Below are positions 1 to 64,000 of a stretch of 64,000 bases of DNA, piece after piece (the stretch's first letter is position 1; each line of letters starts with the position of its first letter). Origin of the DNA: Cyanobacteria bacterium P01_A01_bin.123 (GTDB lineage Bacteria; Cyanobacteriota; Cyanobacteriia; Phormidesmidales; Phormidesmidaceae); NCBI GenBank assembly GCA_039815185.1, contig JBCBZT010000006.1, forward strand, positions 152,239 through 216,238, given 5' to 3'. The notes beneath the pieces were generated by a model that saw nothing but the letters and a program-made list of their open reading frames with translations, was not told where the DNA came from and did not search any database. Position numbers and translations under genes: made by a program.

Positions 1-2060
1 CTGATGCAGGCATCCCGTTTTTCTCTAGCTATCGCACGGTGGAAGAGACGCTGAGCGATCTGGAAAACCTAACGACCGCAAACCCAGACTTGGCCGACTG
101 GATCGACATTGGCGATACCTACGACAAAATTACCCCGGGCGGGGCAGACGGGTACGATATCAATGCCCTCATACTCACCAATGAAGAATTTAGCTTGCCG
201 GACGGTAGCGATAAGCCTGTTTTGTATATGCAGGCTGCTATCCACGCCAGAGAATATACCACGACTGAGTTAGTCACCCGTTTTGCGGAGGACTTGATTG
301 CAGGCTACGGCGTGGATGCTGATACCACCTGGCTGTTGGACTATAACGAAATTCATATCGTCCCAATTGTTAATCCAGATGGTCGCAAGATTGCTGAGCA
401 GGGTTACCTCTGGCGGAAAAACACCAATCCCAACCCCAATCCCGGTGATGATCCAGCCCCTTTCCCGACCTATGGGGTAGACCTGAACCGCAACTACGGG
501 TTTGAGTGGGCCAATGGCGTTGCCAGCGATGGGACAACGGGTATAGGTTCAACGGATAATCCATCTTCTAATAGCTACCACGGCTTAGGGCCTTTTTCAG
601 AGCCTGAAAGTAAAGCGGCTAGCGACTATGTGTCAACGCTGTTTGAACCGAATGGGCCAAAGCTACTGAATGATCCAACGCCAGAACTCGAGCGGGTCTA
701 CGAAGCAGTTCCAGATGACATTTCAGGCATTTATGTTGACTACCACAGCTTCGCTGAGGGCATCCTCTACTCTTGGGGGTGGGCTGAAGGGTTGATCGCG
801 CCGAATGATGAACAACTGCGTACCCTGGCCCGCAAGTATGGTTTCTTCACTGGGGCTGTAGGAGAACCCTACGATGCTCTACCGGCTCAAGTATTTGGGG
901 CAGTGGGGGGGGCTACCGATGACTGGGCCTATGCCACCTTTGGGATACCGGGCTTCACGATGGAGATCGGCACGTCTTTCTTCCAACCCAGTGAAGACTT
1001 TGAGAATGAGATTTTGCCCGATAACATGCCCGGCATGTATTATCTGGCCAAGGCCGCCCGCCGCCCATACCAAACGCCCTTTGGCCCAGAAGCCATTGAA
1101 ATCGGTCTCGATCGCCCGCAGGTGGTGGCTGGGCAATCGGTGCAGCTTTCTGCGATCGCAGACGATGAGCGTTACGACGATAGTGATGCCATCGGCGGCG
1201 GCCAGGACGAAGCCCCCCAAACCTTCCAACCGATCGCCGCAGGTCGCTATTCAATTGACTTACCTTCTTGGATCGCAGGGGTTGAACTGTTTGACATGCA
1301 GGCCACAGATGGGACATTCAGTAGCACCTTAGAATCCATCACCGCAACTATCGATACAACAGGGTTGGCGTCTGGGCGACATACCGTCTTCGTTGAAAGT
1401 CAAGATACGGATGGTAACTGGGGCGTCGCCACAGCCGTGTTCCTTGATATTGTGGCTGCGCCAGATGATGCCATTACCACCGATGGCTCTGATCAATCAG
1501 AAACCTTGGTCGGCGGCAACACCTCAGATGTGATTTATGCGCTGGGGGGCGATGATACGGTTGCTGGCGGTCTCGGGGACGATGTCATTTTTGGAGAAGA
1601 TGGGGATGACGTGCTGCGGGGCGATCGCAATAGCCGCTCGTCAGGTGGCGCCAACGATGGGGATGACATCATCTATGGCGGTGCTGGAAATGACCGCATT
1701 GGCGGTAAGGGCGGCGATGACAAGCTCTACGGTGATGAGGGCGATGACACCATTTGGGGCGATGACGGCGATGATTTGCTTTGGGGTGGCGGCGGTAACG
1801 ACACCCTGACTGGCGATGACAACTCTGGCGGCAGTGGCAGCGATACTTTCGTTTTAGTCATCGGCGAGGGTACCGACACCATTACTGATTTTGAGGTCGG
1901 CATCGACTTGCTGGGTCTGTTCGGCACATTGAGCTTTGGCCAATTATCGATTCGCCAAGATGCTCAAGACGCACTCATCGAGTTTGGGGACGAAACCTTA
2001 GCCATTCTTTCAGGTACCGAGGCAGACACCTTGACCGAATCTGCTTTTGTCCCTGTCTAA
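1..2060 (+). CDS. M14 zinc carboxypeptidase with C-terminal RTX Ca-binding repeats (5' end outside window)
   Basis: HARE zinc motif, NPDG, DLNRN, DYHS, EIG; GGxGxD nonapeptides at the C-terminus; frame is open from base 3 (DAGIPFFSSYRTVEE), matching the paralog's GIPGFSSYRTVEE. Confidence 0.85.
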   Translation, partial: DAGIPFFSSYRTVEETLSDLENLTTANPDLADWIDIGDTYDKITPGGADGYDINALILTNEEFSLPDGSDKPVLYMQAAIHAREYTTTELVTRFAEDLIAGYGVDADTTWLLDYNEIHIVPIVNPDGRKIAEQGYLWRKNTNPNPNPGDDPAPFPTYGVDLNRNYGFEWANGVASDGTTGIGSTDNPSSNSYHGLGPFSEPESKAASDYVSTLFEPNGPKLLNDPTPELERVYEAVPDDISGIYVDYHSFAEGILYSWGWAEGLIAPNDEQLRTLARKYGFFTGAVGEPYDALPAQVFGAVGGATDDWAYATFGIPGFTMEIGTSFFQPSEDFENEILPDNMPGMYYLAKAARRPYQTPFGPEAIEIGLDRPQVVAGQSVQLSAIADDERYDDSDAIGGGQDEAPQTFQPIAAGRYSIDLPSWIAGVELFDMQATDGTFSSTLESITATIDTTGLASGRHTVFVESQDTDGNWGVATAVFLDIVAAPDDAITTDGSDQSETLVGGNTSDVIYALGGDDTVAGGLGDDVIFGEDGDDVLRGDRNSRSSGGANDGDDIIYGGAGNDRIGGKGGDDKLYGDEGDDTIWGDDGDDLLWGGGGNDTLTGDDNSGGSGSDTFVLVIGEGTDTITDFEVGIDLLGLFGTLSFGQLSIRQDAQDALIEFGDETLAILSGTEADTLTESAFVPV

Positions 2061-2172
2061 TGGCATGTTTCACCCCGCTTGAAATACCGAGCTGCGATGA
2101 ATCTGCTGGCTAAAAAATAAGTTGGGCTGTGCGTGCCTAGACGATTGCAGTGATTTCGATAACAACTGACTG

Positions 2173-2204
2173 ATCGTGATGCTCGGGTGATAGAGCATCA
2201 CGAT
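2173..2204. terminator. 12-bp inverted repeat between the tandem peptidase genes (terminator or RNA-stability hairpin)
   Basis: ATCGTGATGCTC-N8-GAGCATCACGAT; no U-tract. Confidence 0.4.
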
Positions 2205-2249
2205 GGCCCGTGACCGCGAATTGTGTTGATTGATCACAAGGAGTATACC

Positions 2250-5117
2250 GTGGCAGAAATTCTACTCAATGAAGGATTTGGTGGCAGTTTTCCTCCCCTG
2301 GGGTGGGCCTCGTTTATTGGTGAAAATGGGCTTGGGCCCGTTAGCAATTGGGTTCCCGGTACCGATGGCGGTTTTGATAATCGCAGTGTGGCTTTCGTCA
2401 GCCCCGAAGATGTTGAAGGCGGCTTGGCCGAAGACTGGCTGGTCACACCGCTGCTGCGACCCAGTGCAGACAACAGCACGTTTAGCTTCGACAGCAGACT
2501 GGTTTTCCCAGAGGATCAAGGCAGTATCTACACGGTGCGGGTCTCCACGGAAAGTCAAACCGACCCTAATAGTTTTGACACCGTGGAAACCTTCTTGGAG
2601 ACTGACTTTGCAGTTGACGCAGATGGCAATGCGACCTACAAGACGTTTGAGATTGATTTAAGCCCCTACCAGGATCAAGACGTTTATGTCGCCCTGGTAA
2701 TGGAAAATGACAACGGTGATTTTTTTGCCATCGACGATGTTGGCGGCGTCCCCTTTGCACCTGATGTACTGGTGACAGAGTCTGGGGGAGAGGTCGCTTT
2801 GAGTCGGGGCGGCACGAACGAAACGCTGCAGCTAGCCCTGGCCACTGCACCGACCAGCGCAGTCACCCTCAACTTCAATACGGATACGGATGAGATTGGC
2901 CCAATTGCATCGGTGACATTTACCCCAGATAACTGGGACCAGTCACAACTCGTCAATTTAAATATTGCCAACCTTGGCGGTACTGGGGCACCGGAGACTA
3001 GCTTTAACCTCAGCTTTGACGTGGACAGCGATGACCCGAACTATGCGGGTCTTGAGATCGACGAGGTGGCAGGGCGAATTGTTGACAACGGTATTCCTGG
3101 CTTTTCGAGCTATCGCACGGTTGAAGAAACCTATGCTGACTTGTCCTTCTTGGCCGATGAAAATCCAGATCTAGTTGACTGGTTTGCCATTGGCGAAAGC
3201 TATGACAAAGTCACGCCTGGCGGAGCTGATGGCTATGATATCAACGTCTTGAAGCTGACCAACAAAGCGATTGAGCTACCAGACCGACAGGAAAAGCCGG
3301 TTATCTATATTGAGGGCGCGATTCATGCTCGCGAATATACCACGGCTGAACTGGTGACCCGCTTTGGCGAAGGGCTAGTCGCAGACTATGGGGTTGACCC
3401 CGATATCACCTGGCTGTTGGATTACCACGAGGTTCATATTGTGCCAGTGGCTAACCCTGACGGCCGCAAGTTTGCCGAACAAGGATATTCGTGGCGCAAA
3501 AATACCAATCCCAATCCGCCCCCTGGAGAAGAACCTGCCCCCTTCCCCAACTACGGGGTTGACCTAAATCGAAATTTTGATTTCAAGTGGAATGACGCTA
3601 AACCTTTTCCCGATGCTCTGCCGCCCTCTAGTGGGGATCCGGCTAGCAATATCTATCGGGGCGATGCCCCGGCCTCAGAACCAGAACTGCAAACCGTGCA
3701 AAATTACGTGCGGTCGATTTTCCCCGATCAACGGGGGCCAAATGATACCGATGCTGCCCCAGAGGATGCCACCGGGGTTTTTCTAGATGTCCACAGCTTT
3801 GGTAATCTCGTGCTTCACCCGTGGGGGTGGACGGATGCAGATTCTCCCAATGAACCCGCTTTACGCACCTTGGGTCGCAAGTATGGCTACTACACCGGAC
3901 AGGGGCCTGATGGAGCCTACGATGTTGATGAGGGGTTAGGGCTTTACCCCTCTGATGGGACTTCTGATGACTGGGCCTATGGGGAACTTGGGATAGCGGG
4001 TTACATTATCGAGCTGGGGGAAACGTTTTTCCAACCGAGTGAAGATTTTGAAAACGAGATTCTGCCGGAGAACCTGCCAGCGTTAACCTACATGGCTAAG
4101 GCCGCTCGCCGCCCTTACCAAACCCCTGCCGGGCCGGAAGCCTTGGATGCTGAGCTAGACATGGCCCAGGTGGTGGCGGGTAAGTCAGTGGTGCTAACGG
4201 CGCTGGCTGATGATACTCGCTACGATGATGGCGCTGTCACAGATGATGAGGTCGGCACCGTCAACGATTTACCAGAACCTAGCCAAGATATCGTGGCGGG
4301 GCGTTATTCGATTGGCCTACCGTCTTGGATTCCAGGTGCTGAGCTATTTGACATGAGCGCAATGGATGGGGCTTTTGACAGCTCATCAGAAACCCTCACT
4401 GCCACTGTGGATACAGCAGGGTTGGAAGCGGGTCGCCACATGGTCTTTATTGAAGGTCAAGATGCTGATGGCAACTGGGGAGTCGCTGCGGCTGTATTCC
4501 TCGATATTGTGGCTGCACCAGATGATGCCGTTGTGACGGAGGGTTCTGATGGGCCAGAAACCCTGGTTGGCGACGATGCTCCAGATGTGATTTACGCGCT
4601 GGATGGTGATGATCGGGTGGCTGGCGGCCTAGGAAATGATGTCCTCTTTGGCAATGCCGGGGATGATGTGATGCGGGGCGATCGCGACAGTCGCTCGCCC
4701 GGTGGCTCCGGTGGTGGCGATGACATCATCTATGGCGGCGCCGGAAATGACCGCATTGGGGGCAAGGGGGGTGATGACAAGCTCTACGGTGATGAGGGTG
4801 ATGACACCATTTGGGGCGATGACGGCGATGATTTGCTTTGGGGCGGGAGTGGCAACGACACCCTAACGGGTGATGATGACTCTGGCGGGAGTGGTAGCGA
4901 TACCTTCGTTCTAGCGATTGGTGAGGGTACCGACACGATTACCGATTTTGAGGTCGGCACAGATCTGATTGGTTTGTTTGGCACGCTGAGCTTTGGTCAA
5001 TTGTTGCTTCGCCAAGATGCCCAGGATGCGCTCATTGAGTTTGGGAATGAGACGCTAGCCATCCTCTCAGGGATTGAGGCAGAGACTTTGATTGAGTCGT
5101 CCTTTGTGCCGGTCTAA
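2250..5117 (+). CDS. M14 zinc carboxypeptidase with N-terminal cleaved-adhesin/choice-of-anchor-J-like beta domain and RTX tail
   Basis: AAGGAG SD before GTG 2250; N-terminal LLNEGF...DWLVTP...IDLSPY...AIDDV pattern; HARE, DLNRN, DVHS, ELG motifs; RTX repeats. Confidence 0.85.
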   Translation: MAEILLNEGFGGSFPPLGWASFIGENGLGPVSNWVPGTDGGFDNRSVAFVSPEDVEGGLAEDWLVTPLLRPSADNSTFSFDSRLVFPEDQGSIYTVRVSTESQTDPNSFDTVETFLETDFAVDADGNATYKTFEIDLSPYQDQDVYVALVMENDNGDFFAIDDVGGVPFAPDVLVTESGGEVALSRGGTNETLQLALATAPTSAVTLNFNTDTDEIGPIASVTFTPDNWDQSQLVNLNIANLGGTGAPETSFNLSFDVDSDDPNYAGLEIDEVAGRIVDNGIPGFSSYRTVEETYADLSFLADENPDLVDWFAIGESYDKVTPGGADGYDINVLKLTNKAIELPDRQEKPVIYIEGAIHAREYTTAELVTRFGEGLVADYGVDPDITWLLDYHEVHIVPVANPDGRKFAEQGYSWRKNTNPNPPPGEEPAPFPNYGVDLNRNFDFKWNDAKPFPDALPPSSGDPASNIYRGDAPASEPELQTVQNYVRSIFPDQRGPNDTDAAPEDATGVFLDVHSFGNLVLHPWGWTDADSPNEPALRTLGRKYGYYTGQGPDGAYDVDEGLGLYPSDGTSDDWAYGELGIAGYIIELGETFFQPSEDFENEILPENLPALTYMAKAARRPYQTPAGPEALDAELDMAQVVAGKSVVLTALADDTRYDDGAVTDDEVGTVNDLPEPSQDIVAGRYSIGLPSWIPGAELFDMSAMDGAFDSSSETLTATVDTAGLEAGRHMVFIEGQDADGNWGVAAAVFLDIVAAPDDAVVTEGSDGPETLVGDDAPDVIYALDGDDRVAGGLGNDVLFGNAGDDVMRGDRDSRSPGGSGGGDDIIYGGAGNDRIGGKGGDDKLYGDEGDDTIWGDDGDDLLWGGSGNDTLTGDDDSGGSGSDTFVLAIGEGTDTITDFEVGTDLIGLFGTLSFGQLLLRQDAQDALIEFGNETLAILSGIEAETLIESSFVPV

Positions 5118-5141
5118 TTGAATTCAGTTGAGCTGTATCAA

Positions 5142-5176
5142 TTGCCTTTAGCCCCCCATTGAGGGGCTAAAGGCAA
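5142..5176 (+). terminator. Hairpin downstream of second peptidase
   Basis: TTGCCTTTAGCCCC / GGGGCTAAAGGCAA 14-bp stem. Confidence 0.7.
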
Positions 5177-5310
5177 ATTACCTGGGTGGTTTGTTAGGCG
5201 GCGTCTAGTTCCGTCTTGCAATAGGGTGGCTTTTATGACTCATTCAACTGGGCTAAATTTTTCTGTTTCTTTTCTGGAATGCGATCGCTGTCTGTTGTAT
5301 CTAAGCTCTA

Positions 5311-5375
5311 TAAACCACATCCGATTGAACATTGGAGTCTTTAGTTCATAGAGAACTATGAATCTGTATGTGGTT
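5311..5375 (+). repeat. Copy of ~65-bp quasi-palindromic intergenic repeat
   Basis: TAAACCACATCCGATT...AACTATGAATCTGTATGTGG; aligns with the reverse complement of 51710-51775. Confidence 0.7.
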
Positions 5376-5410
5376 AAGGTTGACATCCTGAATAATACGG
5401 AGGAGTTGTG

Positions 5411-5668
5411 ATGGCACAGCGGTTGAAACGGTGGGAATCACCCCGTCGGCAAGGCCGAAACGCAAAAGGAAAAGGCGGATCGGCACGCAAACGACAGTAT
5501 CTTAAACAGCAACAGCAGTTGAGGCAACGGTTAAAGCGGAACGAATCCCAGAAATCATCTAGTCAATCTTGCGGAGGAGAGGTTAACCCCTCTCTTTTTT
5601 TATGCATTTTTGCGGTTTTCACAGCCCGGCGCACTTTGCAAAATAAAGGTGTCATGCGGCCGAACTAA
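5411..5668 (+). CDS. Small basic protein, candidate alternative ribosome-rescue factor
   Basis: GGAGGAG SD at 5399-5405; R/K-rich N-terminus with KGKGGS; intrinsic terminator inside the frame. Confidence 0.6.
   Translation: MAQRLKRWESPRRQGRNAKGKGGSARKRQYLKQQQQLRQRLKRNESQKSSSQSCGGEVNPSLFLCIFAVFTARRTLQNKGVMRPN
5577..5601 (+). terminator. Intrinsic terminator inside ORF 5411-5668
   Basis: GAGAGG-TTAACC-CCTCTC followed by T7. Confidence 0.6.
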
Positions 5669-5781
5669 GAATCTTTGAGGGTTAGATGAAGGTGCGTCAA
5701 TTTGTCTTCTGACCCGCGATCTTCTTCCCAAGCTGGGCATGTTAGACCTGTAGAGCGCCTTGTGGGGCTAAGGGAATCATT

Positions 5782-6282
5782 TTGAACAACAACTTTACGT
5801 ATGTCCCTGTATTGTCCGGTGTTTCCCAGATGCCAAGTAAGGCTGAGGGCACAACCTATCTCATTAAGCTCCACGCCTACAATCAAGAACATTTATTTGG
5901 CTCGGTTCAAAGGGGTTCGGTTTGTCTCAACGATATTGGTCACATTGCAGCAGACGAATGGGTGCAATCATCTCGAAATCGTCAGGAGATTGAGCTAGAC
6001 GGTTGGGCCATACTGCCCAACTATATTCAAGGGATTGTCGTTGTTCAACCCAAAATCGCAATTCGAGAAGCTGCAGGTTACGACCAAATCCGACAGGTTC
6101 AAAAGCCGCGATCGCTCTCCGCCTTTGTTGCCGGGTTCAAAGCTGCCGCTGCTAAGCGCATCAACCTATTACGCAATAATCCTGGGTTGCCCGTTTGGGA
6201 ACGCAGCTACCGTGAACGGTTGCTTTACACCCCTGCACAGCTCGACTACACCCGTCAAAGCCTGCAAGAATACCCGTTGTAA
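5782..6282 (+). CDS. RAYT/IS200-like HUH tyrosine transposase homolog with degenerate catalytic motifs (start may be ATG 5830)
   Basis: LFG..LNDIGHIAADEW, IELDGWAILPN, SLSAFVAGFKAAAAKRIN, PVWERSY are RAYT-family blocks; expected PNHxH reads PNYIQ. Confidence 0.7.
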   Translation: MNNNFTYVPVLSGVSQMPSKAEGTTYLIKLHAYNQEHLFGSVQRGSVCLNDIGHIAADEWVQSSRNRQEIELDGWAILPNYIQGIVVVQPKIAIREAAGYDQIRQVQKPRSLSAFVAGFKAAAAKRINLLRNNPGLPVWERSYRERLLYTPAQLDYTRQSLQEYPL

Positions 6283-6320
6283 ATCGGGCTTACGGCAAGC
6301 TTCATTTCAACTGAAAGCTT

Positions 6321-6413
6321 GACCACATCGAGATCCGTCATTTTCCCCCTGAGCTAAAAATTTCTCCTCCGGAAACGCTGCGCGAACAGGTTTTCAATCC
6401 GGATAGGGTTTAG
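6321..6413 (-). repeat. Copy of intergenic repeat with ~25-bp internal insertion; overlaps rimM stop
   Basis: CCACATCGAGATCC..TTTTCCCCCTGAGCTAAAA...CAGGTTTTCAATCCGGATAGGGTTTAG resembles 51710-51776. Confidence 0.55.
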
Positions 6414-6937
6414 ACATCCAGTAGGCCAGCGGGCGGCTTGATTTCGACCCTTCCAGCTTCAATATCAACCACGGGCACAATCGCTTCCACAAAGGGAACT
6501 AAAACTCGGCGCGGTTTTATCGCTGATGTTAATTCCACTTCCAACAAATCGTTGCCCGCACTAAACACGTCGACCACTACCCCAATCTCTGCCTGTTGGT
6601 GTTGGTCAAATACTCTTAACCCAATCAAATCAGCTACATGGTACTCATCGGCTTCTAGGGGTAAGCGATCGCCTTCAGGGACGAGCAGTTCACAATTGCG
6701 CAATTTCTCCGCTTGGTCGCGATGTTGGATGTCTGCAAATTTGATCACATATAACCCTTTACCGTGCAAAAATCGCCCTTGCACTAACTGAATCGGTTTG
6801 GGGGTGGGGAAGGAGGGCGATCGCAACCAGCGCTGCCCCGGATCCAGAAACCGTTCTGGAAAGTCACTGTTAGGATAGACCCGAACCTCACCGTGGAGCC
6901 CATGGGGGGCAACAATTTTGCCAATGACTAGCCACAT
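6410..6937 (-). CDS. rimM: Ribosome maturation factor RimM
   Basis: IGKIVAPHGLHGEVRV, EYHVADLIGL, GNDLLEV, LVPFVEAIV. Confidence 0.95.
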   Translation of the reverse strand: MWLVIGKIVAPHGLHGEVRVYPNSDFPERFLDPGQRWLRSPSFPTPKPIQLVQGRFLHGKGLYVIKFADIQHRDQAEKLRNCELLVPEGDRLPLEADEYHVADLIGLRVFDQHQQAEIGVVVDVFSAGNDLLEVELTSAIKPRRVLVPFVEAIVPVVDIEAGRVEIKPPAGLLDV

Positions 6938-6943
6938 AGGCGA

Positions 6944-8248
6944 TTAACCACTGACCGCCAATTCTGGGGATTTGATCTGGCCTTGGCTGTAAATTTGGTC
7001 AACAACGCGAGCCAAGTGTCCCATGCCGGCAACAATCTCTTCATCCGTTGCGGTCAGGCTGATTCGAATGCACTGCTGGGTATGGATCCAGTCATCTTTC
7101 ATGCCGGGGAAGAAGGGACTACCCGGCACAGCAATCACACCATGTTGCTTGAGTTCCTGATAGAGTTGCCAATCGCTAACGGGTAAGTCTTTGAACCACA
7201 ACCAGGCAAAGATTGACCCTTCCCCCCGATGCATATACCAAGGGACTGCATCCGGCATAGCATTGTCAAGGGCAGCTTCGAGAACTTCAAATTTGTGTTG
7301 GTAGTGGGGGCGAATCACGTTGAGAGAAATGTCTGCTAAGGCACCCGAGGCGATCGCGCGGGCGGCAATCGCCTGTCCATAGCGCGACGAGTGAATACAC
7401 AGATTAGTTTGGAAAGATTCCAACACCTGAATCATGCGTTCGTCGCCAAGGGCAATGCCAATGCGCTCACCGGGTAACCCTGCCTTCGACAGGCTGATGC
7501 AGTGCACCATGTTGGGTTCAAACAGCGGCGTCATCTCGGTGTAGTTCAAAGCCGGGAAGGGGGGAGCATAGGCTGAATCGACGAGCACCGGGACGTTGTG
7601 GGGGGCAGCTAGGGCAGCAATTCGGCGCACTTCATCATCGCTGAGCACGTTGCCTGTCGGGTTACACGGGCGAGAGAATAACACAAACCCTGTATTTTCG
7701 TTAATTTCAAGCTGATTAAAATCGGGGCGATATTTGAATCGGTGGGGTTCGTTGCCAATCTCGATGGCGGGTTTGTAAGCTTTGAGTGCCTCTGGAATTA
7801 GCGTCACCCCACCATAGCCAGTGTAGTCAGGGCTGAGGGGTAGCACAATTTCTTTCAGCTGGCCGGCACTGCTGTAGCCCCCTAATGCATTGGCAGCAAA
7901 GAAATAGAGGGCCTGACTGCCGGGGGTGATCAAAATATTGCGATCGCTCAGGGATAACCCATAGCGGTTGTTAAAATCGTTTAAGACAGCATCAATAAAG
8001 GGCTGATACCCTTGACTAGAGCCATAGCGGCAGACCACCTCGCCATAATCATCACTGGCCAACAAATCGGCGGTACAGTCGCGCCAAAGCTGTTCGACTT
8101 CCGGCAAGATCACCGGATTCCCTGCACTCAAATTAATAAACTCTCGACCTTCCCCGGCGTGCAGGGTTTCAATGATATCTTTCATAATCGCCCGCACCCC
8201 AGTTAGGTGGGACATCTGATCGCCAAATTGAGTGAGTGCAGGATTCAT
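6944..8248 (-). CDS. avtA: Valine--pyruvate aminotransferase
   Basis: LSAGNP, SRPCNPTGN, DSAY, SLSKAGLPGERIG PLP motifs. Confidence 0.9.
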   Translation of the reverse strand: MNPALTQFGDQMSHLTGVRAIMKDIIETLHAGEGREFINLSAGNPVILPEVEQLWRDCTADLLASDDYGEVVCRYGSSQGYQPFIDAVLNDFNNRYGLSLSDRNILITPGSQALYFFAANALGGYSSAGQLKEIVLPLSPDYTGYGGVTLIPEALKAYKPAIEIGNEPHRFKYRPDFNQLEINENTGFVLFSRPCNPTGNVLSDDEVRRIAALAAPHNVPVLVDSAYAPPFPALNYTEMTPLFEPNMVHCISLSKAGLPGERIGIALGDERMIQVLESFQTNLCIHSSRYGQAIAARAIASGALADISLNVIRPHYQHKFEVLEAALDNAMPDAVPWYMHRGEGSIFAWLWFKDLPVSDWQLYQELKQHGVIAVPGSPFFPGMKDDWIHTQQCIRISLTATDEEIVAGMGHLARVVDQIYSQGQIKSPELAVSG

Positions 8249-8710
8249 AGGAAAGGTTTCAGCAGGTCAGCAAATGAACTGAGTCGGCAAGCCATAAATA
8301 TTCTTCCCAATATAGCGCGACCTTAGGGCGATTCATTTTTTGAGATTTTGTTCAAAACCAACGATACCCTTTCAGAATCAGCCTTTAACCCACGATCGAT
8401 TTTTATTACAGCCCAGGCCTTGAGGCCACTTAGAGCAAATCTGTGAATTCCGCTTAATTGTCATCAAAGGGTGGCGGATGTGGGGCCCAATGCCGTCTGG
8501 AGGCTCTAAAATTCAGCATCCATTTTTATAAAATTACCTGACTGACCCAGACAACAAATCCTACCCGTGAAAAAACGCTTAGAGTTCTTACACAACCGTA
8601 ACGATTATCCCGATTTCTAGAGTATCTTCTCTACAGTGTTAAAAGTTTTACGCTAGTCAGCTTTGCTAGTTATTCCTGATTTATAAGTTCCCATTGCCGT
8701 TCTAAGCCCT

Positions 8711-10903
8711 ATGAATTCGATTACCCAACTCCGGACTCGTCTGCCGATCCCCTTACGCCGTCTTGCCGATTTGGCCTACAACTACTGGTGGAGTTGGACT
8801 ACCGAAAGGATTTCCCTGTTTAGCATCATTGCGCCGACCATGTGGAAAAATTGCCAGCATAACCCCGTCGCGTTGCTAGAGTCAGTTCCCTATGAACGGC
8901 TATCACAGGTGGCTGAAGATCCTCAATACCTCAGGCGTTTGGGGCGGTTAGCCCAGCAGTTTGATATCTATATGGCCGAGCAAGACACCTGGTCGAATCG
9001 AGTTGCGCCTCATATTTCCCCAGAACAACCCATTGCCTATTTTTGCGCCGAGTTTGGGATACATGAATCTCTACCGATTTACTGCGGTGGCTTAGGGGTG
9101 TTGGCAGGCGATCATCTTAAATCCGCCTCTGATTTGGGGGTGCCCATGGTTGGGATTGGATTGTTTTATCGCCAGGGCTATTTTCGCCAGCGGTTGAACC
9201 GCAGTGGTTGGCAAGAAGATCATTACGTTGATAATGACTTTGATCACATGCCCCTGGAACTGGTGCGCGATGAGTTTGGGCAACCCGTGACTGTGCGGGT
9301 GAACATTCGCCAGCGGTTGGTGCGGGTACAGGTTTGGCGGGCTCGTATTGGTCGGGTCGATTTATATCTCTTGGATACCGATCGCGAAGATAATGACACG
9401 ATTGATCGCTGGTTGACGGGCCATCTCTACGGCGGTAACCGAGAAACGCGTATTGGCCAAGAGATTTTACTGGGTATTGGCGGTGTGCGGGTGCTCAATG
9501 CGTTGGAAATTGAGCCATCGGTGTACCACCTCAACGAAGGCCATGCAGCCTTTGCGTTGTTAGAAGTGGCTCGCCATGAGATAGATTACGCCGGAGAGTC
9601 GTTTTACGATGTCGAAAGCCGGGTGCGCGATCGCGCGGTATTTACCACCCATACCCCCGTTCCTGCTGGAAATGACACCTTCTCTGCAGACATGGTGGAC
9701 TCCTTCTTTGCCGACTACTGGCCCCAACTCGGGTTATCGCGGGAGCAGTTCCAGGCATTGGGGGCACGGCGATTGGGCGATCCATGGGAGCCGTTTGGGA
9801 TGACCGTGTTAGCCCTGCGTCTTACTCGCACGGCTAACGGGGTGAGCAAAAAACATGGCGAAATTTCACGCCAAATGTGGAGTGCGCTCTACCCAGAGCG
9901 CAGTGAAGCTGAAGTGCCCATTGGCCACATTACTAACGGCGTCCATGCCCGCACCTGGATTGCCCCCTTGATCAGCGACCTTTATGACCAGTATTTGGGG
10001 GAAGGGTGGTCACAGCAAATCGGTAATGCCGAGATTTGGGCCAAGGTGGATACCATTCCCGATGCTGAATTGTGGCAGCGTCATTGCATCTTGAAAGAGC
10101 GGTTAATTGCCTACAGTCGCGATTGTGTGCGTCGATGTCGCCAAGATCGTGGAGAAGCCCCCGATGATGTGGCCGCCGTCGATCAACTGCTGGATCCCAA
10201 CACCCTGACCATCGGCTTTGCTCGTCGCTTTAGCCCCTATAAACGAGGCTACTTAATCTTTCGAGATTTCCAACGTTCGGTGCGGATTCTCTCCAATGCC
10301 AAGCGCCCAATTCAACTCGTTTTTGCAGGCAAGGCTCACCCCGCTGACGACGAAGGCAAACGAATTATCCAACGCTTGATGGAATGGTGTCGCCACCCAG
10401 CGTTAAGAGATCGGGTCGCCTTTGTCGAAGACTACGACATGACCACGGCTAAGTTAATGGTGCGCGGTGTAGATGTCTGGCTCAACAACCCTCGACGTCC
10501 GCTAGAAGCGTCGGGAACCAGTGGTCAAAAGGTATGCCTCAATGGCGGTATCAACTGTAGCGTACTCGACGGGTGGTGGTGTGAAGGTTACCAGCAAGAC
10601 CGTAAAGGTCGGGGAATCAATGGCTGGGTGATCGGAGAAGACGCCAATACCAGTGATCAAGAGCTGCAAGATCAAATTGACGCAGAGTCGTTATATAGCA
10701 TCCTTGAACGGGATATGGCACGGCTTTACTATGACCGTGATGCTCAGGGCATTCCCAAGGGCTGGGTGAAAATGATGAAAGCCTCTATACATACCTGTGC
10801 CCCGGTGTTTAATACCGATCGCATGGTAGCCGAATATGTGACCCGCATTTATGCGCCGGATGTTGCTGCTACAGAGCCGGTGTTGAGCAGTGTGATTGCA
10901 TAA
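8711..10903 (+). CDS. glgP: Alpha-glucan (glycogen) phosphorylase
   Basis: GGLGVLAGDHLK, HLNEGH, FTTHTP, GFARRF, EASGTSGQK. Confidence 0.95.
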   Translation: MNSITQLRTRLPIPLRRLADLAYNYWWSWTTERISLFSIIAPTMWKNCQHNPVALLESVPYERLSQVAEDPQYLRRLGRLAQQFDIYMAEQDTWSNRVAPHISPEQPIAYFCAEFGIHESLPIYCGGLGVLAGDHLKSASDLGVPMVGIGLFYRQGYFRQRLNRSGWQEDHYVDNDFDHMPLELVRDEFGQPVTVRVNIRQRLVRVQVWRARIGRVDLYLLDTDREDNDTIDRWLTGHLYGGNRETRIGQEILLGIGGVRVLNALEIEPSVYHLNEGHAAFALLEVARHEIDYAGESFYDVESRVRDRAVFTTHTPVPAGNDTFSADMVDSFFADYWPQLGLSREQFQALGARRLGDPWEPFGMTVLALRLTRTANGVSKKHGEISRQMWSALYPERSEAEVPIGHITNGVHARTWIAPLISDLYDQYLGEGWSQQIGNAEIWAKVDTIPDAELWQRHCILKERLIAYSRDCVRRCRQDRGEAPDDVAAVDQLLDPNTLTIGFARRFSPYKRGYLIFRDFQRSVRILSNAKRPIQLVFAGKAHPADDEGKRIIQRLMEWCRHPALRDRVAFVEDYDMTTAKLMVRGVDVWLNNPRRPLEASGTSGQKVCLNGGINCSVLDGWWCEGYQQDRKGRGINGWVIGEDANTSDQELQDQIDAESLYSILERDMARLYYDRDAQGIPKGWVKMMKASIHTCAPVFNTDRMVAEYVTRIYAPDVAATEPVLSSVIA

Positions 10904-10928
10904 AGGGGGATGGGTAAGGAATCAGGTG

Positions 10929-11795
10929 ATGGCAGCCATTAACATTTGGCAAGCAGATTTTTATCGTCGTCCTTTGCAAAGCAGCGATGGGCAACCCCTT
11001 TGGGAATTGCTGGTGTGTAGTGCTGATCAGCAGTTTACCTATGGTGCTACCTGTGAACAGTCCGCTGCCAATGCTCAGTGGTTGATTGACCAGTTGACTG
11101 TGGCAGTGGCGCGATGGTCAAAGGCTGGCTTGGGGGAATCATCGCATCAGCGGCCCGAGCAAATTCAGGTATTTCGTCCCCAAAGTTTAAGTCTGATTCA
11201 GGCTGCTGGGGAAAGCCTGGGCATTCTGGTGCAGCCAAACCGAGCTACACCTGCGTTAAAGCGCTGGTTAGGACAGCGGGCAACCTGGTATGCGACCTTA
11301 CCGGGCTACACTGGGGAAGCTTATGATCCATTAGCCATTGATCGACCGCCACCGAATCCTTTGCCAGAACATCTGTGGGGAGATCAGTGGCGGTTTGCGG
11401 CGATCGCCGCAAATGAATTCCAACAAACCTTTCCCTATGAACCGATTCCGGTTCAAGACTTGCCGGCAGAAAAACTGCCACTGGCTTTGGGGCTCTCTAG
11501 CACGACTTTAATTCCCGGTGTTGTGATTGACGCTGGACGGCAGGCTATGCCGCTGGCGCTTTGGCTACAAGCAGCACAACCGGTTTCACTTAATGCCATG
11601 GCAGGCGCACCGAATGGGCTAATTTTGGAAGCGGGCTTAGCGGATCGTTGGATTGTAGCCACCTTTGACGACGCGACAGTGACCACCGCCGCCAAAACTT
11701 TTGAACAGCGAAAACAACAAAGTCAAGGATTACACTTTTTGCTGGTGCGACCCGATGATTCAGGGATGACTCACACAGGAATTTGGTTGCTATGA
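10929..11795 (+). CDS. Tab2/Atab2 family RNA-binding protein
   Basis: IWQADFYRRP, WELLVC, GLILEAGLADRW, GLHFLLVRPDDSGMT. Confidence 0.85.
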   Translation: MAAINIWQADFYRRPLQSSDGQPLWELLVCSADQQFTYGATCEQSAANAQWLIDQLTVAVARWSKAGLGESSHQRPEQIQVFRPQSLSLIQAAGESLGILVQPNRATPALKRWLGQRATWYATLPGYTGEAYDPLAIDRPPPNPLPEHLWGDQWRFAAIAANEFQQTFPYEPIPVQDLPAEKLPLALGLSSTTLIPGVVIDAGRQAMPLALWLQAAQPVSLNAMAGAPNGLILEAGLADRWIVATFDDATVTTAAKTFEQRKQQSQGLHFLLVRPDDSGMTHTGIWLL

Positions 11796-11820
11796 GGGAA
11801 CTTTGAATTATCCCTTCTGG

Positions 11821-12261
11821 TTACGGTAATCCCTTTATCATACAGGTAGCGGCATCTGGGCAAAGCTCTCGAAATTGCGCCGTCTCCTTGATTGCAGGGG
11901 GAGCAGCGGCACGGTCAACGGTTGCGTAGCCTAACTTTGCGAAATAATCTTTTGCAGTTGTGGTTAGCAAGTACAGCGTTTTGACGCCTTGCTGCTGGGC
12001 ATAGCGTTCTGCATTGTCGACTAAAATCTTACCCAACTGCTTACGACGGTGGGGTTGGGCAACGGCCAGCGATCGCAGTAGCCCAACCTCTCCATAGCAT
12101 TCAACGCCAACGACGCCGACAATCACTCGCTCTGAAGCCGATCGCGCCGTCAAAAAGTGAGCCAGCTTTTGGGGGTTTAAATCACTGTGCGGCAGGGCAG
12201 ATTCATCTAACAGAGCCCGGACAGACGGCTCATCAGACGGATTGACGGGATAAATGTCCAT
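11821..12261 (-). CDS. arsN2: GNAT N-acetyltransferase, ArsN2-like
   Basis: GLLRSLAV, LYLLTTTA, QFRELCPDAATCM. Confidence 0.7.
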   Translation of the reverse strand: MDIYPVNPSDEPSVRALLDESALPHSDLNPQKLAHFLTARSASERVIVGVVGVECYGEVGLLRSLAVAQPHRRKQLGKILVDNAERYAQQQGVKTLYLLTTTAKDYFAKLGYATVDRAAAPPAIKETAQFRELCPDAATCMIKGLP

Positions 12262-12340
12262 AGATGATAAATTTAGCCGTTGCCAGCTGCTCTTAACAAA
12301 TTCAAAAGCGCTGCTCAGGGGAGTTTTGGAGGTCAGGCCT

Positions 12341-12706
12341 TTAGTTGAACACGTCTAGATCCAAAGCTTCAGAACCGCCTTCTTCCAAGGTTTTGAGATT
12401 GCGGCCAAGCTGTACCCACACCAATAGGCCAATCAATAAGGTCATGGGGAGTCCGAAGGCATAGGAGATCTTATCGGGTACGCCAAACAGCGATATTCCT
12501 GATGATAAGAACACACAGGTGCCAATACAAATACCAATAAACGGAACCATCAGGGATAATCCTTGGAGATTAGCCAGGGTCTGGGTGCTACGGTTAGCGG
12601 CCCAGTCTTTCACCCCTTGCTGCAGGGTAGCGCTAAAGGCAGCACCAGCCGCGATCGCCGACAGCAGGCCAGCAGCAACTAAAACGAATGGAGGATTGAA
12701 GTACAC
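12341..12706 (-). CDS. Conserved cyanobacterial membrane protein (about 3 TM)
   Basis: Hydrophobic segments; C-terminal GGSEALDLD. Confidence 0.7.
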   Translation of the reverse strand: MYFNPPFVLVAAGLLSAIAAGAAFSATLQQGVKDWAANRSTQTLANLQGLSLMVPFIGICIGTCVFLSSGISLFGVPDKISYAFGLPMTLLIGLLVWVQLGRNLKTLEEGGSEALDLDVFN

Positions 12707-12856
12707 GGGTTAAATGCCAGATATTTGTAAATGATTGTAAATCCTGGCCGATCACTTGATCAACTCGATCTTTAATGTCATTCAACTCTACAGTTTCCCC
12801 AGTAGGGGTGCAAAGCGCCGCGCCTCTAATCAGCCCTTAAATCAGATAGGGTTTGA

Positions 12857-14572
12857 CTACCGAGATGGAGATTGGAATGCCGTGGCCATATCTGCAACAT
12901 TAGGCACTAACGCCGCTGCTCGCTCCATAGAAAAGTCAGATATTGCTCCCCAAGCCGCCCCCAGCAAACGAGAAGGCGTCATCTCATCTTTGACGAGTTC
13001 CCAAAGCCGCTGCACCTCTTCGGTATGAATGCGGTCGTCATCAATTAGGGCAATCAACAGTTCACGCCGCAGATATTGGCCTTCTTCGGACATGAGATAT
13101 TGCAACCCCAAACTCGCCGTCGGAATCAGGTCAAAACTACCGCCTGAACGGGCGATGGTGAGCATGTTTTCCAACCGCTGCCACTGAAACTTGCCGTCTT
13201 TGAACAAGACTTCCAACAGCCGCTGTCTTAGGGAAGGCGTTTCCCCGGTTAATAGCCGTCGTGCCACATAGGGATAGGCAATATCAACGATTTTGAAGTT
13301 GGGGTTGAGGCTCAACGCCAAACCTTCTTGAGTGACCAACGAGCGGATGATCAAAGCAAACTTAGCGGGAACGCGAAACGGATAGTCGTACATCAGCTCC
13401 GAAAAGCGATCGGTGATGGTCTTAAAGTTAAAATCACCGACACTAGCCCCGACGGCATCGCCCAAGACAGCCTCTAGAGCTGGCAGGATAGGATGAATAT
13501 CAACATCTGGGGTCAAAAAGCCGAGTTTTACAAAATCCTGAGCCAGCCGTTCATAGTCTCGATTAATCAGATGAACCACAGAGTCAACTAGGGTTTCTTT
13601 AGTCTCCTGGTCAAGTTGATCCATCATGCCAAAGTCAATGAAGGCCATGCGGCCATCAGGCATAGCAAATAGGTTGCCGGGGTGAGGATCGGCGTGAAAA
13701 AAGCCAAATTCTAAAAGTTGCCGTAACCCAGAACTGACGCCAACTTCAATCAGCTCATCGCTGTCTAGCCCTGCCGCCTTCACTTTTTCCACATCGGTGA
13801 GTTTGCAGCCGTTAATCCACTCTAAAGTCAAAACTCGACGGCTGCTGTAGCGCCAGTAGATCGCAGGCACCTTAACTTTGGGGTCATCTTGAAAGTTAGC
13901 GGCAAAGGCTTCGGCATTACGGCCTTCATTCAGGTAGTCGATTTCTTCAAACAGCTTGCTGCCAAACTCATCGACAATCAGCGTTAAGTCATGACCCAAG
14001 TTGAGGGGCAAATAGGGAGACAACCAACCTGCTCCCAACCGCAGCAAAAACAGGTCTAGGGTAATGCGCGGCACCAAATTAGGACGCTGCACTTTGACTG
14101 CCACTTCTTCGCCACTGTAGAGGCGGGCGCGATAGACCTGGCCTAGGCTAGCAGCCGCAACGGGTTCACCTGATATAAAGCTGTAGGCTTCGTCTGGTGT
14201 CCGGCCAATTTCAGCCTCAATGATGCGAAAAGCAAGCTCCGTAGAAAAAGGAGGGAGCTGATCTTGTAACTTAATTAGCTCGTCTAGAAAATTTTGTCGA
14301 ACCAAATCTGGCCGGGTAGAGAGGGCCTGTCCAACCTTGATAAACGTCGGGCCTAAGTGGGTTAAAACGTTCCGGAGCTGAACAGCCCGTTTGCTTTTGT
14401 TGGCGTGTTCTTGTTTAAGCCAGCGATCGCACTGGAGGGCAAAAACAAAACTCCCCAAGAACCAAAGGATTTGTAAGGTTCGCCAAAGGACTTTCCAGGG
14501 TCGACGGCGATAGTACCGAGCAATGGCGGCTGCGTCGTACCGCCTCAACTGAGCAGACTGGGATTCGAGCAC
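12857..14572 (-). CDS. AarF/ABC1/UbiB family atypical kinase
   Basis: LGPTFIKVGQALSTRPD, AAASLGQVY, VAVKVQRP, FFHADPHPGN, DFGM. Confidence 0.95.
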   Translation of the reverse strand: MLESQSAQLRRYDAAAIARYYRRRPWKVLWRTLQILWFLGSFVFALQCDRWLKQEHANKSKRAVQLRNVLTHLGPTFIKVGQALSTRPDLVRQNFLDELIKLQDQLPPFSTELAFRIIEAEIGRTPDEAYSFISGEPVAAASLGQVYRARLYSGEEVAVKVQRPNLVPRITLDLFLLRLGAGWLSPYLPLNLGHDLTLIVDEFGSKLFEEIDYLNEGRNAEAFAANFQDDPKVKVPAIYWRYSSRRVLTLEWINGCKLTDVEKVKAAGLDSDELIEVGVSSGLRQLLEFGFFHADPHPGNLFAMPDGRMAFIDFGMMDQLDQETKETLVDSVVHLINRDYERLAQDFVKLGFLTPDVDIHPILPALEAVLGDAVGASVGDFNFKTITDRFSELMYDYPFRVPAKFALIIRSLVTQEGLALSLNPNFKIVDIAYPYVARRLLTGETPSLRQRLLEVLFKDGKFQWQRLENMLTIARSGGSFDLIPTASLGLQYLMSEEGQYLRRELLIALIDDDRIHTEEVQRLWELVKDEMTPSRLLGAAWGAISDFSMERAAALVPNVADMATAFQSPSR

Positions 14573-14852
14573 GCTGCGTTAAGCCTCCCGCACCAAAACA
14601 AGGGAACAGTATCGAACTTCGTCCCCATCCAAATTGATGGCTTTTGCTTGAGCTGAAGACTCAAGTTCATCAATCGAATGTAGCTATCCAGAAACGGCAC
14701 GACATGACCCCCAAAATTGGTACTGGTGAAATCAGTACGGTTGTGACTTGCTGAAACCCTTGAGCTTTAGCAAGCCTTCACGCTGTGGTTATCAAAAGCC
14801 TCTACAAAGGCTTTTCACAAATCATCGTGCCCTTAGGGACTCCCTTAATAAT

Positions 14853-14868
14853 AGTATAGACAACTACA
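14853..14868. promoter_or_regulatory. Candidate NtcA box overlapping a TATACT -10-like hexamer
   Basis: GTA-TAGACAAC-TAC (GTA-N8-TAC) at 14854-14867; minus strand reads TGTAGTTGTCTATACT. Confidence 0.35.
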
Positions 14869-15236
14869 AATAAGTCTGCTTTTAGAGGGTTTTTGGTTAA
14901 GTAATGTAATGTAACCCGAATCAGGTTTGTTGTCTGAAGACAACTCAATGAGAACGATTGAGGGATGTGTATGACGGCATTTGAATTCACTGATCTAAGC
15001 ATTCCTGATATCAATTTTTCTTTGCCAATGGCGAATAAACCACTTCTTGTTTAAAGACTTAGACAGGAAAGCAATTCCTTGAGTTTTGTAGCCGTAGCCA
15101 CAAAGCTTTGTGCGCTATTGCAAGTCAGATTGCTTGTGGCCCCAGCATCTTGACGATACTCGGTGCATTAAGCAATCTGGTCAGCGCTATACCCAGAAAC
15201 CCAAGGCAATAGGCAGGGTTTGAAGTCAACGGTTGC

Positions 15237-16379
15237 TCACACCAAACTTTCGGCTAAAGCATCCTTCAAGGTGTGGACAACCTTTTCTTGTTGCTCAGCG
15301 GTTAATTCTGGAAACATGGGCAATGACAGCACTTGATTGGCTGCCTGTTCGGTGTTGGGAAATTGTCCAGCTTTGTAAGGTAAATCGGCGTGGACGGCCT
15401 GTAGATGCAGCGGGATTGGATAGTACACCATGGAACTTACCCCTTCGCCTTGCATGTGCTGGCGGATGCGATCGCGCACCTCACTACTATCACTGGGGGC
15501 CGCCTCAATCAAAATTGTGTACTGGTTCCAAACGGCCTTACCCCCTTGACTCTCTGAGGGACACTGAATACCTGGAACTGGCGCAAGCAGCTGGTTGTAG
15601 CGCTTGGCAACAGTAGTGCGCTGCTGATTCCAATGCTCTAGGTGTTGTAGCTTGATGCTCAAAATAGCGGCTTGTAGGGCATCAAGGCGACTGTTAATGC
15701 CGATGGCGTCATGATAATACCTGACGCGGCTACCGTGTTCGGCAATCATTTTGGCGGTGTCGGCCAAGGTGCTATCAGCTGTGGTCAGAGCCCCCCCGTC
15801 GCCACAAGCGCCTAGATTTTTAGTAGGAAAGAAACTAAAGCAGCCGACATGGCCAATGCTGCCCACCCGTTGACCTTGCCACTCCGCACCTGTCGCCTGG
15901 GCACAGTCTTCAATCACCGGGAGATTATGGGCCGCTGCGATCGCCATGACCCGAGTCATATCGACTGGATGACCAAACAAATGCACTGGCATAATCGCCT
16001 TGGTGCGGGGTGTGATAGCAGATTCGATCTGGTCAACGTTCAAATTAAAGTTTGCCAGGTCGATGTCCACAAATACCGGGGTTGCCCCCACCGCACAAAT
16101 AGTTTCTGTGGTGGCAATGAAGGTAAACGGGGAGGTAATCACCTGATCGCCAGGGCCAATATCGAGGGCTCGCAGGGCTAAGTACAGCGCGTCGGTGCCA
16201 GAATTGCAAACGACGCAGTGGGGATGGCCAACGTAGGTGCCAAACTGTTCGGCAAAGGTTGAAACGACGGGACCATTGATATAACGCCCTGAGGCCAGTA
16301 CTTCCATCACAGCAGTACTGACAGCCGATTCTAGACCTTGATATTGTTGGGTTAAATCTAAGGGCGGGATAGTATTCAC
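15237..16379 (-). CDS. DegT/DnrJ/EryC1/StrS aminotransferase
   Basis: NSGTDAL, EDCAQA, SFFPTKNLGACGDGG, NSRLDALQAA. Confidence 0.92.
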   Translation of the reverse strand: MNTIPPLDLTQQYQGLESAVSTAVMEVLASGRYINGPVVSTFAEQFGTYVGHPHCVVCNSGTDALYLALRALDIGPGDQVITSPFTFIATTETICAVGATPVFVDIDLANFNLNVDQIESAITPRTKAIMPVHLFGHPVDMTRVMAIAAAHNLPVIEDCAQATGAEWQGQRVGSIGHVGCFSFFPTKNLGACGDGGALTTADSTLADTAKMIAEHGSRVRYYHDAIGINSRLDALQAAILSIKLQHLEHWNQQRTTVAKRYNQLLAPVPGIQCPSESQGGKAVWNQYTILIEAAPSDSSEVRDRIRQHMQGEGVSSMVYYPIPLHLQAVHADLPYKAGQFPNTEQAANQVLSLPMFPELTAEQQEKVVHTLKDALAESLV

Positions 16380-16478
16380 TCACTCACACCAAATCACAGT
16401 TGCGGTAGCCTATGGGCACCGCCTTTATCATCGCCCATCTGATTGATTTGTTGGAACCCTTTGGGACAATTTATTCCG

Positions 16479-17264
16479 ATGACCGCTGAACCGTTATACC
16501 AACTGGATACTGGGCGATTGTTGGGGGCGTTAGGGTTGATCGCGATCGCGCTGGGGCTCTCTAGCTGGCAACGCCTGGGTTTGACTTGGAATCTGGCCCT
16601 AGCCACTGGACGCACGCTATTGCAGCTGGGGGCAGTGGGCTATGTTTTGGCCGTCGTGTTTGACTGGGGTAACCCCTGGATAACCTTAGCTGTGCTGCTG
16701 CTATTGCTAACCATGGCAGCGATTGTCACCCGTAACCGCATCAGCCAGAAGGTTCCTCGGCTGCTGCCTGTGGTGTGGGGCAGTTTGGCAGTGAGCTTGT
16801 TGTTGACACTGACCTACACGATTGGGGTGGTGATTCAGCCCGAAGCGCTGTTTGACCCCCGCTACTGGATTCCGTTGGCTGGGGGCGTGTTGGGGCATGC
16901 CATGGGCAGCGCTGGGATTGCGGGGGAACAGCTCGTCTCGACTTTGAATCAGCATCGCCTCGATATTGAAACCCATCTGAGTTTGGGGGCGACGCCCCAG
17001 CAAGCGATCGCGGTCTATACGCGTCAAGCTATTCGGGCTGCCGTACTGCCGACGTTGAACACAATGGCAATTGTAGGCATCGTCAGTTTACCTGGCTTTC
17101 TCTCAGGGCAACTGCTGGGGGGCGTTGAACCGCTTAATGCTGCGGCTTATCAAACCCTGCTGATGCTGATGCTGGCGTTTTCGTCTTTGCTGGCATCGTT
17201 ACTGGTGACAGCTGGGATTCGGCAGCGATGCTTTAATCGGGCAGCACAGTTGATATTGCCTTAA
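16479..17264 (+). CDS. fetB: FetB/UPF0014 family ABC transporter permease
   Basis: RTLLQL, LSLGATP, GIVSLPG, AAAYQ; multi-TM. Confidence 0.75.
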   Translation: MTAEPLYQLDTGRLLGALGLIAIALGLSSWQRLGLTWNLALATGRTLLQLGAVGYVLAVVFDWGNPWITLAVLLLLLTMAAIVTRNRISQKVPRLLPVVWGSLAVSLLLTLTYTIGVVIQPEALFDPRYWIPLAGGVLGHAMGSAGIAGEQLVSTLNQHRLDIETHLSLGATPQQAIAVYTRQAIRAAVLPTLNTMAIVGIVSLPGFLSGQLLGGVEPLNAAAYQTLLMLMLAFSSLLASLLVTAGIRQRCFNRAAQLILP

Positions 17265-19093
17265 ATGGACTGCCGATAATCGGTCAATAGCTCAAGCAAA
17301 TAGTCGTAGCCGTCGACGCCGATTTGGGGCAATAATTGGGGGCGGTGACTGGCCAGGTGGGCTTGGAAAGCTTCCGGGCCGAGTTGTCCGTAGAGGATAC
17401 TCAAGAGTCCGGCGGGTTGTCGCCATTGGGAAGAGTTGATCTGGTGCAGGGTATACATGGCCAAGCTACCCGTGTAGATAGCCAGTTCGAAGTTGCTTTG
17501 ACCGCGATAGGCTTCGGCTAGGTAGGCACAGTTGAGACCTTGTAGGAAGCGATCGCCGATGGCTTGGGCCACCATCAGTCCTTTTTGTAGGGACTCGATA
17601 GCCACGTCGTACTGTCCGAGCATCACCTGGGCGACGCCTAAGCTATGGCTGCATAGGGCTTGACTGGGGCGATCGCCCAATTCATCGCATAAAGCCAAGC
17701 CCCGCTGGAGAGAATCCAGCATGTTTACGTAACGCTCGGGGTCGAGGGTCGTGGCTTTGGCCTGAAAAACTTCGCTGTAACCCAGATTAGCTAGGGCATT
17801 GGCTTCTCCCAATCGATCGCCGCTTTGGCGGGCTAGAATTAGCGCCCGTTGGCTGCTGTCAATGGCGGCAGCGTAGTCCCGTTGGCGCACTCGTGTGCGG
17901 CTCAGGTGGTTGAGGTTAGCGATTTCACAGGGGCGATCGCCTGCTTCCCTGGCGATGTCTAGGGCGTGTTGGTGGAACTGCAGCGCCTGTTCATATTGGC
18001 CTACCGCCCGTTGGGAATAGCCCAGCAGCGTCAAGATGCGGGCCTTACTTTGGGTGTTAGCAGCTTGGCGGAGGGGTTGGTCGAGGTAGTTTAGCAGGGT
18101 ATCTAAAGATTCCCCTGACAATGCAGCAAACAATCCGCCGTAGAGGGGAAAGTAAGTTTGCTGGGCAAATTGATAGAGGACTTGCAGGGCCATCTGAAAA
18201 CAGCCAGCGGCGAGTTGGGGTTGGCTCAGCTGGGTAAACCGCTGCCAAAGTTGGCTCCACACCACAGAGAAAGTGAGAAATGTCGCAATGGACAACCGCT
18301 TACCCGCTTGCGGATCATAGGGTTGCTTATCAAACCAGGCAACTAGGCCCAACTGCAACCGTTGCAACACAACGGCCATTTCGACCCAGTGGGTCACTGT
18401 CACTAAAGTTGGTATTCCCGCCGCAGTCACGGTTTGGTGCTGCCCTAGATCGGCAAATAGCTGCTTCAGTGGCGATTGGTTCACCACCTTAGACCAATAG
18501 GTCCACGGGCTACGCGATTCAACAGTATTGCCAAACCCCAAGGTCCGCTGACTACCGTAAACCCATCCAATCAAGTCGCCTTGGAGGGATTGCCAGGTTT
18601 GCAACCCCTGGCTTAACCCCCGACCTAATTCGACCAGGGGCATAGGAGAAGGCTGACCATCATCAGGAGATTGTTGCAACTGCTGAGCCAGTTGATGCAG
18701 TTGGTCGCGGTTGAGCCATTCGCTTTGGTTCGGATCGAGGGCTAACAGCAACTGGCTCAGACGTTCATCCGGGGGAATCGTCGCGATCGCGTTTAGCAAT
18801 CCCGCCATCACAGCACTGGTTTGATTTTCTTGCTGCCAGCGCTGCCACTCCGATTGAATGGTCTTGAGGGCACGTTGCTTGCGGATAGCCTTGGCTTGCT
18901 TAAGGTCGTCGTCTGATGTGAGTTGACCCTGTATGCTTTCGCTATAGGCTTGTAACCCCCGTTCAAAAATCTCTCCCGTGCCCGGCTCAATGCCAGCCTG
19001 CAGCATATCGTAGACCTGGGCCTTTGAGCGAATTTGACCCTTGAGGGTTGCCGTCACAATTTGCTCAATTAATGCCTCGTAGCGATCGCCCAT
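17261..19093 (-). CDS. Tetratricopeptide repeat protein
   Basis: C-terminal TPR units (LGYSQRAVGQYEQAL, GEANALANLG). Confidence 0.8.
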   Translation of the reverse strand: MGDRYEALIEQIVTATLKGQIRSKAQVYDMLQAGIEPGTGEIFERGLQAYSESIQGQLTSDDDLKQAKAIRKQRALKTIQSEWQRWQQENQTSAVMAGLLNAIATIPPDERLSQLLLALDPNQSEWLNRDQLHQLAQQLQQSPDDGQPSPMPLVELGRGLSQGLQTWQSLQGDLIGWVYGSQRTLGFGNTVESRSPWTYWSKVVNQSPLKQLFADLGQHQTVTAAGIPTLVTVTHWVEMAVVLQRLQLGLVAWFDKQPYDPQAGKRLSIATFLTFSVVWSQLWQRFTQLSQPQLAAGCFQMALQVLYQFAQQTYFPLYGGLFAALSGESLDTLLNYLDQPLRQAANTQSKARILTLLGYSQRAVGQYEQALQFHQHALDIAREAGDRPCEIANLNHLSRTRVRQRDYAAAIDSSQRALILARQSGDRLGEANALANLGYSEVFQAKATTLDPERYVNMLDSLQRGLALCDELGDRPSQALCSHSLGVAQVMLGQYDVAIESLQKGLMVAQAIGDRFLQGLNCAYLAEAYRGQSNFELAIYTGSLAMYTLHQINSSQWRQPAGLLSILYGQLGPEAFQAHLASHRPQLLPQIGVDGYDYLLELLTDYRQSI

Positions 19094-19369
19094 CGTTATC
19101 CCAGAATGGCTTACCGTTTTAGCCTAACGTATCAGCCTTAAAGGATAAGGGAGAGTATGGGGAACGGGACGGCATAGGAGCAGGGGGACAACACTTGCAT
19201 GTTTGGGCAAGAATGTGTCACTTTTCAGGACAACTACCTTGGTCACGTCTGAGTCAGCGTCTCAGACCGTAAATCTTCCCCCAGCTCGTTGAGTTGGATC
19301 GGGCGTAGCAAGGCTCAGCCATAAAGCTTTTCGCGTTTAATTGATGATATGCCCTAGCCTCTAACGCCT

Positions 19370-20539
19370 TTAAGTCGCCGTTTGCTCTTCTAGCAATTCT
19401 GCGATCGCGACGTGCTCGATCGGCAGTTCAGCCGGAACAGGCTGACGGGTGTCGGTAATCAGCCAGTCGAGGGCGGCGGCTTTCATATCGATGGAGGCCC
19501 CATTTTTGTCTACACAGTAACGCCCGAAAACCAGTTTATCGGTCAGTCGGACGCCTCGACCAATGCGGGAGTATTCAAAGATAACGCTTTTATCGACAAT
19601 GGCATTGCTGCAAATGCAGCAGCTAGCGCCGATCATGCTGGGGCCAATGATAGTCGCACCATCCTCGATTTCAGCCATACCGCCAATGTAAACCGGGCCT
19701 TGGATATCTACTTTGTCCCAGTTGACTTTGACATTGAGTCCAGCATAGACCCCTGGCTTAATTTCGTTGCCCGGGATTTGCACGCCTTTGACTTGACCCG
19801 TCAAGACATCTTGAATGGCCTGCCAGTAGTCGGGCACCTTACCGATATCGACCCACTCAAAGTCCATCGTGATGCCGTAAAACGGGGCATTGGCTTCTAC
19901 TAGTTTGGGGAAGAGATCGCCCCCAATGTCAAACTCGACCCCGGACGGGATGTAGTCAAAAATTTCCGGTTCAAAGATGTAAATCCCAGTGTTGATGTCG
20001 GTGCTAAGCGCTTCTTCAACCGAAGGCTTTTCTTGGAAGGACTTGATTTTGCCGTTGTCGTCGGTAACCACCACGCCATAACTGGGGACTTGCTTGATGG
20101 GTACAGACTTCATGACGATAGTGGCAATGGAGCCTTTTTCACGGTGTTGACGCAGCGCTTCGGTTAAGTCGAGGTCAATCAGAGCATCACCGCAAAGCAC
20201 GATAAAGGTTTCGTCGAAGAAGGGGTAGAAATCTTGGATCTTGCGCATCCCCCCAGCAGAACCGACGGCCTCACCCACAAGTTGACCATCAATGATACGG
20301 CCTTCAAATGAGTAAGCCAGCTCGACGCCAAATCTTTGACCATCGCGAAAGTAGCCTTCGATTTCATTGGCCAAATGACTGACGTTGGCCATAATCTGCG
20401 TAAAGCCGTGATGGCGAAGCAGTTCGAGCAAAAATTCCATCACTGGCTTTTGCAAGATAGGAATCATTGGCTTGGGAATGGTATACGTGATCGGACGAAC
20501 CCGAGTTCCCTTACCTGCGGCCAGAATCATGGCTTTCAT
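19370..20539 (-). CDS. cugP: NDP-sugar pyrophosphorylase, cyanobacterial CugP type
   Basis: MKAMILAAGKGTRVRPITYTIPKPMIP; FQEKP; C-terminal beta-helix. Confidence 0.8.
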   Translation of the reverse strand: MKAMILAAGKGTRVRPITYTIPKPMIPILQKPVMEFLLELLRHHGFTQIMANVSHLANEIEGYFRDGQRFGVELAYSFEGRIIDGQLVGEAVGSAGGMRKIQDFYPFFDETFIVLCGDALIDLDLTEALRQHREKGSIATIVMKSVPIKQVPSYGVVVTDDNGKIKSFQEKPSVEEALSTDINTGIYIFEPEIFDYIPSGVEFDIGGDLFPKLVEANAPFYGITMDFEWVDIGKVPDYWQAIQDVLTGQVKGVQIPGNEIKPGVYAGLNVKVNWDKVDIQGPVYIGGMAEIEDGATIIGPSMIGASCCICSNAIVDKSVIFEYSRIGRGVRLTDKLVFGRYCVDKNGASIDMKAAALDWLITDTRQPVPAELPIEHVAIAELLEEQTAT

Positions 20540-20693
20540 ATAGACCTATTGTGCTCCCAAAGTAATCTACGGTTCAAACCTGGTTACTGCTACCATTCGC
20601 TATGCTATCAGCCCAGTTGGGATGCGTCAGCATCCTAACCAGAACTTGACCTTCTTTTGAAAATTCGTCTAGTTTTCGGAGAATCCGCAACAA

Positions 20694-23600
20694 TTAGAAC
20701 TTTCCCACGGGTACGGGGTGACTCCTCTCAGGATGACGATCAGACGATTTACCCCTGCGGGGTTGCTCAAGGCTAAGCCGAACCGGTAATTGGATTCTAA
20801 AGGTGCTGCCCTGACCTATAGCTGACTCACAGATTAAATTGCCGCCGTGGGTGTCGGTGATGATTTGATAACTGGTGGAGAGGCCCATGCCAGTCCCTTT
20901 GCCCACAGGTTTAGTCGTGAAGAAGGGGTCAAAGATGCGATCGCGAATGTCAGCAGAGATGCCGGGCCCGTTGTCTGCGATCGCGATTTCGACTTGTTCG
21001 GCATTGAGCAGTTGAGTCTGGATGTGGATTTCCGGATTAGGCTGAGTACTGTTTTGTAAGGCATCGATGGCATTGTTCAAAATGTGCATCAGCACTTGAT
21101 TGATCTGTCCGGCGTAACATTCAACTTTGGGTAATTGATCGTAGGCTTTGACCACTGCGATCGCTTTGGGCATATCTTTCCCCCAGAGCCGATTTTCTAA
21201 AATCGTCAGCGTGCTCTCTAGACCTTGATGGATGTCGATATCCTTGAGGGCAGCTTCATCCAATCGAGAGAAAGTCCGCAAAGATTCAACAATGGTCTTG
21301 ACCCGATTGGCTCCGTTTTTCATTGAGCCAAACAGATTAGGCAGATCCGCTCGCAAAAAGTCTAGATCAATGGCTTCGATTTGAGCGGCTATTTGGGCCA
21401 AGACATTGGCCGGTAAGGCAGAGCTGTGGGCTTGGTAACTGTCTATCAGGTCTAACAGGTCTTGGGTATAGTTTTGAGCGTGGTTAAGGTTGGTGTAAAT
21501 AAAACCCATTGGATTGTTAATTTCATGGGCTACCCCAGCGACTAACTGCCCCAAACTCGACATTTTTTCAGTTTGTACCATCTGGGCCTGGGTGCGCTGT
21601 AGCGTTTGCAAGGCTTGCTGCAGTTCTTCAGCCTTGGTTTGACTTTGATCGTAGAGTTCAGCCTGGGTGAGGGCGATGTCAAGCTGTTCGAGGACGTCTT
21701 CTAAAATTTCAATTTCTTCGGTTTGCCAAGTTCGAGGTCTACCATACTGCCAACAATTGAGAACGCCGATTTGTCCAGAGGTGCGTTGAAATGGCACGCT
21801 CAAGAAAGCGCGAGTGTTAGAAGCCGCCAAAAGCGATTGCAGCGGTGATTCAGGCAGGGTGGCAACATCTGCAATGCGATCGCCCTTTAAGCTGAGTAGC
21901 TGTTGATTGATGGAGCTAAGGCTCGATGCAGAGATTGTAGTGCTATCAAGGTTGGGCAAGTCGGCGCGGTGAGCGTCGCCAAGGATAAGCCAATAAGGCG
22001 AATCATCTCCATCGGTATAGTGCAGGGTGAAGGTACAGCGATCAATGTGCAAATAAGATCGCAGGTTTTCTAGGGTGGTCGAGAGGATGGTCTCAAAGTC
22101 AAGGGTCTTACGGAGCTGCAGGTTGATTTGATTGAGGAGCCGTTCTCGATCGGCTTGTTCCTTCAACTGCTGTTGCGCTTGTTTGAGCTGGGTAATGTCT
22201 TCTATGGTGACGAGAATCCCTTCAATCTTGTTGCTGCTAGTTTTGAGCGGCAACTTGTTGGTGTTGAGCCATTTCGTCTGTCCGCCAACTGTTTGCGGTT
22301 CAATGATGCCAAGATCAGCTTGGCCAGATTCGATGACTTGGCGATCGCAGCTGCGATACCAGTCTGCTTCTTCCCGTGCAAATGGCAGGTCATAATCCGT
22401 TTTGCCAACCAGCTCCTGGGGGGAAGAAAAGCCGAGCATCTCAGCGATTTTTTGATTACACCCTTGGAGGCGGAGATCCCGATCTTTCCAGACTACTCCT
22501 TGGGGAAGGGCGTCTAAAATGAACTGCAGAAACTGCTGTGATGCCCTCACTTGCTCTTCAATCTGTTTACGCTCGCGAATGTCTCGCAGAATAGTGGAGA
22601 AGTATTCCGTCCCGCCGTGTTCGTTTTTATGGGCAACTAGCACCTGAGATACCGGAATTTCTTCACCATAACGGTTGAGGAGATGACCTTCTCCAGACCA
22701 AACCCCGTCTCGGATCGTGGCCGGAATCACTTCAGACTCAAACTTGCGCGCAAATGCCGGTGACAGCACCTGAGTAATGTGAAATCCCTTCGTACGTTCA
22801 GGGGGAATGGCCAACATCTCTTGCCCCGCTTGGTTGAGATAGATGCTGCGACCCTGGGCATCGGCCATACCGATGACATCGGGGGTTGCTTCTAAAATCG
22901 CTTGCAGGCGATCGCGTTCGAGCTGCAACTGGCGCTGTTCGGTGTCATCCAGCAATATCCCGTGCCACAGGATCGAACCATCATCTTGAAGTTCAGGGGT
23001 GGACTGAATTTGTAGCCATTTCTCTCGGCCTTGAAGATCAATAATGGGGCCTGTCCAGTCAAAGGTTCCTAAGGATTGGGCAGAGTCGATCATTGCCTGC
23101 TGAAAGCCCGGTAAATATTCGGGGACGACTAAGTCAATGACCGTATTGGCATCGGCCATAATCTCGGCTTGGGTCAAACCGCCGTAGATTTCCTGGCAAC
23201 GACCATTAACGTAGGGAAAGGACGCTTGCCCATCGGGTGTCAGACGGAATTGAAACAGCATGCCTGGAACTTTGCTGACCAATTGGGAAAATCTCTGCTC
23301 TCGCTGTTGCAGCTTGGCTTCGGCTTCGGTTCGCTGGGCCGACTCTTGAGCAAGCTGGCTCAGATTTTGCCGCAGTTCTAGCTGATTGACGACCAAGCGG
23401 CTAAGGGCCTGTAAGGATTGCTGTTGATCTTCAGATAGGGTGCGGGGTTGGGTGTCGATGGCGCAAACGGTACCCAGGGCAAACCCGTCTGGGGTAATCA
23501 ACGGTGCACCGGCGTAAAACCGGATATGCGGTGCGCCCGTTACCAAGGGATTGTCCGCAAAGCGGGGATCTTGGGTGGCATCAGGAACCACCATCACCTC

Positions 23601-23849
23601 AGGCTGCAAAATGGCATGGGCACAAAATGCCTGGTCGCGATTGGTTTGACATACCCCCAATCCCTGAGATGATTTGAACCACTGGCGATCGCGATCGACC
23701 AAGCTAACCAAGGCAATGGGAACGTTTAAGAGTTGAGTGACTAAGTGGGTGATGTCATCGTAGGCCGTTTCGCTTTCAGTATCGAGGATGTTGTAGCTCG
23801 ACAGCTTGGCTAGGCGTTGCGCTTCATTGGTCGGTAGCGGTGCACTCAT
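20694..23849 (-). CDS. GAF-PAS-PAS-PAS-GAF sensor histidine kinase
   Basis: N-terminal GAF ([15 protein letters not shown]), three PAS/PAC, H-box [29 protein letters not shown]. Confidence 0.9.
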
Positions 23850-24010
23850 AGGAGTTCAAATGGACTGGATTAATAACCTAACTCGGCCTTAGCGACGTCA
23901 AGGGGGTACCAACTTTGTAAGGGAGTGTATATGGGGTTGTAGATAAGTCAAGATTGCCCGCGAGACCTTACCAACTAACGGTTGAAGCTAGTAGTTCAGC
24001 CATATCCCTA

Positions 24011-24050
24011 AGCCATATCTCATAGAGAGAAGCCATATCTCATAGAGAGA
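24011..24050. repeat. 20-bp tandem duplication spanning the sbcC stop
   Basis: AGCCATATCTCATAGAGAGA x2. Confidence 0.9.
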
Positions 24051-27045
24051 CCTGAATTTGGGAGCCATCTGGAGATTTGATCACATCGATGCGAGTTTGA
24101 AAGGCCTCACGAAAGTGGGGTACGTGGGTGACGGTGAGAATGCAGGCAAAATCCGTCGCGATCGCGTTGATGGCGGCAATCAAGCGATCGCAGCCCTCCC
24201 GGTCTTGGGTGCCAAAGCCTTCATCGATAATCAGCAGCTGCAAGGCCGTCCCCGAGCGTTGGGCCAGCAGTCGGGCTAGAGCCAACCGGATGGCAAAGTT
24301 CACCCGAAACGCTTCTCCGCCTGAGTAGGTTTCATAGGGGCGGGTGCCTCGGGCATCGGCAATTAAAATATCGAGGGTGTCAATCACCTTAGCTTTGCGC
24401 CGCCCAGTTCGCTGGGTGAGGAACTGTACGTGCAGTTGATTGGCGCTGAGCCGACTCAAGATTTGGTTGGTTTCAGCTTCTAGCTGGGGCAGTACATTTT
24501 CAATCATCAGGGCCTGGATGCCGTTACGGCCAAAGGCATAGGCGAGCTCACCATAAACCCGCGATCGCTGACGAGCCTCTTCTAAAGCCTGCTGCTGTTG
24601 ATCAAACTGCTGCTGTCGCCGATCGAGCTCGGCCAACTGCTGCTGCAATCGACCTTGCTGGGCCAAATCATACTCTCGTTGGGTTTGGCGCTGGGTCAGT
24701 TGGGCTTCTAAGGTCGCGATCGCGCTTTGACAATCGGGCCTTTGGACAAGCTGCTGTTGCAGTTGGGTCAGCTGCTGGGTGAGAACAGTGCGCTCTGCTT
24801 GATGGGTGTGCAGTTGGGCTTCGAGGGTTTGGCGCTGTTGATTGACCTGGGGTAGCTGTTGGTTTGCTTGATTCAGTGCCTGTTGCCGAGCTTGCCATTG
24901 CTGGGCCTGAGCCAGCGCCTGCCTCAACTGCTGGTGTTGCTCAAAATGGTAGTCAAGATCACTCAGGTGTCGATCAAGCCGCTGGATCTTTCGCTGCAGG
25001 GAACTTTGGGCGATCGCGTCAAGCTTTTCTTCGAACTGGGCTAGCTGAGCCACTTGCTCGGGTCGTTGAGCGAGTAGAGCCTCTCGTCGTCGCTGGGCCT
25101 GCTGTAAGTCTTTAACCTTCACGTCGGCCCAGCGCAATCGATCCACCTGCCCACGCACTAGGGCATGATCTCGATCGTCATAGTCCAACTCAGCCAATTG
25201 CTGATCGAGCCAGTGCAGTTCTTCATGCAAGTCGCTAGCGTAGCGTTTTTCTTCGAGGCAACGTTCAAGCTGGGCTTTTTCTGATTCAAGCCGACTCAAC
25301 TGTGCCTGGGTATCTTCAGTAGAGCGTATCCGGGCTTGCAAGTGTCCTCGCCGTTCGAGTACGGCCCCGTATTTTTCGAGGTCATCTTCAAGGGTTCGAT
25401 ATTCTTGACGCAGCACCTGAATTTCTTTTTCAGCGGTGGCAAGCTGTTCTCGAATCACCCAAATTTGATCTTGCGTGCTGCTCCGCTCTGATTGATGGCG
25501 TTTGAGCACGAGCTCCCAATGTTGCTCATCCAGGGGACGATCGCATACGGGGCATAATGCATTAGGCTCTGAGATGAGCTGAATTTTTTGATCGAGTTGA
25601 ATCAATTGCAGTTCATAGGTGCGCTGATTGGCTTGGAGTCGCTCCATCAAGCTGCGGCGCTCTAAACCCCGTTCGCGCACTTTTTCCTGGTAATCGCGGC
25701 GTTCTTCTAGATATTTAACCGCGTCGGTAATTTCTAAAACTGCTTGCTGCAGTTGGGGCTGCTGGGCTTGTTGGGTTTGCAGGTGAACTTCAGATTGCTT
25801 AAGGGCTTCTAGACGGGCAGATAGCTGGGTTTGGGTGCGATCAATTTGGCTTTGCAGCTCGCCGCGCCGCTGGATCAAGGGCGTTACCGTTAGTTGGAGC
25901 TTGTCATAACGACTCAGCTTGGCCTGGGCATGCCGTAATTGAGTCAGGGCCGCTTGAATCTCTTCAGTTTTCGCTAACATCGCGTCGGTATCTTGCAGCT
26001 GTTGGTCGAGCAGTTGTAGGCCGAGGGTCGCCTGCTGAATTTGGTTTTGTAGATCTTGATGTTGGGCCTGAAGCTGGCTGGCTAACTCAACGCGCCGAGA
26101 CTGGGTTTGTCGGTAGGTGTGAAACCGCTGATTGTAGGCGGCTTCTTCTGTTTGGAGGTGTTGCCAGTGCTGACACCCGGCTGCGATCGCATCTGCGCGG
26201 GCTACAGTGGCTGCTAATTCACGCTGTTGAGTACAGACGGCGCTGAGGGTTTGCTGCAACCGGGCAATGGTCTGTTCTAGATGATCTACTTGCTGTTGGT
26301 ACAGGGCCTGTTGTTGCTGACAGTCCTGTCGTTGGCGGTGTTGCTGCTGCAAGGTTTTCAACTGGACTTGATCGGCGTCTTGTTGATCCTGCGTCTCGGC
26401 CAATTTTAGTTCAAGGGTGCGATATTCTGCCGCGATCGCGCTCCGGTGCTGCAGCTGAGCTTCCAGGTCAATCTGGTTGCTTTCCAGTAGCTTGACCTGG
26501 GCCTTAGCGTCCCGGGCCTGTTCTTTGGCCCGCTCTGCCAAAGCATCGTACTGGCCAAGCTTAAGCAAATCGGCCAAAATCTGCTTGCGTTCGCTGGGAC
26601 GCTTGAGCATAAACGCATCGGCTTTGCCCTGGCGCAAATAGGCTGAATTGACAAAGGTTTCGTAGTCAAGCTTTAGATGCTGTTGAATCAGCGCTTGGGT
26701 CGCCCGAATGCCCCGCTGGGTCAACGCTCGAAACCCGCCCTCGGTTTGAACCTGAAATTCTAGTGCGCTGGCCTGGTTGCGTCGCCGGGTGCGAATCACC
26801 CGATAGGTTTGCTGCTGGTGCTGAAAGACAAAATCGACCTGAGCCTCTGCCTCACCCAGATGGACGACGTCGTCTTCTGTGGCAACCCGACTATGGCCCC
26901 AAACTGCCCACGCAATCGCTTCCAGCAGCGACGACTTGCCCGCCCCATTGGGACCGCAAACACAGGCCACGTGCAACCCGCGAAAATCTAGGGTGGTTGA
27001 TCGATAGCTGAGGAAATTTTTCAGCGTTAACCGCTGGGGGATCAT
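24040..27045 (-). CDS. sbcC: SbcC/Rad50 SMC-family exonuclease subunit
   Basis: Walker A GPNGAGKS, CPVC zinc hook, YSGGE signature, LIIDEGFG. Confidence 0.92.
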   Translation of the reverse strand: MIPQRLTLKNFLSYRSTTLDFRGLHVACVCGPNGAGKSSLLEAIAWAVWGHSRVATEDDVVHLGEAEAQVDFVFQHQQQTYRVIRTRRRNQASALEFQVQTEGGFRALTQRGIRATQALIQQHLKLDYETFVNSAYLRQGKADAFMLKRPSERKQILADLLKLGQYDALAERAKEQARDAKAQVKLLESNQIDLEAQLQHRSAIAAEYRTLELKLAETQDQQDADQVQLKTLQQQHRQRQDCQQQQALYQQQVDHLEQTIARLQQTLSAVCTQQRELAATVARADAIAAGCQHWQHLQTEEAAYNQRFHTYRQTQSRRVELASQLQAQHQDLQNQIQQATLGLQLLDQQLQDTDAMLAKTEEIQAALTQLRHAQAKLSRYDKLQLTVTPLIQRRGELQSQIDRTQTQLSARLEALKQSEVHLQTQQAQQPQLQQAVLEITDAVKYLEERRDYQEKVRERGLERRSLMERLQANQRTYELQLIQLDQKIQLISEPNALCPVCDRPLDEQHWELVLKRHQSERSSTQDQIWVIREQLATAEKEIQVLRQEYRTLEDDLEKYGAVLERRGHLQARIRSTEDTQAQLSRLESEKAQLERCLEEKRYASDLHEELHWLDQQLAELDYDDRDHALVRGQVDRLRWADVKVKDLQQAQRRREALLAQRPEQVAQLAQFEEKLDAIAQSSLQRKIQRLDRHLSDLDYHFEQHQQLRQALAQAQQWQARQQALNQANQQLPQVNQQRQTLEAQLHTHQAERTVLTQQLTQLQQQLVQRPDCQSAIATLEAQLTQRQTQREYDLAQQGRLQQQLAELDRRQQQFDQQQQALEEARQRSRVYGELAYAFGRNGIQALMIENVLPQLEAETNQILSRLSANQLHVQFLTQRTGRRKAKVIDTLDILIADARGTRPYETYSGGEAFRVNFAIRLALARLLAQRSGTALQLLIIDEGFGTQDREGCDRLIAAINAIATDFACILTVTHVPHFREAFQTRIDVIKSPDGSQIQVSL

Positions 27046-27211
27046 TGCAGGTCAAGAAGATACCGAATGATACTGATTGTATCAGTACACTAGATCTTTA
27101 GTTCGCCTGATCTATAGATTGCTTGGGTGATGGGTGATCGGTTTTAGGTCATGGGCTCAGTCCACCTCTCTATCCCGCTATCTCCCTATCTCTCCATCCC
27201 ATCATCTACCC

Positions 27212-28129
27212 TTACCCCACATTCAACTGATGACTCGGCTTAAAGGTTTTAAGCACGTCCAAAAAGGCGTAGACTGCCGGGGATAATAAAGCGTCTGAAA
27301 GGACAATGACACCGATGATCCGTTCTAACACGACAGGCAGCTCTACAACGACGATGTCGTTAGGAATCGGTTCAGCCGCAAGTTTGGGCAGGATTGTTGC
27401 GCCTAGCCCCTGCCGCACCATGCTGATGATGGTGGAATCTTCACGGACTTCGTAGGCGGGTTTGAGGGAAATATCGATCGCTTGTGTTTGTTCGTCGATG
27501 ACTTGACGACAGCAGTCGTCTATGGGCCCCAAAATTATCGGGTAACGGGTCAAATCTTGCCAGCTAATTGGGGTGGTTGAGGGCTGGGCAGTGGGGGGTA
27601 ATAGGACAAGATAGCGATCGCGCAGCAGTTCCCAAGCGTCAAACTCTGGGGGCGCAGGCAGGTGGGTAAACCCCAGGTCAGCCCGCCCTTGCCGCAGATC
27701 GTCTTCGACCTGATGGTGGTGGGGTAGTTCATCGATGGCGACCTGTACGCCCGGATAGCGATCGCGAAACTGCTCAATCACCGCTGGCAAAATATGAGTC
27801 CCCACGCTGCGAAATCCTTTGACCCGCACCACGCCTGATTGCAGTCCTCGCTCCTGTTGGGCTTGGGCACAAATATTGTCTAAAGCTTGCAGCACCTGCT
27901 TGGCTTCATGGGTAATTTGGCTGCCCACGGGCGTCAATACCGCACCTTGACGTCCCCGATTCAGCAAAATCACGCCCAGTTCATCTTCTAGGGTGGCGAT
28001 CGCGTGGCTCACTGCCGACTGTGATAAATCAATGTGCAAAGCCGCATCGCTAAAGGTACCTGCTTCTGCGATCGCCACCAGCGCCCGCAACTGAGAAAGC
28101 TTGATTTTGGAAGGATTAATCTCGGCCAC
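27212..28129 (-). CDS. LysR family transcriptional regulator
   Basis: FSDAALHIDLSQSAVSHAIATLEDELG HTH plus substrate-binding domain. Confidence 0.92.
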   Translation of the reverse strand: MAEINPSKIKLSQLRALVAIAEAGTFSDAALHIDLSQSAVSHAIATLEDELGVILLNRGRQGAVLTPVGSQITHEAKQVLQALDNICAQAQQERGLQSGVVRVKGFRSVGTHILPAVIEQFRDRYPGVQVAIDELPHHHQVEDDLRQGRADLGFTHLPAPPEFDAWELLRDRYLVLLPPTAQPSTTPISWQDLTRYPIILGPIDDCCRQVIDEQTQAIDISLKPAYEVREDSTIISMVRQGLGATILPKLAAEPIPNDIVVVELPVVLERIIGVIVLSDALLSPAVYAFLDVLKTFKPSHQLNVG

Positions 28130-28165
28130 AAGTTTACTAATGATTTTGGGCTAATAATTTTGGAT

Positions 28166-29449
28166 TTACAGTTCAAGCATCCTCTGAATGAAGGTCGGTA
28201 AACAAAACGCCGCATTGTGAATATCGGCATTGTAGTAGCCGAGTTGATGGGTTTGGGCAAATTGATGGGCGACACCGCGATCAAAATCGCTCAGGGGATG
28301 GGGCCCATTCTTAGAACAATAGCTGAAGCTCCACATGCCTGTGGGATAAGTCGGGATAAACGCAAGATAGCAGTGGACCTGCTCGGCGCCAAAAATTTCC
28401 CTTAGACAGCGGTTGAGATCAATAAATGCGGCCTGATTGAAGCGGGGTGATTCGCTTTGGGCGGTCATCACCCCACCGGGTTTGAGACAGCGATGAACCT
28501 GCTGATAAAACGACTGACTAAACAACCCTTCCGATGGTCCTACGGGATCAGAAGAATCAATCACAATTAGATCAAACGCAGCATCTGGTGCATTAGCCAT
28601 GTAGTCGATGCCATCGCCAATGATTAGATTCAATTTTGGATCGTCCAATCTAGAAGAGAGGGTCGGCAGGTACTGGCGCGACGCCCGCACGACCACCTCG
28701 TCAATTTCCACCATGGTGACCCGTTCCACTTGGGGATGCTTGAGAACTTCACGGACGCTGCCGCCGTCTCCCCCGCCAATCACCAAAACATCCTTAGCCA
28801 CTGGCTGGGTCAGCAGGGGAACATGGATGATCATTTCGTGATAGGCGGGTTCGTCGTTTTCGGTACACATCACCATTTTGTCGACAGTCAACATTTTGCC
28901 GTACTCAAAGGTGTCGAAGATTTCGACGGTTTGGTAAGCCGACTTTTCTCGAAATACCGGATCGCCCTTGTGACGAATCGACAAGGCAATATTTTCGTTG
29001 CGATCGGTGAACCAAACGCTGCGACTAAATTTGGGGTCTAACAATTTATTCGTGGCCTCATCGCGCAGTTCACCCAAATCAATATCCAATTTTTCTAGCA
29101 AATCGAGTTGACCCCGATTCATTTCAATTGCGGACCCGCTTTCAGCTTGAAAGGCTTTTTTGAGTGAATCATAGGACACCCACGGATTGACAGAATAGCC
29201 GCAGGTAAACAGGTCTACGGCAGCATAGCGATACTCAGGCCAGGTGTGGATAGCCAAATGACTCTCTTGAATCACCACTACCCCAGAAACGCCAAAGGGC
29301 GAAAAGTGATGAAATACCGAATTGATCAGCGTTGCCCCAGCTTCTTTGGCCGCCTCGACCATGCTGTGCTCAATGCAAGGGACGTCATTGAGAATTTCGG
29401 CTGAACAGCCGTGAAACTCTACGAGTATGTGCCGACCCAGTGATTTCAT
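28166..29449 (-). CDS. speD-speE: Fused S-adenosylmethionine decarboxylase / aminopropyltransferase (SpeD-SpeE)
   Basis: [20 protein letters not shown] (pyruvoyl site) fused to [26 protein letters not shown]. Confidence 0.9.
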
Positions 29450-29520
29450 AAGCGCTAGCCCCCAATTCATCGCGTTTAGATACTACGACAGAAAGGTTAA
29501 GCTATACGCTAAATACCCAT

Positions 29521-29549
29521 AGAAAAGCGCCAGTCCTGGGAACTGGCGC
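29521..29549 (-). terminator. Terminator-like hairpin upstream of speD-speE
   Basis: GCGCCAGT-N7-ACTGGCGC-TTTTCT on minus strand. Confidence 0.5.
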
Positions 29550-29589
29550 GATGGTGCAGATGAACAGGGAACTGATGCACCAAACTTGA

Positions 29590-29712
29590 ACAAAAACCGC
29601 CTCCCCCATCTATCACGAGGGAGGCGGTTAGTTGGGTGTGAGGGACCGCTTAGAGGGTGGCGGGTACCCACCGGGGGCGACGCTTCAGCCCCAGGCAAGT
29701 CTGACGAGATAG
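29590..29712 (-). ncRNA. Candidate structured sRNA or leader ending in an intrinsic terminator
   Basis: Two short hairpins, a CCCUCACACCC single-stranded tract, then an 11-bp stem AACCGCCTCCC/GGGAGGCGGTT with T-tract. Confidence 0.4.
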
Positions 29713-29770
29713 CTGAGGTAACGTAGATTTCACCACAGGTGAATCGGGACAAATAGTTAATCTCATGGTC

Positions 29771-30193
29771 TTAGTCCGCTAGGGTTTCGTTGCGGAGTTG
29801 GTCGAGATTGGACTGGTCTTTATCCAAGTTCTCGCGGCGGAGTTGGTCAAACTTGCTGGACTTCTCCAAGTTCTCTTCGCGGATGGCGTCGAGGTTGGAT
29901 TGATCTTTGTCTAAGTTTTCGCGGCGCAGTTGGTCAAACTTACTGGACTTTTCCAAGTTGTCGGCCCGCAACTCATCCAAGTTGGACTGGTCTTTGTCTA
30001 GGTTCTCACGGCGCAGTTGGTCGAACTTGCTAGATTTCTCCAAGTTTTCTTCGCGCAGTAGCTCTAGCTGGTTTTGGTCTTTGTCTAGGTTGTCGCGACG
30101 CAGTTGGTCAAAGTTGGGTGAGGCAAAGGCAGCAGGTGCGATAGTTGCAGAGGTGAGGACAACGGATAGTAGAGAGAGGGTAAAGCGTTTCAT
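29771..30193 (-). CDS. Secreted protein with about four 29-aa helical repeats
   Basis: Signal peptide MKRFTLSLL...APAAFA; repeats of FDQLRRENLDKDQSNLDxLRxxNLEKSSK. Confidence 0.8.
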   Translation of the reverse strand: MKRFTLSLLSVVLTSATIAPAAFASPNFDQLRRDNLDKDQNQLELLREENLEKSSKFDQLRRENLDKDQSNLDELRADNLEKSSKFDQLRRENLDKDQSNLDAIREENLEKSSKFDQLRRENLDKDQSNLDQLRNETLAD

Positions 30194-30424
30194 CGTTTTC
30201 AGCTCCTTAGAAATCAGGTGATGTGTGGACTTCGTTCATCTTGATTTCTATAGTGCTGTTTCTAACTGAATTCCCCCTGACCGCATCGTGAGGCGTAATT
30301 AAAGGCTGTCTGAGTAGGGTGAAGGGAAATTCTCAGGGTAGATTCAGGGAGGGAGAGGCAAAAGCGATCGCGACCTAGGAGCACACACATATATCTATCG
30401 CGCCGTCGGTATCGTTTACATCTC

Positions 30425-30640
30425 CTAATCAGGAATAACTAATTCTTCGATCTCAGCAGGGGAGCCGATAGGCAGTTGTGTTGACTGAGTACGATCCCAT
30501 ATTCCAGACCCCACCAAACCTGCCAGAACAATAGGAACCAAAAGTTTGGTCAGCGTTGCCAGGGCAGACTCAGACACCCTGATCTTAAGTTCAATGCCGT
30601 TGGGTTCTGGCGGTGGCGGAGTTTGCTTTGCTGAAAACAT
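30425..30640 (-). CDS. Small single-TM protein, third gene of PadR module
   Basis: 71 aa, LLVPIVLAGLVGSG TM; 38 bp after the upstream gene. Confidence 0.5.
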   Translation of the reverse strand: MFSAKQTPPPPEPNGIELKIRVSESALATLTKLLVPIVLAGLVGSGIWDRTQSTQLPIGSPAEIEELVIPD

Positions 30641-30678
30641 GAGGGAAAATCCTTTAAGCAGGGAAGTACAGCTAAAAC

Positions 30679-31758
30679 TTAGTCATCGGTTTTGCGATCA
30701 CCAGGAGGAAGGGTCAGGTTTTCAAGCTGAACCTGGATGTAGAAAACCCAGAGGAGCGTTACAAATTCCTCGAGTAGCCGTAGGCAAATTAACCAGGGAG
30801 AAGTTTTTGCTTGCTTCATCCGCCTATGCATAATACCCAGCTCAGCAACACACTCCTCTGGCAGGAAGGCGATGAATTGCATCGTGTAGGGGAGGTGATA
30901 GGCACCTCGCAGCCTAATCAGCAGCATTGACATAGTCAGAAATATGAATAACGATACGCCTAGCAAGATGGCCGACTGGAGCAACACACGGGTACGACTA
31001 GGCTCACTCGTTAAAAGCTGCTCTAAAGACTGTCCTTGGTGAAGCGTCAAACCGTGAGTTCGCTTTAACTCAGCTTTTACGGTAGTTACCAATAAATGCT
31101 CTTGTAACAAAGCCTGAGCCAGATTCTGGGCCTGGGCTAGCTCCAGAACCAGATTCTGAGCCAGCTCAAGATCTGGAGCCAGCTCCAAACTCCGAGCCAG
31201 ATTCTGAGCCAGCTCCAAACTCCGAATCAGATCCTGAGCCAGAGCCAGAGCCTGATGCGGAGCCAGAGCCCAAATCGCGCCCAGAGGCAGATTATGATTT
31301 GAAGCCTGATCCGAAACCAGAGCCCCAACCAGAACCCTAGCCAGAGCCTGACCCAGATACAGATCCTGAGTCAGATCCTGAGCCAGATCCTGAGCCAAAG
31401 CCAGATCCTGAGCCGAAGCCAGATCCTGAGCCAAAGCCAGATCCTGAGCCAAAGCCAGATCTAGATCCTGAATATCCTGAATACCCAATAAAGAGCGGGT
31501 CGCAGACAACTGCTTTTCCTGGGCTATGGCTTGAATTTCAAGTTTCGCCTGTTCCACTGCCTCGGAAGAACTATTCTCGTCGGTTACAACTTCTACTAAC
31601 CGTGCAAGCTCAAGTGACCATGATGGCTGTTGCGGACGATGCTGTAGCACAGTTTGTAACTGTAAGGCGGAAAACCCAAGCGCAATCAAAGTTCCAAACC
31701 CCATGATCAGGCGATCGCGACAAACCCTTCGCAAATCCTGCTTCATTACCTTATCCAT
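30679..31758 (-). CDS. Membrane protein with DLALAQ/LAQDL low-complexity repeats; PadR partner
   Basis: GGAGG SD; ATG 31758 overlaps padR stop; TM segments flank the repeat region. Confidence 0.7.
   Translation of the reverse strand: MDKVMKQDLRRVCRDRLIMGFGTLIALGFSALQLQTVLQHRPQQPSWSLELARLVEVVTDENSSSEAVEQAKLEIQAIAQEKQLSATRSLLGIQDIQDLDLALAQDLALAQDLASAQDLALAQDLAQDLTQDLYLGQALARVLVGALVSDQASNHNLPLGAIWALAPHQALALAQDLIRSLELAQNLARSLELAPDLELAQNLVLELAQAQNLAQALLQEHLLVTTVKAELKRTHGLTLHQGQSLEQLLTSEPSRTRVLLQSAILLGVSLFIFLTMSMLLIRLRGAYHLPYTMQFIAFLPEECVAELGIMHRRMKQAKTSPWLICLRLLEEFVTLLWVFYIQVQLENLTLPPGDRKTDD
31100..31480. repeat. Coding tandem repeats (12/18/24-nt units built on GCCAGATCCTGA)
   Basis: GCCAAAGCCAGATCCTGA repeated at 31393-31460, with related units nearby. 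Confidence 0.85.
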
Positions 31759-32131
31759 GACCAGCACCTCCCCACATCGCTTGTCCCTGAGCTGCCCGTT
31801 GAGCAAGAGAGGCCCGATATTGCTGTACAGTGCTCAAGGAGCGAGCACCCAAGCCCGTCACCTTGTAGTATTTACGCCGGGCACCACCAGATTCATCAAC
31901 CTCATCACCCCATTGCCAGGAAACCAATCCCTTTTTCTCCAGCCGATTGAGAGCGGGATAGAGACTACCAAACTTAAGCGCGATAGGCCGATCGAGATTG
32001 AGCTGATCGAGAATTTCGAGGCCGTATAGCTCTCGTCCAAGCAATACCGTTAGGATGTCCTCATCAATAGCTGACAACCGTACAGGCTTTGAGGGCTTAT
32101 CTTTTGGGTCTTTCTTCTGTTTGGGAGGCAT
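31751..32131 (-). CDS. PadR family transcriptional regulator
   Basis: ELYGLEI, GSLYPALNRLEKKG, RRKYYKVTGLG. Confidence 0.92.
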   Translation of the reverse strand: MPPKQKKDPKDKPSKPVRLSAIDEDILTVLLGRELYGLEILDQLNLDRPIALKFGSLYPALNRLEKKGLVSWQWGDEVDESGGARRKYYKVTGLGARSLSTVQQYRASLAQRAAQGQAMWGGAGHG

Positions 32132-32224
32132 AATACCTACCTGAACAATATCTAAGTATCTATGGATCTATATTATTGTAAAAACATATAATTGTCCACA
32201 CATTTATAAAGCTCATTGAAAAAT

Positions 32225-32249
32225 CGACTCAACGCTTAGCATTGAGTCG
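32225..32249 (-). terminator. Terminator after cNMP-binding gene
   Basis: Minus strand CGACTCAATGC-TAA-GCGTTGAGTCG-ATTTTT. Confidence 0.55.
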
Positions 32250-32383
32250 CCTAGGTGCTACAACAATCTTCCCAATCGTGCGCCGCTTCCCAATCATCCG
32301 GTGCACGATCGCTAACGGCCACACCTTCACAGACACCTTCTACCGTCACGTTTCCCAAGCGATCGCGTCCTTACCCCCTACCC

Positions 32384-33004
32384 TCACCGCCGGAGCTTAG
32401 ATCCAAAGGGAGACCCATTGCGAAAGTAGTTGTCATCTGGAGAATGAGCTGGATTATTGGAGACTGGCAAATCTGACCCATTGCTGGATAAAGGGGAAAA
32501 CATGAGTTCTGAGTTCGGTGCTGCTAATACAGGTTCAGGGGATTCTGAATGCGTTTTAGAGACCGGGATATCTTGTTTCGCAGCATTGAGCTCTCTGTTG
32601 AGCTCTCGAATACGCCGAGACAAAAGGCGAATGATATTGACCGCAATGCCAGGTGTCTCGTCAATAGCCTCATACAGTTGCTGCTGAGTCAAGACTAAGC
32701 AGTCACAGGGTTCTAACGTTGAGACAGAGGCAGAGCGAGGTTCAGCGTCAAATAGAGACATCTCACCAAAACAGGTGCCTTCGTCAAGCTCAGCGAGATT
32801 TTTCTCGTTGAGGTGAACCCGCACCTTACCCGAGACAACAATATAGAGCGATCGCCCCTCTTGCCCCTCAGTAAAAATTGAATAGTCCGCAGGGAACGAC
32901 AATTCGTCCATAATGGACGCCAAGCGGACTAGAAAATCGTCCCGCAGTTCTTTAAAGATGGGGACACCCCGAACAAATAAAAGTCGATCAACACTAGTTA
33001 ACAT
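32384..33004 (-). CDS. Cyclic nucleotide-binding domain protein
   Basis: MLTSVDRLLFVRGVPIF, IFTEGQEG, FGEMSLFD, PRSASV. Confidence 0.88.
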   Translation of the reverse strand: MLTSVDRLLFVRGVPIFKELRDDFLVRLASIMDELSFPADYSIFTEGQEGRSLYIVVSGKVRVHLNEKNLAELDEGTCFGEMSLFDAEPRSASVSTLEPCDCLVLTQQQLYEAIDETPGIAVNIIRLLSRRIRELNRELNAAKQDIPVSKTHSESPEPVLAAPNSELMFSPLSSNGSDLPVSNNPAHSPDDNYFRNGSPFGSKLRR

Positions 33005-33174
33005 AACCTTTGAAATCCACAGACGGCGCCTGAGTGTTTTACCTAACAAAACTTCAGTTCAAGCATGCCCGTCGGCGGTGAAAATCAACCTTACGAACAG
33101 TGGAGGTTTCAGGAACTCACAGCTTGAATGTGCTTATTGGAGACTGTTTCGACGATTCTGTCAAGAAAATATCG

Positions 33175-33756
33175 ATGTTAACTCATCAACCCGTGACGCG
33201 ATGTTTTATGGTTTTGTGCTTTGGCGCAGCAGTAATGGTCGTGGCTGCGGAATGGCAAGCCTACCCCAATCGGCGAGATGCCCATATTCGGCCTGTCCCG
33301 GCTCGGCTAGCCAGTATCTGGGTGAATCAAGTCGCCCAGGCGTCGGAAATTCCCCTAGCCTCGGCTGAAGACCAAGCGTTGATCGTTAGCCTTAGCGAGC
33401 GGCGAGTCACTTTATATGAAGCGGGAGACGCAATTGTTCACTACGACATTGCCGTGGGTCAAGACGATTGGCAAACCCCTACCGGCGAATTTTCGGTGAT
33501 GGACAAGCGCAAACATCCGGCTTGGCAACATCCGATTACAGGGCAGGTTTTTCAAGCGGGGCCAGAGAATCCGCTGGGGTCTCGCTGGATTGGGTTTTGG
33601 TCAGACGGGCAATACTTTATTGGCTTCCATGGCACTAACCAAGAAGATCTCATCGGTCAGGCGGTTTCCCACGGATGTATTCGGATGCGCGATCGCGATA
33701 TTCAAGCCCTTTACGACCAAATCGCCATAGGCATTCCTGTGATTGTTAAACCTTAA
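33175..33756 (+). CDS. L,D-transpeptidase (YkuD family); start uncertain
   Basis: TPTGEF, NPLGSRW, GFHGT, VSHGCIRM. Confidence 0.88.
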   Translation: MLTHQPVTRCFMVLCFGAAVMVVAAEWQAYPNRRDAHIRPVPARLASIWVNQVAQASEIPLASAEDQALIVSLSERRVTLYEAGDAIVHYDIAVGQDDWQTPTGEFSVMDKRKHPAWQHPITGQVFQAGPENPLGSRWIGFWSDGQYFIGFHGTNQEDLIGQAVSHGCIRMRDRDIQALYDQIAIGIPVIVKP

Positions 33757-33779
33757 AAAGTTCAGGGGTTGGGATTCTT

Positions 33780-34730
33780 TCAGGAATCCGATGCTTGACT
33801 CGCGATTGCCTGTCTTAAGCTGGCTTGATTTGCTGTCAATACCTCAGCGGCGACGACAGCCTCTAACCCCGTCCAGTGCATCATCAACGCAAGTTTGACA
33901 TTGCGATCGCTTCTATCCAGCAATTCCCCCGCCTGGTCACGATCGAGGTCAGTCAAGTCGCAGAGAATACGCAGGGCGCGATCGCGCAGTTTGGTATTCG
34001 TCACCGACACATCTACCATGCGATTGCCGTAGACCTTGCCTAGCTTAACCATGACGCCCGTAGAAAGAATATTCAGCGCCATTTTAGTTACCGTACCGGC
34101 CTTTAGCCGGGTAGAGCCCGCCAAAATTTCCGGGCCCACCAGCAGGCGAATGTCGACATCTACGGCGGCAGGCACCTGATCAGCCGGGACACAGGCCATA
34201 AAAATGGTTGTCGCTCCCCGCCGCTGGGCTTCTCGTAAAGCACCGTGAACATAAGGGGTCGTGCCCCCAGCGGTAATGCCCACCACCACATCATGCTGAT
34301 TGATATGGCGTTCGGCAATCGCGTGTCCGCCATCTTCAGCAATGTCTTCTAGCCCTTCAGAACTCCGCACCAACGCCCCTGCCCCCCCGGCAATAATGCC
34401 CTGCACCAACTCCGGTGGCGTACAAAACGTGGGGGGACACTCCGCTGCGTCCAACACGCCGAGACGACCGCTGGTGCCCGCCCCCACATAATAGAGATGG
34501 CCACCTTGGCAGAGGGCAGCTGCAGTTTTGTCAATGGCTTCAGCTAGGATGTCCTTTGCCGCTGCGATCGCGTCGAGGGTGCGCTGATCTTCGCGGTTAA
34601 ACAGCGCCACGATTTCTGGAGACGACAGCAGATCAAGCTGGAGGCTGTCAGGATTATTTTGCTCCGTTAAAAGATAACCCCGATTCACTAGGGCATCATC
34701 TTGGGGAGTCGCGGCAGGATTGACAGGCAT
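33780..34730 (-). CDS. murQ: N-acetylmuramic acid 6-phosphate etherase
   Basis: GAGTSGRLGVLDAAECPPTF, GSTRLKAGT, GNRMVD. Confidence 0.95.
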   Translation of the reverse strand: MPVNPAATPQDDALVNRGYLLTEQNNPDSLQLDLLSSPEIVALFNREDQRTLDAIAAAKDILAEAIDKTAAALCQGGHLYYVGAGTSGRLGVLDAAECPPTFCTPPELVQGIIAGGAGALVRSSEGLEDIAEDGGHAIAERHINQHDVVVGITAGGTTPYVHGALREAQRRGATTIFMACVPADQVPAAVDVDIRLLVGPEILAGSTRLKAGTVTKMALNILSTGVMVKLGKVYGNRMVDVSVTNTKLRDRALRILCDLTDLDRDQAGELLDRSDRNVKLALMMHWTGLEAVVAAEVLTANQASLRQAIASQASDS

Positions 34731-34767
34731 CTTCAGATCTACAAGATCAAGTCTGCGAGAACACCCC

Positions 34768-35535
34768 TTACTTTATCAGCCGGAGGTTCAGAGGATAGCG
34801 AAACAACTGGCGATCGCCCGCTTTAACCGCCCCTAAAATCATGCAAACCAGCTCAAACAGCGCCAACGGAATCACCAGCAAAAAGCCGATCAAGATGACA
34901 AATAAAGCCGCTACGACCATCCAGCAGATCAACATGGAAATCTGGAAGTTCAGCGCCTCCTTTGCTTGTGCTTTGACAAACGGGGAATCTTTGCCCTTAG
35001 TGAACAAAATCACCAGCGGAAATGCAAGCCGCCCGATTAACCCAACAGACCCAGTGCCCCAGAATAACAAGAAACTGTCGTTACCCAACCACAACAGATA
35101 ACCCAACAGCGGTCCAAGGTGAGCCAGCAGGGCAAACAGCCGTTCTTCGGATGGGGCAATCAAGCCAGATGGCTCAACGGGACTCAGTGAAGAAGCTGAA
35201 AGATTAGAGGCATCGGCGATCGCGGATTCTGGCGTGGGCTTTTCTGGCAACGCCACCGTCGCCGACCAATCGGGAAATTCGCTGTCTGTCCGCTTGCTGT
35301 AGATGCTGACTTCGTACAAACCTGGAATCGCCAGACGAATCATACCCTGGTGAATACGCGGGAGTACCGTATCTCGATCGAGGGGAATAGCCGATTCCAG
35401 CAAAATTTTTAAATGTTGGTCGTTGCGCTGGGCACTTGCACTCACACCATCTGTTTGTAACGATTGGTTGATCAATTGGGCGATCGCATCCACATCTCCC
35501 TGTCTAGCTCGCTTTACCCAATCTGAATCGACCAT
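34768..35535 (-). CDS. DUF4870 membrane protein with cyanobacterial N-terminal domain
   Basis: AKEALNFQIS, RYPLNLRLIK. Confidence 0.75.
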   Translation of the reverse strand: MVDSDWVKRARQGDVDAIAQLINQSLQTDGVSASAQRNDQHLKILLESAIPLDRDTVLPRIHQGMIRLAIPGLYEVSIYSKRTDSEFPDWSATVALPEKPTPESAIADASNLSASSLSPVEPSGLIAPSEERLFALLAHLGPLLGYLLWLGNDSFLLFWGTGSVGLIGRLAFPLVILFTKGKDSPFVKAQAKEALNFQISMLICWMVVAALFVILIGFLLVIPLALFELVCMILGAVKAGDRQLFRYPLNLRLIK

Positions 35536-35581
35536 TTCATCCCCCAGCCTTTCAGCACTTCCCCACGTTCAACGCCTGCAA

Positions 35582-35977
35582 CTACAACAACCCCTCTAAC
35601 CGTTGGCGAATTTTATCCATCTCAGCATCAGACATCGCTGTAGCTGCATCCTCGCCTCCTGAGGGGAACGATGCCTCGGGTTTTGCGTCAGGATCCCAGT
35701 CGGGGTCGGCAACATTGGTTTCCGGTGGCATGGCCAGCATGCCTTCTTCTACGAGGGCACAGTCATAGCCCGCCCCTTGGCAAAATTCTTCAATTTCATC
35801 TGAATCAATGGGCTCTACTGACGGATTGGGCAAATCTTGAGCTTCTAGCATCAACCCGTATCGAATCGCGTCATCCTCATTTTCAAACATCAACACCACA
35901 TTGCGATCGCCCATTTTTAGGGTGTGGATGCCAGCATTGTCGCTGTTGGCATTAAATAAGACCACAAACACTTGCAT
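35582..35977 (-). CDS. DUF3110 family protein
   Basis: VFVVLFNA, GIHTL, MLEAQD, IRQRLEGLL. Confidence 0.8.
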   Translation of the reverse strand: MQVFVVLFNANSDNAGIHTLKMGDRNVVLMFENEDDAIRYGLMLEAQDLPNPSVEPIDSDEIEEFCQGAGYDCALVEEGMLAMPPETNVADPDWDPDAKPEASFPSGGEDAATAMSDAEMDKIRQRLEGLL

Positions 35978-36195
35978 GACCTTTGACTCACCTTGCTGCT
36001 GGTTCTATCTTATGTTGAGCAGTCCCTCTGATTACGATCGGCCTGACCACGGCTCGGAAAATTCGGTCAGTTTTAGGATAAATCATCCCCAATTGAGAAA
36101 AACTGAGACCTAATGAAGAAATTAATTTAGGACTTGGCAGCGCGAAACGTTCACGGTTTCATTAATATTGGTGGGATGGGTGGTGTGAGACTAGA

Positions 36196-39100
36196 ATGAC
36201 AAATTCTCCCAATGGCGGACGAAATTCAGGCCGAACTGAACGCCCCCGTCGCCGTCGATTTTGGGTCAATACGGGGTTAACTGCTGGCGCGATCGCGATT
36301 TTGGGGCTTGCGGGCGGAATCTGGTGGGGTTGGGTATTTGTCAACAATCGGCTTTCCCCCCTGGTTGCTAGGCTATTGACTGAGTTTTTAGATCGACCGG
36401 TAGAATTCGGCGATGTCGAGCGGGTGACGCTTTCGAGTATTCGCATCGGTCCTTCGGCAATTCCAGCGACTGACACTGACCCGGACGAGGTGTTTGTCGA
36501 ATCGTTGGACGTCAGATTTAATCTGTTCCGCAGCCTGTTCTCTCGTAAGCTGCGACTTAATGTTGAAGTCAACGGCGTCACCGGCTATTTTGAGCAAGAC
36601 GCCGACGGTCAATGGGTTGATGTTGAGATCGATTTGCCCGAGCGAGATCCGGACGAGGAGGGATTTTTTCAAATCAAAGCGGGCACGATTCGCTTCAGTG
36701 ACAGTGAAGTTGTCTTAATTCCATACGCAGAATCAGAAACGCCAGCGGAGTCAGCCATACCAGAGGGCACTGATCCGACCGCAGAGACAGGATCTGAAGA
36801 GGCAGGATCCGAAAAGCTTTCAGACGTTCTAGACAATTCAGACGGGTTAGCGACGGGCTTAGGCACGCCAGTGACGCTAGGGGCAGTCGAGGGGCAGGTT
36901 TCCTTTACCGATCTGAACCTGGAAGAGGAATTAGGTGAAGGCTTCGACATTGAAACCCAACAAATTGATCTTGACGTAACCACCAAACCAGGACGAGGCG
37001 GTGATTTGACCGTTAAAGGCGCATTTTTACCCATTCCCAAACCGGAAGATGATCCGGCGGGTGAAGGCAGCCTCCAAGCCAATCTAACAGTGCAGTCTCA
37101 AGACATTAACATCCAAGATATTGTGCCTCTGGTGTTGTCCCTTGTCCCCAAGGTTCCCGTCACCATTACCGACGTTGAGGGAACGCTCGATGGCAACGTA
37201 GACATTACCATTCATCCTGATAGTCCGGTGACGTTGCAGGGCACAGCCCAGGTCAATCAAGCAGCCGTGGCTATGGATCTGCTCCCCCAAGCGATTGAAG
37301 ACATCAATGGCACGGTACGCTTTAAAGATACGGTGCTGACGCTAGAAGATGTGGTGGCCAGCTATGGCGATATTGACGCCAACGGTGGCGGCACCCTCGA
37401 CTACATGGGCGACTATGACCTAGCCGCAACCGTCGATAGCTTTAGCATTGAACAAGTTGTCGATACCCTCGATGTTGACCTGCCCATTCCAGCAGAGGGG
37501 CTATTTACCGCTGACGTTACAGTGCAGGGCCCCCTAGCCCAACCCGAAATCGCCGGCACGCTTGAATCACTGGGGAATACAGTCATTGATCAAGTCGCTT
37601 TCGCTGATGTCAGCCTCGACTTTGCCTTTGCTAACGCTCAGCTGATCTTCGAGTCGTTTAGCCTGATTCCCACAGCAGGGGGCAGCTTGGTCGGTCGGGG
37701 GCAGTTTACCCTAGGTCAACCTAGAACCCTATTTTTGCAGGCAGAAGGACGGGATTTGCCTGCTGATGCGATTGGTCGCCTCTATGGATTACCTGAGACC
37801 GTCACCCTAGGTGCTGTCGCCCTAGACGCCGAAGTGTCTGGGCCGCTGGACAATTTGCAGGGGCTGGTCAGCTGGCAAGCACCCAATGGCGACTATCCGG
37901 CTCGTGGTGAGCTTGCCCTGAGCGGGCAGCAAATTGACTTCCGCAACACGGTGGTACAGGTGGCTGGGGGACTAGTGCGTGGTGAAGGCACTCTCGCCAA
38001 TGGATTATGGAATGCTCGTGTCCAAGGGGAAGGGATTCAACTGGGGCGCTTTGCCGCTAATCTGCAGGGCAGCTCTGCTGGTGGGGATGTTCAGCTTTCA
38101 GGCAGCTTGGATGATTTGAGCCTGGGCGGTATTCGCGGGGACGGCACGGTATTTGCCCAGATTGCTGGGGGGGAGATCTCGGGGACGGCCAATTTAGCCA
38201 ACGGCCTTTGGCGCAGCAATTTGCAGGCTTCTGGGGTGCAGCTCAATACTTTTGCCCAACAGCTCCAGGGTGCGGCTAGCGGCGATGTGCAGCTTTCAGG
38301 CAGCATAGATGATTTGAGTTTGGCAGGGATTCGCGGGGAAGGCGACTTGGCCCTATCCCAAGGGTTAGCTAGCTTTGCCGGGTTTGCGCCCGAGTTAGCC
38401 AATGTGAATAGTCCGCTAACGGCGGCGGTGGCCTGGGACGGGAGCCAAATTCAGGTGCAGCAGGCGGATACCGCTGGGATCAGTGCTAATGGTGTGATCG
38501 TGCCCCGTTTATCGGGCCCTGGCGCACCAACCATTGCCAATTTAGACCTGAATTTGGTGGTGCGGGATTATGATTTGGCGGCATTGCCGGCACCGTTGCC
38601 CAATAGCATCATGCTGCGCGGACGCGGTGATTTTACCGGGCGCTTGCAGGGCAGTTTGGCCACGCTATCGCTAGATGGGGATGCCCAACTGACCGATTTG
38701 GCGGTGAATGACTTGGCTTTTGAACCACAGCTTTCAGGGCCGGTGGCCTTTACCCTGGGCGATCGCGTTGCGATTGACTTGACTGGCAACAGCGATCGCT
38801 TGCAGGTGAATTACGCCTTTAGCGATCGCGCCCTTGATTTTGACATCAGAACTACGGCCCAAAATGTGAGGGGTGAAACCCTAGAAGCGATCGCCATAGG
38901 CAACACCGATGGCGATACGCTGTACGCTGAAATCAGGAACTTTCCTCTTTCAGCGCTGAATCTGCCCCCTGATGGCGTCGGTGGGTATGGTCAAGTGCGG
39001 GGGGTTGTCGATCAGGCAGATTTAGCCATTAATTTGGCCAATCCCAGTGGCCTTGATTTTGTGGGCGAAGTCGCACTCAGCGATCCGGGGCTGGGCTATA

Positions 39101-41670
39101 TCGGTGTCGATAGTTTCAGCGGGCGCATCACCTACGTAAACGGCACCGCAATGTTAACCGGTGGTAACGCCCAACGAGGGGAGAGTCAATATCTGCTAAC
39201 CGGGCGGTTTACCCCAGGCCCAGATCCTGAAATCGTAGGCCAGCTCGACGTCTTAGAAGGACGTATTCAAGACCTGTTGGAAATTTTCCAAATCTTCCAA
39301 CTCAGTGACTTTGCTCGGGGGCTCAACCCACCCCCTTGGCTTGATCTCAGCCCTGAACAAATTCAGACTATCCTAGCTACGACACCGACGGGTGACCCAG
39401 ATGAAACCCTACTGAACCAAATCCGCCGCCTTTCTGAAATTCTGGTGAGCCAGCGCATCGCCGAAGCAGAGGTAGATCAAGCTCCCCTGCCTCCCCTGAG
39501 TGAACTCGAAGGCAGCTTTACAGGCAGCGTTGGACTTAACGGCACGCTGCGGTCTGGCTTTAATGTTGACTTTGATCTGGCTGGGCAAGACTGGCATTGG
39601 GGTGATGACTTCGAAGCCGAACAGGTCACTGCCATGGGCGACTATAGCAAAGGGATTTTGACCCTACGCCCGCTCCGGTTAGCCTCTGCTAATTCAGAAC
39701 AGCCAATAGTCCTGAGTGCGATTGGTGACATTGCTCTATTTCCCGAAGGCGAAGACCGTAGAACCCTCCAAGTCACGGCTCAAAATATTCCCATCCAGCC
39801 GATCCAAGAAATTGCTCGCCTTCCCATTGATATTTCAGGTCGCCTCAATGGTCGAGCCCAGTTGACGGGTAACCTAGCTGAACCGCAAATTCGGGGTAGC
39901 GTTACCGTTGATGACGCCACCGTTAATCAGAGCGATGTGCGATCAGCCAGGGCACAATTTTCGTACAATCGGGCGCGCTTTAACTTACTCAGTGAGCTCT
40001 TGGTGACCGAAGAAGACGAACCTCTAACACTATCGGCTAGCATCCCCTACTACTTACCCTTTATGGAAGTGCGGCCTGAATCTGACGCTTTCAACGCCTC
40101 AGTCAGGGTGCGTAATGAAGGGTTGGCTTTAATCAATATTTTCACCAATCAGATTGCTTGGCAGGCAGGCAACGTGGCTGTGAATGCCCAGTTGGTCGGA
40201 CGCTGGCAACAAGCAGCAGGGATCCGCCCAGAGGTTAGAATCCAGGGCAGCGCTATCTTTGACAATGCCACATTTTCACTACAAGCCCTATCGGAAGATC
40301 TCACCGACATTGACGGTACGGTATCGTTCCAAGACGATCGCATTGTGGTGCAAGATCTAGAGGGTCAATTTAGCGAGGGTCGGATTGAGGCCAGAGGTAC
40401 CTTCCCGCTGCTCATGCCATTGCCAACACCTGAAGCCAGTGACCCAGCCACAGAAGCAGAAATAGAAGCGTCAGAAGACATATTCTTGCCTGATGTTGCT
40501 GCCGACGAAGACACCCCTTTGCTTGCAGATGCCGATCCATCTGAACCCTTGAAAGTTGCCCTGAGTCAAATTGATCTGGTGCTTGAAGACCTCTATGAAG
40601 GACAGGTAGATGGGTTACTGACCATCGGCGGCAGCGGATTTGTTGGCCCCCAGCTGAGTGGCGAAATTGACTTGTCTAATGGGCAAGTTTTTCTGACTGG
40701 ATCGGGCAATGGTGACAGCGAAAACGCGGATGCAGATGTTGTCAATGGCAACAATGGGGGAACAAACATGGCTGCTTATCCCATTGGGTTGCTAGACTTA
40801 GCCCTCGATTTAGACCGCAATATCCAAGTCATTCAACCCGGTTTATTTACGCTAGGGGCTCAGGGCACTTTAACCCTGAATGGGACTTTGGATGATTTAG
40901 AGCCTACAGGTCGCATTGACATTACTTCAGGGCGGGTTTCCTTACTGACAACCTCCTTCCGCCTCGAAGGTCGTGATAACTACGCCCAATTTTTCCCACC
41001 CACTGGCCTTAATCCATTGTTGAATATTTCCCTGCGCACCATTGTGCCTGACACGCAGAGTGGGGGCTCAGATCTAATTACCAGCAGTCCCTTTCCTCGA
41101 AATGAGATTCCTGACCAAGATCTAGAGGTCTTTAGCCTGAATCAGGGTTCGGTAGGAACGGTGCGCATCTTTGCTCAAGTTGAAGGCTATGCCAGCGATT
41201 TAGCTTCGCTTGATGGAATTACATTTACCAGTAATCCATCCCGATCAACGAATGAAATTTTGACGCTGCTGAGTGGCCCCTTCATCGCCGCCCTAGAATC
41301 GACAGTCACGAGTGCTGGCGGCAGTGGTGATGCCTTTGGCGGATTGTTGACTTTAGCAGGGAGTGCGCTGTTGACTCAGGTGCAGGATATCGTCGGCGAT
41401 GTCTTGCAGTTGAGTGAGTTTAGTCTATTCCCTGCAACGCCGCGATCAGCCCAGACTAGCGGTAATGCTTTAGACATTGGAACCGAAATCGGCTTTGACA
41501 TCAGCAATAGTTTTTCAGTGTCAATTCTGCAGATTTTGACTAACGGCACGCCACCCCAATTTAACCTGCGCTATCGCGTGAGCGACCAGTTTACGGTACG
41601 CGGTACAACGACCTATGAAGACTTCCGTGAACGGAGCGGTGTCATTCTAGAGTATGAAACACGTTTCTAG
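36196..41670 (+). CDS. tamB: Translocation/assembly module TamB (Tic236-like)
   Basis: N-terminal TM anchor, long beta-rich body, DUF490-like C-terminus ending EYETRF. Confidence 0.85.
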   Translation: MTNSPNGGRNSGRTERPRRRRFWVNTGLTAGAIAILGLAGGIWWGWVFVNNRLSPLVARLLTEFLDRPVEFGDVERVTLSSIRIGPSAIPATDTDPDEVFVESLDVRFNLFRSLFSRKLRLNVEVNGVTGYFEQDADGQWVDVEIDLPERDPDEEGFFQIKAGTIRFSDSEVVLIPYAESETPAESAIPEGTDPTAETGSEEAGSEKLSDVLDNSDGLATGLGTPVTLGAVEGQVSFTDLNLEEELGEGFDIETQQIDLDVTTKPGRGGDLTVKGAFLPIPKPEDDPAGEGSLQANLTVQSQDINIQDIVPLVLSLVPKVPVTITDVEGTLDGNVDITIHPDSPVTLQGTAQVNQAAVAMDLLPQAIEDINGTVRFKDTVLTLEDVVASYGDIDANGGGTLDYMGDYDLAATVDSFSIEQVVDTLDVDLPIPAEGLFTADVTVQGPLAQPEIAGTLESLGNTVIDQVAFADVSLDFAFANAQLIFESFSLIPTAGGSLVGRGQFTLGQPRTLFLQAEGRDLPADAIGRLYGLPETVTLGAVALDAEVSGPLDNLQGLVSWQAPNGDYPARGELALSGQQIDFRNTVVQVAGGLVRGEGTLANGLWNARVQGEGIQLGRFAANLQGSSAGGDVQLSGSLDDLSLGGIRGDGTVFAQIAGGEISGTANLANGLWRSNLQASGVQLNTFAQQLQGAASGDVQLSGSIDDLSLAGIRGEGDLALSQGLASFAGFAPELANVNSPLTAAVAWDGSQIQVQQADTAGISANGVIVPRLSGPGAPTIANLDLNLVVRDYDLAALPAPLPNSIMLRGRGDFTGRLQGSLATLSLDGDAQLTDLAVNDLAFEPQLSGPVAFTLGDRVAIDLTGNSDRLQVNYAFSDRALDFDIRTTAQNVRGETLEAIAIGNTDGDTLYAEIRNFPLSALNLPPDGVGGYGQVRGVVDQADLAINLANPSGLDFVGEVALSDPGLGYIGVDSFSGRITYVNGTAMLTGGNAQRGESQYLLTGRFTPGPDPEIVGQLDVLEGRIQDLLEIFQIFQLSDFARGLNPPPWLDLSPEQIQTILATTPTGDPDETLLNQIRRLSEILVSQRIAEAEVDQAPLPPLSELEGSFTGSVGLNGTLRSGFNVDFDLAGQDWHWGDDFEAEQVTAMGDYSKGILTLRPLRLASANSEQPIVLSAIGDIALFPEGEDRRTLQVTAQNIPIQPIQEIARLPIDISGRLNGRAQLTGNLAEPQIRGSVTVDDATVNQSDVRSARAQFSYNRARFNLLSELLVTEEDEPLTLSASIPYYLPFMEVRPESDAFNASVRVRNEGLALINIFTNQIAWQAGNVAVNAQLVGRWQQAAGIRPEVRIQGSAIFDNATFSLQALSEDLTDIDGTVSFQDDRIVVQDLEGQFSEGRIEARGTFPLLMPLPTPEASDPATEAEIEASEDIFLPDVAADEDTPLLADADPSEPLKVALSQIDLVLEDLYEGQVDGLLTIGGSGFVGPQLSGEIDLSNGQVFLTGSGNGDSENADADVVNGNNGGTNMAAYPIGLLDLALDLDRNIQVIQPGLFTLGAQGTLTLNGTLDDLEPTGRIDITSGRVSLLTTSFRLEGRDNYAQFFPPTGLNPLLNISLRTIVPDTQSGGSDLITSSPFPRNEIPDQDLEVFSLNQGSVGTVRIFAQVEGYASDLASLDGITFTSNPSRSTNEILTLLSGPFIAALESTVTSAGGSGDAFGGLLTLAGSALLTQVQDIVGDVLQLSEFSLFPATPRSAQTSGNALDIGTEIGFDISNSFSVSILQILTNGTPPQFNLRYRVSDQFTVRGTTTYEDFRERSGVILEYETRF

Positions 41671-41698
41671 GCCCATCCAGCGTTTCTAGCCCATCCAG
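41662..41698. repeat. 19/18-bp tandem duplication spanning the tamB stop
   Basis: CGTTTCTAGGCCCATCCAG / CGTTTCTAGCCCATCCAG. Confidence 0.85.
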
Positions 41699-41803
41699 TA
41701 AAATGGGAGATCGGTTTAACGAAACTGCCCCATTGCTCAATGCCTAGCTAGCGATGCAATTGGGCTATGGTTGTCCCGACTAATGGGTTGAGTGAATGAG
41801 ATT

Positions 41804-42430
41804 ATGACTTCTGAGCAGAATAATACCGTTGAGCAGGACGGGGCCCTGGCATCGCCATCACCTGCTGATGAAACTACGGTAGCCCCATTACCTCTATGGC
41901 AAAGGCTTTGGCAGCAGCATCGGGAAAATATCAAAGTTTTGGCGATCGCGTTGGTAATTGCTATTGTGATGCGTCTGTGGGTAGCTGAGCCTCGGTTTAT
42001 TCCGTCGGACTCGATGGAGCCAACCCTGCACATTGGCGATCGCTTAATTATTGAAAAACTCGCCTACTGGCTTGACTCACCCCAACGGGGAGATGTGGTT
42101 GTCTTTGAACCTCCACCCCAATTACAAGCCCAAGGCTATCGCCGCCAACAGGCTTTTATTAAGCGGGTCATTGCTCAACCGGGGGAAACGGTTGCCGTTC
42201 ATCAGGGGCAGGTCTACATCGATGGAGAACCGCTAGCTGAGCCTTATGTCTTAGAAGCCCCCCGATACGAACTCTTGCCTGTGCAAGTACCGCCCGACAC
42301 GCTATTTGTCATGGGCGATAACCGCAACAACAGCAATGATTCTCACGTTTGGGGATTTTTACCCATTCAGAATGTGATCGGCCATGCCCTATATCGCTTC
42401 TGGCCGCTCGATACCATAAGCTCGCTGTAG
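41804..42430 (+). CDS. lepB: Signal peptidase I
   Basis: IPSDSMEPTL, FIKRV, GDNRNNSNDS. Confidence 0.95.
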   Translation: MTSEQNNTVEQDGALASPSPADETTVAPLPLWQRLWQQHRENIKVLAIALVIAIVMRLWVAEPRFIPSDSMEPTLHIGDRLIIEKLAYWLDSPQRGDVVVFEPPPQLQAQGYRRQQAFIKRVIAQPGETVAVHQGQVYIDGEPLAEPYVLEAPRYELLPVQVPPDTLFVMGDNRNNSNDSHVWGFLPIQNVIGHALYRFWPLDTISSL

Positions 42431-42464
42431 GCTCCGTCAGCCCCCTGACTCGGGAGACTCGCTG

Positions 42465-43835
42465 CTAGTCATCACTGTCAGTACCAATGTCAGTACAAAG
42501 CTGATGCACAACTCGATCGAGGGCAACGGAACGGGAGGCTTTGAATAAGATGCGATCGCCGGCTTGCATCATTTCCTTCAATGCTTTGGCTAACACATCA
42601 TGGGTTTCAAACGTTTGCGCCGGAATCGATCCAGCCCCTTCAACAAGGGCTTGAGCTTCCGCTGGATCGGCCAGCACCAATAATTGGTCAAGGCCTAACG
42701 ATTTCACAACAGTACCAATATGGTGATGGAGGGCTAGAGAATGATCCCCGAGTTCCTTCATCGTACCGAGGACGGCAATGTGCCGCTGTCCCGGCAAGTC
42801 GGCTAGCAGCTTGAGGGCAGCAGTCATGGACTCGGCCCCAGCGTTGTAGGTCTCGTCCAACACCACCACATCATTAGGCAATTCAAGGCGATGGCCCCGT
42901 CCGGCGGGGAGATCAACAGCAATGCCTTTAGTCAGCACTGTCCAGTCGAGGTTGAGGGCTTGCATCACTGCGATCGCGGCCAGATAATTCAACGCATTAT
43001 GTTCTCCAGGTAGGGGTAGGGGTAACGACAGACCTTCAACCGTCAAGGTTTGCCCGTCAACGAGCCGTCCACAAACGTCTCCCCCATTGAGCCCAAAGGT
43101 GATTTGCTGCCCTCGCCAAACCGTAGCAGCAGTTTTCATCAGGCGATCGTTGTCATTGTTGAGTACTGCAATGCTGTTAGCAGGCATTTCTGCCAGGAGT
43201 TCGCATTTGGCCGCTGCGATCGCCTGTTCAGTGCCCAATCGGCCGATGTGGGCGGTTCCCACATTGGTGATAATGGCCACATTGGGTTGGGCAATTTGGC
43301 TGAGCAGGGCAATTTCCCCCCGGCCCCGCATTCCCATCTCTACCACCGCATAATCATGACTCGGTTCTAGGGAGAGTAGGGTTTTAGGAACGCCGATTTC
43401 GTTGTTGTAGTTGGCTCGGGTCTTCAATACATTGCCTTGGGAGGTTAAGGCCGCCGCCACAAATTCTTTGGTCGTGGTTTTACCAACGGAGCCCGTAATG
43501 GCTACCACGGTAGTCCCTAAGTAGTTTCGCCACCAGTGTGCCAGTTGTTGATAAGCATGGAGGGTGTCACCCACTTGCAAATAAGGTAGTCCTTTTGATA
43601 ACACTTGATCCGAACTGACAATTGCAGCTAGCGCGCCGCGATTGTGGGCAGCTTCAACAAAACGATGGCCGTCAAAGGTATCACCTTCCAAAGCTAAGAA
43701 AATCTCGTTTCGTTTGAGCTGCCGGGTATCCGTTGATACTCCAGAAGCCAGTTGGCTCAGGGTTTCTGCAGAAAGATTACGGGGGGTCGCCGCGATCGCT
43801 TTAGCAATTTGAGCTAATGTTGCACAGAGAGCCAT
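42465..43835 (-). CDS. murF: UDP-MurNAc-tripeptide--D-Ala-D-Ala ligase
   Basis: ITGSVGKTTTKE, NNEIGVP, EMGM, DETYNA, KASR. Confidence 0.95.
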   Translation of the reverse strand: MALCATLAQIAKAIAATPRNLSAETLSQLASGVSTDTRQLKRNEIFLALEGDTFDGHRFVEAAHNRGALAAIVSSDQVLSKGLPYLQVGDTLHAYQQLAHWWRNYLGTTVVAITGSVGKTTTKEFVAAALTSQGNVLKTRANYNNEIGVPKTLLSLEPSHDYAVVEMGMRGRGEIALLSQIAQPNVAIITNVGTAHIGRLGTEQAIAAAKCELLAEMPANSIAVLNNDNDRLMKTAATVWRGQQITFGLNGGDVCGRLVDGQTLTVEGLSLPLPLPGEHNALNYLAAIAVMQALNLDWTVLTKGIAVDLPAGRGHRLELPNDVVVLDETYNAGAESMTAALKLLADLPGQRHIAVLGTMKELGDHSLALHHHIGTVVKSLGLDQLLVLADPAEAQALVEGAGSIPAQTFETHDVLAKALKEMMQAGDRILFKASRSVALDRVVHQLCTDIGTDSDD

Positions 43836-44353
43836 TCGTTCAACTTTCCTGGTGTTTAAGGGTTTTGCTCCCTATTAAAACAGAGTGAGTGACCCCCCAG
43901 GGAATAAAAATAATGCCCACTCTGATCAAAAAGCACTTTTTCTAGTAGGCTTATGACGTAACGAAATGCTAAATCTCAAGGTAAATGTCCGGAAATCTAG
44001 AATCCCTGTGTGACAAGGTTTTTCTCAAATTCCGGCCCAGGTGGCCCATCAAAGTTTGATGAAACCTACAGAACCTTTACTGAGTCTTTAATGAAACAGG
44101 GCTTTAATGCAGCTACTTTAGTGGTTTTGCAGAGTAATTTAGAAGAGGATGACGTTAGATCTGTATAAAAGCTGACGTTTTGCAATGCTAAAAGACCCTT
44201 GAATGGAGAATAGCGGCATTGACTCAACCGATCAGCAGCACCAACGATAAGTTTATCGGTCACGGCATCAGCCTAGCTGTTCCAGGATATTCATTAAGCC
44301 GAGACAGCTGGCGTTGTAAGTTCCTAAAAAGGCGTTGCTTGAGATAATACTGG

Positions 44354-45652
44354 GTGATCATGGTGAGTAACTGGACAAGCCAGAGCAATCGATTTACGAC
44401 AACGGAAGAACAGCAGCTCTATGACCACTTACTACAGTGTGTCGAGCATGAAGCTCCCCAGCAGCTAATTGAGCGCTTCCAGGCTTTGTTTATTGATGGT
44501 GTTGGCTATGGCGATCGCGAGATGGTATCTGCCCTTGACCAGCTAGTGTCGAGCCGTAACATTGATGAGCATTTTCGCTTCATTATGAATCGGTGCTGTC
44601 ATATCTTGATTAACCGTTGGCAATCCCGGCGACAGCTTCAAACTGCAATTCCAGAGTTGATTGAGCTATTTGAGGTGGGGCCAACCCGCCACGTTCATGA
44701 GGTGTCTCGGGGACGCTCGATCCGTTCGTTACACGCTGTCGTTGAACAGTTCAAAGAGACCGAGCAATATGCAACCCTACGTCGCCTGGCTCAGGTGGTT
44801 AGCGAATCCCCTGACTACAATAATCCAGAAGGAACCCGTCCCTTGGGGACGTTAATCCGCCACTACCCTTACCTGTACGAACACTGCTTGGTGAGTGAAG
44901 ATAGCCCCAAGGAGCATCAGCGACACGTTCGTCGGATCCAACGGCGGGCTCAGCAAAAATTTGAAATCGATTTGTCTCACTATGTGACCTATCGGGTGCG
45001 GCGATCGCGGCTGCACAAGCAACAACCTGATTCTGGCCATAAAACCGTCAAACTATTACGCCCGGTGACCAACCCAACCCTCATGAGTGATCGGGACTTA
45101 GTCACGTCATTACAGCATTTTTCCTATACCAGCAGTGGGAACAGTTACCGCAGCTTTGCCAAGCGGTTTGAAGTTCAAAGCTGCCAAACCCCGATTCGCT
45201 ACAAGGCCTTCAAAGATAACCTATACGACTACATCACTGCGGGCATTGATCCTGAATATGGTCGGCGTCAATTCAATAACTTGCTGCACAATCATCTGAT
45301 TGATACCTATCCCAACAGCAATGACAAACTTCTAGATGACTTTTTGCTGGTCAGAACCTGTGGCCAGTTGTTTAACTTCTTAGTATTAGACTCCCAAAAA
45401 AATCCTGAACATTTCGTTTTTATTGACTTAATCAATAATTTGGGAGCTTTGTCTACCACTGGGCTACTTCTAAAGGTATTGCTGCTGTGTGGTAAGGTAC
45501 GCTCCTGTCTAGAACGGCGACTCTCGATCTTGTTTAACCATTACGAGTCGTCAACGCGAGATACGGTTAACTGGCTGGTGCAAGTGTTTGAAAACCTCAA
45601 CATCGCCTTGAGTCTAAATTTTGGCTCTGTAGATTTGTCCCATGTACTGTAG
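44354..45652 (+). CDS. Hypothetical helical protein
   Basis: 432-aa ORF with no motif I recognise. Confidence 0.7.
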   Translation: MIMVSNWTSQSNRFTTTEEQQLYDHLLQCVEHEAPQQLIERFQALFIDGVGYGDREMVSALDQLVSSRNIDEHFRFIMNRCCHILINRWQSRRQLQTAIPELIELFEVGPTRHVHEVSRGRSIRSLHAVVEQFKETEQYATLRRLAQVVSESPDYNNPEGTRPLGTLIRHYPYLYEHCLVSEDSPKEHQRHVRRIQRRAQQKFEIDLSHYVTYRVRRSRLHKQQPDSGHKTVKLLRPVTNPTLMSDRDLVTSLQHFSYTSSGNSYRSFAKRFEVQSCQTPIRYKAFKDNLYDYITAGIDPEYGRRQFNNLLHNHLIDTYPNSNDKLLDDFLLVRTCGQLFNFLVLDSQKNPEHFVFIDLINNLGALSTTGLLLKVLLLCGKVRSCLERRLSILFNHYESSTRDTVNWLVQVFENLNIALSLNFGSVDLSHVL

Positions 45653-45719
45653 GCTCAAAACTGATTTTTCCCTACTGGGTTCTGGGTTCTATCGGAATGA
45701 CTACTTTAATTAAGCAAAC

Positions 45720-45752
45720 GCCAAACGCCCAGCATTATGCTGGGCGTTTGGC
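45720..45752. terminator. Hairpin between convergent genes (likely bidirectional terminator)
   Basis: GCCAAACGCCCAGCA-TTA-TGCTGGGCGTTTGGC. Confidence 0.75.
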
Positions 45753-45771
45753 TTTCTGTAAAGGGTTCAGG

Positions 45772-47217
45772 CTAGGACTGACTGGCTAAATTGAGTCGAT
45801 CGCTGAGCTGCCTCAGGGTTTGGGCCATAGCCGGGTCACGCTTAATCAGCTGGGTAATTTTGTCACAGCTGTACATAACGGTAGTGTGATCTTTGCCGCC
45901 AAATTCCTCCCCGATTTTGGGCAGGCTCAGATCGGTATGCTGGCGCATCAAATACATGCCCACCTGTCGAGCCAAACTAATTTCACGACGGCGAGAACTG
46001 CTTTTGAGGTCATCAATCGCCACGTTAAAAGTTTCTGAAACGGTTGCCATTACAGAAGCAGGGGAAGCATCAACCTTCTCGATGGGGGCACTTAAAACGG
46101 GGCTAAGGTTTTCAACGGTCATCGGCAGACCGGAGATAGAGGTATAGGCGATCGCCCGAATTAGCGCTCCCTCCAGCTCCCGAATGTTAGAGGTATAGGT
46201 GGCCGCAATGTATTCAATCACAGTGCGTGGCAACCGCACATTTTCATACTCAGCCTTCTTTTGCAAAATAGCCATCCGAGTTTCTAGATCGGGAGGTTGG
46301 ATATCCGCAATTAACCCCATGGAAAAGCGAGAACATAACCGTTCCTGCAACCGAGGGATTTGGTTGGGGGGACGATCAGAGGCCAAGACAATTTGCTTAC
46401 CCGCTTCGTGGAGTGTATTAAATGTGTGGAAAAACTCTTCTTGAGTGTATTCTTTGCCCTCAATAAACTGGATGTCATCCACCAACAGGGTATCGACTGC
46501 GCGATAGTGCTCACGAAATCGCTGCATGCTATCGCGCCGGATTGCCGTAATCAAGTCATTCGTAAATTGTTCTGTCGATACATAAGCAATCCGGGCGCTA
46601 TTGTCGATTTCTGAGCGATAGTGACCAATTGCCTGCATCAGATGAGTTTTGCCCAGGCCAACCCCTCCACACAGAAATAGAGGATTAAACTCACGCCCAG
46701 GGGATTCGGCAACTGCTAGTGCCGCTGCATGGGCCATGCGGTTGTTGGCACCGACCACAAAGCGCGAAAAAACGGCTTTAGGGTTTAGATCTGAAGGTCG
46801 ATAACACCCCTGACTACTCGTCCCTGATGCAGTTCCTACGGCTGAATTAATCGGCTTAGGTACGGGGGGCTTGGGCCAGTTGAGGGTTTCTGGCGGGGGC
46901 GTAGCTGTCTCGGCAACAGGCAACAAGCCAAGTTCAGCAGTGCCATTAGCCGCAACCATGACTTGAATATCCAAACTCCGCCCTAAAACGTCATTCACGG
47001 CTTTGGCTATAGCGCCCACATAATGCTTTTGTAGCCAATTGCGCGCAAACGGATTAGGCGTCGCGATAATAATTGCCTGCTCTGTCACGTCGTGAACCCG
47101 CGCAGGCTTTATCCAGGTTTCAAAGGTTGGCCCGCTGAGTTCTTGCTTAAGCCGATCTAATACTTGACTCCAAAGCCCTTCTAAACCCTTCTCCACGGTC
47201 AACCTCCCCACATCCAT
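45772..47217 (-). CDS. dnaA: Chromosomal replication initiator DnaA
   Basis: [40 protein letters not shown]. Confidence 0.98.
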
Positions 47218-48316
47218 TGATCGTGAACACTCAATATCCAGCCCATCCAGAGGCCACCTAATCGCACTTTGCTCCTATTTTCTACCCGACCCAAGACCTG
47301 TATAGAAAGCAGGTTTCTCTCAGATTCCTTGGGGTTCTTTGGGGATAAAAGCTCAACTCATAAACTGAACCCATGAACGCAGATGTGACGCTAATCTTCA
47401 GAGTCACATGATGGCCGATAATTCTCCAGCCATTCCTAGCAAGCTACCACTGATGGAATTTTAGTAAATCGGCCAGCCTAGTGAGCCGTTTAAGCCAATC
47501 AAGCCTTGACTCACCGATAGGCAACGAATCGCGGGCACGAATTGCCCATCAACCAGTAATCCAGCCGCCCAGCTACCCATTTAGTAGATGCCGTTTAACT
47601 GAGTTACGCCTCGATCCAGTCTTATTTATACATGGCTTATGGCTATTTTGCAGCGATCACTCAGGCTTACTTATTTTCGTTAACCAACAGAGAACAGGAT
47701 CTACTAGGGTACTAGATGTGCAGGTGAAATCAACAATAAGATTCTAGGGATAGCGTTTTCTTCATCTTTCGGGGTTTGGCTTGAGCAAGCTCGTTGAGCA
47801 TTTTGCTAGCCACTGGCTCGATCCCTTAACCCGCTTTTCTGACGCTTTACCCAAATCAGCATTTTGCCGACTGCTCAAAAGCCACGGGGCTGGTGGCTAA
47901 TATCGCTGGGTCAGGTGGCTAAAACCATTATGCAACCCACAACGATACAAATTGCTATGGGGTTTTGTTAGTCGATCGCTTGCAATTTGTGCTAAAACCA
48001 GTCTATGCAGATACGTAACAGATAACCCTGGTTATTAATATCAAGGTTTCGTAAAGTTACGTGTTTACCTCAACCTCAATCTTTCTGATTCGGTGAGAAT
48101 ATCTAAATAAGCTTACTCATTTGACGCTGTAGTACTCGATCCCTAAATTTTAGAGCTTGTTTCAAATTGTTACAAATCGCTGACTTCATTGCTACCAGCA
48201 GCACTGAGGCCAGCGCTCTGTTAGGGTATTTATACATAGGTCTATCAGGAATTTTGAATCTACGCTTGTTTTATTCTTTAGCGTTTTGACAACCCAGTGT
48301 GCCCGGTGGTTTGACT

Positions 48317-48907
48317 ATGGACATCACAACCGATGCTCCGGAGAGGAGTTACATCAATGTTATGGAGATTCTAGTTGCTAAAGAAACCGAGCGGCAGCTA
48401 GAGCGTTTACCCCAACGGGTACTAAAGTATGTGAAGCAGATAGAGGTTGAGACCTTTGCCCTCAATCGGCTGCCTGCGCTTTATGCTTCAAGTGAGAAAG
48501 GGTGGGAGCATCAGTGCGAGAAAGCGCAGCACGAGTACCGAGACAGAATTACCCACGCTGTGAGGCAAGCTCTGGCGGCGGTTCAGGTGGATCCAATTCG
48601 TCTATCGAAACCCCTAGTTGTCCATCGGGATGGTGAATCTCAGGTGATTTTGCAAACCTTAAGGGACATGTTGCAGCAACCTGAACTGTCTTGGGATGGT
48701 GTTGTTCGTTGGATTAAACAGAGATTGAGGGGTAAGTCTGTAGCACAGCCCCAATCTCAAGGTGCAGATCATGAGTCAACTCAACATAACCACCACGATA
48801 AGCCCGCTTGGCGTCCAGGAACTTACGGCAGCAATGTAACTTGGCGCCCTAAACACAATTCAAGCACCCCAATCTATGGGTGGGATGATCCCCATTATCG
48901 TATCTAG
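48317..48907 (+). CDS. ComFB family protein (cyclic dinucleotide-binding family)
   Basis: NVMEILV, ALNRLPALYA. Confidence 0.8.
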   Translation: MDITTDAPERSYINVMEILVAKETERQLERLPQRVLKYVKQIEVETFALNRLPALYASSEKGWEHQCEKAQHEYRDRITHAVRQALAAVQVDPIRLSKPLVVHRDGESQVILQTLRDMLQQPELSWDGVVRWIKQRLRGKSVAQPQSQGADHESTQHNHHDKPAWRPGTYGSNVTWRPKHNSSTPIYGWDDPHYRI

Positions 48908-48924
48908 GCCGATAGGAAGAACGA

Positions 48925-50154
48925 TTAGGCTAAGCCTAATTTCATGAGTCCCTGATGAAGGCGTTGTGCTTCATCAGGGTTTTGGTGTTGGTACAGGGTC
49001 AGCGCAGCGTTAAAAGCCCGACGACTGTCAGGCAGTTTCCCGAGTTTGAACAGGGCTACACCTAGATTTTGATAGGCTTCGGCGTAGGCCCGATCGAGCT
49101 GAATGGCCCGTTGATAAGCTTTAATGGCTTGATCGAGATAACTATAGCCTTTTGCCCGATAGACGGTACCTAAATTAAAATGGGCGACTGCTAGATTCGG
49201 ATCAACAACAGTGGCCGCTGCGAAGGCAGCGATCGCGTTGTCATATTGTTCTTGCTGCTTAAAAACGCTCCCTAGATTGATCTGAGCACCCAGCTTGAGC
49301 ATCTCCAAGATGGGTTGCTTGAGAGCCTGCTGATAATGGAAGATCGCCTGATCGGGTTGGGCCAGATAGCGATGAGCCAAGCCCAGGTGATAGTGCAAAT
49401 CATAGGCGATCATGGGATCGTCTGTGTCCCCTAAACTCGCCAGCCCTTGATCTAATAGCGGTAGTGCCTTTGACCAGTCTCCTTGCTGGCCGTAAAGGGC
49501 ACCCAGCTTACTGCAGATATAGGCATCGTTAGGGTGGGTGGCCAGATAAGCGGCCATGGTAGTTTGGGCACGGTTGAATTTGTCGTTAAGGGCAATCGCG
49601 TCGGGTTGATAGCCACTGTGTGAAATCGCCACGGCAGGCAGCGTCACCACCTGCCAGTGGCGGTCTTGCTGCATCAGCTGGGTAACGCTGTCGTCAATCG
49701 TTTCATGGTAAGGCCGGTTGAAGCGAATTTCTGGGCGGTTGCGAAAGAGTCGCGACACGAGAGAATAGGGCGATTGTTGTGCCCCGATTTCTTGTCGAAT
49801 TAGGTTGACGGCCAGGATTGAGTCAGGGCTTAGGTTCAAACTTGCGATCACCTCACCCCGAACAATGGGTTGAATCAGTTCCCGAGCGGCTGGGGTCAAA
49901 ATTTCATCCCCATCGAGCACTAAAACCCAATCCCCCGTAGCTTGCTCAAGGGTGTGATTGCGAGCTGCCGCAAAATCATTTTCCCACGGGATAGAGGCGG
50001 TCTTGCCCCCCAGCGATTGGGCGATTTTCACCGTGTTATCGGTAGACCCGGTATCAAACACCAGCGTTTCGTCTACGAGTCCTTGAACACTCTCTAAGAC
50101 TTGCGGCAAGTTAGCGGCTTCGTTTTTGACGATCATGCACAAGCTTAAAGTCAT
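48925..50154 (-). CDS. GT2 glycosyltransferase with TPR repeats
   Basis: LSLCMIVKNE, DTGSTD, FAAARN, LDGDE; C-terminal TPRs. Confidence 0.9.
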   Translation of the reverse strand: MTLSLCMIVKNEAANLPQVLESVQGLVDETLVFDTGSTDNTVKIAQSLGGKTASIPWENDFAAARNHTLEQATGDWVLVLDGDEILTPAARELIQPIVRGEVIASLNLSPDSILAVNLIRQEIGAQQSPYSLVSRLFRNRPEIRFNRPYHETIDDSVTQLMQQDRHWQVVTLPAVAISHSGYQPDAIALNDKFNRAQTTMAAYLATHPNDAYICSKLGALYGQQGDWSKALPLLDQGLASLGDTDDPMIAYDLHYHLGLAHRYLAQPDQAIFHYQQALKQPILEMLKLGAQINLGSVFKQQEQYDNAIAAFAAATVVDPNLAVAHFNLGTVYRAKGYSYLDQAIKAYQRAIQLDRAYAEAYQNLGVALFKLGKLPDSRRAFNAALTLYQHQNPDEAQRLHQGLMKLGLA

Positions 50155-50167
50155 GGCTGCAAACGCG

Positions 50168-51601
50168 TTATCCGGCGGACTGCATGGTTTGTTGAGCGAT
50201 GGTTAGGGCCTGCCTTACCTGCTGAAATCCAGTACCGCCATAGCTGTTGCGGGCTGCGACGACTTGCTTGGGGGCGATCGCGTCGTAAATGTCTCGTTCA
50301 AAGGCCGGGTGTAGCGATTGCCATTCTTCCAGGGTTAAATCCTTGAGCAATTTATTGGCAGACAACGAGGTTTTAACAACTTTGCCCACCAAATTATAAG
50401 CCTCCCGAAACGGCACGCCCTTGGTCGCAAGATAGTCTGCAACATCTGTCGCATTAGAAAAATCTGCGGCCACGGCTGCGGCTAACTGCTGGGGTCGAAA
50501 CGTCAATCCTTCCTGCAGCAAAATGGTCATGGCCGCTAAGCAACCCTGGGTTGTTTTAACCGTATCAAACAGGGCTTCCTTATCCTCTTGTAGATCTTTG
50601 TTGTAGGCCAGGGGTAGCCCTTTCATCAACACCAGCAAACCACTGAGGTGACCGAAAACGCGCCCTGTTTTACCGCGCACCAGCTCAGGCACATCGGGAT
50701 TTTTCTTTTGGGGCATGATGCTTGAACCCGTCGAACAGCTGTCATTTAAGGTGACGAAGCTAAATTCTTCTGAAGCCCACAGAATCACTTCCTCGGCCAA
50801 GCGCGACAGGTGCACCATAATCAGGCTGGCCGCACAGGTAAATTCGATGGCAAAGTCGCGATCGCTGACGCCGTCCAAGCTATTAGCATAGATGCGCTCA
50901 AAGCCCAGCAGTTCGGCACTATAGTGGCGATCGATGGGAAAGGTTGTCCCTGCCAGCGCCCCTGACCCCAAAGGGCAGATATTGACTCGCTTATACACAT
51001 CGCCTAGACGCTCCCAGTCGCGCTGAGCCATTTCAAAATAGGCCAGTAAGTGGTGAGCCAAACTTAAAGGCTGGGCTCGCTGCAGATGCGTATAGCCTGG
51101 AATCAAGGTTTCCACGTGTTGCTGAGCATGGTCGAGCAAAGCCTGCTGAAACTGTCGTAGGTGGTGGCGAATTTGATCAATTTGGTCGCGCAAATAAAGC
51201 CGCGTGTCGGTACCCACTTGATCGTTACGCGATCGCGCCGTGTGTAACTTTTTGCCTACATCCCCAACCAGTTGGGTTAAGCGATGCTCAACTGCAAAGT
51301 GGACGTCTTCTTCTTCAACGCCGGGATTAAAGTCGCCTTCCCGATATTCCCGACGAATGGTCTCCAATCCGTTGACTAATTGTTCGCCTTCTTCAGGCGT
51401 AATAATGCCGGTCTTCGCCAGCATTTTGGCGTGGGCCTGAGACCCACTCAAGTCATAGTCAATCAGCTCAATGTCAAACCCAATGCTGGCATTAAATTGA
51501 GCAATCACCGGATGGAGTGCTGACTCAAATCGCTGGCTCCAGGTTTGGGAAGACGGGTTAATACTAGTCAAAGCTTGCCCCTGTAATGTGATGAGACTCA
51601 A
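50168..51601 (-). CDS. argH: Argininosuccinate lyase (start may be slightly downstream)
   Basis: [31 protein letters not shown]. Confidence 0.97.
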
Positions 51602-51709
51602 CCCCAGTCAAATTGAAACGTTGAGTAGGAGCACAGAGCCCTGCACCCCTGCTTGAAAATCGCTTAAGCGTTTAGCTCAGGAAGATCTGTAGATTTAGAT
51701 ATAAACCGC

Positions 51710-51775
51710 GTCCACATCCAGATCCACAGTTTTTCCTTAAGCTAAAACTCCAGGTTTCAAATCGGATGTGGTTTA
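51710..51775 (-). repeat. Copy of ~65-bp quasi-palindromic intergenic repeat
   Basis: GTCCACATCC...AAAACTCCAGGTTTCAAATCGGATGTGGTTTA. Confidence 0.7.
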
Positions 51776-51783
51776 GATGAGAT

Positions 51784-52164
51784 TTAATAAGTCGTAAGGC
51801 CACGAATCAGATAGCCCAGAATCACACCGATGATCAAAGCCCATACTTGCCCAGAATCAATAAAATGTCTGACAGCCGCACCTAAATCGCCCAAAATATC
51901 TTGGTCGAATTGCTGGGCCAATATCATTGCCTGCGATTCACCGGATGACTGAGCAGTTACCCCAAGCAGCGTTGTGATTTCTGAGGCGGGAATGGCTGTT
52001 GACCAAGACTGCTCAACCAACCCAGCATCGCCAGTGAGTGAAATTGTGTGGGTGGGTTGCAGACTCCAAGGCTCTTGGATCGCAGGCAGATTATCTAACA
52101 TGGCTATCCACGCGGCTCCCGATACATTGACGATACGCTCCCAAAATATACCAATCTTTGTCAT
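51784..52164 (-). CDS. Cyanobacterial hypothetical protein with C-terminal TM
   Basis: FIDSGQVWALIIGVILGY C-terminus. Confidence 0.65.
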   Translation of the reverse strand: MTKIGIFWERIVNVSGAAWIAMLDNLPAIQEPWSLQPTHTISLTGDAGLVEQSWSTAIPASEITTLLGVTAQSSGESQAMILAQQFDQDILGDLGAAVRHFIDSGQVWALIIGVILGYLIRGLTTY

Positions 52165-52370
52165 GTAGCGATGTTGTGCAGGTAAATTTCCTTAAAAAGC
52201 TGTCTGAATCAAGTCAACTTAGCCCCGGATGCTTCTTCAATAATCTTGTCCAAGTCAGAATCTTGCCAAGTCTAGATCTAGAGTTTTGGCTGTGGGGAAA
52301 CTCCCTATTCAGCGCGAGACTTGATTCGATCTCGACTCAAAATTTTCAGAGAGCCTGAGCATCACCCTGC

Positions 52371-53009
52371 TTAATCCTGAGAGTCCAATGTTTGGGGTGC
52401 CTTAGGTCGAAATTCTAACCACAACGTTACCCCTAACCAACCCACCACAATCAGCAAAGCCAGGACAGTAAATTGAGCTACCCAACCCACCAAAGTCGCC
52501 AATGGGATCAAACGTCCGACAAAGTAGGTCAAACTCACCATTACGGACGCCCAAGTGGCAGCCCCAATAAAATTGCACAATAAAAACTGAGGATAAGGCA
52601 TCTGGGCAATTCCAGCCAGGGGGCCTGCAAAAATCCGCAACAGCGCCACGAATCGCCCCAACAAAACTGCCCTTGGCGCATTTTCGCTAAATCGAGTTTT
52701 GACTTGCAGCAGTTGTTCCTCTTTGATCCGAAATAGTTTGCCCAGACGTTGCAGCAAGGGCCAACCGCCCCAGACCCCTAACCAGTAGCCAAAATTATCG
52801 CCTAATACTGCACCCGCGATCGCGCAGCCCAGAACATACCAATAATTGAGGTCATCTCCGCCAGCCAAAAATCCACCCGCTAGTGTAATGGTTTCCCCCG
52901 GAATAGGAATGCCCGTATTTTCCAACATGATCCCAATAAAAATTGCCCAATAGCCATAGTTTTGGGCAACCTGCTGGATCGTTTCGAGGGATAGAAACTC
53001 TAAAGACAT
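52371..53009 (-). CDS. DedA family membrane protein
   Basis: ENTGIPIPGE, GDNFGYWLG, GRFVALLR. Confidence 0.92.
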   Translation of the reverse strand: MSLEFLSLETIQQVAQNYGYWAIFIGIMLENTGIPIPGETITLAGGFLAGGDDLNYWYVLGCAIAGAVLGDNFGYWLGVWGGWPLLQRLGKLFRIKEEQLLQVKTRFSENAPRAVLLGRFVALLRIFAGPLAGIAQMPYPQFLLCNFIGAATWASVMVSLTYFVGRLIPLATLVGWVAQFTVLALLIVVGWLGVTLWLEFRPKAPQTLDSQD

Positions 53010-53254
53010 TCAGATCAGATATATGTGAACTTTCCTAACGACTATTCTAAGCCGGGCTCAGGTTAGACTCGTCAGCTTTCCCAAGAAAAGGTGAATGACG
53101 GGAAATAACCAAGATTGATTGAGCCAATGTGGGGCTAAGGCGATCGCCAAAAGTCGGTTACACCACGAGCGTACCCACAACAATGCACAGCAAAGAGGTG
53201 GAGCGACTTTCTTCACCCCACCCACATAAAAGATTCAGTTGCCAAAGGTTTCAA

Positions 53255-53809
53255 CTAGGCATTGCCAAACGTCGGCATTGCCAAACCACCTGGGTCATCA
53301 CCGGAAAAACTAGGTAGATCTAAACCTTGGGTGCGCCGAGTCCTGACGGCCAATCGGTAGCTAACGCTTTGCAACTCGGCTTGTAACTGTCGATTTTCTT
53401 GCTGAACCTTAGCCACTTTTTCGCGCACCAAAGCCATCCGCTCAGCAAACTTTTGCTTGTAAACTTTGGGCAATTCTTGAACGACCTGCTCTAGCATCCG
53501 TGAGCGATCGGTGAGCTCTTGAACGGTATGTCTAAGCTGGTGAATATCTTGGTCTCGATCTGAAATTTGAGTTTGATAAAACTCAACCTGCTTTTCTACA
53601 CCCTGAAGCTGCTCTCGCAATGCCCGCACCTCTGCTTGATGCCGTTCCGAGACTTCAGGTGGCGGCATGAAGTTGGCATTGCCTTTGACTAGCCGAAAAA
53701 GCTCTTGGGAAAGCTGCTGAACAAGCTGATCTCGCATTTGCAGCTCTTCTTGTAAACGAGCTACCTCGGCTTGGCTATCCGATAAATTGAGATGGGCAAG
53801 CTGACTCAC
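53255..53809 (-). CDS. Cyanobacterial coiled-coil protein (Npun_F5560-like)
   Basis: LQMRDQLVQQLSQELFRLVKGN, ELQSVSYRLA. Confidence 0.75.
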   Translation of the reverse strand: MSQLAHLNLSDSQAEVARLQEELQMRDQLVQQLSQELFRLVKGNANFMPPPEVSERHQAEVRALREQLQGVEKQVEFYQTQISDRDQDIHQLRHTVQELTDRSRMLEQVVQELPKVYKQKFAERMALVREKVAKVQQENRQLQAELQSVSYRLAVRTRRTQGLDLPSFSGDDPGGLAMPTFGNA

Positions 53810-54076
53810 AGGGGAACTCCGTTAAATACGCCTTACAGTGGACTTCGGATCAATGTAGATGCAGATTACGATACTTTTGGGCATAACTTTACCACCGTTT
53901 TCAGAAAATGGCACATTCTTTGGGGCTTAAATTTAAACCTCATCCCTCTCGTCTCGATCGAGGGTTTTTAGCGTCAGCAAAAACCCAAGTTCTCAAACCT
54001 GATGGAGGACAATACCGGATTCAAATGCTTCACGCAGCTTAACCTTTAGGGTTCCTTTAAAAATCATAGATCACCG

Positions 54077-54121
54077 TCTAAAAAAATTAGGGGCGCGATT
54101 GGCGCCCCTAATTTTTTTAGA
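54077..54121. terminator. Perfect 20-bp-arm hairpin; terminator downstream of rpsF
   Basis: TCTAAAAAAATTAGGGGCGC-GATTG-GCGCCCCTAATTTTTTTAGA. Confidence 0.85.
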
Positions 54122-54219
54122 TGTAATTCTTAATCAAACCTTGCTGCATCCCAATCCTATCGTTTCCGCTCTCGGGGCTCAGAGCCTGCGCCTCGACATC
54201 AGCTTTCAACTCGGAAGGG

Positions 54220-54633
54220 TTATGCTTCAACCTGAACGGGAGCATCTGTTGCAGGAGCATCCACAACAGGCGTGTCTATAGGCTCACTCGAGACGACTGG
54301 TACCTCAGGGACCTCAACGTCATCAGCTTCAGATCCGTCATCCTCAACCTCCTGCTTAACCGTGAGGTAGCGGATGACTTCTTCACTGAGTCGCATGGCT
54401 CGTTCTAAGGGGGCAATCGCGTTGCCGGGAGCGTTATAGTTCATCTGGATATAAATCCCCTCGCGGTGGCGATCAATTTCATAGGCCAAACGTCGCTTGC
54501 CCCGATGTTGGGTTTCCAGGATCTCACTGCCCTGTTCTGTCAGTAAACTTTGGTACTTGCCAATCACCTGATCTACGGCTTCATCTCCCAAGTCAGGCCG
54601 TAGGATATACATGGTCTCGTATATGTAGCTCAT
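54220..54633 (-). CDS. rpsF: 30S ribosomal protein S6
   Basis: [19 protein letters not shown], acidic tail; AAGGAG SD. Confidence 0.97.
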
Positions 54634-54641
54634 TCAAATCG

Positions 54642-54740
54642 CTCCTTATGGACAAAATGGCCTTTTCCTCACGCTCGCTGCAGTCTCCCCTGTAATCCTG
54701 AATCACTGGGGAGATTGCCTGAATGAGGAAAAGGCAAGGA
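54642..54740 (-). promoter_or_regulatory. rpsF leader (S6:S18-type cis-regulatory RNA)
   Basis: 5' TCCTT can pair with SD AAGGA; CCA precedes the SD; 12-bp stem GCCTTTTCCTCA/TGAGGAAAAGGC with an inner stem. Confidence 0.65.
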
Positions 54741-54772
54741 TTTACAATCATAGCAAGAACTTCACCAACAAT

Positions 54773-55594
54773 ATGGCGCAACGTTACGTTCGAGTGCAAT
54801 TTCAAGCTGGGCAACTCTATTACGGTCTGCTGCAAGCAGATCAAACGGTACAGGTGTTAGATGCACCACCCTGGCTAATTGGGCAAGTGACAGAAACCGA
54901 ATTAACCCCAGACAGCTATATAATGCTGGCGCCCTGTGCGCCTTCAAAAGTCGTTGCCGTGGGCCAAAATTATGCCAAGCACGTGGCTGAAATGGGTGGG
55001 GAAGCTCCCTCTGAACCGTTGCTGTTTATTAAGCCTTCAACGACAGTGATATCGGCAGGGTCAGTGATTCGTTATCCGGCGGCGTCTCAACGGGTTGACT
55101 ATGAAGGGGAATTGGCACTCATTATTGGCGATCGCTGTGTAGACTGTACCCCTGAGGTAGCCCGCTCTAAAATTTGGGGTTACACCATTGCCAATGATGT
55201 CACCGCTCGCGATTTGCAAAGGCACGATGGTCAGTGGACACGAGCCAAGGGATTCGACACGTTTTGCCCATTGGGGCCTTGGATTGTCCGCGAACTGCCG
55301 CCAGCGGCAAAGTTGCAAACGTTCTTAAATAATGATCCTGAGCCAGTGCAGTCGGCATCGATTGATGAAATGGTATTTGGCCCAGCTGCCCTGGTCTCTT
55401 TTATCAGTCAGGTGATGACGCTCTTGCCGGGCGATGTGGTGCTGACGGGTACCCCTGCTGGCGTTGGGCCCCTGCAAATTGGCGATCGCGTTCGAGTCGA
55501 GATTGAAGGCATTGGTTCCTTGGAAAACGAAGTCAAGCCCCGAAATTCCTCAGAATTGCTCACAGATCTTAATAAAGTGAAGGCAGGTTCCTGA
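54773..55594 (+). CDS. Fumarylacetoacetate hydrolase family protein
   Basis: VDYEGEL, NDVTARD, KGFDTFCPLGP, LTGTPAG. Confidence 0.92.
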   Translation: MAQRYVRVQFQAGQLYYGLLQADQTVQVLDAPPWLIGQVTETELTPDSYIMLAPCAPSKVVAVGQNYAKHVAEMGGEAPSEPLLFIKPSTTVISAGSVIRYPAASQRVDYEGELALIIGDRCVDCTPEVARSKIWGYTIANDVTARDLQRHDGQWTRAKGFDTFCPLGPWIVRELPPAAKLQTFLNNDPEPVQSASIDEMVFGPAALVSFISQVMTLLPGDVVLTGTPAGVGPLQIGDRVRVEIEGIGSLENEVKPRNSSELLTDLNKVKAGS

Positions 55595-55707
55595 TTTGCA
55601 TTAAGAATAGAGAAGGCTTAATTAGAGCTACCCCCCCAAGCCTCGACTTTGGGCCCTGTCATTGCCCAACTAGTGCCCGTAATCACCATTGTTTCAGGAT
55701 TCTCACT

Positions 55708-56067
55708 ATGTTGGTTGGAATTAAAGCTTTTGAAGCCCGCTGGTTAGAGTTACGGAGTTTGTATCCGACCACGGCAGAAGAAAATATTATCATTGCCCAT
55801 GCCATGGGGCGGCTGACGGATCACTACGAAACCGCAGAAGAAATCATTGGGACGCTACCCATCCAATTGAGGACGCTGTTTCAGGAACTGATGGAGGCGT
55901 ACTTGAATGGCTACACCGCAAAGCAACCCACGAAGGTGTCTCATCAGCAGTCCAACGCTCAACAGTCGCAAACTGCCAAATCGCTGCGCCCAGACTGGAA
56001 TGATCGAAGCGCTGCAGAAACTTTGATTTTAGATCGAGAGTATATTGAAACTTTAGACTTGTCCTAG
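55708..56067 (+). CDS. Hypothetical protein
   Basis: 119-aa ATG ORF filling the gap before dnaX. Confidence 0.55.
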   Translation: MLVGIKAFEARWLELRSLYPTTAEENIIIAHAMGRLTDHYETAEEIIGTLPIQLRTLFQELMEAYLNGYTAKQPTKVSHQQSNAQQSQTAKSLRPDWNDRSAAETLILDREYIETLDLS

Positions 56068-56112
56068 GTGTCGGCTTGTTCACGGCCAGAAAATACGGGG
56101 TATCGTAGTGCT

Positions 56113-58203
56113 ATGAGCTACGAGCCGCTACACCACAAATATCGTCCCCAAACCTTTGCCCATTTGGTGGGGCAAGGGGCGATCGCAGCGACGCTATCCA
56201 ACGCCCTACGTCAAAATCGGATAGCCCCAGCCTACTTGTTTAGCGGTCCCCGGGGAACTGGGAAAACATCCAGTGCGCGGATTCTGGCTAAATCACTAAA
56301 TTGTCTAGAAACAGACGGGCCCACCCCAGACCCTTGCGGCGTGTGCGATATCTGTCAGTCTATTACCCGAGGCACAGCCTTGGACGTCATTGAAATTGAC
56401 GCGGCTAGCAATACCGGTGTTGACAACATTCGTGAACTGATTGAACGGGCCCAGTTTGCCCCAGTCCAGTGTCGTCATAAGGTCTATGTGATTGATGAGT
56501 GTCACATGCTAAGCACGGCGGCATTTAACGCGCTGCTCAAGACCTTAGAAGAACCCCCAGAACAGGTCGTGTTTGTGCTGGCAACGACTGATCCCCAGCG
56601 GGTGCTGCCGACGATTGTTTCCCGCTGCCAGCGGTTTGACTTTCGCCGTATTCCCTTAGAAGACATGGTGGTTCATCTCACCGCCATTGCTAAAACTGAA
56701 GCGATCGCGATTCATCCCGATGCCCTGCGTTTGGTCGCCCAGATGTCCCAAGGGGGGCTGCGGGATGCGGAAAGCTTGTTAGATCAACTGAGCCTGCTTG
56801 AAGGAGAAGTCATCATTGAGCGAGTTTGGGAACTAGTTGGGGCCGTTCCCGAACGAGATTTGTTGGGGCTAGTGGAGGCGATTGCCCAAGACGATAGCGC
56901 CACTGTGCTCGATCAAGCGCGTCACTTGATGAATCGGGGGCGAGAACCGCTAATGGTGCTGCAAAGCCTAGCCGGATTCTACCGAGATCTGATTATTGCT
57001 AAAACTGCACCCGATCGAGCTGATTTAGTGGCAATCACGCCATCGACCTGGCAGGCCATGACCGATTTTGTGGCCGCCATGGCACTGCCAACCTTATTGT
57101 TGGGCCAACAGCACCTACGAGCTGCAGAAGTCCAAATCAAAAATACCACCCAGCCTCGCCTCTGGTTAGAAGTAACCCTGCTAGGGTTGCTCCCCGCCGC
57201 GTTAAGCAGTCAGCAGCGCCTCAATCAGCCAGCCCAATCAATCCCATCTCAATCAATCCGTGGCGCAGCGGTTCAAACTCAGACGGCAGCACCCAAAGCG
57301 GTCTCCCCTAACAGGTCGTTAGCTGATTCATCTGCAGAGGCTGCGCAAGCCCCCCTTGAGGAAAAGGCTCGTGGCGCGCCTGAATTGATTCCGCCCAGAG
57401 TCGAATCATCAGAGGTGCTAAGTTCGGATGACGCGACTCAAAGTGAAGCAGCTGAAAGTGAAGCAGCTGAAAGCAAAGCCGATGCAACGCCTGCTGCTGA
57501 TGTAACCAATCCTACTGGCGCGAGCCAGCAAAACACTGAAAACCTGTCGGAGATCTGGTGTCAAATTGTGGCTACCCTCCAACCCTTAGGGACACGAGCC
57601 TTAATGCAACAGCAAGGGCGATTATTGAGTTTTGCAGACAATCAAGCCCAGGTGGGTATTAGTTCTCAGCCCCTGTTTCGGATGGCAAAGCAGCGGTTAC
57701 CTAATGTTGAAACCGCCTTTAAGCAGGTGTTTGGGCGAGAGATCAAGGTATCTTTTGAAATTGCGACGCTTCCAGAGTCAACCCCGGCATCGGGTTCGGA
57801 CCCGAATTTAGGTAACGGTTCCAGTAACGGTTCCAGTAACGGGCCGAGCCCGGAAGCATTGTCCAACCCGGATGCTTTGCCCCCTGCACCGCCCAACCCA
57901 ACTGGATTGCCCCCCCAGCCACCGATTGCCCAGAATCTACCGCCGGCGATCCCACCGCCACCGTCTAATGCCAATTCGCCACCGACGGCAATGAATGGGA
58001 CTCATGGAGGAGGGCTTAGCTCATCTCCTGTAGCGGGCGAGAATGGAGCCACTTGGCGTAGTGAAAGCGACCTTGATCGAGCCGTTAAAAGTTTTGCGCA
58101 GTTCTTTAACGGTCAGGTTGTCAATTTGGATGATGAGATTGATCCAGAGTCTTCTAATGGCAATGGGGCCGGTCATATACGCGATCGCGACGTGCCTTTT
58201 TAA
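56113..58203 (+). CDS. dnaX: DNA polymerase III subunit gamma/tau
   Basis: KYRPQTF, GPRGTGKTS, EIDAAS, IDECHML, SRC. Confidence 0.97.
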   Translation: MSYEPLHHKYRPQTFAHLVGQGAIAATLSNALRQNRIAPAYLFSGPRGTGKTSSARILAKSLNCLETDGPTPDPCGVCDICQSITRGTALDVIEIDAASNTGVDNIRELIERAQFAPVQCRHKVYVIDECHMLSTAAFNALLKTLEEPPEQVVFVLATTDPQRVLPTIVSRCQRFDFRRIPLEDMVVHLTAIAKTEAIAIHPDALRLVAQMSQGGLRDAESLLDQLSLLEGEVIIERVWELVGAVPERDLLGLVEAIAQDDSATVLDQARHLMNRGREPLMVLQSLAGFYRDLIIAKTAPDRADLVAITPSTWQAMTDFVAAMALPTLLLGQQHLRAAEVQIKNTTQPRLWLEVTLLGLLPAALSSQQRLNQPAQSIPSQSIRGAAVQTQTAAPKAVSPNRSLADSSAEAAQAPLEEKARGAPELIPPRVESSEVLSSDDATQSEAAESEAAESKADATPAADVTNPTGASQQNTENLSEIWCQIVATLQPLGTRALMQQQGRLLSFADNQAQVGISSQPLFRMAKQRLPNVETAFKQVFGREIKVSFEIATLPESTPASGSDPNLGNGSSNGSSNGPSPEALSNPDALPPAPPNPTGLPPQPPIAQNLPPAIPPPPSNANSPPTAMNGTHGGGLSSSPVAGENGATWRSESDLDRAVKSFAQFFNGQVVNLDDEIDPESSNGNGAGHIRDRDVPF

Positions 58204-58204
58204 T

Positions 58205-58252
58205 CATTAACCGTCCGTGACATTAACCGTCCGTGACATTAACCGTTCGTGC
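58205..58252. repeat. 16-bp unit x3 spanning the stop of the TRIC gene
   Basis: CATTAACCGTCCGTGA x2 plus CATTAACCGTTCGTGC. Confidence 0.9.
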
Positions 58253-58859
58253 CGTCACGATAGGTTAGCCAGTTTGGCATACAGAGTTTCCAGGAAATTG
58301 CGGCTGCCCGCAAACCAAAAATGGTCATAAACCCAATCCAGTGGTTAAACGCGAAGTTTGGTAGCAGCACAAGCATGACACCGTAGAGGGTACAGCCCAA
58401 CATAATCGGCGTGGCATAGAGCTCCCGAGACATCAACAAAGTCTGTCGATCAGTCAAAATATCGCGAATCAACCCCCCGCCAATTCCCGTCAATACCGAC
58501 ATGACAATTGCCACAGGGATGCTAAATTTCAGCGCCAGTGCCTTGCTCAAGGCTTGGACACTAAATAAAGCAACGCCCAAGGCGTCAAGATAAAGCAGCA
58601 AGCGGTAAGTGCTGTTAAACAACCGTGCCCCCCAAAATGTCGCGATCGCGGCCCCCAAAGCCACCCAAAGATAAACTGTCTTGTGGAGCCAAAACACCGG
58701 GGTATCCATCAAGATGTCGCGAACAGTACCGCCCCCCAAGGCTGTCACCATGCCAATCACGATGATGCTAAACAAATCCATTGATTTACGAGCTGCAGCC
58801 AACACACCCGTAATGGAAAACACCGCCGTCATCAACAGAGAAACACTATAAGTCAGCAT
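58239..58859 (-). CDS. Trimeric intracellular cation channel (UPF0126) family protein
   Basis: ALGGGTVRD, LDALG, GIGGGLIRD, ELYA. Confidence 0.88.
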   Translation of the reverse strand: MLTYSVSLLMTAVFSITGVLAAARKSMDLFSIIVIGMVTALGGGTVRDILMDTPVFWLHKTVYLWVALGAAIATFWGARLFNSTYRLLLYLDALGVALFSVQALSKALALKFSIPVAIVMSVLTGIGGGLIRDILTDRQTLLMSRELYATPIMLGCTLYGVMLVLLPNFAFNHWIGFMTIFGLRAAAISWKLCMPNWLTYRDGTNG

Positions 58860-58954
58860 GATTTATTCGTGGGCGAGTTGCGTGATCCTACCCTTAGCTT
58901 CCCACCAGATTGCACAGCTTACATGGCACATGGGCGATGGGCAATCGCCCATCC

Positions 58955-59068
58955 CCGTTCTCAATCTCCCAATAAATTGCAGAGTTTATACATTGCACGG
59001 ATTATAGATAGATCGCTTAGCTCCGTTCTTAATCTCCCAATAAATTGCAGAGCTTATACACAGCACGG
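58955..59068. repeat. 46-bp imperfect direct repeat duplicating the speB 3' end
   Basis: 58955-59000 vs 59023-59068, 42/46 identical. Confidence 0.9.
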
Positions 59069-60066
59069 GCTGCGACATTCCCATCCCATTCGCCATTGCC
59101 GACTTCAGAAACATCAAAGCCGATAATGGTTCTGCCCGTGTCAACTATCGTGCGCAGCAGGCAAAATACCTCTTCGAGTTCTAGCCCTCCCGGAACCGGG
59201 GTGCCGGTATTGGGGCAAAGTTTGGGGTCGAGCCCATCGACATCAAAGCTGACGTAGACACGTTGGGGCAAATTTGCCACGATCTGCTGACAAGATTTGA
59301 GCCAGGGAATACCGCTGTAGCGATCGCGCTTCAGCACCCCGTCATAATAAGGCACAATACGGCCCTGGGACTGTTGAATTAGGGTTACCTCATCCTGGCA
59401 GAGGTCTCGAATACCCACCTGCACTAGCTTGCTGACCTGGGGGATGGCTAACACATTGTGCATAATCGACGCATGGGAAAACTGAAAGCCCTGGTAGGCA
59501 TGACGCAGATCGGCATGGGCATCGACGTGCAGAATGCCAAAATCTGCTTCGACTCGGGCTAGAGCCTGTAAGTAACCCAGGGGGACACTGTGGTCTCCAC
59601 CGATGACGCCTACCCGTTTACCCAGGCTCAGGGCTTGGCTGGCTTGATCATATAGCCATTGATTGACCGTTGCACAAGCTTGATTGAGGGTTTGCCGTAG
59701 GGCTGATAATTCAGGGTTGATATCAATGCGATCGCCTCGCTCAGTCGCTTCAACAATCTGGGCTGCTTTTGGTCGCAAATGCCGATTTTTTGTTTCTATC
59801 CAGGCTGGGATTTCGAGCATGAAAATGCCCCGTTGCCATCCTTCGGGGTTGTCAAAGTCATAGAGGTCGAGTTGAGGAGAAGCCGATAAGACAGCTGCAG
59901 GGCCTTGGGCTGTACCCGCGTGGTACGACACTGTAACCTCCCACGGAACGCCGATCAAAACAATGCCTGCACTGTTGTAGTCGAAGGGCAATCCACAAAA
60001 GTTACCGTTGTCGAGTCCCACGCCGCTGGGGTCAAAGGATTGCACAATATCGTTAGGGTGGACCAT
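59029..60066 (-). CDS. speB: Agmatinase/ureohydrolase family protein
   Basis: GGDHS, HVDAHAD, FSHAS, SFDVDGLDP, TGTPVPGG. Confidence 0.82.
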   Translation of the reverse strand: MVHPNDIVQSFDPSGVGLDNGNFCGLPFDYNSAGIVLIGVPWEVTVSYHAGTAQGPAAVLSASPQLDLYDFDNPEGWQRGIFMLEIPAWIETKNRHLRPKAAQIVEATERGDRIDINPELSALRQTLNQACATVNQWLYDQASQALSLGKRVGVIGGDHSVPLGYLQALARVEADFGILHVDAHADLRHAYQGFQFSHASIMHNVLAIPQVSKLVQVGIRDLCQDEVTLIQQSQGRIVPYYDGVLKRDRYSGIPWLKSCQQIVANLPQRVYVSFDVDGLDPKLCPNTGTPVPGGLELEEVFCLLRTIVDTGRTIIGFDVSEVGNGEWDGNVAARAVYKLCNLLGD

Positions 60067-60069
60067 AGA

Positions 60070-60116
60070 ATGTTTCCCCTGATGCTCAAAACTCAAGTTT
60101 TCAAATCGGAGGTGAC
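60070..60116 (-). repeat. Copy of intergenic repeat between amylase and speB
   Basis: 60088-60114 matches 51744-51770 at 24/27. Confidence 0.7.
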
Positions 60117-61478
60117 TTAAGCAGCGTCAGATTGGCATTGTGCCCAGGGTACCCGAACAAAATAAAGTGCGTCGCGGTCCTCAATCTCAACGCCACCGCG
60201 TTCCCAAGTCCCCCAACGGGTGATGATTTTATGGTCATTGTCTTGCCATTCAATCGCGACCGTAAATGCGAAACGCAGCTCCTCATAACATCCCTCTAGA
60301 TTTGACTGGGTTAAGTCTAGAACGGGAATGTCGAATTCTCTTGCTGCTTTATTAATCAGGAAAAACCCTTCTTCGCCACGTTCCATGAGCAGCGCTGTGG
60401 GGCTGTCAATGGCGGCAAGAACGGTCTCTTGGGTATTCGCACCTGCGTCGGCGCGATCGCCCATGATTTTGCGAAACTGCACTCCATATTTCAAGTAAGC
60501 AATGCGGAAATTATCGATATTTAGCACCAGTGGCGTGCCCCCTTCGCGGGCCAGCACATAGGCCGTCGCCAAGTGAGCATCCGCAGGAGAATCATAGGGA
60601 TAAACGGCATGATCATTGATTTCAAGCACGGTGTCATGATTTCGGGCAAAGGTGACGCTGCGACTATCGTTGAGGGCAGTAGGCAACCGCAGCGATCGCA
60701 GATCGCCCCCAAAACTAAATGCCTGCCGCAGCGTTTGATACAGTCGAAAGTCACTCACTGCCGCAATCCAGCTATATTCTTCAAGCTGGGTATTCACATC
60801 TTCAATCACTTCCAGATAGTTCCAGGTGTCGGCTTCATTGGCCACATCAATATAGGTTTGCAGCACAGCTTGAGGCATATGCTTAGCTGCATCAAAGCGA
60901 AACCCATCAACACCCAGGTTGAGCAACAGTTGCAAATGATTTTTGTGAATCTGTTGGACGTTATCGCGGCTCACGTCTAAATCAGGCAGGTCTCCCAACC
61001 AACAACTGTGCATTGTCCATTTGAGTAGCCGATCAAAATAGTTGGTTTCGCAAAAGGGTTGAAAGTCTGCCGGGCCAAAGGTTGGAAAGTTAAGATCGGC
61101 AAATTCTGGCATATTGGCCATGTGATTAAACACCACATCAGCAATCACCTTGATATTGCAGCCATGGGCAGTTTCAATCAGCGATCGCAGCTCGGCCTCA
61201 CTACCCCGACCTTCAATCACCCGATGATCAATCGGTTGATAGCGACTCCACCAAGGAGCAGCGGGGTTAGACTTTTGAGCTGGCGCAATTTGCACATGGG
61301 AGTAGCCCTGCTCGGCAATCGTGCACACCGAGGTTTCGAGATCGGCGTAGAACTGATCGTGGGCATGAAAAATAGCCGTGGGTTGTTCCGCTGCGTTCGC
61401 TCCCCAGAGCGGGACTGCGACCATTGCCCCCATTGGCAAAATCCAACTTAACCCCAACACCATTCCAACAAATTTCAT
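60117..61478 (-). CDS. GH13 alpha-amylase, probably exported
   Basis: YQP, DVVFNH, GFRFDAAKH, YLEV, NHD; hydrophobic N-terminus after ATG 61478. Confidence 0.85.
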   Translation of the reverse strand: MKFVGMVLGLSWILPMGAMVAVPLWGANAAEQPTAIFHAHDQFYADLETSVCTIAEQGYSHVQIAPAQKSNPAAPWWSRYQPIDHRVIEGRGSEAELRSLIETAHGCNIKVIADVVFNHMANMPEFADLNFPTFGPADFQPFCETNYFDRLLKWTMHSCWLGDLPDLDVSRDNVQQIHKNHLQLLLNLGVDGFRFDAAKHMPQAVLQTYIDVANEADTWNYLEVIEDVNTQLEEYSWIAAVSDFRLYQTLRQAFSFGGDLRSLRLPTALNDSRSVTFARNHDTVLEINDHAVYPYDSPADAHLATAYVLAREGGTPLVLNIDNFRIAYLKYGVQFRKIMGDRADAGANTQETVLAAIDSPTALLMERGEEGFFLINKAAREFDIPVLDLTQSNLEGCYEELRFAFTVAIEWQDNDHKIITRWGTWERGGVEIEDRDALYFVRVPWAQCQSDAA

Positions 61479-61496
61479 CGCCGTGCGCGTTTGATC

Positions 61497-61527
61497 AACC
61501 ACATCTGATTTGAACCCTTGAGGTTTT
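61497..61527 (+). repeat. Half copy of intergenic repeat upstream of amylase
   Basis: AACCACATCTGATTTGAACCCTTGAGGTTTT. Confidence 0.6.
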
Positions 61528-61623
61528 GTCGCTTTGTCCACAGTAAACAAAATAAAAAGGACACTGATTTCAGCGTCCTAGATATATGGGCTAGTCGTGT
61601 AGTGTGCAGAGAATACGAAACTG

Positions 61624-62343
61624 CTATTCAGCAGCAGTGGCGAGTTCAGTGCTGCCCCGGCGACGGTTGCGGGTCAAGGTGTTGAACAACATTTGACCAA
61701 TTGCCTTCACCAAGTTGCCCTCAAGTTCTTGGAACAACTTCATGTTGATCCCAAAGGCATCGTTGGCTTCGTTGACAATTGCCTCAGCCATGGCGTCATC
61801 TACAGGCATGGCATCTAAGCCATCGCGGTATGCCTGCTTGAAGGCTTTCTCGTCGTCGATTTCGTCGAACTCATAGAAAGCAGTGCCTTCACCGTCATTT
61901 AGGTTCATTGCCCGTTGCGCAATACCTTTGAGAATCTGCCCACCCGAGAGATCGCCCAAATAGCGCGTGTAAGAATGACCCACCAACAGTTCGGGCTGGT
62001 TATTTGAAACCTCTCGCACCCGGTCAACATAGGCCTGACCGGCCGCTGAAGGGGTAACTTGCTCTTGCCAGTTGGGGCCGTAGTAATAGGCCAGATCTCC
62101 TTCCAGAGTGGCTTTGCGATGCAGCTCTGGCATATAGATCTGAGAAACAACGGGGTGATTGCGATGGCGCTCTAGCTCTTCTTCCATCGCAGTGTAGACG
62201 AAGTAAAAATTGGCTACCAATTTTCGGTAGGAATTTTTCTCCACCACACCTCTGAGAAAACAGCGGACAAAGCCCACGTTCTCAGCCATGGTGTGCGCCT
62301 TCTTGGTACCCTCACGGAGCTTGGTCGCTAAATTACTGCTCAT
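61624..62343 (-). CDS. ho1: Heme oxygenase (biliverdin-producing)
   Basis: LREGTKKAHTMAEN, HSYTRYLGDLSGGQIL. Confidence 0.95.
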   Translation of the reverse strand: MSSNLATKLREGTKKAHTMAENVGFVRCFLRGVVEKNSYRKLVANFYFVYTAMEEELERHRNHPVVSQIYMPELHRKATLEGDLAYYYGPNWQEQVTPSAAGQAYVDRVREVSNNQPELLVGHSYTRYLGDLSGGQILKGIAQRAMNLNDGEGTAFYEFDEIDDEKAFKQAYRDGLDAMPVDDAMAEAIVNEANDAFGINMKLFQELEGNLVKAIGQMLFNTLTRNRRRGSTELATAAE

Positions 62344-62546
62344 ACTAAACGTCTCGCTAGTGGCAATCTTAAACAGTCATAAAAATCTTGACTCTAAGAA
62401 ATCAGCGTAGACTGATTTGATCAGCGTTTTTATTACATTTTTTTACGCTGGTAGCGTTAATTCTAGAGGCACAAAACGCCTGTACAGCAGAACTTAACCT
62501 GTATTTCAATCAACCCAAAAAAGTGCAAATATTAACTTAAGTAAAC

Positions 62547-62801
62547 TCAGCCATCCTCTGATACGTCAATTTTTAGTTCGGCTAAGGTCTGCCAACCCGC
62601 CTGCCAAAGGGTACGATTCTTGAGCTGTTTGGCATTAATCCAAAACCGCGCTTCTGGATCACAAGACGCAACCAACTCCGCAAAGATTAACCCACCCTGA
62701 TTTTTGCGATTAACCACCTGAAAGTGTCGCCAACCTAGGGTTTTATGCTGGGCAGTCCATTTGGAACCCACTAAGTGGGGAAATTTTTGTTTCTTGGTCA
62801 T
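62547..62801 (-). CDS. TIGR02450-like Trp-rich small protein
   Basis: GSKWTA, WRHFQV, WQAGW. Confidence 0.75.
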   Translation of the reverse strand: MTKKQKFPHLVGSKWTAQHKTLGWRHFQVVNRKNQGGLIFAELVASCDPEARFWINAKQLKNRTLWQAGWQTLAELKIDVSEDG

Positions 62802-62871
62802 TGACGGCTGGTGGGTTGTTCCAGAGAGGATGCGAGGGGTAGGGGGTTAAAGTAGGGTTGCGTCATATCAC

Positions 62872-63993
62872 CTACTTTCTCTCGCGGAATAAAGCTTTCA
62901 GCCAGGTAAATAATCCCTCAATCCAGGCTTCTAGTTGAGAAAGAAGCTGATCGATCCACCGCAGCAGCTTTTCCAGGGGATGCTCAATATATTCCACCAG
63001 GGTGGCTTTCGTTTCTAAGCAGTGGGAATTGGGCAGTGGAGTTGGAGTGGGGTTGTCCAGAGGCTGATCGATTTCGAGAGTTACTGCCTGTTGTCGCTTG
63101 GGCTTGGGGATGACTGCCGTTGTGCTTGCTTGGCGGGGCGCTTGAGTAGGGCCTGACGGTGAGATTGGGGTGGCGATCGCGCTCAAGGTCACAAGCTGGG
63201 TAGTCGGGGTTTGAGCAGACCCTAACGGGGGAAAGACCACGGTCGCCGGTAAGTGGTCTGACGGAGGATGGGGCGGCGATGGCGGCAGCATTTTGGCCCT
63301 GATTTGATGGAGGACTGGGGGCAATTTAATTTGAGCCAAACGGTTTGCTAACTCTGAGGTGTATAGCCAATGGGTTGCGATTGCCGTTAATCGAGCTCGA
63401 TAATCAATCAGCACGGGTAGCACCACAGGGCGGAGCTGAGACGCCTCCTTGGCGGGGACAGCGGATGTGATTTGAGCTGTGCTAGCTAGCTGAGCGGCTT
63501 GGGCCTGAGCATCTAAAGCGTGGGATAGCCGTAACTGCAAGGTTTCGAATAGCTCTGCTTCTTTAAACAAATTGGCCGCGATCGCGACTGGGCCTAACTG
63601 TATCCACCCCATCAGCCGCCGCAAACCATTGATGGGGGGGAGGGCCCGGTTTGATACTTTGGGAGGCGCAAGAATGCCGAGACGCGATCGCAGTCTGCGG
63701 TCTGTCTGCCGCTTGCGATAAAAATAGTCGGCCAGTACCCAGCTGATCTGCTGACGCAATTGGTCTTGCTGTTCAGGTGTTAGCCCCAGCCAAACTAAAT
63801 TTTGTTCGCCCACTAAGACTAGGGCGTGATCTTCAAGCTGACAGGCAATGCCGTGGATTGAGCGGGGCAGGGATTTGAGGGTGGATGGGTGGGGTTGCCG
63901 TAGGGTGGCTGTGCGCGATCGGGCTGCCGCTAATGAGGGCTCGGGGAGTGGGGGAGTGGGGGAGTGGGGAAAAGCAAGCCCTTGGTTATGCGG
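62872..63993 (-). pseudogene. Hypothetical protein, probably N-terminally frameshifted at an octamer repeat
   Basis: Frame is open to 63993 with no start codon before GTG 63813; TAA at 63994-63996; (GGGGAGTG)3 at 63943-63966. Confidence 0.4.
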
Positions 63994-64000
63994 TTACCGA

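Follow-up and report, generated by a model that had tools for sequence, protein, structure and literature searches.

What could be the role of a terminator-like hairpin that lies inside the reading frame of a small basic gene, upstream of the gene's own stop codon? The question is raised by a locus in a 64,000-nucleotide stretch of cyanobacterial DNA, here called the window, for which the original prediction had been a ribosome rescue factor made from a non-stop mRNA. Sequence comparison strongly supports a real, unnamed and widespread gene of non-stop design, and the probable activity of its peptide is weighed below against several alternatives.

The locus and its in-frame hairpin

The gene and the elements around it are laid out along the window as follows.

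5142..5177, plus strand: upstream hairpin, 3' of the preceding gene (end 5117); -25.6 kcal/mol, z -5.0
5399..5405, plus strand: Shine-Dalgarno sequence GGAGGAG, 5 nt 5' of the ATG; read from the sequence
5411..5668, plus strand: whole frame as far as the genomic stop, 85 residues; ATG 5411, TAA 5666-5668
5411..5536, plus strand: conserved basic core, residues 1-42; from profile and alignment, codon-position identity and AlphaFold
5465..5482, plus strand: KGKGGS codons, residues 19-24; similar to KGKGS of ArfA
5537..5572, plus strand: linker, unconserved, free of in-frame stops family-wide; from locus comparison
5573..5598, plus strand: in-frame terminator-like hairpin; from folding, family comparison, and random-window and arm-swap controls
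5595..5601, plus strand: T7 run, read from the sequence; predicted transcript end
5602..5668, plus strand: read-through tail and genomic stop, unconserved, predicted to be mostly untranscribed; from family comparison

The strong Shine-Dalgarno sequence of the original prediction is present as GGAGGAG, and the 85-residue frame is recovered by counting from ATG 5411, with GTG 5408 as an alternative start; the N-terminal half is indeed very basic (16 K/R and 1 acidic residue in residues 1-44), KGKGGS occupies residues 19-24 as claimed, and the hairpin and T7 run announced in frame near codon 62 were found at 5573-5598 and 5595-5601. The frame had been started at 5399, but this is the Shine-Dalgarno sequence, and the start codon is the ATG at 5411. 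The hydrophobic tail is there to be read in the sequence, but it is no conserved protein feature, being the pyrimidine arm of the hairpin and the T-run in frame.

The gene is present in one copy in its source genome and is set between the strong upstream hairpin, which likely shields it from transcription coming from upstream, and a weak REP-transposase-like ORF on the other side; an Rfam search of the locus returned the upstream hairpin only, as a chance match. That ORF (5782-6282, plus strand, 166 residues) weakly resembles REP-associated tyrosine transposases (E 9e-4, far under the cut-off), and beyond it rimM, about 750 nt downstream, and a valine-pyruvate transaminase gene are on the opposite strand. 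A dispersed repeat of roughly 70 nt (5310-5381) lies immediately 5' of the Shine-Dalgarno sequence and has 18 more blastn rows in the same genome at 75-85% identity. Further upstream, 39-2060 and 2223-5117, both on the plus strand, encode tandem paralogous acidic proteins with Ca-binding-type repeats and a HAREY motif, which we take to be zinc-carboxypeptidase-like.

The hairpin itself has a core stem of 5577-5582 paired with 5589-5594 (-12.5 kcal/mol, z -2.5), and the T7 run begins in codon 62, where a transcript that ended would encode a peptide of 62-63 residues without a stop codon. As a single structure it is modest, was missed by a simple terminator scan and, under our own terminator rule, is weaker than is usual in the family (-9.5 against a median of -14.7). 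That it is nonetheless beyond chance follows from homologous loci, which carry the same element in frame.

Conservation of the core and of the non-stop layout

Because first searches favoured long proteins, a profile of the core alone was used; it matched 117 of 401 genomes of the phylum, one copy in each and all in the window's class (186 genomes), and gave 1044 matches among proteins. The protein search gave 469 matches, and the named ones among the matches listed were nearly all cyanobacterial hypothetical proteins. The family is compact, since 388 of its 447 clusters among 1.84 billion representatives were found at E up to 1e-10; a functional name was absent in all 10 clusters looked up, and the ESM Atlas gave only cyanobacterial clusters without names. 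The query protein has no match in Pfam or NCBIfam, and a search of 39 members against both returned scattered weak matches, the best to Syntaxin (E 0.003, in the helix) and, in 2 members, to DUF6800 (E 0.038). No match was returned by PHROGs, by a PDB sequence search at E up to 10, by Foldseek with the 42-residue model or by a search of plasmid sequences for the core. Kinship with the SmpB C-terminal tail, suggested by a register seen by eye, was rejected at an hhalign probability of 0.1%, as was kinship with the basic C-terminal helix of ArfB at 0.2%. Norf1 was considered as an identity and set aside; it seems to be the ATP-synthase regulator AtpTheta, presumably a different protein from this basic core family.

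The core, about 42 residues long and basic, has an extended N-terminal half (LKRWESPR..GRN.KGKGGSAR) followed by a predicted basic helix at residues 25-43; AlphaFold gives residues 3-24 an extended form at low confidence and makes 25-43 helical, with a mean pLDDT of 77 and a pTM of 0.41. Its codon positions 1/2/3 are 74/86/45% identical between 61 genera, which argues for coding selection. On the 3' side, members continue into a linker that varies, then a 'GG..xxxLPFF'-like stretch, and end in tails unrelated to one another. When cellular and phage copies are taken together, invariance is highest at L-K, E-S-P-R, R-N-x-K, A, Q and K, and not in the KGKGGS stretch: KG(K/R)GG(S/T) occurs in 53 of 63 genera (NxKGKGxxxR in 57) as against 5 of 23 phage copies, most of which replace KGKGGS and keep its flanking residues, and ESPR is found in all 23 viral copies.

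All 117 loci were read, and at 113 of them a hairpin with a T-run lies 5' of the first in-frame stop; of the other four, one ends at a contig edge, and L180, L188 and L197 have an early stop and no terminator called. The same layout is found in 61 of 63 genera and at 79 of 80 named GTDB loci, which had been ranked by their similarity to the full query; of 432 metagenome loci, the best 80 show it in 76 cases, and all 9 additional genomes have it. None of these are counts of independent events, since the genomes are related. The linker in front of the hairpin is diverged in sequence and 3-97 nt long, and an in-frame stop before the T-run occurs in none of 61 genus representatives, where shuffled linkers would predict 26; the other two frames of the same representatives have such a stop in 18 and 42. 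Past the T-run, the next 60 nt are 27% identical between genera, and the tail, in whichever frame, has a length of about 2 to 83 codons and is unconserved. The T-runs themselves fall in all three reading frames (17, 20 and 24 of 61), and the predicted non-stop products are 52-83 residues long (median 64). A check set beforehand, that the terminator be conserved and the tail not, was thus borne out.

A loose terminator rule is weak alone, firing in 180 of 600 random windows (sampled from 4410 inside long ORFs of the same genome); the meaningful control is a stricter rule, under which the element is in frame at 108 of the 117 family loci versus 27 of the 600 windows. No two of the 61 hairpins have the same sequence, and their arms covary: the hairpins have a median of -14.3 kcal/mol with their own arms and -8.2 kcal/mol with swapped ones, and 225 of 3660 swaps were equally stable. 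This arm-swap test was used because RNAalifold, with 60 of the 61 hairpins aligned by MAFFT, was given stems of unequal length out of register and found 0 pairs. T-runs have at least 6 T in 8 nt at 57 of 61 loci (mean 6.7 of 8). The gene 3' of the element is on the same strand in 33 representatives, on the opposite strand in 27 and missing in 1, and the element is terminator-like and oriented for the small gene's own strand. At the level of sequence, a non-stop-mRNA architecture at the locus is strongly supported.

Homologs that stop before the hairpin had been named as a finding that would tell against the prediction; they are absent from most of the family but do occur, at 3 of 117 cellular loci, 15 of 48 loci of one family and 19 of 24 viral loci. 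They limit the universality of the feedback and not the reading of the window's own locus. The family in question is f30, in which 48 of 61 genomes match the core; all 48 loci were read, and the layout is non-stop at 33 of them, whereas the other 15, in seven genera, stop 1-10 codons past the core, one of these appearing frameshifted and one being a second, divergent copy. The 47-residue protein of Tumidithrix helvetica PCC 7403 is an example of the short form. Stop-bearing copies of 41-52 residues show that the core can stand by itself. A tmRNA is retained in all 17 stop-bearing genomes searched (of 18), and therefore loss of tmRNA does not explain the lost control. In a quick RF2 tree, where long branches were flagged, the lineage nearest the class root is non-stop and both forms occur within f30, from which the non-stop layout seems to be old and to have been lost or rebuilt more than once.

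Several of these loci have features of their own. The early-stopping copies of the seven genera (L227, L228, L235, L236, L238-L244, L246-L249) share a short N-S/T-S-like end, and at L245, from a related genus, these same final codons form a terminator hairpin, as though the non-stop layout had arisen anew. At L180 the stop-bearing cellular copy lies, by eye, directly 5' of a rimM-like gene, and the window also has rimM downstream.

Viral contigs carry 24 loci on 23 contigs, and 19 of the 24 reach a stop 1-8 codons past the core; the other 5, near-identical, are non-stop by our own rule. Several of the 19 have a terminator just 3' of the stop codon (L345, L346, L361, L364), and the neighbours at three viral loci that were checked belong to baseplate wedge, antirepressor, HNH and dCMP deaminase phage families. 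The phage search with the window's own core gave no match, and copies were found only with a phage-type query, which matches eight records of cultured cyanophages. The four cultured-phage copies that were read all have a stop right after the core and are short (S-CREM1 43, P-SSM7 47, A-HIS1 52 and S-SSM4 41 residues); those of S-CREM1 and S-SSM4 are unannotated, the latter immediately 5' of tRNA-Val, and that of A-HIS1 is described in its record as similar to Acaryochloris marina AM1_2888. A phage-weighted profile, searched without a positive control, gave no match when run on 51 class genomes lacking the gene.

The cyanophage copies of the core (L345-L367, L370, L456-L459) mostly have a normal stop, and many T4-like cyanophage copies read KSPKRS instead of KGKGGS. 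One 119-kb viral contig holds two copies (L347, L349). The five non-stop viral copies (L351, L353, L355, L357, L362) have TTGACA in the region of the hairpin loop, which may thus also serve the following phage gene as a promoter element.

A putative rescue factor and its alternatives

If the in-frame hairpin and T-run end the transcript before the stop codon, the result would be a non-stop mRNA, whose product tmRNA-SmpB would tag for degradation; the basic peptide would then accumulate only while trans-translation is overloaded, and would then likely bind the empty mRNA channel of a stalled ribosome and recruit a release factor. Stop-bearing copies, in some cellular lineages and most phages, would yield this peptide free of tmRNA control, as with ArfT. 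The first half of this scheme, a non-stop mRNA whose product is tagged and degraded and accumulates under overload, we consider highly probable from established tmRNA biology, because the hairpin is kept at 113 of 117 loci, early stops are found in none of 61 representatives and the tail is unconserved. For the second half, a release-factor-recruiting rescue factor is the best reading, a putative one towards which we lean with moderate confidence. The core protein shares traits of RF-dependent rescue factors in being small and basic and in having no GGQ motif, and tmRNA, SmpB, RF1, RF2 and an ArfB match are all present in the genome of the window. Points against the rescue-factor reading are the missing ArfA homology, the missing KH motif, the variability of KGKGGS in phages and the missing complementarity with ArfB.

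This last point rests on the 186 class genomes, of which 58 have both genes, 59 the basic-core gene only, 42 ArfB only and 27 neither; no complementarity is seen among them, and 33 of the 42 ArfB-only genomes belong to one family of small genomes. The profile used, NF006718, which we take to be ArfB, matched in E. coli and Caulobacter too.

The alternative that survives best, which we nevertheless consider unlikely, accepts the non-stop control as real and makes the peptide some other translation effector, such as a ribosome-binding inhibitor, a hibernation-type factor or a partner of tmRNA-SmpB. The architecture data fit it equally well, as does the lack of complementarity with ArfB; the most invariant residues lie outside KGKGGS, and the KH motif, which in excerpts of PMC6881298 is common to ArfA and BrfA and contacts 16S U534, is found in 0 of 63 genera and 0 of 23 phage copies. 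Carriage of a stop-bearing copy by phages would suit host shut-off or ribosome steering as well as rescue. Against it, both of the small basic genes of such a layout that are characterised in excerpts of PMC6881298 and PMC10107115 are rescue factors, and a strong inhibitor is hard to reconcile with cellular lineages that keep a stop-bearing copy. Should the rescue reading fail, a conserved tmRNA-gated effector common to hosts and phages would still be left.

Far less probable is that the hairpin is a leaky terminator, a processing site or a 3' stability element, that many transcripts reach the stop codon and that the variable tail destabilises the full-length protein, tmRNA not being the main control. 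The below-median strength of the window's hairpin and its escape from the simple scan are in keeping with leakiness, and the hydrophobic end of full-length E. coli ArfA is described as promoting its decay in excerpts of PMC8012679, but a tail of about 2 to 83 codons, unconserved and in any frame, is unlikely to be a selected degron, the T-runs are long, and an RNase cut at the hairpin would likewise yield a non-stop mRNA.

A non-stop frame might also have as its main purpose to tie the decay of an upstream cistron to trans-translation, the peptide being secondary, as in the precedent of zntR-arfA (excerpts of PMC10107115). An M48 peptidase gene does lie about 100 nt upstream on the same strand at 54 of 197 loci (e.g., L113:1716-2702 and L132:1743-2723), where co-transcription and tmRNA-coupled decay of this kind are possible; the other 143 loci, the window included, have no M48 neighbour within the DNA examined per locus, the peptide is highly conserved, and stop-bearing and phage copies retain it without a non-stop frame, which makes coupling very improbable as the main purpose. 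Lastly, an ordinary small basic gene that lost its stop codon without consequence, to which the stop-bearing copies with a terminator just 3' of the stop might point, is already disfavoured and barely credible in view of diverged linkers of 3-97 nt with 0 of 61 stops against 26 expected and of the non-stop lineage near the class root in the quick tree.

The gene is likely a candidate new rescue factor, which phages would make free of host control. If this reading is right, most filamentous cyanobacteria and many unicellular ones would have in it their back-up to trans-translation, the stalled ribosome would be engaged in a new way, and phages would be shown to carry a deregulated copy; 59 of the 186 class genomes have this gene and no ArfB match. 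The fullest version, which we put forward only tentatively and with somewhat less than even confidence, is that the factor is the fourth of the release-factor-recruiting kind, evolved independently, ancient in oxygenic cyanobacteria and normally held down by tmRNA through its own terminator, and that cyanophages, those of Synechococcus and Prochlorococcus among them, carry a stop-bearing copy to keep host ribosomes recycling outside host control.

Comparison with ArfA, BrfA and ArfT

Our literature search, which covered few subscription papers, found no description of a release-factor-recruiting rescue factor in cyanobacteria. PMC4235212 and PMC8874680 were consulted as well; a word search of the main text of bioRxiv 10.64898/2025.12.20.695498, whose supplements could list the gene, found no mention of rescue, and the words WESPR and HESPR are absent from the supplement of PMC6514570.

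Like ArfA (YhdL of E. coli, PF03889), the predicted product is a small basic protein from a non-stop mRNA with an F/L-rich read-through tail. Excerpts give mature ArfA as 52-55 residues (PMC6299226) and the E. coli arfA mRNA as also cut by RNase III (PMC8012679, PMC10107115). The differences are that the ArfA motif lies near the C-terminus and the motif here in mid-core, followed by a 19-residue predicted helix, that KH is absent, and that there is no significant profile match, PF03889 finding nothing at the locus at E up to 10. The original appeal to the ArfA motif comes out weaker: hhalign against E. coli ArfA does place NxKGKGxxxR in register, but with a probability of 1.8%, which is not significant, and most phage copies replace KGKGGS.

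BrfA (YqkK of Bacillus subtilis, RF2-dependent) is likewise small and basic, with a terminator in frame and a dispensable tail, and its non-stop product is about 62 residues long (excerpts of PMC6881298); the terminator-like hairpin in frame before the stop is a feature that the gene shares with both ArfA and BrfA at the sequence level. BrfA differs in having, in the same excerpts, N-terminal helices and a basic C-terminus with KH, where the protein here has an extended N-terminal half and then a basic helix, and stop-bearing and phage forms exist here; homology to BrfA was checked only through the negative Pfam, NCBIfam and PDB searches.

ArfT of Francisella (excerpts of PMC6299226; ArfT-like family in PMC6514570) is about 40 residues long and basic, with KKGGS and a normal stop, and the 41-52-residue stop-bearing forms resemble it in size, basicity and stop codon, whereas most cellular members here are non-stop and no ArfT-related Pfam family was matched. 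The gene is BrfA-like in layout, yet filed in no known family, and a review, in the excerpts consulted (PMC8012679), expects more small factors of a kind undetectable by homology.
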